51,801 nucleotides of DNA from Ministeria vibrans ATCC 50519. Taxonomy: Eukaryota; Protista; Filasterea. Below are positions 1 through 51,801 of this stretch, piece after piece; the first letter of the stretch is position 1; each line of letters starts with the position of its first letter. The notes beneath the pieces were generated by a model. That model was not told where the DNA came from and did no database searches. It saw nothing but the letters and a program-made list of their open reading frames with translations. The translations under genes were made by a program, and so were the position numbers. The DNA lies in assembly GCA_943704425.1 (NCBI GenBank), contig CALSCP010000031.1, forward strand, positions 1 to 51,801. The letters run 5' to 3'.

Positions 1-657
1 TGACCAGACTCCCGAACGACCTTGCCCTGGTGCACATGGCCCGACATCGCACGCCACAGTCGATCACGTTGCACGTCCTTCAACAGTCGTTTTGCATTAT
101 GATCCTGCAAATCTAGACCGGCAGTAGCACCAGCCCTATCAACAGGCACCTGATTGGCCGCTCCGGCATCCGCGCGCTCCACTCGACGGTCCCGGCCATC
201 GCAACCCAAGCGAATGCACACGCCACTGATTGGCGTCGACCCCAGTAACGCACACCAGTCCCAACGCATTGCCAGCTCTGCCAAATACTCATTGTTCCCT
301 TCCATATTGCCACGCAAACGCTCAAGACCACCACGAGCAATCCCATCAGCACGCTCGTTCCACTCCTCCTCACGCGTCCGAACACGATCCGTCACATGTG
401 CCTTGACGTGCAAAACCTCCGTCTTGGCGTGAAACTCTTCGCGCACCAACAAAACGTCACAGAGCAGACCCAGAGCCATCGGAGAGCACGACCGTGACAA
501 CAGCCGCCGCACACGGCGCGACGACCAAAGAGCCACACGCTCATCCATTGGCTGCAGCAGCCGTACCACTCCATCACGACGCATCTGCCCCATCTCATCA
601 ACCGCCTTGCATAATTCGTTCACCGTGTCCCGAGCAGCGACATTGTCGGTCCAGAGA
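1..657 (-). mobile_element. 5'-truncated retroelement (likely non-LTR) encoding an RNase H domain, fused directly to telomeric repeats; runs off the window edge
   Basis: Manual minus-strand translation from ~657 to 1 is stop-free (~218 aa; missing from the ORF track because it has no stop): LWTDNVAARDTV...EVLHVKAHVTDRVRTREEEWNERADGIARGG. WTDN, HVKAH and NERAD..A match RNase HI motifs (YTDS, WVKGH, GNERAD.LA). The ORF begins mid-domain right at the TTAGGG repeats. Confidence 0.75.
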
Positions 658-677
658 CCCTAACCCTAACCCTAACC
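658..677 (+). repeat. Telomeric repeat (CCCTAA)3+
   Basis: ccctaa ccctaa ccctaa cc seen directly. Confidence 0.9.
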
Positions 678-940
678 GAGACATGAACTTTACGATTGTA
701 TTCAGACGTTTAACACATACTCAAGCAGCTTATGGGGCCCACTCGGAATACATCGCGATCCTCAACACACACATCAAACACAAAAACACACAAGAGGATA
801 CTACAAGCAACACCAAAGAACAAATACCAAAACAACACACATAATATCAAAAACAAACAATCACAAACATTAACAAAACAACACAGACACACACAAAAGT
901 AATAAAACGCGCCACACTAACAAACACAAGAACAAACAAA
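678..940 (-). mobile_element. Putative short retroelement 3' end (3'UTR remnant) between two telomeric repeat blocks
   Basis: 263-bp non-coding, strongly strand-biased segment (CA-rich on +, GT-rich on -) bracketed exactly by CCCTAA arrays; element identity is inferred. Confidence 0.4.
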
Positions 941-971
941 CTAACCCTAACCCTAACCCTAACCCTAACCC
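941..971 (+). repeat. Telomeric repeat (CCCTAA)~5, innermost telomere junction
   Basis: ctaa(ccctaa)4ccc seen directly; C-rich strand on + is the orientation expected for a left chromosome end. Confidence 0.9.
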
Positions 972-1858
972 GAAGTAGTTGTATTAAAAAAAACAAGAAA
1001 CTTTTGTTTAGTGCAAATGATTATAATGCTTGCCATTCTCTCAGTGAAAATTCGAAGATTCCACACAGCAGCCACTAGAATGGGAATAGCGTCACGTATG
1101 TTATCGTCCTGCGCACAGTCTTCAAACAAACCAGGAAGGTGCAACAGGCGCTGTACGACGTAGACCGATAAGAGTGTCAACACACTCATATCTCTTGACC
1201 ACGTTGCTTGCGTTTGGGCACGGACTCACTCCGCCACGGAGTGTCAGACAGCCGTCGAAGCGTGTTTGTGACTGTGTCGTCAATGATGTTGGCGTCTGAC
1301 ACAAATTGAACAGCGCATCGCCTGATCCTTCGCTTGTCTCGAATGTTGCCAATTTCTTTCACACAGTTGAAGGACTCAATCATAGGAGAAAGCCGGTCGT
1401 CCATAGACAATTCTGGCGTTACGGGTGGCATTTGTGTTTGGTTAAAATTGTGTTTTGTTAAATCTGTGTTTTATTGATTCTAACAATGACGTCACTTCTT
1501 CTTTTGTTTGCTCAGCTGTTGCACTCGCTCAGCTGGCTGAAGAACACCGTCTTAAATCGAAAACGCCGGAGGATTGGCCACACCTAAACCCAGAGGGCGA
1601 AGAGGGCGCCGAATAATGCCTACCATTTACCAATTAGAAGAAGAAGAATACAACCCGTATGTTTATGCCGACACAATTAAAACAGGAGTCAAAATCAAAG
1701 AAACAGATAAACTGAGATTGTCAACACCTGCCACAGGTGGACAAGTTTATTGGGTGTGGTTACAAGCGACGCATGGGGCGGCCATTGCGGACCTCTTCTA
1801 CTCGGCTTCCCTGAAAACCATTGACGGAGTAAGTGCTTTCCATTCCCAACACATTGTC
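972..1858. pseudogene. Fragmented spliced gene of unknown function, ending at the telomere repeat; part on + strand (1616-1828), part on - strand (~1355-1033)
   Basis: Minus exons ...TRFDGCLTLRGG|gtgagt..cag|RLLHLPGLFEDCAQDDNIRDAIPILVAAVWNLRIFTERM join in phase 0; the plus-strand ORF ...SLKTIDG ends at a gtaagt donor. Confidence 0.4.
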
Positions 1859-1876
1859 ATTGTGTCGTACTTCTTA

Positions 1877-4119
1877 TCAATCGTCGACGTCGCCTAGTAA
1901 CAAATCATATCTTCCTTTCGGCAGCGGCTTTTTTCCGACGTCTTTTCTTTCCCGCTTCGCCATGTCCTTAGCTTCTCTCTTTTTCGCCCTCTCTTCCCTC
2001 TTGTGAATCGGCCCACATACTGTACGGATGAATTTCCCAATGTCTTTCTCAGTCTCTCCTCGTGGGTAATCGTCGCCTTCTTTCTTCATCAGCTGCAACT
2101 CGTGGTGCAGGTGGACTCCACTACCAACACGAGCGTATCGCAGACCTTGACGACCCCATGGCCCCAGCAGGGATGCGTGCAGGTGCCCGAGCGAAAGGAC
2201 GACCGCGAGCCTACACAAAGACTACAAGATCAGAATCAACTTCATGGAGGGAGAAAGCGTACCACTGATCAACGCCCTTACGCAACGGTCCCGCGCTTCC
2301 ACGTTGAGGTGTGTTGGGTTCTGCACAGGGAGCGCACGACTTGTGAACAGCAATAATCAGGGCAGACACCATAAGCGCACTCATTGGCGGTTCAAAGTCG
2401 CTGGCGTGATGGGCGAGCCAGAGGAAGGCGAGGCCGGGGACGGCGGGGATCGTCGCCGGCACACAGGCGAACTCAGTGGCGCTGATACCACACACTTCAA
2501 GCATAAAGTCTTTGCGCATGGCCACGTCCTTCAGAACAATACTCTCCATGTCAGGGCCATCGCGTAGTTCGTGTCGTGCCGTGAATGTCGTGGCACATTT
2601 ATGGAACGTTTCAACCACGTGTTCCTCGTAGAGAATCCCATGAGCAGCCACGCGCAAAGGCGCCGTCGTTTCCCACGGAGAACAAAAACGGTCGTCCATA
2701 CAAATAAGCATCTCCAGACGGTGACGCTTGCGCGCATCAAACCGCAGCTGTCCAGACGCGTAATACTCTGCGTAAGACTGCGGAAAACTCAACTTGGCTT
2801 TGCAATATGCAACAACATCGCACATCTCCGGACTCGGTTCGTATAACATGCGCGACACGCCCAATGTCGGACACGACCATCCTTTCTCCTAAGAGACATG
2901 AATCGAATAAACTCACAAAACAAAACTTGTTCACCTGTTGGCGAACTTTGTCGGCAGCAGCCTCAAAGCTTGTCCAGGAATCCGATCGGGTGGTGTAATC
3001 GTTCCCAGCAACACAAGCAAACATGGGCATATCTTGCGGATGCAGTTTGAGGGCAGTAGCAAGTGTTCCCGCACTAAAGACACCGGACAATTAGTTCAGC
3101 GATGGTGTTGTGGTGAAATGCTGACGGGAAGAATGCAGAAGCGCAGCCAGTCTTCACGTTAAACTCACGGAACGGCACATAATCAACATCTGCAATGAGG
3201 TAATCGGAATCGTCCGCCAGCACGACCGCGTTGTGCTTTTGGGCCAAGGCGATGACCAGTGCGTCGCCTTCACCAACGGCACACTTGACGGTCACGCGAT
3301 CCTCGTCAGAGGGGAGCTCAAGCACGGCCTATGAGAGGAAACAGTGATTGTAGTATGAAATTAGTTGAAATTAGTTGTATGTGTTTCATCTCTCACGCAA
3401 AATTGCCACAGCCCGACAGTCCATACCTCAGTGGCTACAACTGACAACATTGGTGGCTTGTATATGGTTTTCCCCTCTTCGACAGCCTTCATCTTTTGCT
3501 TGTCCCTATCTTTGATCGTCGCGTCCTTCTCTTCTGGTGCTGCTCCGTCGAGGACGACAGTGACCGCTTCTGCGTGTTTCAATAGATCGAGGACAAATTG
3601 TCGCACTTTGTCGAAGTATAGCATCATGTTTCCGTGCGCTTTGGTGGTGAGTTCGCCGTCTGTTTTACATCTACAAAAGGAAACCAGTTTGAAAACGATT
3701 GTTCAAACGGATAGAAGCAAACCGCGATCAGAATCAACAAGCAGTCATCGGCTGTCATCGACGCCAATGCATTGATCACAGTGCAAGTTCCATGAATACT
3801 TTTGGGCATTTTCGTACGAGACACGACAAAAGAAATACGGTTCAATATACCAAAGTAGGATGTCTTTAGCCAAATGGCAGTCCTGAGCGCTCCCGGTGAA
3901 CGTGAAGCAAAAAAGGAGAAGACTTCTTAGGCAAACATCAAAGTACTTACAGGCACTCGAATACGGCGTGCTTCAGCCCACCGAAGTCAACAATAACATG
4001 TCGCTTGAGCACATCGCCTCTATCATATGCAAGTCAGCTACTGAGGAGGACTTCTCCTCTTTTTATTCTCACTTCTTGGAATACTGCAGCGCAAATTTCC
4101 CGAGCCCCTGGATCCCCAT
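1877..4119 (-). CDS. Asteroid/ASTE1-like XPG/FEN-family PIN nuclease, multi-exon, disrupted at ~3077-3154 as assembled
   Basis: Spliced MGIQGLGK..VIVDFGG..VVLDGAAPEEK..GEGDA..VLADDSDYLI..FACVAGNDY..QW..GVHLHHEL are XPG-N/I and asteroid-type motifs; all introns join in frame except the 3077-3154 junction. Confidence 0.75.
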
Positions 4120-4133
4120 TCTAGAATAAAAAC

Positions 4134-4441
4134 GCCACCCTCAGCCAACACACAGTCTACACAAGGACACCATACACTCATCACCCAAGCCCTGCACACA
4201 TACTATACATCCTGATTTGCAGGGTTAGCAGAGCGAGCATTTCGGTTCACAAAAAACCCTGAGCGGCTCTTACACGAAATTGCCACTCTTAGCCAACACA
4301 CAGCCTACAAAACCACACCAGATATCCAACACTCGATCCCTGCACCCATAATACATTCTATGTTTTGCAGGCGCTGGCGCGCAGGCAGGGTCTCAAAGAA
4401 GAAAAGAAAAAAGAAAAAAAAAGCGAGCTCTTACATGAAAT
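4134..4441 (+). repeat. Degenerate tandem duplication (~150-bp unit x2) upstream of the asteroid-like gene
   Basis: Shared blocks agccaacacacag, ccctgcac, tttgcagg and gctcttaca.gaaat at 4134-4281 and 4282-4441. Confidence 0.7.
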
Positions 4442-4684
4442 CACCCTTCATTAACACGCTAAAACACATACATGCCCAACGTTGTGCGTGAGAGAAACGC
4501 CCCCATTTGCACGGGTTGGCAGAGTTTCGAGACAGTCATTTCAACGCAACAGACACCACGAATACCACACACACTCAACTGTACAACCCATACACGTACT
4601 GTTCGACTTTGTGGTTTCTCTGAAGAAGGCACACGGAGAACTTCGAATAAATCGAACGTGAATGACATCTGATTAAAAGTAGTT

Positions 4685-5553
4685 TCATTTTGGACAGCAA
4701 ATATGGGACAGGCTTAGCAATATTTGAAAACCGAGAGTTACGTACACCGCGACTTGAATTTTGCGTCCTTGATCGTCGTCAATGGGCGTGACAAAATTAG
4801 CTAGAACCAGATAGACAACGTCAACAAATATTGACGAAGCACTAAAACACTTCAAGAAGTCAGTGGTTGTAACAACCACGTCCTTGTTGTAGAATGGAAG
4901 ATGCTGCAGTTTCGTTAAAGGCAACGGTCGAGATTTTTCTCCATAGTAGTGGAGCTTGGCGACCTCCACAATTACAGTGGAGATTAAGAGACAAACGAAT
5001 GGAACCCAATGATAGGGGTGATCATACACTTGTATCACTTTCAAAGCCTTGATTATCACGGAAGCATAAATCAAGAATGGCGACATGACGGTATCAATGA
5101 TTTGATATAAGGAAATGCGCATGTCGTAGTTGCGGACGGTGAAGCCATAGCATAAACCGAGAACTGTCATAGCCTCAATCGCAGCAAACGGTGGTATGCA
5201 AGTAACGTCTATAGATATGACGTATGCAATGGGGTACGCATTACAGACCATGAGACATGCGATACTGGGGTAAACTCCATATCCTGAACGGCGATGAAAA
5301 TTGAAAATACAGAAGAGATGACCCCAAATCCCATGACCATCCAAAGGAACACAGGGCCTTGCAGAGGACCCAATGTATCAATGGAGTGCTTATCATAAAC
5401 AAAAACATAAAACCAAATAGAGATTCCAAAGGCAACTCTGAAGGCATGTAACAAACTCAGTGTGCCTTTTCCCTCATGCTTTAAGTCTCTCATGAGCCAT
5501 ACAACTGGTGCTGGAATTGAAGGTTTTTGGCAGCAAAAGCACGCCATAAACAA
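4685..5553 (-). pseudogene. Multi-pass membrane protein of unknown family, apparent frameshift near 5210-5290
   Basis: Two overlapping hydrophobic ORFs (5209-5553 and 4685-5344) in different frames with several TM-like segments; I found no plausible in-phase intron joining them. Confidence 0.45.
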
Positions 5554-5921
5554 TACGATGACCCAAGGTAAGAAATGCCGTTTGATCCAAATGATCTATG
5601 ATAATGTCCGCATTTTAACAATTTCGCACTCCCGAATTCCCAGGTCAGAGCCCTGAGCCCTCAGGGAAAGAGAGCTGTAGAGTTGTGGAAGCTGGTAAAT
5701 TGTTGTGTTCTTTTTTCGAGGGTGCATTTGGCAAGTTGTCTAGTTTAATCCACACTAATTTGGTGTTTGGCTTGTGTAGGTTAGTCCTGTTAGTGGGGCT
5801 TGATGTGTCTGAGATCAAAATTGATATAATCAGGCAAAGTGAGTGAGTGAGTAAGTCACACATAATTTTTTTTTACTTCCTTCATATACTCTTTGAATGA
5901 GTGTCTTTGGTAAGTGGAAAG

Positions 5922-7755
5922 TCAGTCATATCGGATGACTGTGAAGTCAATCAGCACGTGCTCATCGGTGACCGGATTCTTGCAGACATTCGCGGGCGGG
6001 ACATCTGGGTGTTTGAAGCCCTTGATTTCGGCGGCCTTGGCGAGCACTGCGAGGACACTTTCATTCACTCCCTCTTCTGGAGCAGGCATCAGCACTGGCA
6101 TCAGCACGCCGAAGCGCTGCAAGCCAAATTTGCGCGCATGCACACGACCGCCTGTGAGATGGCCGTTGACTCGATTCCAGACTTTTGCCTCGGCCTCGGC
6201 ACAGTCTTGACAAATCGTGCCTCGGGGGTCGGCGTCAGAACCAAGGGGGCGCATCAGCTTGATCGCAAAGAGACTATACAGGTCGGCGGCAAATGCAAGA
6301 AACACCGTGCCATGGGCGCCCATCTTGATGCGGTGCAGAATCACAATGGGCCCATCGTACTGCTCATCAGGCACTTGCAGATGCAACTTGGTGGGATCGA
6401 TGTTCACGTCTCGCCACAAGTCGCTGCCGTCCTCTGTCTCTCCCAGAACCAACTTGGTCCCTGCGAGCGGCATGCAATCAACAGGGGCCATGACCATCTT
6501 TCGCATAAGCGTGGCGAGCTGAAGTCGCAGAGGGCGGTCGACAATCGAGCCCTGTGCGGCCTCAATTGGCGCCGAGGCGTGCAGTGTGTGTTGGCTGATT
6601 GGTAGGTCCTTTTCAGCAGGTAGCGTGGTTGCCAACTCGTAAGGCGTCGTAGTGAGTGGCTGTGTCGCCGCTTGCGCCACGACCATTTGCCACGTCCCCA
6701 TGCCGGCAGGGCGGGGTTGACTTGTGACCTCCAACGCAATTGCAGTCACCTCGTCAAGGCTGTCCGCTTCAAGCACACGCTGCGCCCAAGTTGTTCCCGG
6801 GCGACTCACTCCAACAATGCGCCAACCAAGGTACGTCGACACCAGTCCAAGAGCCCAGCCCAGCCCTTCAAGGTGCCTACACAAACAAAAAAATTATTAT
6901 GAATCATCGTGTCCCGCACAAAGGCATTTGTGTCGGCATACAGCAGCGCGAGAAGGTACGCCATAATTTGGCCAAGAACCACCTCGTCCTCCAGAGCAGC
7001 CGTTGCGTTTGGACAGGGAACCTTCACTTCCACAACGCCGACGCGACATTTTTGAGGCATCTCGATAAACACTCCGTCCCGTCGCAATCTTGCAGTCAAG
7101 TAGGTCTCTGGGTGGATCTCTGCCTTAGCTTTCAGAGAAGCAGCGATAATGGCGTCTTCCAGTGTTCGGCAGACAAGCCGCGCAATGGAGGTTTCTGTTG
7201 ACCATCCCTTCATTTGTTTTTAGCCATTTAGGTCAGGAGTTCTCCCTGAAGCGGAATTCAGGAATAACTTACAGTAGGCGTCTTTGCCAGACTCGAGATG
7301 CCGTCTGGGAAGCATTCACTCGGGAACGCTTTGGGGAGAATGTCGTTCGCTTTGACAGGTTTGTAATTGCCTTTATGATACGCTGACCTTGTAGATGACC
7401 TCTCGGCAAGACGTGTGAGTTTTGTAGAGATGGTCAAACTCGAGTTGCGCGCCGACGAGGAGAGGCAACGTGCCATGGAGGCAATGCAACGCGCCATGGA
7501 GGAAAAGCAACGCGCCGACAAGATACAGGCGCTGATAGAAGGTTGTTTTTCTTTTCTTTTGCAACAATCACGAATACTGACAAGTGAAATTTAGTCGGAG
7601 ACAAAACAACAATATTGGGTCAAGACGCGTTGTGTTTTGTCTTTTGGTCGCGAACAACTCTTACTCTGCTTCATTTCTTCTGATGCATTGGGCCACTCCG
7701 CGTCTACATCTTTGCGAATCTCCTGCTCATCTCGACGCCTCTTTTTGCTTTCCAT
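5922..7755 (-). CDS. Crinkler-like coiled-coil + PD-(D/E)xK REase + protein-kinase-like protein; exon 2 and part of exon 3 inverted (7380-7630) as assembled
   Basis: WSTETSI..RRDG..VGVVEVKVP..LGQIMAYL..GLVSTY.GWR (REase-like), then MGAHGTVF..AIK..HPDVPPANV..VLIDF (kinase G-loop, VAIK, HxD..N, DF). Exon 1 MESKKRRR... at 7755-7665. Confidence 0.7.
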
Positions 7756-7997
7756 ATTGATGTACTCACAGAGTTTTGAAAAGACACTGAAAATTCAAAA
7801 AAGACAGAAGAAGAAGCAAAAAAAAGTCATGCAATCGGGCTCGCACATAGGCAATGCAATGAGAAGCATGCAACGTTCGTTATCTCACCTGAAGAGAATG
7901 GAGCGAAGAAAAAAGTACAAAGTGGAATTCTGGATTCTGGAATCGGTTGATTATTTTACTCATACTTTCTTTCTTGTCATACGTTCTGACGACTGCC

Positions 7998-10360
7998 ATG
8001 TCTACTCTTACGGACATGCTTACTCGCGACATCGCGGACATTGATCCGACGACGGAGGCTGGTGCCGAGGAGAACGAACCGTCGCGAGGCGAGAAGCGGC
8101 GTCATTCGAATCCTGAATCGGATCCCGCCACTTCCGGCCTGTGTGTAGAGTGCGAGGACCAACCGGCGGCCGTCGTATGTCGCGAGTGTGACGACACTCT
8201 CTGTGACGTGTGTTTTCATGCGCTGCACCGACGAGGGAAGCGTCAGAGACACGAGGTGAATCGAATCACGTCGGCACCCGACGCAACGGTTGTTGCCGCT
8301 GCACAGACTGACGCTGTGGTCGTGCCGACTGCCCCTGCGGCTGGTGATGCGACCTCACCTTTGGCTATGGACACCGGCCACGAGGCGCGTGCGTCGAGCG
8401 ACCTCGATCTGAGCAGCGATGACGATGCGCATGCCGACGACGACGATGCTCGACGACCCGTTGCGATCGAATCGATTTCGACCGACGTTGGACGAGCCGG
8501 ACAGCCCCTGACCGTCTTTGAACGCGCAAAGTACATTCCCCTGCGCCTGGACATGTCGGAGCGCAAGGCGTTGCGGCTGCTCGAGGCGGCACTGAATGTG
8601 TCCGAGTACACTGATCACGTCGATGTGTACTGCTACGGCTCGAAAATGAAGCGCATCCAAACGCAACTGTTGGATATGTGTGCTATCATGAGCGGTCTCA
8701 TGGTGGCTTCAGACTACAAGGCTGGCCAGGAACTCATTTCTACTCGTGAGTTCCAAGAAAATGAGATTTTCTTTCAGGTATGTTTACAGGGCTACAATTA
8801 TCAATCCTCATTTTTCCCCTCCTCCTCTTCTCTTTTTCTCCTGATCAGGAATTCTTTGAAGTGGGACGACGTCACAAAATCTTGAATCCTGAGAAAATGA
8901 GAACAGGTTAGTGATAGGCGGGAATTGGAAGGAATCACCGCAAACTGAGATGAATGAACAATACAAATTAATTATTATGTTAATCTTTTTAGAGTACGGG
9001 AAGCTGGTGCACCTTCTGATGGACAGTGTGTCAGCTGATGTGCGTCAAATGTTGGAGTTCTCGTGCGTGAAGCCCGTTTTGACTGTGCATGCGCAGTTGC
9101 AGTCGCTGGGGGCACTAGCGATGCTTCGTGAGCCCGACATTGAGACGGCTACAATGGACATTCTGCCGGGGAACAAGGACCGTCCGACCATTGAGAGCGA
9201 GATCAAGGCCAAGGAGCGCGCCATTGAGCGGCTCGCGCGTAAGTACGCCCGTGCAAACTGTTCCAAGGACCAAGTGAGGTACGACTTGATATCACCCTTT
9301 GTGTGTTTGTTTTTGCGTCGCCTGAAGTGTCACCTGTGCTTGCAGACACTGCCTGTACAGCATTGCGGACAACAACTCCTACCTCAGCGGAAATCGCCTT
9401 CCAGTGGATCGCATGATTGGCTATCTTGAGCACTACTTCGACCCTGAGACGGTTGCGATTGAGCGACGCGCGGACGGAGCGGAGACGGAATACTCATTGG
9501 CGATTGCGGCGGGACGACGAGGCGCGCGTCTTTCCCACTCGCACCGTCAGCAGTTCCACTACGTGCGCCAAACCCTCTTGCTCTGGCGCAACGTGCTTCA
9601 TGACATGTACCGCCTGTGGCATTTGGCTGGTACTACACTGCTGTGGCTCAGCTCGCATCATTCATTCACCTCTTGCTTGCTCGTCCATAGAAAACGACCT
9701 GCTTGACGAGCATAATCACTACCGCCTGTGCAACACCGGTCAAGGTCTCAACCGCGTGCAGTCTGCCCCGCGCATCTCCCGTGCCATGCACTCGCTTCTC
9801 CACGAGACCCAGCGCGTATGCCTGTCCCAACCCCACAGTATAATCATATTATTATTTTATTCAAATTGTCTTTTGTCCGTAGACGGTGGACCACTGGGTG
9901 GGCTCGAGTGTGATTCATTTAGGCGATCACAATGTTCCGAATGCGTTGATGTTCATTGACAAGTACACGCAGATCCCGCGCATTCTCTCTCCACTCGTGC
10001 TCGTCCTCGAACACATCCCCCGTCTCGAGGGTCCCGAGTTCAACCGTGGCAATTCCGCCATGCGTGACCTTGTCGCCACCTTTGGGGTATACTGACTCAC
10101 GATTGCTCTCACGATGAAAATGTGTTGATTGTTGTGCACTTTGACAGGGATGCGAGAAGCTGCGACGTACGATTCTCGTGGACTTCTTCCGACATGCTTT
10201 TGACGGGAGTGGCGCCAGCAACTTCTTTGATGCAGGCTCGTGCATCGACGGGCGTCTCACCAGTGCTTGGAACTGGTGCTCGTCTATTGAGAAGAAACCC
10301 TACTTTCCCGTCTTCCTTGTGTGTGGCTTCACCAGCTTCGACGGTGACTGGCAGCGATGA
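7998..10360 (+). CDS. UPF0652/DUF2009 protein with N-terminal B-box-like zinc finger (multi-exon)
   Basis: CVECEDQPA..CRECDD.LC.VCF..LHRRGKR..H; ERAKYIPLRL..ERK.LRLLEAALNVSEYTD; HLGDHNVPNALMFIDKY; DFFRHAFDGSG..NFFDAGSCIDGRLTSAWNWCS. Confidence 0.85.
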
Positions 10361-10452
10361 ACTTTTATTTTACAATAAAAATAATTATACTGACAATAAT
10401 AATAATTATTAAGAACGACGATGATGTTTTTGATGATGTATGCGTCTGCTCA

Positions 10453-11721
10453 TCATATGTCGGCAGGCACCGGCCAAAGATGGAGCTGGTGGTCGTAGAA
10501 GCTACAGGTGGCAATGCGATGAGGCGCGTGTGGGTGCCAGTCTGCGCCGTACGCAATGCTCCCGTGCGCACTGTACTCGTGGACCACGCGAGCCTCAGTG
10601 CCTACGCGCAGCAAACGCACACCTGCGTACATGCATGGCGCAACCAGCAGCGTAGGGTCTGTGGGGTGCCACTGTCCAGATTGCTCTCTCAAGTCAGAAA
10701 ACATCCATAGTTGTAAAAGCTCTTACCTTGAGACGCCATACGCCACCTCCGACAGAGACAGAATCGATCGGCCGTCGCATATTTCGACCGTCCCACACCT
10801 TGATGGTGTCATCGTAGCTGCACGCGATTTGATGTCAAAATTCAAAACGACGGCTGTTTGGTATACCTGCCAGTCACCAAAAGGTGCTCGACTAGCGGAC
10901 TGGACTGGACACTGCACACGCCCATTGAGTGCCTGTGATAGCATAAAAGTAATGAACGCTGAGCTTATTGCTTGTGGGAGGGGGGAGGGGGGCACGTACG
11001 CTTTGCTTGTGAATGTGGCCACGGAAGGGTTCTGGCGAGTGTCCCAACCGCGCAGACGGCAGTCGTCGCCTCCCGAGTAGACCAGGTGGGGCTGCCAACA
11101 ATCGTACGCTGCAATCCACGCCTCAAATGAATGCGCATTCCAAGTCTGTGTTACACGCAGTTCACCGCCCGGTGCATCCGCTGCCACGAGTGAAATGTCT
11201 CCCAGCGAATCGCTCACGACAATCTCTGGTGAGACGTCTTGTGCATTGCGCCGAGTGTTCCATTCCAGCGACAGTCTCAAGGCTTCTTTCTCGTCCTGCT
11301 CTCGCCAGCCCGTCGCATCGTTGCATACGCACGTGCCGACCGGCAGCCCATCCAGGCCTTTGTCGAATCTAAAGGTCGACAGGCAGCCCACGGCATCGGC
11401 CAGTGCGAGCAGCGGACCATTCCCGTGGCGACTCCACTTCATGTCGAGGATTGCTGCCGTGTCCTGTCGCCACACCTCACACACCCTGTCCTCGCCGTCG
11501 TCTCCCGCCTCATTCTCCACCTTGTACAGCAAGAGACGCCCAACACGCTCCTTGGCGCCTGTCTGTGTCTCCTCCTACTCCCCTTGATGCTTTAGTATAT
11601 TTCTGCCTTTTTTTTTTTTCGACCGAACCTCTGTGAGTTGGTACGTGCCGCACGCAAGCCAAGAGCCATCGGGACTCCACTCTGTCGAGTCTGCACTGTA
11701 CTCGGTGTCCACGACGACCAT
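10453..11721 (-). CDS. DPH7: Diphthine methylesterase (WD40, DPH7/WDR85)
   Basis: DTEYSADSTEW..LACGTYQL; AILDMKW; AHSFEAWIAAYD..LVYSGGDD; HGSIAYGADW; ATCSFYD. Confidence 0.9.
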
Positions 11722-12112
11722 TGACAACAAAATAATTTAAATAAATAAGAATTAAGAAGAATAAGAATCAAGAATGACGATTACTTTCTTTATCAATCAC
11801 AAAGACGTCAAAAATATAATAATAAATCAAGTATTGTATCAAATTTAATTATTTATTATTTTTTATTAAGTAGTGACAGGACATTGGTTTTACTATCTTG
11901 ACTCATTCTTGAGTAGTTTGGTTTGTCTTTTTTCGTGAGTGACTTGTACTGATTATCACTCTCCTTCTAATTATAGATCTGGTGACTGTATCATGAATAA
12001 ATGGGTTGTATTCTTCTTCTAATTATTATCAACCTCTATTTACACAATCAGAAAACCCCGACAATAATAAGGATTGAGCTCACTTAAATCACCTTTGACA
12101 AAATTGTACAAT

Positions 12113-13623
12113 TTATAACAACTTGAGTCTCACACGCCCTTCAAGACCAATCGCATCATCGCCATTCTTGCTGCCATTCGGCTGCTCTTCTTCGACACAA
12201 AGCCAATGCACGCGTACATTAAAGGCAACCACGACGCGGGGTGTTGTGGGATCGAGGTGAGGCTCGACATAGTGCTCGAGCCACGAAGGAAAAATAAACA
12301 CGCTTCCTTGCTCGGGCGAAATACATTCACGTAGACCAGTGGGACGGGCATCCATAAAACATAAAGGGGACATCTCGCCTGCACTGGCATAGTACACGCC
12401 GGAGATATGCGTGTCGGGGTGAGTATGAGGTGCATTGAAGGCACCAACTGGCGACACATTTATCCACGCGTGGACAATGTCCACTTCAAGTGTACCCCCT
12501 CTTGAATCCAGTTGTACACCCAGTAGCGCAACAGTGTAATTAAAAACAGCCTGGCTAATGTAGTTGCGCAGTTGATACATCGCGTGAGGCAGGTTGTGGC
12601 CGGAGTGAAACAGATCCGCGCGCGACTGTACTCCGCCACGCTTGTTACTCTTGTGCACGGTCGGAAGAGTTTTCGCAAGTCGCTCGAGGGTTGAGCATAG
12701 AGAGGACGCATCAATATTAGAGAAGGGTACCCGCATAATGGACGTGTGCCAATGGCGTGTACGGCGGACTTGCTCATCCGCGGAGGGAGTAGAGCGGTTG
12801 TGTGTGTGTACTAGCACTCGCACTGAATTGGCGACGGTCATATAAAACGACACGTACGATGGAAAAGACACTGTCATGTTCCGCCTCAACGTGATACGAT
12901 ATGGCATTGTAGTGTCGTCTAGGGAAAGCGAGCTCCACAGAGGAAAGGCAGCGCTGCGCGGGTCGGTCAAGGACAGTGTTCCCCCGTCACCCGCATCGCC
13001 GTCTTCGTCACAGTCGAGAAGCGACACAGAGGTCCAAGCACCAGCGTGACCCAACCCCCACCGACTGGAAACAAACGGTCCAACGTGAACGAGCGACGTG
13101 GAAATTGAGGGCGCAAGATAGGCGGACTCATCTTGACTATTTGGTTGCACGGTCACGTCGCACGCCCACAGCTTCAACAGGCTTGTTTGTAGCTGATGTG
13201 CCTCCCCCATCGAAAGCGAATACCAGTCACTGATCGCTTCACCACCAAGGCGCATCAACAGCTTTCGTGTCTGCTCAGCTTCCGTCGAAGACAAGCGCGA
13301 GTCGCCGAGTGCGCGACGTAGCAACGCCTTTGCTCGCCCAGCGTCCTCTGCAACCGAAACCAGCCAGTACCAGTCAATATAGAAGCAGCCTTGTGTGGCA
13401 CGCATCACGCACCTGTGCCGAGGAGCCGCGCCAGTCGCGCCATGGCAAGGCCACACGTCTCGTCAGTCGCAATCGCGTCCTCCAGACTCTGGCGTGCCCC
13501 TGCAGCATTCCCCTGCAGCTTTGCAAGCTGTGCCGCACCCACGAGCCCAATCGCTTCATTGGAGCACGAATAGGTGCAGCTGAAAAACAGAGTAAGCAGC
13601 ACAGCCAGGTGAAGGCACCGCAT
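12113..13623 (-). CDS. Signal-peptide protein with TPR-like helices and 2OG-Fe(II) oxygenase domain (TIGR02466-like)
   Basis: Exon 1 MRCLHLAVLLTLFFSC (signal-like), one GT-AG intron, C-terminal AWINV..FNAPHTHP..ISGVYY..FPSWLEHYVEP..RVVVAFN (HxH...H...R). Confidence 0.75.
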
Positions 13624-13765
13624 GCGAAGAAAATTGTATTCTGACTATGCTGCATGATCAATATGTTAGGAAAGAAAAGTAAAATGAGCACTTTGGCCCT
13701 TCTGAATTCCGCTTCAACAATCCATAAATTCTTAATAAAAACAGGTATAACTTCTTTTCAAAATT

Positions 13766-14292
13766 TTAGTTAGGAATGGCGAGAAGAACAATCATGGCGA
13801 CCATCAAGAGGAATATACAGCAGCACATTCCGCCCGTCTTGACCTTCTCTGACACCTCCATGACGTGTTTGGTCTCGCGCTTGAGTAGCGAGTGTGTCTT
13901 GTCCACCTGCGAGTCCAGATCGTCCAGCAGCCCCTCCTGATCCTCCAGTTCATTCCCAATTGCCTAAACATACACACACACCAAACTCAGCACACACACA
14001 CACACACACACACACAGGCACACAGCCTCACTCCACTCGCTTCTTACCATTCCAAGCTGCTTCTGTCTTGCAATCGACGCACTCAGTAAGTCCAGCCCTT
14101 CATCTTGCTCTATATTGAAACAAAAGTGTGAATACTTTATCATTTGGTTTCTCCCCCCCCCCCCCTNNNNNNNNNNNNNNNNNNNNNNNNNNNNNNNNNN
14201 NNNNNNNNNNNNNNNNNNNNNNNNNNNNNNNNNNNNNNNNNNNNNNNNNNNNNNNNNNNNNNNNNNNNNNNNNNNNNNNNNNNNNNNNNNNN

Positions 14293-14344
<52 letters not shown>

Positions 14345-15096
14345 CAGAGAGAGACAGAGAGACAGAGAGAGAGAGAGACAGAGAGACAGAGAGTATGATA
14401 GAGAGAGAGAGGAGAAAGAAAGGAGAGAGAGAGACAGAGAGAGAGAGAGACAGAGAGAGAGAGAGACAGAGAGAGAGAGAGACAGAGAGAGAGAGAGAGA
14501 CAGAGACGGAGAGACAGACAGAGAGACAGACAGAGACGGAGAGACAGACAGAGAGACAGACAGAGAGACATACAGAGAGACAGAAACAAAGTGATAGAGA
14601 GAAACAAATTGATAGAAAGTGATAGAGAAAGAAACAAAGTGAGTGATGGAGAGAAACTTGATAAAGAGCGAGTTGTTATATAGAAACAACACAGAGACAA
14701 AAAAATATGAAATGGATGGAAAGACAACAAGTAGAGAGCAAAGAGGCAGGCTGGTATGAGACGCAAGTAAGAGTAGGGCATGGGTGTGCGTACAGTCGAG
14801 GCCGCAGAGGAGTCTCCTGAGCTGGAAAGCTTTCTGTATTCTTCGATGAGACGTCGAACGGCAGTAAGGTCGGTGTCTAGAGTGTCGTGATGATACGTCC
14901 TACACAGGGCCGCACAGCGTCAGTCCAGCCCCCCCATCAGCACCGAGGCGCGTGACTCGGTGGCGACACGGTCGACGACAAGAACACAAGAAAAAAGAAA
15001 AAAAAAAAAAGAAAAAACTCCCCCACCAACACACTCTGACGCATCCCACGCACACCCTCGCCAGCCCCCCCCCTCGACGTACCAGTCACCACTCAT
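13766..15096 (-). CDS. STX8: Qc-SNARE, syntaxin-8-like; middle exons probably lost in the N gap
   Basis: Exons MSGDW|TYHHDTLDTDL...; EQDEGLDLLSASIARQKQLGM|AIGNELEDQEGLLDDLDSQVDKT... followed by C-terminal TM CCCIFLLMVAMIVLLAIPN*. Confidence 0.75.
14167..14660. repeat. Assembly gap (14167-14292) followed by intronic (GA)n/(GACA)n microsatellite
   Basis: Seen directly. Confidence 0.95.
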
Positions 15097-15244
15097 CTAC
15101 TGATACTCGACAATATACCCAACCGAGGCCAGTGACCTTCTGTTGAGAGTTTGAGTTGAAAATAAAATGAAGAAATTCAAGAATAATAATTAAGAAATTC
15201 GATCCTTTTATTCATATTTCAACTGGCTGTGAGCCGGCTGATCA

Positions 15245-16385
15245 CTACTGTCGTGGCGGGTAGCCAGGGTAGCCTCCGGGAGGTGGGTAGCCGGGAGCGC
15301 CAGCCGGGTAACCCTGAGGCGGTGGTGGGCCACCAGGGTAGCCAGGTTGCGCCGGGTAACCGCCCTGAGGAGGGTAGCCGGGCTGAGCTGGGTAACCGCC
15401 CTGAGGAGGATAGCCGGGCTGAGCTGGGTAACCGCCCTGAGGAGGATAGCCGGGCTGAGCTGGGTAACCACCTTGGGGAGGGTAGCCGGGCTGTGGAGGA
15501 GGTGCCTGTCCAGTCGGGTAGGTGGAAGCGGGCGGACCCGACGCACGATGATGGTGGTGTGAGGCAGCTGCCGCACCCACGGCCGCAGCTGTGGCTCCTA
15601 CAACAATCCAGTCGCCACTGTATCCTACAGCAAAAACAAACAAAAAATTAGCCTTGGACATACATAGACCACAACACACACGCACACCGCAAAAAGCACC
15701 TACCTGCTTCCTCAATGTCAAAGTGGGTTCTGGGACCAGCAGCGTGGTGCTTGTGCAGCGGTTGCCCGCGTGCGTCCACGCCAATTTTGTAGCCATGTCC
15801 TCCATGAGTCGCCTCGAACGTGACGGTCCGGCCACTGTGATGGATGGCACGGAAACGCGCAAAGGGGCCCGTGCCGCCGGTGCCCACAAGATGCCCTGCG
15901 CATGATGTATCCGTGTGAGTAAGCGAGTGAGTGAGTGAGTGAGTGAGTATGTGCGTGTGCCAGTGTGCTGTATATGTACCAGCCATGTTGATGGCAAGGT
16001 GATGGCGTCCATTGGCGCACGACTCGAAAATGTGTTCGCCAGGTGCTCCGTCGCGCACAATAAAGTGTGCCAGCTGACCGTGACTAAAGGCCCACAGATA
16101 GGGTACAAGGTGTGTGAAGGAGCAAAGGGGATGAGTTGGGAATTTCCACAACAACAACAATAAAACCCCCCCCCCCAAAAAAAAGAAGACTGTACCCGCC
16201 GTTGGCGTCCACTCGGCCGTCAGGGTGAATGCGCAAATACTTCCCAGTCTCGCGGCTTCGCAGCTGGATGCGATGTCCCGCGCGCAACTGAGGAACACAG
16301 AAACAAGACAAAAAAACTCGCCAGATGAGCCGTATCAAACGCAAATGCGCCTGCTCCGCCGTACCGATGATTCTTGTTGGCCCAT
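15245..16385 (-). CDS. Putative N-myristoylated beta-trefoil (fascin/ricin-B-like) protein with C-terminal Pro/Gly/Tyr/Gln repeats
   Basis: MGQQES start; three similar modules ([24 protein letters not shown] / [13 protein letters not shown] / [18 protein letters not shown]); tail ([12 protein letters not shown])x4. Confidence 0.6.
15337..15493 (-). repeat. Coding 36-bp tandem repeat x~4 ([12 protein letters not shown])
   Basis: gggtaaccgccctgaggagg(g/a)tagccgggctgagct units seen directly. Confidence 0.9.
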
Positions 16386-16673
16386 CTTTGTGAGGTTGTG
16401 CTTGCTACGTCAAGAAATCAGTCAAAGAATAATGATTAAGACGAAATGAGTCAACAGAACAAACTTAGCTTTCGCTCAGAAGTCAGAGCCCATAAGACAT
16501 AAATATATTATAGGGGCTTTAGTGAGTGTAGGTCATAGGGGCTAGGGTGCCAGACTAATTAGTAAATCGTAATCACTAAATCACACTATATTGACGTGAT
16601 ATTGACTTACTATTATTTGTTCAACAATTCAATTCAATGAATTCATAAGTATTCATTCATTTTCTGTCCGCCG

Positions 16674-17790
16674 ATGGACGTTCGGTATGTGACCACCCGC
16701 TTAGGGTGCGTCCTCCTGTGGTACATATTCTCCATGGGCCTTACCTTCTACAACAAGGCGCTCATTCTCTATGGGTATGCATCTGCACTGCGGTGCACCG
16801 TCACCCCTGTCAACTGTGTCTCTTGTCTCTCCCCATCGCAGGCTCAGCTTCCCCCTTACGTTCACCACGGTGCACTTTACAATGGTCTTCTCCTTTGCCG
16901 CGCTGTGGCGTGCCTACCTGGCGTGGCGCACCCCTGGCGCCCCTCCGCGCACCGTGCTGTCGTGGCGCGACTTTCTGCGGCGCGTCGTCCCCATTGCCGT
17001 GTGCACCGCCGCCGACGTCGGCCTGTCCAACGAGGCACTGCGCTACGTGCCCATTTCGCTGTACGTCATGGGCAAGAGCCTCTCCATTGTGTTCATCCTC
17101 GTCTTTGGCATCGTCGCGCGCGTCGAGCCCTTCCGCTGGTCCGTCCTCCTCGTCATCTGCTCCATCGTGGCCGGCATCGCCCTCTTCTCCATTGGCGACG
17201 TCACCGAGTTCTCCCTGGGCGGATTCACACTCATCATTGTCGCGTCGGCGTTCAGTGGCGGCCGCTGGGTCCTCACACAGATCCTCTTGCAAAAGGACGC
17301 ATTCGGCCTGTCGCATCCGGCCGACTCACTTTACCACGTCACTCCCGCCATGGCCATGTCCATGCTTCCCTTTTCGGCCGCCTACGAGGGCATTCCTTTT
17401 TTCTCGAGCCCTCTGCTGTTCCGCGGCGAGTCCCTTGCGCCCGCGTTTGTGTCATTGCTCCTCATCATGATGGGCGGTGTGCTTGCCGCGGGACTGCACG
17501 CCTCCGAATTCATGCTCATCAACCTGACCAGCTCACTCACGATGAATGTCGCGGGTATTGCCAAGGAGGTGCTTTCCATCCTGCTTGCCATGCTCGTTTA
17601 CCACGACCCCATGAGCCCCCGTGGCATCGGCGGCATCTCCCTCACCGTCGTCGGCATCCTTGTCTACAACCTCCTCCGCTACCGCGACCACCGCTCCTCG
17701 TCCAAGCCCCGTACATACGAGTCATTGCCCATTGCCGATCATGACGACGAAGACGACAACGGCGATGGCATTGACGACGAGCGTCTGTAA
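16674..17790 (+). CDS. SLC35C2: SLC35C2-like TPT-family nucleotide-sugar transporter (2 exons)
   Basis: WYIFSMGLTFYNK..FPLTFTTVH..TAADVGLSN..LYVMGKS..GGRWVLTQILLQK..TSSLTMNVAGIAKE. Confidence 0.85.
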
Positions 17791-17928
17791 AGAGAGCGGT
17801 GCACAATTATTGTACAGTGTAAACATTTTCTAATTCAGTTATTTAAATTTCATTCTCATTCATTTCCTAATTCTTTCATTTTTCTTGCGCTTCTTTGGTC
17901 TCCCGTCTTTATCGTTGACTGTAACATC

Positions 17929-18923
17929 ATGTCCAAAGCATCAAGGGAGGAGGAAATTGGCAAAATCCAGGTGTGATCGCCACTGAACAACAAACGCACT
18001 TCTCTTGTGTCTCTCTCTTAGTCTCTCTCTGTCTCTGTCTCTCTTTACTCCTCTTCCTTCTCAGGACCGCACACGCCGACTCACATCCGAGCTCATGTAC
18101 TCGCAGCGCGTCGACCTTGGCGGTGGGCGGCGCTACGACATTGAAGTCAAGGACGATGCTGGTGCGCAATGATCCCTTCGCCTCTCCCCCCTCCCCCCCN
18201 NNNNNNNNNATAAGAAAGTTACGACGAAGATCCTGCGCGAGATAAGTAAGAAAGAACCCCATCCCGTCATCTCTGCTTCTTGTGCTTGTAGACATTGGCG
18301 TGTGGACGGTGCGCCTGCATGCCAGCAACTTCCCCGACGACACTGCCTTGCACCAAGACCTTCTTGAAGCACCCAAGGTGGACACATCGTTCGCTCCCTA
18401 TGCCTTTATTCATCTACAATGTTTGTCTCTCCTATTGTAGCACTTGAAAACCGATCACATTGAAGTGGAGATTCGCTTTCCTGCCATGTACCCTCGCGAA
18501 CCGCCATTCTTTCGGGTCGTTGCACCTCGCTTCGTTTGGCACACGGGCCACGTCTCATGGGGCGGAAGCATCTGTCTCGAGTCACTCGTGAACACAGGCA
18601 CTGACCGTGGCTACCAGCAGACCTTCACGGTCGCCGGTCTGCTTACCATGGTTGTTCACAACCTCACGCAGGATAACCCTCCAGCCAATGTTAGCCAAGG
18701 ACGTCTCGACTTCAAACGTGATCGCTCCCCCGAGCGCACCTCATACGACCTCGAAGAGGCCAAAAAACACTTCCGTCGGATCGTGTCGCAACACGGCTGG
18801 AATGCACACGCGCCACAGGCGGTACCCTTGCCCACCTGCAAGTACGCTCCAAAGTGCTACCGAAAGAACCCGGACCACTGGAAGGAATTCTCTCATCCCG
18901 GTCAGCCTGATCCTCCCGCTTGA
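17929..18923 (+). CDS. UBE2Q-like ubiquitin-conjugating enzyme with C-terminal PBZ zinc finger (4 exons; small N gap 18200-18209 in an intron)
   Basis: RRLTSEL..WTVRL..LHQDL; FPAMYPREPPFFRVVAPRF..GHVSWGGSICLE (catalytic Cys); CKYAPKCYRKNPDHWKEFSH. Confidence 0.85.
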
Positions 18924-19138
18924 AGTCCCGATCGGCGATCGCTATTCAGCCATATTCATAGTTTGTAAATAAAGCCGCCCGACGTGAAAATAATATAATA
19001 GTATTAATTATTGTAATATAAAAAATTTAATATTATTATATTTTATGAGCCGTTATGTAATCCTCATAGTTGATTGAAATTGAGCTGATTTTTTTCAACT
19101 TCTTTCATTTATTTATTTTTTCTTCCTTCCTCTTACAT

Positions 19139-22100
19139 ATGGGCCGAAGCCGCCGAGCTCTTGCACGCGAGGCTCACATGCCTAAGCCACCGCCGAAGAC
19201 TGCACCGTCGGCGGCAGCCGCAGCGACCGCTAGTGCGGCTGGTCCCTCGAGACGGTCAACCCCAGCACAGGCATCAGCGTCGTCGTCGTCCTCGTCGATC
19301 CCTGCTGCCGCTGCGGCCGCCGCCAAGACCGCAACGGAACCGTCGTATTCGTTGTCGTCGTGGACCGGCAAGCTTCCGGCGACCCTGCTGCAGAATCTCT
19401 GTCAGAAGCACAAGTGGCATTCTCCGTCGTACCAGACAAAGCCGACAAAGCATGCGACGGTGCGCGTCCACGTGAGTGTCGCACGCGACAATCGCAAAAC
19501 CGGCAAGGTTGATCGTGTCGTGTACTGCGACGAGCGCGCCACGTACGACACGGCGCAGGAAGGCCGTCACTTTGCCGCAACGTATGCTCTCTACCAAATC
19601 AACAGTCACATGCCAATGCACCTCATGTTGCCGCCCCCGCATCGCGACTACTGGGTCCAACTTGACAAGAACGGTCCCAAGACCTCCCTTCATGTCCCCG
19701 GCGACCCTTTTGCTCCTGCGCCCCAACCAACATCCTCGTCCAAGTCGTCCACCTCCTCCTCCTCCTCCACCCCGACTACCGCTGCCGATTACCGCGAACG
19801 TGATCGTCGTCGTCAAGAGAAACTCCTCAAAAGTATGCCGTACGTGCGCATGAACGATGTCCATCGTGAACGTGTCGAGAGCGCCCTGCGTACCTCCTCC
19901 CAGGGCCTCCTTGCCGCCACTGCCCGTCACGCCTCGTCCACCGGAGTGTCGCGTCTCTTTGATGACACCGACACCGACTCCGACGCCCCATCGGCTACTG
20001 CCGTGGCTTCTCAGACAGCGGCCGCCACCGCTGCTGCGCGCAAACAGGTGTGGCAGACGGTGAGACGCGCCGTCGTCGACTTGGGCTTTGTGCGCGAGCA
20101 CGTCGACACCGCCGTCGCTTTTTACCGCGACACTCTCAAGGCGCAGGCAGACGATCTATTCTTCTCCCACGGCGACGATCCCGTCCAGTCCGTCCAGTCC
20201 AAAGTTCTCGACTGGCTCTGCCTCAATGTCCCCGAACCCGACTTGCCCACTCTCTTTCGTCCCAAAACTGTCAATGTTCTCGAGACTGGCTCGCGCGATG
20301 CTGTCCAACTCGCCCGCCAGTTTATGGCCGACCGCCTTGCTCTCTGCGGCTTTCCGCGCAAAGCTTGCCTGATGTCACTGCAGCTGTGCCACGACGACGA
20401 AGAGACCGCTCTCAACATTCTCTGTCGTGCCCTTGCCTCCACCGCAGACTCCGCCTCCTCCGACCTCTCCAACGCACCCATTTCCAAACGCCGCACCAGT
20501 GACGGTGATGCTGTCGAAGACAAAGACAACAATGTCGGCGAGTTTGGCAGTACAGACGCCGATCTTAAAGAAGAGCGTCGCGAGGAGCTTCTGGCGCTGA
20601 GTGATATCCTGGGCGAGCATCGACTGCAGCACCCCTCGCCCCACCAGGTGCGCGTCACCGTTCCGTCCGTCCGTCCGCCCCTCGCCCTCACCGCTCATTT
20701 TCCACTTGGCTCGCGCTATCCCCTTGAACCTCCCTCGCTCGTCGTCCACTTCCAAGACGCCGCCCTCGAACCTGCCGCTGACCATGCCAACGCCGCCAAG
20801 TCGCTGCATGTCTCCGCCCATGCGCGGCTTTGTCTCATGCGTGCCCTCTACACGTTTGCCCGCGATCAACTCGCAGGCGAGCCCATGATCTACTCCCTAG
20901 TCGACTGGCTCGAAACGCACGGCCAGGCCATGCTCGATCGTCCGCCGCCTCTCCAGTCGCTTCATCTGCACCACATCCAGACGCTCTTGGCCGCTCAGCT
21001 CGATGGGTCCTCGACGACGATCACTACGACTTCCACGACGAGTTCTTCCACAGATGCGATTGATGCTTCCAGCAACAAACAGCGCTCATCCCACCATGGC
21101 AAACGTCCGTCTGGTACCGGCGACCGTGCCTCGGGTGCACAACTCTTGCGCGAGTTTCGCCAACAGCAGACGCAGACCAAGTATAAGGAGATGCAAAAGT
21201 CACGCGAAAAGCTGCCCGCGTCAAAACACAAGCAGATTGTCGTCGAGGCGGTGCGTGGGAATCGCGTGGTGGTCATCAGCGGCGAGACGGGCTGTGGCAA
21301 GACGACGCAGGTGCCGCAGTTTCTTCTGGACGACTATCTGGAGCGTGGCGAGGGACACAAGTGTCACATGGTGTGCACGCAGCCCCGCCGCATCTCAGCG
21401 ACCGCCGTAGCCGCGCGTGTCGCCTCCGAGCGAGCAGAGCCCGTCGGTGGCATGGTTGGCTACAGCGTGCGCATGGAAACGCGCCGCAGTGCGCGCACTC
21501 GACTTCTTTTCTGCACCACGGGTGTCTTGTTGCGTCAAATGCAATCCGACCCACTCCTGCGCGGCGTCAGTCACGTGCTTGTCGACGAGGTGCACGAGCG
21601 CAATGTCGACACAGACTTTCTGTTGGTGCTTTTGCGTCGTCTCCTTGAGCGCCGCCGCGACCTCACACTCGTCCTTATGTCCGCCACACTCGACGCTCAG
21701 CGTTTTTCCGACTACTTCAGCGGTGCGCCCGCACTGCACATTCCGGGTTTCACCTTCCCCGTCGAAACGGTTTTCCTCGACGAAATCATTCGACTCACGC
21801 GATACAGCCTGCGTGACATCATCGAACGACAGAACCGCAAGGCACGTGGCAAGGACAACACGCGCGGTGGACGCGGCGGCGGACGCGGCGGCGGACGACC
21901 GTTGCGTGGAGCAGCACCCTCCAAAGGAGCATCCTCAAGCGCCATGTTGGCCTACTATGATGATGGTCGTGATGACGCAGCTGTCGGCCGTGAAAATGTC
22001 GATGACGACACGGATGACGGCGACGGCGCGGGGCGTGCAATTGCCATTCCGGCCGACGGTGGAGCGTACGGACTGTCGGCGGTGACGGACGATGCGGAGT

Positions 22101-23731
22101 TGGCGCTCGACTACGACCTCATCGCGGCGGTGGTCACGCACATTTGCAACACGACAACGTCCGACGATGCTGAAGGCGCCGTCGGTGCTATTCTCATTTT
22201 TCTGCCAGGCATGGCGGAGATCCGCCAATGCTGCAACGCGCTGCAGAATGCTGTGTCACGACGGTCCGAGCAGTTTCGCATTCTGCCGCTGCACTCGTCG
22301 CTCACGTCGCAAGAGCAAATGCGCATTTTTGAGCGACCACCGCGTGGCACGCGCAAGGTTGTTGTGAGCACTAACCTGGCCGAGACATCCATCACCATTG
22401 ACGACGTCACGCATGTGATTGACAGTGGACGCGTCAAGGAGACACAATACGATGCGGCACGCGGCATGAGCTGTCTGGTGGACACGTGGACAAGTCAGGC
22501 GAGCACACGCCAGCGACAGGGCCGTGCCGGTCGCGTGCGTGCCGGTGTATGCTTCAAGTTGTTCCGCCAGCGCCGCCATGATCGCCTCAGTGCCCACCAA
22601 ACTCCCGAGCTGCTGCGCGTGCCGCTTGAACAGCTCTGTTTGCAAGTGCTGGGACTGGGCCACAGCAACGCCGGCACCTTTCTGGCAGAGGCGCTCGATG
22701 CCCCCGACACTGCCAGTGTCTCCATTGCCATGGACAACCTGCGCAGCCTGGGCGCCGTCGACGCACACGGTGCCATCACTGTGCTCGGTCGCCACATTGT
22801 GCAGATTCCTGCTGACGTGCGCATAGCCAAACTGCTGTTGTTTGGCGCGCTACTGCGCTGCCTCGAACCCATCCTCACCATTGCCGGGTGCATCGCGTAT
22901 CGGTCGCCCTTTGTCACGCCCTTTGACAAGCGCGAGGAGGCGGATACAGCGCGACGAGCATTTGCCACGGGCAAGTCCGACCTGTTGGGGTACGTGCGGG
23001 CTCACGATGCCTGGGCCGATGTTGTGCGTCGTGCGCAGACTCCGAGTGCGCGTCGTCGTGACGAACGTCGCTTTTGCGAAGAAAACTTCCTCTCGCTTAA
23101 CACCCTCCAGCAGGTGTCGGAGCTGCGACGCCAATTCCGCGGCATTCTCATTGACATTGGCTTTGGGGCGCGCGAAGGCACCGCCGACGCAGCACGACTT
23201 AATGCCATGGGCCACAGCACCAAGATCATCAAGGGGGCTTTGTGTGCGGGGCTCTATCCCAATGTGTGTCGCGTCGAGCATCCCGAGACGACGTATGTTG
23301 CGGTGGAAGCCGGTGCGCTTGCCAAGGACGCCACCGCCCGCGAACTGCGTTTGTACGGCCGTGATCGTGAGCGTGTCTTTGTACATCCCAGCAGCATTAA
23401 TTTCTCCGAACACCACTTTGACGATCCGTTTGTTGCGTACCACGAAAAGGTCGAGACGAACAAGATTTATTTGCGCGACACGACCATGGTGGGCGCCTAT
23501 CCACTTCTGCTCTTTGGCGGCTCGATCGTCGTGCGCCATGAACAGCAACAGATTTGCGTCGACAACTGGTTGTCCTTCCGCGCTCCCGGTCGCGTCGCTG
23601 TGCTCGTGTCCGAACTGCGACAACGCCTCGATGCCTTGCTTGCCGCCAAAATCACCGATGCCAGTTTTGATCTTGTAGGCGACCCTTGTATGGACGCCAT
23701 TGCGCGTCTCGTTGAGTCCGATGGCCTGTAA
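19139..23731 (+). CDS. DHX57: DEAH/RHA RNA helicase, DHX57/DHX29-like (UBA-like, RWD, helicase core, HA2, OB), single exon
   Basis: GETGCGKTT, TQPRRISA, DEVHER, MSAT, TNLAETSITI, QRQGRAGR; N-terminal SWTGKLP and RWD YP..PP; ATG at 19139. Confidence 0.9.
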   Translation: MGRSRRALAREAHMPKPPPKTAPSAAAAATASAAGPSRRSTPAQASASSSSSSIPAAAAAAAKTATEPSYSLSSWTGKLPATLLQNLCQKHKWHSPSYQTKPTKHATVRVHVSVARDNRKTGKVDRVVYCDERATYDTAQEGRHFAATYALYQINSHMPMHLMLPPPHRDYWVQLDKNGPKTSLHVPGDPFAPAPQPTSSSKSSTSSSSSTPTTAADYRERDRRRQEKLLKSMPYVRMNDVHRERVESALRTSSQGLLAATARHASSTGVSRLFDDTDTDSDAPSATAVASQTAAATAAARKQVWQTVRRAVVDLGFVREHVDTAVAFYRDTLKAQADDLFFSHGDDPVQSVQSKVLDWLCLNVPEPDLPTLFRPKTVNVLETGSRDAVQLARQFMADRLALCGFPRKACLMSLQLCHDDEETALNILCRALASTADSASSDLSNAPISKRRTSDGDAVEDKDNNVGEFGSTDADLKEERREELLALSDILGEHRLQHPSPHQVRVTVPSVRPPLALTAHFPLGSRYPLEPPSLVVHFQDAALEPAADHANAAKSLHVSAHARLCLMRALYTFARDQLAGEPMIYSLVDWLETHGQAMLDRPPPLQSLHLHHIQTLLAAQLDGSSTTITTTSTTSSSTDAIDASSNKQRSSHHGKRPSGTGDRASGAQLLREFRQQQTQTKYKEMQKSREKLPASKHKQIVVEAVRGNRVVVISGETGCGKTTQVPQFLLDDYLERGEGHKCHMVCTQPRRISATAVAARVASERAEPVGGMVGYSVRMETRRSARTRLLFCTTGVLLRQMQSDPLLRGVSHVLVDEVHERNVDTDFLLVLLRRLLERRRDLTLVLMSATLDAQRFSDYFSGAPALHIPGFTFPVETVFLDEIIRLTRYSLRDIIERQNRKARGKDNTRGGRGGGRGGGRPLRGAAPSKGASSSAMLAYYDDGRDDAAVGRENVDDDTDDGDGAGRAIAIPADGGAYGLSAVTDDAELALDYDLIAAVVTHICNTTTSDDAEGAVGAILIFLPGMAEIRQCCNALQNAVSRRSEQFRILPLHSSLTSQEQMRIFERPPRGTRKVVVSTNLAETSITIDDVTHVIDSGRVKETQYDAARGMSCLVDTWTSQASTRQRQGRAGRVRAGVCFKLFRQRRHDRLSAHQTPELLRVPLEQLCLQVLGLGHSNAGTFLAEALDAPDTASVSIAMDNLRSLGAVDAHGAITVLGRHIVQIPADVRIAKLLLFGALLRCLEPILTIAGCIAYRSPFVTPFDKREEADTARRAFATGKSDLLGYVRAHDAWADVVRRAQTPSARRRDERRFCEENFLSLNTLQQVSELRRQFRGILIDIGFGAREGTADAARLNAMGHSTKIIKGALCAGLYPNVCRVEHPETTYVAVEAGALAKDATARELRLYGRDRERVFVHPSSINFSEHHFDDPFVAYHEKVETNKIYLRDTTMVGAYPLLLFGGSIVVRHEQQQICVDNWLSFRAPGRVAVLVSELRQRLDALLAAKITDASFDLVGDPCMDAIARLVESDGL

Positions 23732-24153
23732 TTCAACGTGTGTAAATTATTATTGTAGTAATGAATTTATTAGAAACCGGAGTATGAGAGTTTCCCAACT
23801 GACTTTTGAGTTTTTGGTTGATGGGGTGGGTGTGACTGCTTTTACTTAACACGTCTTATGGTCTTTATTTTTCAATCCTCTCTTGGGTCTTCACTGTCAG
23901 ACGTGAGTCTGTCGTGACCATTGGTGTCAATACTCAATATCCATTGGTGTCATCCGTGTCAATGACTCAGTGGTGTGGTGACTGTATTTATAAACAATCT
24001 ATTCATGGCCATCTGGATTGTACGATATAGTTAATGCAATTGTCAATTGAACTCACTGATTTGAAAAAAAATTAATAATAATACTAATTAATACTAATTT
24101 CATTTTTTTTCTCTCTCTCTCTTTCTTTCTTTCAAGGAATCCTACAACTTCTC

Positions 24154-31907
<7,754 letters not shown>

Positions 31908-32236
31908 AAAAAAGCGAAAAAAAAGCGAGAGAGTGCGTAAGTACGCGAATGAGAGAGAGAGAACACGATAAAGAAACCCGAGGAATATATTTGCGTGTGT
32001 GTGCGTGTGTGTGAACGTTGATACAAGAAAAACAATAAACCCAAACGAAGTTTTCAACCAACAACAATAATAATAATAATACCAATAACAATAAATTAAT
32101 AATAATAATAATAATAATTATTATTATTATTATTATTATTGATATTATTTATTTGTATTATTGACTATTGACATAAATTGACGTCTTTTCAAAAAAATTA
32201 CAATTTTTATGTTTATGATTGTATTATTGTTAATTG

Positions 32237-33749
32237 TTACGTTACGTCATCAAGTTTACTCGTCCATTTGAGCGAGAGCGGGAGAATTTCCTCGGGAGGG
32301 ACGGGAGCGGGAGCGGGTGGGAGGACGGGGGGAAAGCGGATTGGAAGGGGCATCAGATAGCGTGTCGCCTGTGGAGACGGTGAGGGAGAGCCAGGGAGGC
32401 CGGAGGGAGGAGAGGGCGGCGGGGGAGTAGACGGGTGGAGTGATGGGGCGCACCTGCAGACTGGTTTGCATGCGGTCCAGGAGCGACTGACGACGCGCGC
32501 GCTTGAAGTGCTGGCTGGACCGAAAGTGCATGAAGAGTGAAAAAAGCACATGGAGAGACTGAACGAGCGTTTCGGCGCGCACCGGAATGTCCACTAAAGC
32601 ACAAGCAATGGTGACGTACTCGACCAGCGGTACGTTCAGGTCGTGTGTCAGTAGAAAGGGCTGAGAAAGTAAAAAAAGGAATTGTGTCAAAGATTAAGTC
32701 GCGAGCAGGATCATGATTGGAACAAGAATTATGATGAATATTGTATGGTGACGTACTTCACCGTGAAGGAGCATGTGCTCAACGTGTTCCGGCCAGGGCT
32801 GCATGAGCTGCTCGATGGACGGCATGGGCACGGTGTAGAGTACGTTGCGGCCGGCGGCGCTGTGGGTGTGCTGCACAGTGCTCACCCACTCGTCGATGTG
32901 CTCACCCACTCGTCGATCGGTTGGCTGCACTGAGCGCACTCCATCTCTGGCGCTGCCTGAAACACCGGGTGACTTGCTCAGTGCACGCAAGCGCAAATCC
33001 AGGCTGGCCGAGTCCGACTGCTGCGCGCACGGCTCATCAATCACTGCCAGACCCAGTCTCCGACAGCAGTCAGTCGCAGCGTTTTCGCGAATGCGATCGG
33101 GTGGAGCCTCCGGCTAGATAAAATAGTTAAGAAGGACAATATTAAAAGAGAGTCTCATGAGTTGTACCTTGAGAAACGCATCAACATCGCCAATGGAAGG
33201 CATGAAATCAGGAACAAATGGCATGAGACGAGAGTCAAGTTCGAAGACAATGGGCGAGTAGGCGTCAATGAGCGGAAAGAGCGCCTGAATAGCGGGCGGG
33301 GCAACGAGATCTTGGTAGTCGGTGGGCGAGTACATGCCGTCGGGGAGCAGCATACCATCGTCGCTGGAGCCCGTACCGCCGCTCACGTCGCTGGTCCAAT
33401 CGCTGTTGGTCTGTTGTTCATGATACTGCTGTTCTTCATCCTGGTGGGGATGAAGGCGGAGACGACGCGAGCGTTGTCGTTTTAGAATAATTGGAGCATC
33501 GCTTGTGTCGCTCGCGTCACTGGACGAGAGCCTATCGCACATGTGTAGACTGTTGCTCAGCATGTCCGCTTTGCCATTGGTCAAATTGAGATGTGTCGAA
33601 TGGGGCGATCGCCTGAGCGAGCCCGGGGGGGTTGCTTCAAAGACACCTGCATTAGACGAGCCACGGCGTCCCAATCTCGAGCAACGCGTTGCCGGCGGCG
33701 GTGTCATTGTTTTCTTGTGCATCACAAAATCATCATGATCCTCATCGCG

Positions 33750-33810
<61 letters not shown>

Positions 33811-34499
33811 GCATCATCAAGCTCGTCGTCGTCGTTGTAGTCGATATTATCATGATTAATATTTTCAGCATGAGTACTTTTGTGGCCCAGCTGGTGAGTA
33901 TTGAGAAGTGACGAGCGTGCATGCATATGTCGCGAAGAGGCGACTGGGGCAGCTCGCTCCATCTCGCTGGCCTCCGACGCCTCTGTTTGGGACAGGATCG
34001 TGTCGTGCCCACGAGAAGGCTCTTTGCTAGTTGACTGGAGTCGTCGACGGGGCGACGCACCAGCAGGGGTTGCGGGCCGTGAGGTTGGAAGCAACGCCTT
34101 CAAAATGCTCGATTCCAATTGGGCTGCAAGGTCTGCATCGTCGCCCTCACTGCAGCCGGCGGTATCTTCGCTGTCTGCCTCGTCTCCCTGCGACATGCCC
34201 GTCGTTAAAAGCGACGCAGCTGCCACGCGGGGATCGCCAAGAGCATCATTGAGTGCGCTGGAGACGACAGTGATTGATCTTGAGGGAAACAAAAGCTGCA
34301 AAGTGTCCAAGTCACCGTGACGCGCTCCCTGAAGCTTGCGCAGCCTTGCAAAGGCAATTTCCACGTCGGCACGTGCCTCGTCCACAAAGTGCGCGACGAC
34401 GTCTTCGCCGAGTGCGTCGACCAGATCCTCTTTGGTTGGCAGTGTCAACGCCGCAGCCTGCCCTGTGCTGGCTGCCTCCCTTGCTCGTCGCCGCCTCAT
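32237..34499 (-). CDS. IFT46: Intraflagellar transport protein 46 with long N-terminal extension (CUE-like motif, poly-Asp)
   Basis: YSPTDYQDL..LMPFVPDFMPSIGDVDAFLKV; LGLAVIDEPCAQQSD..LDLRLR; MPSIEQLMQPWP; ALVDIPV..QSLHVLFSLF..F.SSQHF. Confidence 0.9.
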
Positions 34500-34854
34500 C
34501 GCCGCCGCGGGAGTGTCGTTTGACGGTTTGAGTCACGCTTTTGACTCTATACTGATATTGTATGATCACAGAGGGGAAGAGAATCAATTATATTAATACA
34601 TGCTCGAATTTGTAATTAATTTTGTTATTTCGTCTGCGCATGACTTCTTCTCGCTAAGCCAGCGAGCCAGACCCGAGCCTTGATCAAATATAATTGCTTG
34701 GAGTGAGTGATCACACATCGTTCAGGAACGCAATTCTAAAATTGGGGCGACTCTTGAAAGTAGATCAGGATCAGGTTTAGTGACTTGCAAGTTTTAACTC
34801 TGTTTAAGTTCGCACTTCACTTTTCTTTTTTTTACTCTTCTTCTATTCTCTCGT

Positions 34855-35341
34855 ATGAGCTCACAGGCAGCCCCCGACCCTACGGCCACCACGACGGTGA
34901 CCACGGCCCAGCCACAGGCGAGAATGCGGTTGATGCAGTGACGTGCAACTCACACAGTGCTTTAGGTTGTTCGTGTTCACCTTCGCGCACAAAATGACGA
35001 CGCCGCCGCCGCCGCCGCCGCTCCCGACACCAATACAGAGGGCAGCCAGCATGTTCGCTGGCAAGCGTGCACCGTCGACAACGAGAACCTAGGCAGGAAG
35101 TCGTCGAAAAGTACGCGTCAGAGCACTGTCTGTCAATGCTCACCCTCGCCTTGTCTACGCAGTCTGCTGCATCTACCACAAGCAACGGGAGTTTGGTGAG
35201 TCGTCGTCGGAGAGCTCGGAGAGCGACGGTGGCAGCGACAGACGGAATGCGTATGAAAAGGCTCCGCAGCAGCGCAAGAAGGGGCGGCACCGTAAGCACG
35301 GGCCGTGTCGCCACCACGACGACGCGGGTCCATCGGAGTAG
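34855..35341 (+). CDS. PPP1R11: Protein phosphatase 1 inhibitor-3 (PPP1R11/Ypi1), 3 exons, not in the ORF track
   Basis: Manual splice gives HVRWQACTVDNENLGRKSSK|ICCIYHKQREFGESSSES, matching the V.W..VDNE..KKSSK.CCIY motif. Confidence 0.9.
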
Positions 35342-35420
35342 CCTCGACCACTTATTTGTAATTTGCGTGTACAGTTGATGTCTCTCATATGTCTTGTTGT
35401 TCCTGTTTCAAGTTTTACTT

Positions 35421-36794
35421 CTACATTCGCTTCTTCAAGTACGCTTCCCAGTCTTTGGCCCAGAAGTCACTTGAGTACGGCGCAGCAAAAGACTTGCCAT
35501 CAGGCGGATGAAACCACTATGAAAGAACAAAGCCGAAATGAGATGGGGTGGATCGGGATGTTCTTGCTCCTTCGACGTACATAGTTCATGGCCATGTGGG
35601 GGCAGTTGGGCGTACTCCACGACTGCACGTCGTGATACCAACCGCACGGCAGGTACAGCATCTCGCCCACCTTGACATCTACAAAACGCGGCATCGCCTC
35701 GAGGAAGCGGGGAAATTTGGTGCGCAACTCGGACACGGGTAGCATGGTGTCGACGCGACTGAAGTTGTCTGGACGCCTTTCCAAAGCATCATTATCCTTC
35801 TCCTCCGCCTCCTCCTCCTCCTCATCATCATCATCATCATCATCATCGTCATCGTCTTGTGCCAACCCATCGCCCTTGCTATTGTCACCCTCGCCACCAA
35901 ACTCCACATCCAGCACACTCTGCAAAGCCGTCTCGAGCTGTGCCTCCGCCTCATCCAGAGCTGCCTGAGCCGCCTCGCGCGTCTTGACACTTTTTGCCTT
36001 CTTTAACACAGCCTCGGCACGCGCCACCGCATCTTCAGCCGCACCTACTGCCTCCTCAGCAGCGACCGCTGCCTCCCCATCAACGTCACTCCCGTCCGCG
36101 CGCGTCTCCATTCCCTCATAGTTGATACGCCCATTTTCGTGTACTCGTGCCACGCGACCCCACGGATACATGCGCCGCCACTCCTGCGGTGCATACAGTC
36201 GAAATCGCTTCCGTGCACTCATCAACACATACAAGTTGTCGTGATGGTCGTGGTGCAGCTACAAAGCAATGTCAAAAAAATTAATACTCACCACGCGCGC
36301 AACCCCTCTATCCTACGCCACTTCGCGATCCATCAGGAGCATTGCCCGCCCACAAATTGACATTGAAGGGCACTAGATTGCCCATGAGCGCAGGGCGAAG
36401 CGAGAAGTCGTCGCGCACCGACAAGAGGGGCGTGCCCATGACGTCGGGGCGCCCATCTGAGTCACGTGCCATCTCTTGGGTTGTCAGATAATGCTTGTCG
36501 TCCCCCTTGTTGATTAAGTCGACAAAATCCCCAAACGTCATCTCCACCTCTTTGCCGCGTCCGTAGCTATACAAAATCAATGGTTTCTTAAAATGAGATT
36601 TATATAAAATTTGCATAAAAAGAAGGACAGGGACAAACGTTTCTTACGTTTCGCTCACTGACTCGCGCTTCTCCACCTTGACCTTTTGTTCGCCCGCCTT
36701 GCTCTTCAGATAATCCAATGTCCATCGGTCAACTGGAGGCCCGCCTAGAATTAGAAGAGGGAGACAGAAGAGAGAGACATAAGTGAGAGTCAGA

Positions 36795-36887
<93 letters not shown>

Positions 36888-37042
36888 GTGATGGAGGGGG
36901 AGAGAGAAACAAAGTGATAAAGAGAGAAACAAAGTGATAGAGAGAGAAACAACGTGATAGAGTGAGAGAAAGAAACAAAAGTGACAGAGAGAGAAAAAAT
37001 GAAAAAGAAACAAAGTAAGGACAGAGAGAAAGAAATAAAGTG

Positions 37043-37093
<51 letters not shown>

Positions 37094-37669
37094 TGGGTGT
37101 GGGTGTGCGAATGAATGAGACAGGAGAGAAAGAGCAAAGTGACAGTGTATGTATGGGTGAGAGTGTGGGTAAAGCAAAGTGAGAAGAGGGAACAGAGGGA
37201 GCGAGCGAGCGCTCCGCGTGAGCGACTGTCGAGTCTGAGTGAATAGCATACCAGCAAGTTGGCCTCGAATCAGCACGGGAATACGTTTCGCGACGAAATC
37301 ATTGTAGAACTCTTCGGGAGTGACAGAGTCCACTGTGATGACAGCAATCTGTTCAGTGAGGTCCGATGGGCGTCGCGCTTTGGTCGTTGTCTGCGGTGTT
37401 TCAGTGTCGACCGTTGAGGCGGACACGGCCGACACGGCAGGCGCTGCCTCCATCAGCCGCGCCGCTTGCCCCGCTGGATCCACGACGGAGCCATGGCCGA
37501 AGCCCTGGCCGGCTGTCTTGGCGCGTTTCGCAGGCGCTTCTGCGTCTGTGTTTGCAACGCGTTTTCTCGCGCTTGTTGTCGACGCCGCCTGCGCCGTCGC
37601 CTGCTCTTTCTTGGCTGATGCCTTCTTTGCCGACGCAGTTGCAGGCTTCTTTTTCTTCGGTGACATCAT
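35421..37669 (-). CDS. JmjC/cupin-8 family 2OG-Fe(II) hydroxylase (multi-exon)
   Basis: TPEEFYNDFVAKRIPVLIRG; WTLDYLKSKAG; YLTTQ; NLWAGN..SGLHHDHHDNLYVL; GEMLYLPCGWYHDV; AMNYWFHPPD. Confidence 0.88.
36798..37106. repeat. Intronic (GA)n and (GT)n microsatellites
   Basis: Seen directly. Confidence 0.9.
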
Positions 37670-37892
37670 AGATAATGAGAAATTTAATAATGAGTATTAA
37701 TTAATTTATTAAAATTTGAAACGTGTTAAACATCGGAAACAAATTATCTCGTTCTAGTTCGTTTATGTGCAACACTAGTAGCTTCATGTTAAAAGCGCAC
37801 GCGAGACAAACAGAAACAGCAACGCCAGCCCAGTCAGCCCACATTGGTCGAAGAATAGCGAAAGGCCAATGAAGGTACTTGAGTCGTACTGT

Positions 37893-39742
37893 TTATTTTA
37901 CAAGAGAACGCTCGCGGGCAAGATCAAGCTCCTGGTGAAAGAGATCGATGAGGACGGTGTCGGGTTGGTCGGTTGGCACGAGATCGTCGTCGGCAACCAG
38001 CGAGACGGAGACGGCGCCGTTGAAGGAGAGAATGGAGATGCTGAGACCGCCCTGGCAGCCCTGCAGGCCAAAGATGTGGATGTGCTCGATGGAGTGGGAG
38101 GCGAAGTAGAGGGGCTTGTCGGGTCCCATGACGTTGGTGATGATGGCGGGCGCCTTGGCCATGAAGTACGGCACCACCGCGCGGTTCATCCAGGCTGGCG
38201 AGTAGCCCCACATGTCCATGCTAAGAGATACGGCGCACAGTGGTAAGCAATGCCCCCTCGAAAAAAATCGAAACACACTTACCTGACAAGCGTCATGTAG
38301 AGGTAGGCAACGTCGTACTTGCGGCGGGCCATGGTAGTGCTGGTGAGGCGTGCACGCTCGACGGGGCAGGGCGGGTTGAGAGGCAGAAAGTGCCAGATGC
38401 CGGCCGTGTGGTTCATGAGCGACTCGACGTCCTCGACGGTGCGACGCATGGTGACGGGAATGGGAACAAAGATGTGTGGGGGAATGGGAATGCACCGCTG
38501 CACACACAGGCGACGGATGGCCCCCGAGATGCATGAGACAACAAGGTCGTTGAGGGACACACCCAGCCCGTCTTTGATTGCTTTCATTTCGTTGAGGGAC
38601 GTGCGCGTGCTCCAGTTGATCTGCTTTGCAACTGTCTCGGGCTTGTTTAGAATCGTCTTGCGGTGGTGTGACAGGTAGAGGAAGTCGAAGAGGAGCATGG
38701 CAATCCAGCGCACCGCATAGACAAGGGCGCGCGGCACCCGCAGTATCACATTGACAAGACGAGCCAATGGGTGAGAGCGCGCCTGAGCAGCCGCTTTGTT
38801 TCGTCGCGCCGTCTTCGCCTTGGCCTTGGCCTTGGCCTGCCCCTCGACAAACGCTTGCTTCAGCGTCTCCGTGAACGGCACGCCATCCGCGTCGACCGTG
38901 CACGCCGCAAGCAGCAGGTTTGCAGCAATACCATCGCCCACACAGTGACTGATGCGCAGCACAAGCGCCGAACGGGTGGAGTCACGGGTGCTCGTCACCA
39001 GATGTGTGCTCCAGAGTGGGCGCAGAGGGTCCAGCTCGAGCGGAATGATTTCGCTGGCGACCCTCTTTAGAACGTCGTCTGTGAGCTCCACCTCCGTGTC
39101 CACACTGTACTTGTGCACGTGATTCTCGATGCAGTAGTCGGCATCGTCAACAAAGCGGTGCATCAGCGGGAAGTACCACACTCGCTCGACGCACTGGCGC
39201 ATCCGCCGATGGTGCTGGGCCGTCGCCCCCAGGCGCTCCCGCACCTCTTTCAGCGTGATCCGCCCCGTCAATACAATCATGCCCGAAATCACCTGTGGCC
39301 GAGTGGGCTTTGCCAATTTCACATAGAGATTCTCAAAGCCAGTCAAATACTACGGGTGAAAAAAAAATTTTTTTTAATAATAATAACAAACCAAGAATTA
39401 GAACGAGAAGAAAAGCACTGTGTCAGAAGACACTCCGTCGGCGTAGAAGCCACGCACGGTTATAAAGAATGGGCGGGCCGGCGATGGTGGGGCGAGCAAG
39501 CGCTCTTTGAAGGGGACACGGGGTTTTCGCTGTGGGACCATCAAAGGGCCAGCAGGGACACAGGACGGCGGCCCTCGCCACGCGGCGGCGGGAGTTGCAA
39601 CACGCTGTCTTACCGCACTCTTATTGGTCGGGTTCTTGCCGCTGACGCAGCAGAGGAAGGTCACCAGGCCGACAAAGGCTGTGCCCAACGCCATCCCTAC
39701 GGCACTGCCCCAGAACGACACCTGCGCCACATCCACATCCAT
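37893..39742 (-). CDS. Bifunctional wax ester synthase/diacylglycerol acyltransferase (WS/DGAT) family, N-terminal TM, 3 exons
   Basis: LDPLRPLW; RISHCVGDG (HHxxxDG-like); GVSLNDLVVSCISGA; AIITNVMGP; LSISILSFNG. Confidence 0.88.
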
Positions 39743-40062
39743 CGCCGCACTCGCTCACAACCAAAATGTGATCACTTTCCCCAGAATTGGGAGTCGGCAA
39801 AGTAAAATATTGAATGAGTAATGAGTTACGACTTACGAGTCAGTAATAAAGGGAATTGGATGTTACACAGACTTACGCTTAGGCCTTTCACTCTTTTTGA
39901 CTCTTGTAGCGTAAGCGTAGAATTAAGAAAAGTATCACTCTCCAACAATTTTTAGAAAGTAGTACTGATCTTTGTGTAGTCAATTTTCGTTTGTTCGATT
40001 GATAGTAACTAATATCAATAATTATTCTTATTATTCACGATCAAAGTCAAAAAAAATACTTA

Positions 40063-40318
40063 ATGTCGGGCCTGCAGCCACCTGCACCGTCTTTTCCAGC
40101 GGCCAATTCGGCACAACGGGCAGGCGAGCGACGAAAGGTACCTTTGTTCACCTTTCGAGTTGTGCTGTGAAACTCACCCCTATCCCCATCCCTGTACCCC
40201 CTCAAGGTCCCCTTGAAGCCTGGTCGATCGCTGATGGACTGGGTACGAGTGACACGCGGAAAGAACCTCGGTGGAGTCGGTGGAACGGTAGTAATCAATC
40301 CAAGAGAAGCCATCTGAC

Positions 40319-40363
<45 letters not shown>

Positions 40364-41877
40364 CTTCCTAGCAACGCGTCACCACCACAGAGCTTAGCAA
40401 ACACTGCACAATCAAGGATGCGTGGACGGCTGTGCGTGGACGCGTGTACAACATCTCTCCGTACATGGAGTACCACCCAGGGGGCGTCGACGAACTCATG
40501 CGTGCAGCGGGCATCGAGTAAGACGACGACGACGACAATCCCTTCCTTCTCACCGCATTTCGCCGCCTCTCTAGCTGTTCGCCCCTCTTTGACGAGTACC
40601 ACGCTTGGGTCAACTTTGAAACGACACTCAAGACGTGTTTCGTCGGCTACCTCGTGCCCGACGCGTCCGAGTCGGAAGACCACGATACATCAAGTACGAC
40701 GATCAGCGCACCCACAGAAAAGGTTGTTGATAAGGATGGGTTTGCTGTGCCCGCTCCACCCTGTAAAAGCGATGTCAAGGAGCTGCCGTGGGGCCACGAA
40801 AAGTTGGCAGATGGACCGGCACGCGTGTGGTTTACCATTCCGCCGCTGCTGGTCGATGGTGGCATTGCAAACGACGCACCAGCACCGTCAATTCACGTCG
40901 ACTCCAACGCCGCATCTGTTGTGGTGCACATTGAAAGTGCTTCAAGTGGTGGTGCCACGGCGGTCGAGGTACACCTTGACGCAGACACAGTCTGTCCACA
41001 ACGGGCGTTTGTCCGCGAGTACTCCTCACAAACGGGAGTCACAGTGGTCGTTGAGCTCCAGGATGCATCCCCAGCGACGACGTGGTCACGGTTGGGCACA
41101 CACACTGTTCGTGCGCTCCCACGTGACACTGGCGGTGCTTACCAACACATGAAAATTGTTGAGAAGCGACAGGCAACGCACGACACGCTGTTTGTCCGTT
41201 TGGCGTCGTGTGGGCGCCTCGTGGCCCCCGGTGGCCACGTCGTCGTCAAAGCGCCCCAGCCTACCCCGCCTCTCTTGCGCTCCTACACAGCCATTGCCAG
41301 CACCCGCGAGCACCTTGATCTTCTCATCAAAGTGTACCCAAACGGCAAGCTCACCTCTCAGCTGCTCCCGCTCGCCGTCCATGACACACTCGCCGTCTCG
41401 CGTCCTCTGGGCGCTTTTAACGTGCGTCGGCAGCTCATGCCCACCACCCTTAGCCGCATTGTCATGGTTGCTGGCGGCACTGGCCTCACCCCAATGCTCC
41501 GCCTCATCCGCTACCTCTACGCCACACACTCGGATGTGCCCAAGCACGTCACTCTCATTGCTGCGTTTCATTCGCAGCGCGACATTCTCGAGCGCACCAC
41601 CCTTGAACACATTGCAAAGCACTGTCCCTTTGCGTCTCTCGCCTCTCTCCAAATCCACTGGGTTCTCACGCAATACGACCAGCAAGAGGACACCGGCGCA
41701 CCAATAACAACGTGCGCGGGTCGCATCGACGAGGCTCTTCTGCGGGAGCTCCTGGGCGGGCCCTGCGTAGATTATCGCGCCTCTCTTGCTCTTGTGTGCG
41801 GCCGCTCCGATTTCACCCACGCCGTCACAGCCGCTCTCCGCCGTCTTGACTATGCCACCATACACACCTTTCTGTAA
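40063..41877 (+). CDS. CYB5R4: Cytochrome b5 reductase 4-like (b5 heme domain + FAD/NAD reductase), 4 exons
   Basis: [13 protein letters not shown]; [19 protein letters not shown]; YHAWVNFE; [25 protein letters not shown]. Confidence 0.9.
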
Positions 41878-42006
41878 ATCTTTTATAATAAATTCTTTTA
41901 ACACTCTTTTGGACGTTCGGTGAGGCTGTTCAATTGTTTTTGTATGGTGCAAAGCGATGGCACTTTCGATTTGTGTATTAATTGGTTAAAAGAGGCTTCT
42001 CTCTTC

Positions 42007-44032
42007 TTACAAAGTGAGAGTCTTAGGGACCTCCCAGGAAAATCCAGGGCGACCAAAGTGGCCGTAGCACGACTACGTAGAACAAGAACGATCAACACGA
42101 GTGAGTACAAAACACACAAAAAACGACCGACAACCCAAGGGCAAAAAGCGTACCGTGGCGGCGTAGATGGGCTTGTCGAGGCCCAGCTCCTTGACAATGG
42201 AGCCCGGACGCAGGTCAAAGTTCTTCTTGATGATCGCCAGGATCTCTGTGTCGGACTTGGTGCCGGTACCGTACGTCTCAACGTGCATCGAGGTGGGTGC
42301 CGCAACGCCAATCGCGTACGAAACTGAAACACGCGTGTTAGACGATACAACGTGACAAGAGGCGCCATTTTTCTTTCTGCCTCCCTCCTCTCTCTCAATT
42401 ACCTTGAACAAGAACACGCTTGCACAGGCCAGCTGCAACGAGGCTCTTGGCGACCCAGCGAGCAGCGTACGCTGCGCTGCGGTCGACCTTGGTGTAGTCC
42501 TTTCCGCTGAAGGCACCGCCGCCGTGAGCACCCCAGCCGCCGTACGTGTCAACGATAATCTTGCGGCCTGTGAGGCCTGCGTCGCCCTGAGGCCCGCCAA
42601 TGACAAAGCGACCGCTCGGCTGAATGTGGTAGATGATCTTGTCGTCGACAAGCTCCTTGGGCAGCGTCGGGATGACGACCTTCTCAAGGACGTCCTTGCG
42701 CAGCTGCTCGGTCGTCACAACGTCGAGGTGCTGTGTCGACACAACGACAGTGTGGATGCGCTGTGGTACAGCCGCACCATCCACCAGCTTGTACTCGACC
42801 GTGACTTGCGTCTTGGTGTCGGGCAGCAGGTAGGGAAGCGTGCCGTCACGACGGCAGTCAGCCAGCTTCTGGTTGAGGTGATGCGACAGGTCAATGGTCA
42901 GCGGCATCATCGACTTGGTCTCGTTCGTCGCATAGCCAAACATAATTCCCTGGTCACCCGCACCGACGTCGTCGTCCGATCGTCCCTCGTGCACTCCCTG
43001 TGCAATGTCGGGGCTCTGTTGCTCCAGCGCCACCAGCAAGTTGAATGTCTTGTAGTCAAAGCTCTTGCTCGAGTCGTCGTAACCAATCTTCTTGACGGCG
43101 TCACGCACAACCTACACCCACGTGTCAGTCTCATAACTCAAACAAGAACAAGAGTAACAAGAACACCCAATGCAACAATACGATGACAAATATATCCTCA
43201 GAAGATGACAAAAATGTCAATAACAATAATAACAGTTACAAGTAATAATTATTATATGATTATACCTTCTGGTAGTCAATGGTCTTGGTCGAGGTGATCT
43301 CGCCAAAGACCAGGACCATTCCAGTCTTGGTGGCAGTCTCACACGCAACCTACACACACACACACACACACATACAGACACACAGGACAACGTGTCAGTC
43401 TCCCATCCCGCTCACTTCAAGTCCCAATGCATTATGTGGTACCTTGGCACGCGGATCAACAGCAAGGAAGGCGTCGAGAACAGCGTCACTGATCTGATCA
43501 GCCATCTTATCTGTGGACACAAGACACAACACGTTATCGAACGAACAAGAAAAAAAAAAAAGTGACTCTTGTGAGTGCAATACAACGACGACGCTCACAT
43601 GTCGACCGACAGACGCAGTACACAACATAGAGCGTGATCGATCCAAAGCACGCCACAGACACACACCAGGAGAGCGCACAGAGACGCCTAGGGAACTTGG
43701 CGCATCATACGCCGCAACGCCCATTGGCTGCCACGCCGCTACGCGTTTCGCTCCATCCGCCGCACAATACACCATTGGAAGCGCGGTGCAAGACGCTGGG
43801 AGAGCAAGGCGACGGCATAGACGCAAAACGACGCGCTGCCACGAGGATCACGTTGCACCCGCCATTCCCACCAAAACCCCACCGTTCGCGTCGCTAGGCG
43901 ACATTTCCACCCAAACCGCCCCTCGTGCACGCCACACACCACACGTACACCCCAAGGAGAGCACGCTCACCGCGAACAGCCGCGCGCGTCAGCCGGATCA
44001 CACCCAGTCACGCAACAATGCGAAAAAAAAAG

Positions 44033-44072
<40 letters not shown>

Positions 44073-44151
44073 GTGCGAGACGAGTCGTACCGGGATGACC
44101 CTCACCGACACTCTCGGAGGTGAACAGGAACGACTCGTTCTCGTTGGACAT
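42007..44151 (-). CDS. MAT: S-adenosylmethionine synthetase (multi-exon)
   Basis: [15 protein letters not shown]; GAGDQG; [21 protein letters not shown]; GGGAFSGKD; YGHFGR. Confidence 0.98.
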
Positions 44152-44312
44152 GGTTTCTTCGGCTTTGTGGGAGATTGGAAGGAAAAAAAGAGGTCGAGCG
44201 GAGTGAGTGTCGCGGTGGCGTTGTGGGTTTCATTCTCTATCTATTCAAGCCCGACCTTTTTTTTTTGCGGATCAACTATAGCAACTTACAAGCCACTTTC
44301 TACAATCACAAC

Positions 44313-45759
44313 TAAGGCTCCAAATTACTATGTAAAGTAAATTGGGTAGTAAATGGTAAATGCGTTTTTACCTATGTAAATTGACTTTCACAACGAATAT
44401 ATTCGAGATTTATTTATCATCTTACTCTGATCCAGATAAAATATCGATAAAATATTTTTACCTTCTCCATTCCCTCCTCTTAGTTCTCTACGCATACCCG
44501 TGCCCTCCCAACTCCCAATATCCTCAACTACCCGAAAGTGAGGAGTGGCAAGACAAGAACAGCGTCCATACAGACAAAAAGAAAACATGTCTGATCGAGA
44601 CCTCGAGAATGACAGTGATAATGACGAGATCGACGCTACCGTAGCGACCGTGAGCTGGCTAGCTCCAACGACTCTGTCGGAAGCGATTCGAGCGACGACG
44701 CCGCCGACGACGATGCCAACGTTGCACCCACTCCCAACTCACCGCCGCTCTCGCTAACAACCTCAAGTATTCCATCTCGTTCTACTTCGACAACGATTTG
44801 GAAAAAGACTGGTCCATGCTCTTGGCCACCATCCTGCACCCACGCAACAGCGGGTACCCTGCAACAGACGACCCAGAGCTCAACCTCGTCGCCAAGTCGA
44901 TTCGTTTCCTACGCTACCGATTCACCCATTTATGGAGCAAAGTGACCGGCCAAGGGCAACCGAGAATGGAGCAAGATGACCCGAAGGAGAAGATACAGGA
45001 GACACACAAGATGATGATCAAGATTCTCTGTGAGGAGACACACCTACAGCTTCTCGTCGACGGGAAGGGACACCTGCCGCGCGAGAAGTGTCCACGAGCG
45101 CATGACAATCAATGGCAATGAAGGGCGTCTGACGACCAAGCGAGCACGGCGTGCACAGGAGAACCAGTCTGATGTCGATGCCTTTATGGCCGTCTCGGAG
45201 GATGAAGAAGAAGAAGAGGAGGAAGCGGAGCTCGACGATGATGAAGGCGACGCCGAAGATGAGGAGCGCAGAGAAGATGCACGTATTCGACGGCTGGCGA
45301 TGCCGACTCTTCTCTCGTGGCTCCGGCGCAAGCCTAAGGTCGGTGACGAGACGTTCCCGTTGGTCGACTACTGGAGAAACGAACCGGACTCTGTTTTGCG
45401 CCGTGTTGTGCGTCGTATCGGTGCTTTCGTTCCGACACAGTGCGGGGTTGAGCGCGTCAACAAGTCCCGAAACAAGCCTGGAAAGGTGACCGTAGCTCAA
45501 TACTGTCATCCGCAACACATTTCTCCACACCAACATCACGTACTACCCACCCAGCGTCCAGCGACTTCAACTGGACCATGTTCGACAATCCAAAGTGATA
45601 AACTATTTTGTAATGATCTACTTCAAATTTACTATGTAAATAAATTGTAAATAAAAATAAAAGCCAATTTATTTTACTCAGTGCCCTTGGGAGGACCCAT
45701 TTACTCATTTATTTTTACTACCCTGGTCAAAACGCTTTACATAGTAATTTGGAGCCTTA
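44313..45759 (+). mobile_element. Non-autonomous (internally deleted) hAT DNA transposon, 1447 bp
   Basis: Perfect 25-bp TIRs TAAGGCTCCAAATTACTATGTAAAG (44313-44337 / 45735-45759); 8-bp TSD ATCACAAC (44305-44312, 45760-45767); subterminal TGTAAA repeats. Confidence 0.95.
44587..45500 (+). pseudogene. hAT transposase remnant (N-terminus joined to C-terminal part including the dimerisation domain), frameshifted
   Basis: LATILHPR (cf. LATxLDPR) and LVDYWRNEPDSVLRRVVRRIGAFVPTQCGVERV (hATC W..L..P..ER motif) lie in different frames. Confidence 0.8.
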
Positions 45760-46007
45760 ATCACAACGACAGTGACCCACTCAGCCCTGAGCCCTCAGAC
45801 AGTCACTAGTCAGCCTATATTCTATAATCTAGATAATTTTTAGACCTTAGTCAAACAGACAAGCTCTCACTTCACACTGTACACTTGACCTTTAAGCCTT
45901 GACGCTTGTATTTTGAGACGTGTTGGATTGATCAAAAGATCAGGAAAAAAATAATAATAATCATTCTTTTTGTCAGAAAATTGATTGTCAGCTGCCCCTC
46001 TCACACC

Positions 46008-49000
46008 ATGGCTGACATTTTCGACGATATTCCTGATGATGTAAGCCACCTTTTGGCTGGCGTGAAATGTGTCAAACGTTTTCAAATTTGAATTTGTTTT
46101 TGACTCTCTCCATTTTCCTCTTTCCCTCGTAGGTTCTGGCGCCGTCAAAGGTGGCCAAGAAGAAGAACACTGCCTCAAAAGCCGCTGCCAAGGCCAGCGT
46201 CGAAGAGACGTACCAGGTAAGCCCAAGTTCGGTTTTTGAATTTTAAAAAAAAAAAAAAAGTTTGACAGGTCTCACTGTGTTTGCAAAAACAACGCATGTC
46301 CCCAGCCTACAACGGCTTGCACCCTGTTTCAACCCGCCGTTTGAATGTGATGCGCTGACGCAGCGTCTTCCTATCGCCATGTCTTGTTTGATTTTTATTT
46401 TGAGCTTTTGTCGTCCTTTTTCAAAATCCCGGCTTTTCCCTCATCTCCACCGTTCACGCTTCTACGCATCGCCTTTATCCCATCCTGGCCCGGTTTATGT
46501 TGGCACGTGCCAATACGCTCTCTTTCCGTCGCGCGGTGTGGGCCAGTCGCTGACATTGGGGGATTCTTGTTGTGTAGCGAGTGACTCAGCGCGAACATGT
46601 TCTGCTTCGACCCGACACGTACATTGGAACGGTGGAGAAGACCACCAAGGAGATGTGGGTGTACGATGAGGATGTGGGTCTTAACTATCGCAAGGTACGC
46701 ACACACATAATATATAACTATAACACACACCAGTTGTTCTATATGAATTGTTATGTCAATCATAATAATTATTATCATTTTGCTTCATGTAGGTCACGTA
46801 CGTTCCGGGCCTTTACAAGATTTTTGATGAGATCCTCGTCAACGCCGCGGACAACAAAGTGGTAGGTCGCAAAACAAGTCGCCATTTGAAACCATCTGAT
46901 CCTCCAAATGCATAGCGCGACTCAACAATGAGCTCCATCAAAATTGTCATCGACTGCGAAAACGCACTCATTTCCGTGTGGAACAACGGCCACGGCATTC
47001 CCGTGGTGATGCACGACAAGGAGAAGATGTACGTGCCCGAGCTTATCTTTGGACATCTCCTCACGGGCTCCAACTACAACGACAACGAGAAGAAGACGAC
47101 GGGCGGTCGCAATGGCTACGGCGCCAAGCTCGCCAACATTCTCAGCACGCGCTTTGTCGTCGAGACGAGCCACAAGGAGAGCGGTCACAAGTTTAAGCAG
47201 GTCTTCCGCAACAACATGGCGGACCGCGACGAGCCGGACGTGAGCCCGTGCACCGGCAGCGACTACACCAAAATCAGCTTCCAACCGGACCTCAAGTACT
47301 TCAAGATGGACCATCTCGACAAGGTACAAAAAGGGAGGAGAGGGAAGGAGAAATAGTGGGGCGTACAGACTGCTAAACATACCTGTCAACCATAGGACAT
47401 GATTGCGATCATGACACGCCGTGCTTACGATCTTGCTGGTGTCGTCGGTGGAGTGTCAGTCTATGTCAACGGAGAAAAGGTAAACACTTGATGTCCACAA
47501 ATTAAATCTCACCCCTTTTTTTTTTTTCGTTTTTTTTCTTTTTTTTTCTTTTCGGTCACAGATCAAGATCAAAAACTTCACCGACTACGTGACAATGTAC
47601 CTGAAGACGCGCGAGGAGCAGACGCCGGTGCTGCACGAGCGCGTCAACGACCGCTGGGAGGTGTGTGTGACAAGCTCATCGGGCGACTTCTCGCAGGTGA
47701 GCTTTGTCAATGCGATTGCGACGACGCGCGGCGGCACGCACGTCAACATGGTCGTCGACCAAATCACGGACAAGCTGGCGGCGCTGGTCAAGCGCAAGAA
47801 CAAGGGCCAGCCGGTCAAGTCAACGCAGATCAAGTCGCACCTGTGGGTCTTTGTCAACAGTCTCATTGAGAACCCAGCCTTTGACACGCAAACCAAGGAG
47901 AACATGACCTTGCGCGCCAAGGCGTTTGGCTCAGACTGCTCGCTCAGCGACAAGTTTCTCAAAGGTGTCGTCAACAGTGGCATCATTCAAAGCATTGTCG
48001 AGCAAGCACAGCAGAAGGCTCAGGTACACACGACGCACTTCTTGACTCATTCGACTTTGGGTTTCTAAATTCTCCTCTCTCTCTCTCTATCTCGTTCTCG
48101 CGCATCTTAGGCTCAACTTGCCAAGACGTGCTCGGGGACAAAGCGTGTGCGCATCACAGGACTGCCCAAGCTGGATGATGCAAACGAGGCGGGTGGACGC
48201 AACTCGGAGAAGTGCACTCTGATTCTGACAGAGGGTGATTCGGCCAAGGCTCTGGCGGTGAGCGGACTCAGTGTGGTGGGGCGCGATTACTACGGTGTTT
48301 TCCCACTGCGTGGCAAGCTGCTCAACGTGCGCGAGGCATCGAACAAGCAGATCATGGACAATGCGGAGGTGCAAGCAATTGTCAAGATCATGGGACTGCA
48401 GTATACCAAAAAGTACGAGTCGGCCAAGGGACTGCGCTACGGTCACCTGATGATCATGGCGGATCAGGACAATGACGGTTCTCACATTAAGGGTCTCCTC
48501 ATCAACCTCATTCAGCACTTTTGGCCGTCCCTCCTGCGTGTTCCGGGCTTCCTTGTTGAATTTGCAACGCCCATTGTCAAGGCAACCAAGGGCAAGAAGG
48601 CACAAACCTTTTTTACGCTTCCCGAGTACAACGAGTGGCGCGACAGCGACGGCAACGGCGGCACTGGCTGGCGCATCAAGTACTACAAGGGTCTGGGCAC
48701 GAGCACGGCGGCCGAGGCCAAGGCATATTTCAGCGACATGGACGCACATCAGCACGCCTTCCAATGGACCGGCCCCCACGACGACGACTCGGTTGACATG
48801 GCGTTTAGCAAGAAGCGCGTCGAGGACCGCAAGGGCTGGCTCCGTGACTTCCGTCCCGGTACCTTCCTCGTAAGTTTCAACATGAATTTTGTACACGACG
48901 TGTTATCCTCACACATCAAACAAACATTCGTCTAATAGGATCACTCTGAGGGTGCCATCACCTACTCGGATTTTATCAACAAGGAACTGGTGCTCTTCTC

Positions 49001-51630
49001 GCTTGCCGACAACGTCCGCTCCATTCCCTCCGTCGTTGATGGCCTCAAACCCGCTCTGCGCAAGGTTACTCCACATATACCATTAATAATTATTCATTCA
49101 TTTCTGACCATCGCATTTCTCTATCACTTTTATATTATTTCTTTAGGTGCTGTATGGTGCATTCAAGCGCAAGCTCAAGGAGGAAATCAAGGTCGCGCAG
49201 CTGGCAGGGTACGTGGCCGAGCACAGTGCGTACCACCACGGCGAGCAGAGCCTGTGCAGCACTATTGTGAACATGGCACAGACATATGTCGGCGCCAACA
49301 ACGTCAACCTGCTGCAGCCCATTGGTCAGTTTGGTACACGTTTGCAGGGCGGCAAAGACGCCGCCAGCGCCCGTTACATCTTCACGAGTTTGGCACCCAT
49401 CACGCGCCTGCTATTTCCCACCGCCGACGACGCCATCCTCAACTATCTTGATGACGACGGCCAGAAGATCGAGCCGGCCTTCTATGCACCTGTCTTGCCG
49501 CTCGTGCTTGTAAATGGCGCCGACGGCATTGGTACCGGCTGGTCCACCTCCGTGCCCAACTTTAACCCACGCGACATTGCCGCACAGCTGCTTGCCATGA
49601 TGGACGGTGCCGAAGCCGAGACGCTTGTCCCCTGGTGGCGCGGGTTTGCCGGAACGGTTTCGCAGCTCACACCAACGCGCTATTCCGTGACGGGCATCAT
49701 CGAGCAAATTGACGACACGACGCTTGTCGTCAGTGAGCTGCCCGTCGGGTCGTGGACGCAGACGTACAAGGAGTTTCTCGAGACACTGATGGCGGGCACG
49801 GACAAGGTGCCGCCGTTCATCAAGGACTTCAAGGAGTACCACACGGATACAACGGTGCGCTTTGTGATCACGCTGAGCGAGGAGAAGATGGCCGAGGCAC
49901 TCAGCACGGGCCTCAACAAAAAGTTCAAGATTGAAACGACGGTGAGCACGACCAACATGGTGCTGTTTGACGCGCAGGGTTGCATTCGCAAGTACGACAC
50001 GGTCCAGGATGTGCTCAGTGAGTTCTACGCAGTGCGTCTGCGGCTGTACCAGGAGCGCAAGGGCTGGCTGTCGGACCTGCTCACGGAGGAGTGGCGTCGC
50101 CTCGACAACAAAGTGCGCTTTGTGCTTGCCGTCGTGTCCGGCGATCTCATCATTCACAACCGCAAGAAGGCCGAGCTTCTGACGGAGCTACGCTCGCGTG
50201 GCTTTGACGAGATGTCCACGACCCAGTCGAAGCGACGTCAGGTCGAGACAGAGACGGACGAGGACGGCACTGTATCGTCGTCGTCTACGACGGGCCTCAG
50301 CTACGACTACCTGCTTGGCATGAAGCTGTGGTCGCTTACTATGGAGAAGGTCGAGGAGCTCAAGCACGAGCGGGACTCTAAAGAAGCCGAGCTCAACCTG
50401 CTGCTGCAGACGAGCCCAACACAGCTGTGGCGCAAGGACATTGAGGTGTTCCTCGATGAGCTGGAGAAGTACGAGGAGGCTCTGCGACTGGCCGAGGAGG
50501 AGGGCGCCAAGCAGGCACGCAAGGGTGGAAAGGGCGGCAAGGCTCGCGCTATCAAGAAAAAGAAGAAGTCGGCGGAGAGTGACGACGACGATGACGATTT
50601 TATGGATGAGGATGAGGACGACTGGGCACCCAAGGCCAAGAAAAAGTCCTCGACAACCACCACCACCACCACCACTTCAACCAAGAGCAAAGCGAAGGCA
50701 ACAACTGTACCAACTGTCAAGGCTGTCGCCGCCAAGAAGTCCACGTCAGTGGCCGTCAAGGCAACCAAGATGAGCATTGACGACGACGACGACGACGACG
50801 AGCCCATGTCGCTGGCGGACCGCATTGCCGCGCGCAAGGCAGCCGACACGAACACAGTCAGCATCAAATCGACTACGGCTGCAGCCAAGAAGACGGCAGT
50901 GGTGCGTCCTCGCAGTCCCACGGCATCCCCCTCCGTCAACGACAAACTTAAGGCACCCGAGACCAAGCGTAAGCGCTACAACATTGACGAAATTGCCGAC
51001 GCACTGTCGGAGCTTGAGTTTGGCAACGACGACGAGGAAAACGATGACTACGTGGCGCCGGCGAAGAAGGCGACCGCGACAAAGAAGGCAACTGCGGCTG
51101 GGTCTAAGAAGAGCAAGAAGAAGACAGTGGTGGTCGACTCGGAGGAGGAGGACGACGACGACGACGCTGTTCTGCTGCTGGGCGACGACAGTGACGACGA
51201 CGATGCATTTCAGCCCACCAAGAAGAAGAGTGCGCCTGTCAAGAAGGCAGCAGCGAGCAAGGCCGCGCCGGCTCCGAAGAAGGCAGCGCCTGTTGCGAAG
51301 AAGACCGCTGCGGCGACCAAGAAGAGCAAAGTGGTGGAGGAATCGAGCATGTCTGTGTTCCAGAGCACTACCATGAAGAAGAAGGTCGCGCCCAAGAAGA
51401 GCAAGAAGCGCGAGGACAGTGATGATGATGGCGACGACGACATGTTCTTCCTGTCGGACAGTGAAGTGGTAGAGGCTGTGACGCCCGCTGTGAAGAAGCG
51501 CGGACGCCGTGAGATCAAGCAGATCAAGTACACAGTGGAGGACGATGACGAAGATGATGACGAGGAGGAGGAGGAGGAGAGTGAGGATGATTTTGAGGAG
51601 GATGATGACTTTGATGAAGATGACTTTTAG
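46008..51630 (+). CDS. TOP2: DNA topoisomerase II (multi-exon; long acidic/Lys-rich tail)
   Basis: EHVLLRPDTYIG; GGRNGYGAKL; TEGDSA; PLRGK; IMADQDNDGSHIKG; YYKGLGTS; AASARYIFT (catalytic Tyr). Confidence 0.98.
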
Positions 51631-51691
51631 AGTGAGAGAGCGCACACATACGTGTGATACATATCAACTGAAGACATTTGGAATATATGAA

Positions 51692-51801
51692 AAGAAATAA
51701 AATAAAAAAGGAGTGAGTTTTAAAAAACTACCGAGTCAAGCATGGCAGTGAGAGTCTGGACAATGTTAAGAAATAAAATAAAACAGGAGTGAGTTTTAAA
51801 A
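51692..51801 (+). repeat. 34-bp direct repeat (76-bp period) downstream of TOP2
   Basis: aagaaataaaataaaa(a/c)aggagtgagttttaaaa at 51692-51725 and 51768-51801. Confidence 0.8.

Follow-up and report, generated by a model that had tools for sequence, protein, structure and literature searches.

A 200-nt segment of the window (7422..7621) is inverted within a gene that appears to encode a nuclease-kinase protein, and it is the only one of three inversions proposed in an earlier note that proved to be real. The window is the whole stretch of DNA analysed, 51,801 nucleotides of Ministeria vibrans ATCC 50519 (GCA_943704425.1, contig CALSCP010000031.1, positions 1-51,801, forward strand). The opposite orientation was present in L024, an independent ENA metagenome contig (ERZ23497376) that is 98.5-99.6% identical to the window on either side of the segment, and in the paralog C1645. 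Each of the two orientations has been recovered from independent environmental assemblies and so exists in nature. The flip was probably a single, historical, non-programmed micro-inversion that arose by template switching or end joining.

In the alignment of L024 to the window, 5562-7421 and 7622-10915 matched in one orientation, whereas 7420-7623 matched in the reverse one, without an indel. The breakpoints lie between 7421 and 7422 and between 7621 and 7622, and the segment measures 204 nt if the ambiguous TT/AA is counted (+/-2 nt). The segment was confirmed as an in-place reverse complement, with zero net gain or loss of bases and with flanks that align without indels at the junctions. 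Microhomology at the breakpoints is limited to these 2 bp (TT/AA), for which the chance expectation is about 1/16. Hairpins at the junctions are present in the flipped form only. The paralogous 5' module of C1645 carries exon 1, intron 1 and exon 2 oriented as in L024, and the gene-call geometry of a JGI contig from a third sample fits the intact form. L030 (ERZ23497041), a contig from a second sample of the same study as L024, was collinear with the window over the junction between 7421 and 7422 and thus has the flipped orientation. An exact 20-mer scan of JGI metagenomes for the breakpoint flank returned one unrelated contig and no further copies.

Read as in L024, the five exons are in frame across GT..AG introns of 49, 53, 65 and 65 nt, and the intact frame reads, in order, as an N-terminal coiled coil, a PD-(D/E)xK-like nuclease and a kinase-like domain. 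In the window, exon 1 (7665..7755, minus strand, 91 nt, MESKKRRRDEQ...EEMKQ) ends in phase 1 outside the inversion and is followed by the first 43 nt of intron 1 (7622..7664, minus strand) with the donor GTAAGA, the 3' splice site having been carried off by the inversion. The flipped intron-1 acceptor TTGTAG is found at 7422-7427, directly before exon 2 (7428..7541), which encodes the coiled-coil heptads (MVKLELRADEERQRAMEAM...IE) and lies on the plus strand, the wrong one. Intron 2 (7542..7594, 53 nt, GT..AG) and the first 27 nt of exon 3 (7595..7621) are likewise flipped to the plus strand. The rest of exon 3 (7273..7421, minus strand, …LTRLAERSSTRSAYHKGNYKP…TPT) is outside the inversion. 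Exon 4 (6942..7207, minus strand) carries the PD-(D/E)xK-like nuclease core (…DGVFIEMPQKCRVGVVEVKV…), a motif read from the sequence, and is flanked by introns of 65 nt each (7208-7272 and 6877-6941). Exon 5 (5922..6876, minus strand, stop codon included) encodes the kinase-like domain (…HPDVPPANV…LIDF…). Since the 3' splice site, exon 2, intron 2 and 27 nt of exon 3 are on the other strand, the window copy is broken, and it has probably lost its function. The antisense reading of the flipped exon was considered as an alternative N-terminus and rejected, as this frame has stops in L030.

The motifs that can be read directly are D…EVK for the nuclease and HxDxxxxN…DF for the kinase. The exons of the nuclease-kinase gene were searched one by one, and Pfam gave no match for any window exon; a distant paralog gave kinase matches below the Pfam threshold. 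A sequence search of the PDB returned no match, and a word search with the coiled-coil ORF returned only the self-match. Look-alikes found with a language model were kinases, including kinase clusters with SPOK2_N. An AlphaFold model of the kinase-like exon reached a pLDDT of 30 with a 4-sequence alignment and was set aside. Exon 2 carries 21-nt repeats, each a heptad unit, whose number varies among haplotypes; three units were counted in the window and L024, more in L030 and fewer in C1645. The gene family is small, and as it contains only the one distant paralog, there is no family of flipped genes.

According to the explanation that we prefer, 200 bp in the 5' part of the coiled-coil/nuclease/kinase gene would have been reversed in place in an ancestor of the assembly haplotype, comprising the last 6 nt of intron 1, exon 2, intron 2 and 27 nt of exon 3. 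The product, from which the mechanism is read, points either to replication that switched template onto the opposite strand and then returned or to two breaks that were rejoined by end joining. With the intron-1 acceptor lost and exon 2 antisense, no full-length protein would be expected from the flipped copy. Both forms now coexist in nature, whether as alleles or in near-identical copies of a subtelomeric locus. The event is base-exact, its length of 200 bp exceeds that of the short events treated in PMC5453318, and the 2-base microhomology is barely above chance; these observations speak against the preferred explanation.

The earlier note had asked that chimerism from multiple displacement amplification (MDA) be excluded, and a chimera or mis-assembly in one assembly could in principle account for the two orientations. 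L024 is a scaffold in which a gap of 100 N and an overlap of 55 nt lie about 100 nt from one breakpoint, and the 862-nt terminal inverted repeats of C1645 are suspicious. However, both junctions of either form sit within continuous sequence, and no inverted repeat in the flanks is long enough to mislead a de Bruijn assembler. The unflipped form restores the five-exon frame and matches the paralog, which a random chimera would not do. The flipped junction was found in two assemblies with differing haplotypes, the window and L030, and as L030 comes from a second sample, the junction does not stem from MDA or assembly errors in a single library. An artefact is thus extremely unlikely.

Three haplotypes were available for comparison. 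Over 1.86 kb of flank the two flipped haplotypes, the window and L030, differed by 15 substitutions and are thus closer to one another than either is to the unflipped L024, from which they differed by 22 and 28, respectively. At the three non-repeat sites of the segment that distinguish the window from L024, the base of L030 is that of the window. These relationships, with n=3, fit a single mutational origin of the flip and suggest that it happened once. Exons 4 and 5 are open in both flipped haplotypes, and all five indel events among the three haplotypes fall outside coding sequence. The ratio of non-synonymous to synonymous changes was 10:4 over all lineages, which is near neutral. Open exons and non-coding indels are unexpected in a long-dead gene and count against the preferred explanation, though the ratio of 10:4 is near neutral.

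A programmed reversible inversion, the eukaryotic counterpart of an inverton, in which an exon cassette toggles a potentially toxic nuclease-kinase gene, would agree with several of these results. Two environmental samples of a single study show the segment in opposite orientations, the flip is exact and moves an entire exon together with its splice signals, and the gene body has stayed open in the flipped haplotypes. The gene architecture also resembles that of the toxin-antidote Spok proteins, and the contigs bearing the paralogous 5' module end within or just before it, although the 21-nt tandem repeats and the repetition of the module account for these ends. The orientation, however, tracks the haplotype in the three available sequences, the two orientations were seen only in different assemblies, and stops in L030 show that the antisense frame of the flipped exon is not conserved. 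The unflipped allele has no flanking inverted repeats above chance: the best match between the breakpoint regions was 7 nt, and 30% of random pairs equalled it. A Pfam scan of the ten ORFs in 1186-7213 gave no recombinase domain, only weak PIN/XPG matches that belong to the neighbouring nuclease. We consider a programmed flip very improbable, and we give just as little credence to the 200-bp cassette as a reversible exon flip, recombinase-independent or dependent on a novel recombinase, that switches a Spok-like nuclease-kinase gene of the toxin-antidote type on and off. If true, eukaryotic phase variation would be at work in a unicellular relative of animals, through a switch that lacks long inverted repeats. 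The direct repeats AGACAAAACA and ACRCGTCTT near the breakpoints were also examined and discarded; they are barely above chance (4.3% of random pairs) and would favour deletion over inversion.

The locus is subtelomeric, and both a family of 135-aa genes and the 5' module of the nuclease-kinase gene are duplicated at other ends. The two orientations might belong to two near-identical subtelomeric copies that arose by segmental duplication, one of them missing from the fragmented assembly, and not to alleles. The subtelomeric position with its duplicated parts, the 2860 contigs of the assembly and the divergence of 0.4-1.5% would be compatible with this, but the gene body is single copy in the assembly, and such a duplication is unlikely. 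It alters only the population-genetic description and not the nature of the event.

The other two proposed inversions were misread gene structure. At 3077-3154 the minus strand reads through as 29 nt of exon (...KTGCASAFFP) followed by a GT..AG intron from 3125 to 3074. This intron of a PIN/XPG-like (Asteroid-like) nuclease gene (3074..3125, minus strand, 52 nt, phase 2, GTCAGC…TTTAG) is found at the identical codon position and phase in the paralog C1345. An independent Logan contig, 95% identical, is collinear at 3077-3154 and has a 1-nt indel inside the intron. The alternative introns GTGAAG..TTTAG and GTGAGT..GTCAG are out of phase, which leaves GTCAGC(3125)..TTTAG(3074), a choice borne out by both the paralog and the Logan contig. 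When 3077-3154 was reversed, one frame was open, which joined neither flanking frame and had no similarity to the paralog.

The third candidate, 1406-1858, covers part of a decayed copy of the subtelomeric 135-aa gene family (1016..1431, minus strand, start codon at 1431). This copy has two frameshifts and is collinear with those of C2235 and C1894. The paralog on the telomere-ended contig C2235 forms a complete ORF of 135 aa by itself, beginning at the equivalent of window position 1431, and window 986-1479 is collinear with it across the proposed breakpoint at 1406. The plus-strand ORF at 1616..1828 is an orphan of 71 aa, for which neither a paralog nor a credible homolog was found; HMMER searches with it gave only repeat or composition matches, without BLASTP support. 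The paralog alignments that the earlier note had named as a check were thus collinear or intron-matched in these two cases, and neither is an inversion.

The claim of three subtelomeric micro-inversions therefore holds only for the region given as 7380-7630, with the actual limits at 7422 and 7621. The inverted repeats ACGC, AAGAC and GACAAT, said to delimit the three segments, are indeed present where they had been placed, but the real breakpoints are not at the ACGC pair. Because the boundaries could be placed freely, chance alone often produces short pairs of this kind; when the boundaries may shift by +/-6 nt, such a pair was found in 39% (ACGC), 14% (AAGAC) and 3.6% (GACAAT) of random segments of the same size. 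As one event in three is an inversion, neither a cluster confined to the subtelomere nor a gene-scrambling or switching system is upheld. A local template-switching process, one of the alternatives offered, is the best fit together with end joining, given the exact flip, the 2-bp microhomology, the lack of inverted repeats above chance in the unflipped allele and of a recombinase among the nearby ORFs scanned, and the closeness of the two flipped haplotypes.

With two of its three pillars gone, the claimed scrambling or switching system is removed, and what remains is a well-documented natural micro-inversion, known to the base and in both states from independent environmental assemblies. As a consequence, an exon and a splice site are reversed in a subtelomeric nuclease-kinase gene that evolves fast. 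This provides a clean test case in a protist for template-switch versus end-joining mutation, and a Spok/Crinkler-like gene whose natural null or variant allele may be used to probe its role. The finding would become much more interesting if the orientation varied within clones.

MDA chimeras are inverted junctions made during whole-genome amplification. They resemble the present case in having an inverted junction with very short complementary bases, but the junctions described here are reciprocal, lack a deletion and recur in an independent assembly of another sample. In ciliate scrambled genes with pointer repeats a gene segment is also inverted relative to its neighbours; here, however, a single segment is affected, the 2-bp 'pointer' is inverted and not direct, the unscrambled form is ordinary genomic DNA in another sample, and the other two cases are not scrambled. 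In bacterial invertons and shufflons site-specific invertases act on inverted repeats. Here, too, a segment exists in both orientations and one of them yields an expressible gene, but the segment belongs to a spliced eukaryotic gene, with no inverted repeats above chance and no recombinase found nearby. Spok, the meiotic driver of Podospora, has an N-terminal coiled coil from a repeat of variable length, a PD-(D/E)xK-type nuclease motif and a kinase-like domain (PMC6660238). The gene of M. vibrans has the putative domain order of Spok/Crinkler-type nuclease-kinases and a coiled-coil repeat of variable length, although it comes from a protist and not a fungus and no exon matched Pfam. Comparable events are microhomology-mediated rearrangements (FoSTeS/MMBIR) and the micro-inversions attributed to template switching; the latter are covered by the four-point model of Löytynoja and Goldman (2017), one case of which inverts a fragment only (PMC5453318). 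Although 200 bp is longer than the short events of that study and two-break end joining gives the same product, the segment agrees with them in being its own reverse complement in place, with no net change, only 2 bp of microhomology, which is barely above chance, and new junction hairpins.

A single natural, exact 200-bp inversion polymorphism disrupts a fast-evolving subtelomeric gene. It lies at positions 7422-7621 and was the only inversion in the approximately 9.3 kb of the window that could be compared with independent contigs. The cluster of three micro-inversions proposed in the earlier note was reduced to one case, and no evidence was obtained for any gene-scrambling or switching system.

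The window forms the start of contig C31 in a eukaryotic assembly of 29.7 Mb and 2860 contigs. Its start region is judged to be subtelomeric in character because (CCCTAA)n blocks occur at 659-677 and 941-971, and because a copy of 986-1479 lies about 3.3 kb into contig C2235 of the same assembly, which begins with telomere repeats (n=19). The region of 1-7.8 kb is occupied by minus-strand genes, namely a decayed member of a small 135-aa gene family (1016-1431), an "Asteroid-like" PIN/XPG-like nuclease with weak, sub-threshold Pfam matches only (~1877-3850), a membrane-protein-like ORF (4685-5600) and a coiled-coil/nuclease/kinase gene (5922-7755). The two telomere-repeat blocks are separated by an A/C-rich insert of 263 nt (678-940). 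At 1-677 a minus-strand frame, open over all 658 nt and running off the contig start, adjoins (CCCTAA)3 and contains an RNase H-like motif (…VKAHV…NERADGIAR…), which suggests a retroelement within or beside the telomere repeats. Other contigs hold 15 or more partial copies, 67-88% identical, of a dispersed repeat at ~4230-4650, which contains an internal 95-nt direct repeat (4129-4223 and 4277-4371).

The 316-aa last exon of the nuclease-kinase gene, used as query in a word search, matched a single protein cluster, derived from ENA metagenome assemblies. The contig encoding one member, L024 (ERZ23497376, sample SAMN09406036, 5763 nt), aligned in reverse with window 5562-7421 (98.6% identity), 7622-7721 (100%) and 7667-10915 (99.6%), and in forward orientation with 7420-7623 (96%). 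Base-level inspection showed that 7422-7621 is an exact 200-nt flip relative to L024 with no bases gained or lost; its boundaries are uncertain by 2 nt owing to flanking TT...AA. The inversion that had been placed at 7380-7630 was thus real, but its coordinates and the "ACGC" repeat said to delimit it were off by 42 and 9 nt. Both ends of contig C1645 carry a 5' module from a paralog (89% identical; promoter, exon 1, intron 1 and start of exon 2) in the L024 orientation, which is therefore the ancestral one. The termini of C1645 (6809 nt) are inverted repeats of 862 nt with 99-100% identity, and the 5' module stands at the end of each; the body of this paralog was not present in the assembly. 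Contig C775 likewise breaks off within a module of this kind, in exon 1.

In the L024 orientation five exons are in frame, separated by four GT..AG introns of 49, 53, 65 and 65 nt, as judged from phases and per-exon translations on this natural contig. Exon 1 encodes MESKK…MKQ, exon 2 a coiled coil built from 21-nt heptad repeats, exon 4 a D…EVK (PD-(D/E)xK-type) motif and exon 5 HxDxxxxN…DF kinase-type motifs; exon 3 is the third of the five. The window's copy is interrupted, because the flipped piece takes in exon 2 and intron 2 whole, plus the terminal 6 nt of intron 1 (TTGTAG acceptor) and the initial 27 nt of exon 3. The number of heptad units differs by haplotype (three in the window and L024, more in L030, fewer in C1645), and the changes are always in frame (window 7448-7520; L030 1-207).

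Another member of the cluster lies on contig L030 (ERZ23497041, sample SAMN09406010), which was collinear with window 5562-7575 across the 7421|7422 junction. L030 represents a distinct haplotype, set apart in the flank by ten private substitutions and a private 2-nt deletion, and also by additional heptad units; two independent assemblies therefore carry the flipped form, and a third the unflipped one. MDA chimerism, which the earlier note wished to see excluded, or mis-assembly is therefore an unlikely source of the flip. In favour of such an artefact, a 100-N gap (3250-3349), flanked by a 55-nt duplicated overlap (window 7667-7721), interrupts the L024 scaffold about 100 nt from one breakpoint; it is an assembly-graph break within the repeated 5' module. 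However, both L024 junctions lie inside one continuous stretch, and the flip has no flanking inverted repeat long enough to mislead an assembler. One JGI contig carries a gene call that stops 236 nt short of the nuclease ORF, precisely the spacing of L024, a geometry that fits the unflipped form but is indirect evidence for it.

No inverted repeat beyond chance was found between the breakpoint regions of the unflipped allele; the best match of 7 nt was equalled by 30% of random pairs. Both breakpoints also have short direct repeats nearby (AGACAAAACA, ACRCGTCTT), but these were marginal, 4.3% of random pairs scoring equally. Junction hairpins were present only after the flip (fold z-score -2.7 at 7592-7652 versus +0.1 and +0.8 for the ancestral arrangement). 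A scan of ten ORFs at 1186-7213 revealed no recombinase domain. A single paralog, distant at 30% identity, was found for the gene, which thus belongs to no family of flipped genes. In 1.86 kb of flanking sequence, 15 substitutions separated the window from L030, 22 the window from L024 and 28 L030 from L024. At all three segment sites outside the heptad repeats at which the window and L024 differ, L030 had the window's base. Because of these counts and shared bases, the haplotype pattern is consistent with one old event. The four-point template-switch model (PMC5453318) includes among its outcomes an exact inversion in place with minimal microhomology, and such template switching could have produced the flip; two breaks followed by end joining would give the identical product. 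Exons 4 and 5 are open in both flipped haplotypes, and none of the five indel events among haplotypes affects coding sequence; this leaves a small opening for something further. Against this count the near-neutral coding changes (10 non-synonymous to 4 synonymous over all lineages) and the lack of conservation of the flipped exon's antisense frame.

The segment at 3077-3154, also claimed as inverted, turned out to be normal exon and intron sequence. On the minus strand the exon continues through 3154-3126 (…REFNVKTGCASAFFP), followed by a 52-nt phase 2 intron (GTCAGC…TTTAG, 3125->3074) and an exon beginning AGTLATALKLHPQDMPMFACVAGNDY. The paralog on C1345 (…TANYFFP, GTAAGC…TTGCAG, ARYLAKKWHVSQSLMPFIACALGNDF) has its intron at the identical codon and phase. 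An independent, 95% identical Logan contig (SRR23272272) was collinear over 2027-3624, with a 1-nt indel and clustered substitutions within this intron. The donor (3120-3125, minus strand) is GTCAGC in the Ministeria assembly versus GTAAGC in the Logan contig and the paralog, and the window's allele may splice less well.

Nor did the supposed inversion at 1406-1858 hold, as 986-1479 aligned unbroken with C2235 through 1406. On C2235 the family member forms a complete ORF of 135 aa, and its start corresponds to window 1431; apart from two frameshifts the minus-strand window copy tracks this ORF, and it needs no partner segment. The plus-strand ORF at 1616-1828 had no paralog, and a full HMMER search gave repeat or composition matches only, unsupported by BLASTP. 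Members of this family lie near chromosome ends (window 1016-1431, minus strand; C2235 3372-3779; C1894 1-540); the C2235 copy is intact and that on C1894 different again. The window copy is essentially full length and so not truncated by telomere repeats. Directly upstream of the C2235 gene, an ORF at 3058-3330 carries a …GCWCKPGPCHGDVLVDLF… motif and presumably resembles DUF4326.

The window's nuclease-kinase exons had no match in Pfam, and a PDB sequence search gave none. The distant paralog had sub-threshold kinase matches, and the language-model look-alikes were kinase clusters, one bearing SPOK2_N. Spok meiotic-drive proteins combine a variable-length-repeat coiled coil, a PD-(D/E)xK-type nuclease and a kinase-like domain, in that order (PMC6660238). 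The nuclease-kinase gene parallels this order with its coiled coil from a variable-length repeat, PD-(D/E)xK-type motif and kinase-like domain, and also parallels the Crinkler-type architecture raised in the earlier note, which tentatively suggests a likeness to Spok and Crinkler-type proteins.

Follow-up and report, generated by a model that had tools for sequence, protein, structure and literature searches.

A 204-bp block within a multi-copy subtelomeric gene is inverted in the Ministeria vibrans assembly and straight in five independent datasets

Introduction

Micro-inversions produced by two-break rejoining or template switching are small, balanced rearrangements with little or no homology at their ends, and they have been described in comparisons of animal genomes. 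Invertases of the Hin/Gin/Fim type and shufflons turn short stretches of DNA, and a gene is expressible or not depending on which way such a stretch lies; to our knowledge the known invertases need inverted repeats. Among gene families with related architectures, the Spok spore-killer proteins of ascomycetes combine a coiled coil, a nuclease and a kinase. Crinkler/CR-type proteins pair a restriction-endonuclease-fold domain with a protein kinase (Zhang et al. 2016, as summarised in PMC5289972).

Here, we analyzed a 51,801-nucleotide stretch of the Ministeria vibrans assembly (contig CALSCP010000031.1; hereafter the window, whose positions are used throughout), in which a 204-bp block inside a minus-strand gene runs backwards. 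Like described micro-inversions, the block measures a few hundred bases, is turned in place with nothing gained or lost, has 2-bp overlaps at its junctions and is found in the opposite orientation in its relatives. Unlike them, it lies in a member of a multi-copy subtelomeric gene, cuts both an intron and an exon, and is known from an assembly alone. With invertible segments of the Hin/Gin/Fim and shufflon type it shares its shortness and the dependence of gene expressibility on orientation, but it has neither flanking inverted repeats nor a noticed recombinase, one of its breaks falls in an intron and the other in an exon, and both orientations at one locus were seen in no sample.

The order of parts in the encoded protein recalls the REase-kinase Crinkler/CR class and the Spok proteins. 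As in the Crinkler/CR class, the gene suggests a variable helical header followed by a D...ExK motif and a kinase-like domain, and the family is multi-copy with a header conserved among paralogues. In contrast to that class, the gene has no profile match to any Crinkler domain, its header is a short coiled coil rather than a ubiquitin-like fold, its kinase-like part breaks off just past the DFG-like motif, and its source looks like a free-living marine protist with no known host or delivery. The three-part order is also that of Spok, and SPOK2_N occurs in 44% of one Atlas neighbour cluster, but the likeness of the kinase part is one of language-model similarity only, with no sequence-level homology, and nothing bears on meiotic drive.

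Results

A five-exon gene on the minus strand contains a plus-strand segment

Contigs of four public runs (X3, X6, X12 and X15) were aligned to positions 2900–8400 of the window, and an independent ENA metagenome scaffold, L013, was reached via the closest protein in the public collection. Reading the exons by hand together with their translations, we assigned five exons to a gene running from 7755 to 5922 on the minus strand (Table 1). As a preliminary description of this locus had reported from open reading frames, the coiled-coil exon, with the peptide given there, is open on the plus strand inside this minus-strand gene. The 53-nt intron placed downstream of it is likewise borne out: it has GT..AG ends at 7542–7594 and is absent from the spliced X12 contigs.

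The neighbouring splice sites had to be revised. Exon 2 had been started at 7395, whereas X12 record 5 and a paralogue on contig C1645 of the same assembly place its start at 7428, behind an acceptor AG at 7426–7427. The acceptor formerly proposed at 7390–7394, with the branch sequence gctgac, falls within 7380–7419, which is coding sequence of exon 3 on the minus strand. The 49-nt GT-AG intron after exon 1 keeps its length, which is identical in C1645 and L013, as is the acceptor; only the acceptor position first proposed for it was wrong. Exon 3 does not continue across the junction ...GQDA/YHKGNYK... but reads ...GDKTTILGQ/LTRLAERSSTRSAYHKGNYK... The earlier remark that the gene carries no other lesion is consistent with the exon translations and with the confirmed introns 6877–6941 and 7208–7272.

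Table 1. Features of the interrupted gene and its surroundings, in window coordinates
Feature	Positions	Strand	Evidence
Multi-copy block, gene and promoter	5562..7917		X3 depth; loose contig ends at 5562 (X3, X6) and 7917 (X6); divergence of L013
Exon 5 and stop codon; kinase-like domain ending after DFG-like motif	5922..6876	-	Translation
Intron 4, 65 nt	6877..6941	-	Joint 6875 to 6941, skipping 65 nt, in X12 and X15
Exon 4, candidate PD-(D/E)xK nuclease core (D ... E-V-K)	6942..7207	-	Open reading frame, translation; motif by eye
Intron 3, 65 nt	7208..7272	-	Joint 7206 to 7272, skipping 65 nt, in X12 and X15
Exon 3, remainder, including 7380–7419	7273..7419	-	Translation equals exon 3 tail of L013; X12 record 5, X15 record 12
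Inverted block, 204 bp	7420..7623	+ (rest of gene -)	BLAST with L013; opposite-strand joints in X3, X6 and X12; loose end in X15
Intron 1, last 8 nt, acceptor AG 7426–7427, in inverted block	7420..7427	+	C1645, L013; X12 record 5 starts at 7428
Exon 2, 114 nt, coiled coil, phase 1 in and out	7428..7541	+	Translations
Intron 2, 53 nt, GT..AG	7542..7594	+	X12 joint 7539 to 7593, skipping 53 nt
Exon 3, first 29 nt, split off by the inversion	7595..7623	+	L013 read-through; X12 record 5, X15 record 12
Intron 1, first 41 nt, donor GT 7664–7663	7624..7664	-	X15 record 13 match ends at 7665; L013 at 100%
Exon 1, coding part, ATG at 7755, 30 codons and 1 nt	7665..7755	-	Translation; RNA contig X15 record 13; conservation in C1645 and C775

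Exon 2 contains a 21-nt tandem repeat (7457–7516) whose number of units differs among strains. X6 and X12 carry a 9-nt insertion at 7465, the unit sequences of L013 differ, and in X3 and X6 a 42-nt joint going back from 7520 to 7479 amounts to two extra repeat units.

The protein joins a coiled coil to candidate nuclease and kinase-like parts

The translations begin with a short, charged exon and a coiled coil built of repeats, and the overall domain order suggested by the sequence runs from a short N-terminal exon through a coiled coil and a candidate PD-(D/E)xK nuclease to a truncated kinase-like domain. In exon 4, a D...E-V-K motif as in PD-(D/E)xK nucleases was recognised by eye; searches of this exon against Pfam, PADLOC and PDB sequences gave no match. 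Exon 5 contains a glycine-rich loop, an AIK lysine, the catalytic-loop-like HPDVPPAN (HxDxxxxN) and the DFG-like IDF. The kinase C-lobe is missing, since exon 5 ends a few residues past IDF (5922–6100); the RNA contig of X12 record 1 extends to about 40 nt beyond the stop codon. In the language-model comparison, the Atlas neighbours of exon 5 were kinase clusters (0.90–0.94). Profile comparisons gave an E value of 0.001 against PD-T4-6, in the catalytic-loop region, and 0.026 against DUF5898, below the cut-off of that family. An AlphaFold model of exon 5 from a three-row alignment was unusable (pLDDT 31). Taken as a whole, these matches make a weak case for a kinase in exon 5.

Exon-by-exon searches of Pfam, PADLOC and PDB sequences returned nothing above threshold, and Pfam, run on exon 2 and on the exon 3 remainder 7273–7377, returned neither a match nor a CR header. 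A word search of 5.8 billion proteins recovered the same gene only, and a search of 1.8 billion representative proteins added one relative, a 30% paralogue. The toxic-effector role suggested in the preliminary description is thus a candidate function, unproven, given a nuclease motif recognised by eye and a kinase assignment drawn from motifs and from weak profile and language-model matches.

The neighbouring gene, from 7998–8885 on, is divergently transcribed, and its product fuses a B-box zinc finger with a non-canonical E2-like domain, DUF2009. Its depth in X3 is single to double; an Atlas search with it gave no usable match, and an exact-protein look-up of the neighbouring gene returned the same ENA scaffold only. 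The window also encodes a myosin II tail and IFT46, as would suit a marine relative of animals, and telomere repeats occur in it below about position 1000.

The inverted block spans 7420–7623 and is balanced

BLAST alignment with L013 divided the region into three pieces: L013 3350–3449 matched window 7721–7622 on the minus strand at 100%; L013 3448–3651 matched 7420–7623 on the plus strand at 96% over 204 nt without gaps (E = 1.6 × 10⁻⁹²); and L013 3650–5507 matched 7421–5562 on the minus strand at 98.6%. Adjacent pieces overlap by 2 nt, and neither junction shows an indel, indicating a balanced rearrangement in which nothing was gained or lost. Both junctions are ambiguous by 2 nt, with TT at 7420–7421 and AA at 7622–7623. 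Contigs of X3, X6 and X12 contain the corresponding opposite-strand joints (7419 with 7623, 7421 with 7621, 7422 with 7622 and 7429 with 7622), and a loose end of X15 at 7419 goes on as the reverse complement of 7623 downward. Exon 2 and the 53-nt intron 2 lie wholly within the block, together with the final 8 nt of intron 1 and the opening 29 nt of exon 3; the breakpoint in exon 3 coincides with a codon boundary.

This alignment upholds the original observation that a segment is inverted relative to its flanks and replaces its dimensions: the limits are not 7380–7630 (251 bp), and the tetramers ACGC (7380–7383) and GCGT (7627–7630), taken as boundaries, give way to the TT/AA edges. A 251-bp flip with exon 2 read from 7395 does produce frames that fit piece by piece without a stop, but it does so by coincidence, because the antisense of 7380–7419 happens to be open. 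The straight sequences all join 7419–7421 to 7623–7621 and 7420–7422 to 7624–7622, spliced contigs begin exon 2 at 7428, and the minus strand of 7380–7419 is exon 3. We therefore regard the 251-bp inversion, refuted by the run contigs and the L013 alignment, as almost certainly wrong.

A repeat scan of 6900–8100 detected no inverted pair at 7420/7623, where the overlap is only 2 bp. The right breakpoint is flanked by a perfect 10-nt inverted repeat (7599–7608 and 7633–7642, 24 nt apart); in the straight form the same two copies are direct repeats, located in intron 1 and where exon 3 begins. We rejected an origin by a piggyBac-type TTAA element, as the junctions are not TTAA.

Five independent datasets carry the straight form only

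In L013, X3, X6, X12 and X15, we found the straight form only. X6 comes from another strain, which differs from the window by about 5% in the intergenic part; its record 26 (503 nt) reads through both junctions in the straight orientation, and in X3 both straight junctions are present at depths of 1603 and 1018. Spliced X12 record 5 runs through exon 2, skips the 53-nt intron, covers 7595–7621 and then passes to the minus strand from 7421 to 7272, and an X15 contig covers 7272–7419 before continuing into the reverse complement of 7623 downward; X12 record 5 and X15 record 12 thus join 7621/7623 to 7421/7419 on the opposite strand. Since introns 6877–6941 and 7208–7272 are also absent from the X12 and X15 contigs, the straight form is transcribed and spliced, which confirms the gene model. 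The spliced repaired form for which the preliminary description had proposed to look is accordingly found in X12 and X15, with its introns removed. An unflipped paralogue, also proposed there, exists among the assembly contigs: C1645 reads straight through exon 1, the 49-nt intron and exon 2 (from the equivalent of 7428) on one strand. Homologues without the coiled-coil exon at that position had been named as evidence against an inversion; C1645 and L013 both carry exon 2 in line. Neither backward junction was found in other contigs of the same assembly, and a metagenome scan with a 23-nt flank word gave no match.

The alignments showed further differences. In X6, 172 nt of window 4154–4327 are swapped for 32 other letters, an intergenic polymorphism of the subtelomere. 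Exon 1 of L013 is interrupted by a 100-N gap (3250–3349) that is bordered on both sides by an identical 55 nt, a scaffolding break at the edge of the repeated block. A suspected inversion of about 70 bp at 3077–3154 has the same orientation in X3 (identical over 2900–4330) and in the divergent X6; no run has a joint there, and the segment is neither polymorphic nor peculiar to this assembly.

The assembly and X3, a run from the same strain, show opposite orientations, as would be expected if the block flipped reversibly in living cells and toggled a harmful nuclease gene. The perfect balance of the inversion and the resemblance of the gene to a nuclease-kinase conflict gene are also in keeping with such a programmed switch, one of the three options first offered. 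We nevertheless consider it very unlikely: inverted repeats are absent from the ends beyond 2 bp, the breaks lie in a coding exon and an intron rather than at a regulatory boundary, other strains and transcripts are straight only, an unsystematic look noticed no recombinase gene beside the block, and a multi-copy state accounts more simply for both orientations in one strain. We give hardly any credence to the corollary of a true invertible cassette in a unicellular eukaryote, with both orientations at one subtelomeric locus in one culture (assembly versus X3) and a nuclease-kinase conflict gene toggled as exon 2 and the intron 1 acceptor are taken out or put back by a mechanism needing almost no homology.

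The gene belongs to a multi-copy subtelomeric unit

X3 is identical to the window over 2900–4330, 4340–5743 and 7891–8400, and because these 3.3 kb of unique flank show no differences, X3 must represent the same strain or one very near. Its depth rises from 176–212 in the left flank and 329 in the right to about 1100–2300 over 5562–7917. This depth, together with contigs leaving the window at 5562 and 7917, indicates that the gene block of about 2.36 kb is present in about 5–6 units with differing flanks. A contig of X6 departs from the window at 7917 into a flank that is present on C775, another contig of the assembly, and L013 diverges beyond 5562. Block 5562–7917 thus has the look of a subtelomeric gene unit that has been duplicated or is mobile.

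Despite the five- to sixfold depth of the block in X3, the assembly contains the gene body only once. A search of the assembly with 7300–7700 showed that the promoter, exon 1 and the start of intron 1 recur at both ends of C1645 and at one end of C775; both contigs end inside the block, and the paralogue headers share about 89–91% DNA identity. C1645 has terminal inverted repeats of 862 bp (1–862 and 5947–6809) that are 99.4% identical. Each repeat runs outward from a promoter through a 5′ UTR intron, exon 1 and the 49-nt intron into the coiled-coil exon, and the contig end truncates it within this repeat-built exon.

The window copy is present in X3 at the depth of a single unit (record 16, 4576–5743, depth 212, no differences), and an alternative contig has a depth of 436. 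Within the gene, substitutions at 6025, 6070, 6341 and 7523 are private to the window relative to all aligned runs, and because of them we take the window copy to be a distinct minor copy and not a collapsed consensus.

Discussion

The best explanation of these observations, in our judgement evenly poised between right and wrong, is a real, one-off, balanced micro-inversion limited to this copy or haplotype. The window contains one copy of a multi-copy subtelomeric gene, in which the 204-bp block 7420–7623 would then have been turned in place, and the DNA of the source would carry the backward junctions. The inversion might stem from the reversed rejoining of two breaks or from a (double) template switch in replication; either mechanism fits, because the flip is balanced with 2-bp overlaps. 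The region also appears prone to recombination, since exon 2 is made of 21-nt repeats that vary in number among strains. Other copies, strains and transcripts would all retain the straight arrangement. The inversion would cut exon 1 off from its usual acceptor as well as from exon 2 and the beginning of exon 3, leaving it no in-line acceptor nearby, and no full-length protein would be expected from this copy; at best, a cryptic in-frame AG at 7384–7383 or 7372–7371 might permit a protein without the coiled coil, for which no transcript was seen. Of the options first put forward, an inversion relative to a functional gene is supported, with other breakpoints, and the switch is poorly supported, given 2-bp homology and the straight form elsewhere.

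What argues for a real inversion is that an assembler needs reads with both junctions and does not invent junction words, and that the graph cannot walk the block backwards, because no word-length inverted repeat is present at the breakpoints. Misassembly by a graph walk through inverted repeats was accordingly rejected, none being present there. The single-unit depth of the window copy in X3 and its private substitutions point the same way. The backward junctions could also hide at one sixth of the depth, because the contigs of public runs drop minor variants. Against a real inversion, the backward junctions are known from this assembly only, and X3, identical in the flanks, is straight. The straight junctions in X3 are as deep as the whole block, so that no space for a minority form is apparent. 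At the junctions, contigs of X3 extend 31–33 nt past the break, slightly more than would be expected if a backward path still branched in the cleaned graph. The assembly, moreover, breaks three times in or next to the block.

These points bear on a rival reading in which only straight copies exist and the backward block is an assembly or library artefact, formed from chimeric molecules or by a wrong path through a repeated, variant-rich block. In its favour, X3, X6, X12, X15 and L013 have straight junctions only, a single gene body was assembled where X3 is about 5–6 copies deep, and two contigs terminate at or in the block, C775 and C1645, the latter with inverted ends of 862 bp. We consider an artefact possible, if on the doubtful side. 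A clean flip at two junctions with 2-bp overlaps requires reads carrying both junctions, with no usable inverted repeat at hand, and the private substitutions on the same contig are not a product of assembly. At 3077–3154, where a flip had been suspected, the assembly agrees with X3 and X6. The published Ministeria vibrans genome was assembled with SPAdes from unamplified culture DNA, according to supplement 3 of PMC9492541, and, if the present assembly is that one, this too speaks against an artefact.

If the copy-specific inversion is real, a single balanced micro-inversion would have knocked out one copy of a possibly self-harmful, multi-copy subtelomeric gene, and it would provide a marker by which this copy could be followed in populations or clones. 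An artefact, in turn, would be a warning that flipped segments can break gene models in this assembly while looking biologically meaningful. Either way, the gene model is corrected, with exon 2 at 7428–7541 and exon 3 running across the 7623/7419 junction, and the organism has the gene in an intact form that is expressed and spliced. The gene family is the more interesting object: its promoter, exon 1 and coiled-coil header are conserved on several contigs, and its nuclease-like and truncated kinase-like domains have almost no relatives in 1.8 billion representative proteins.
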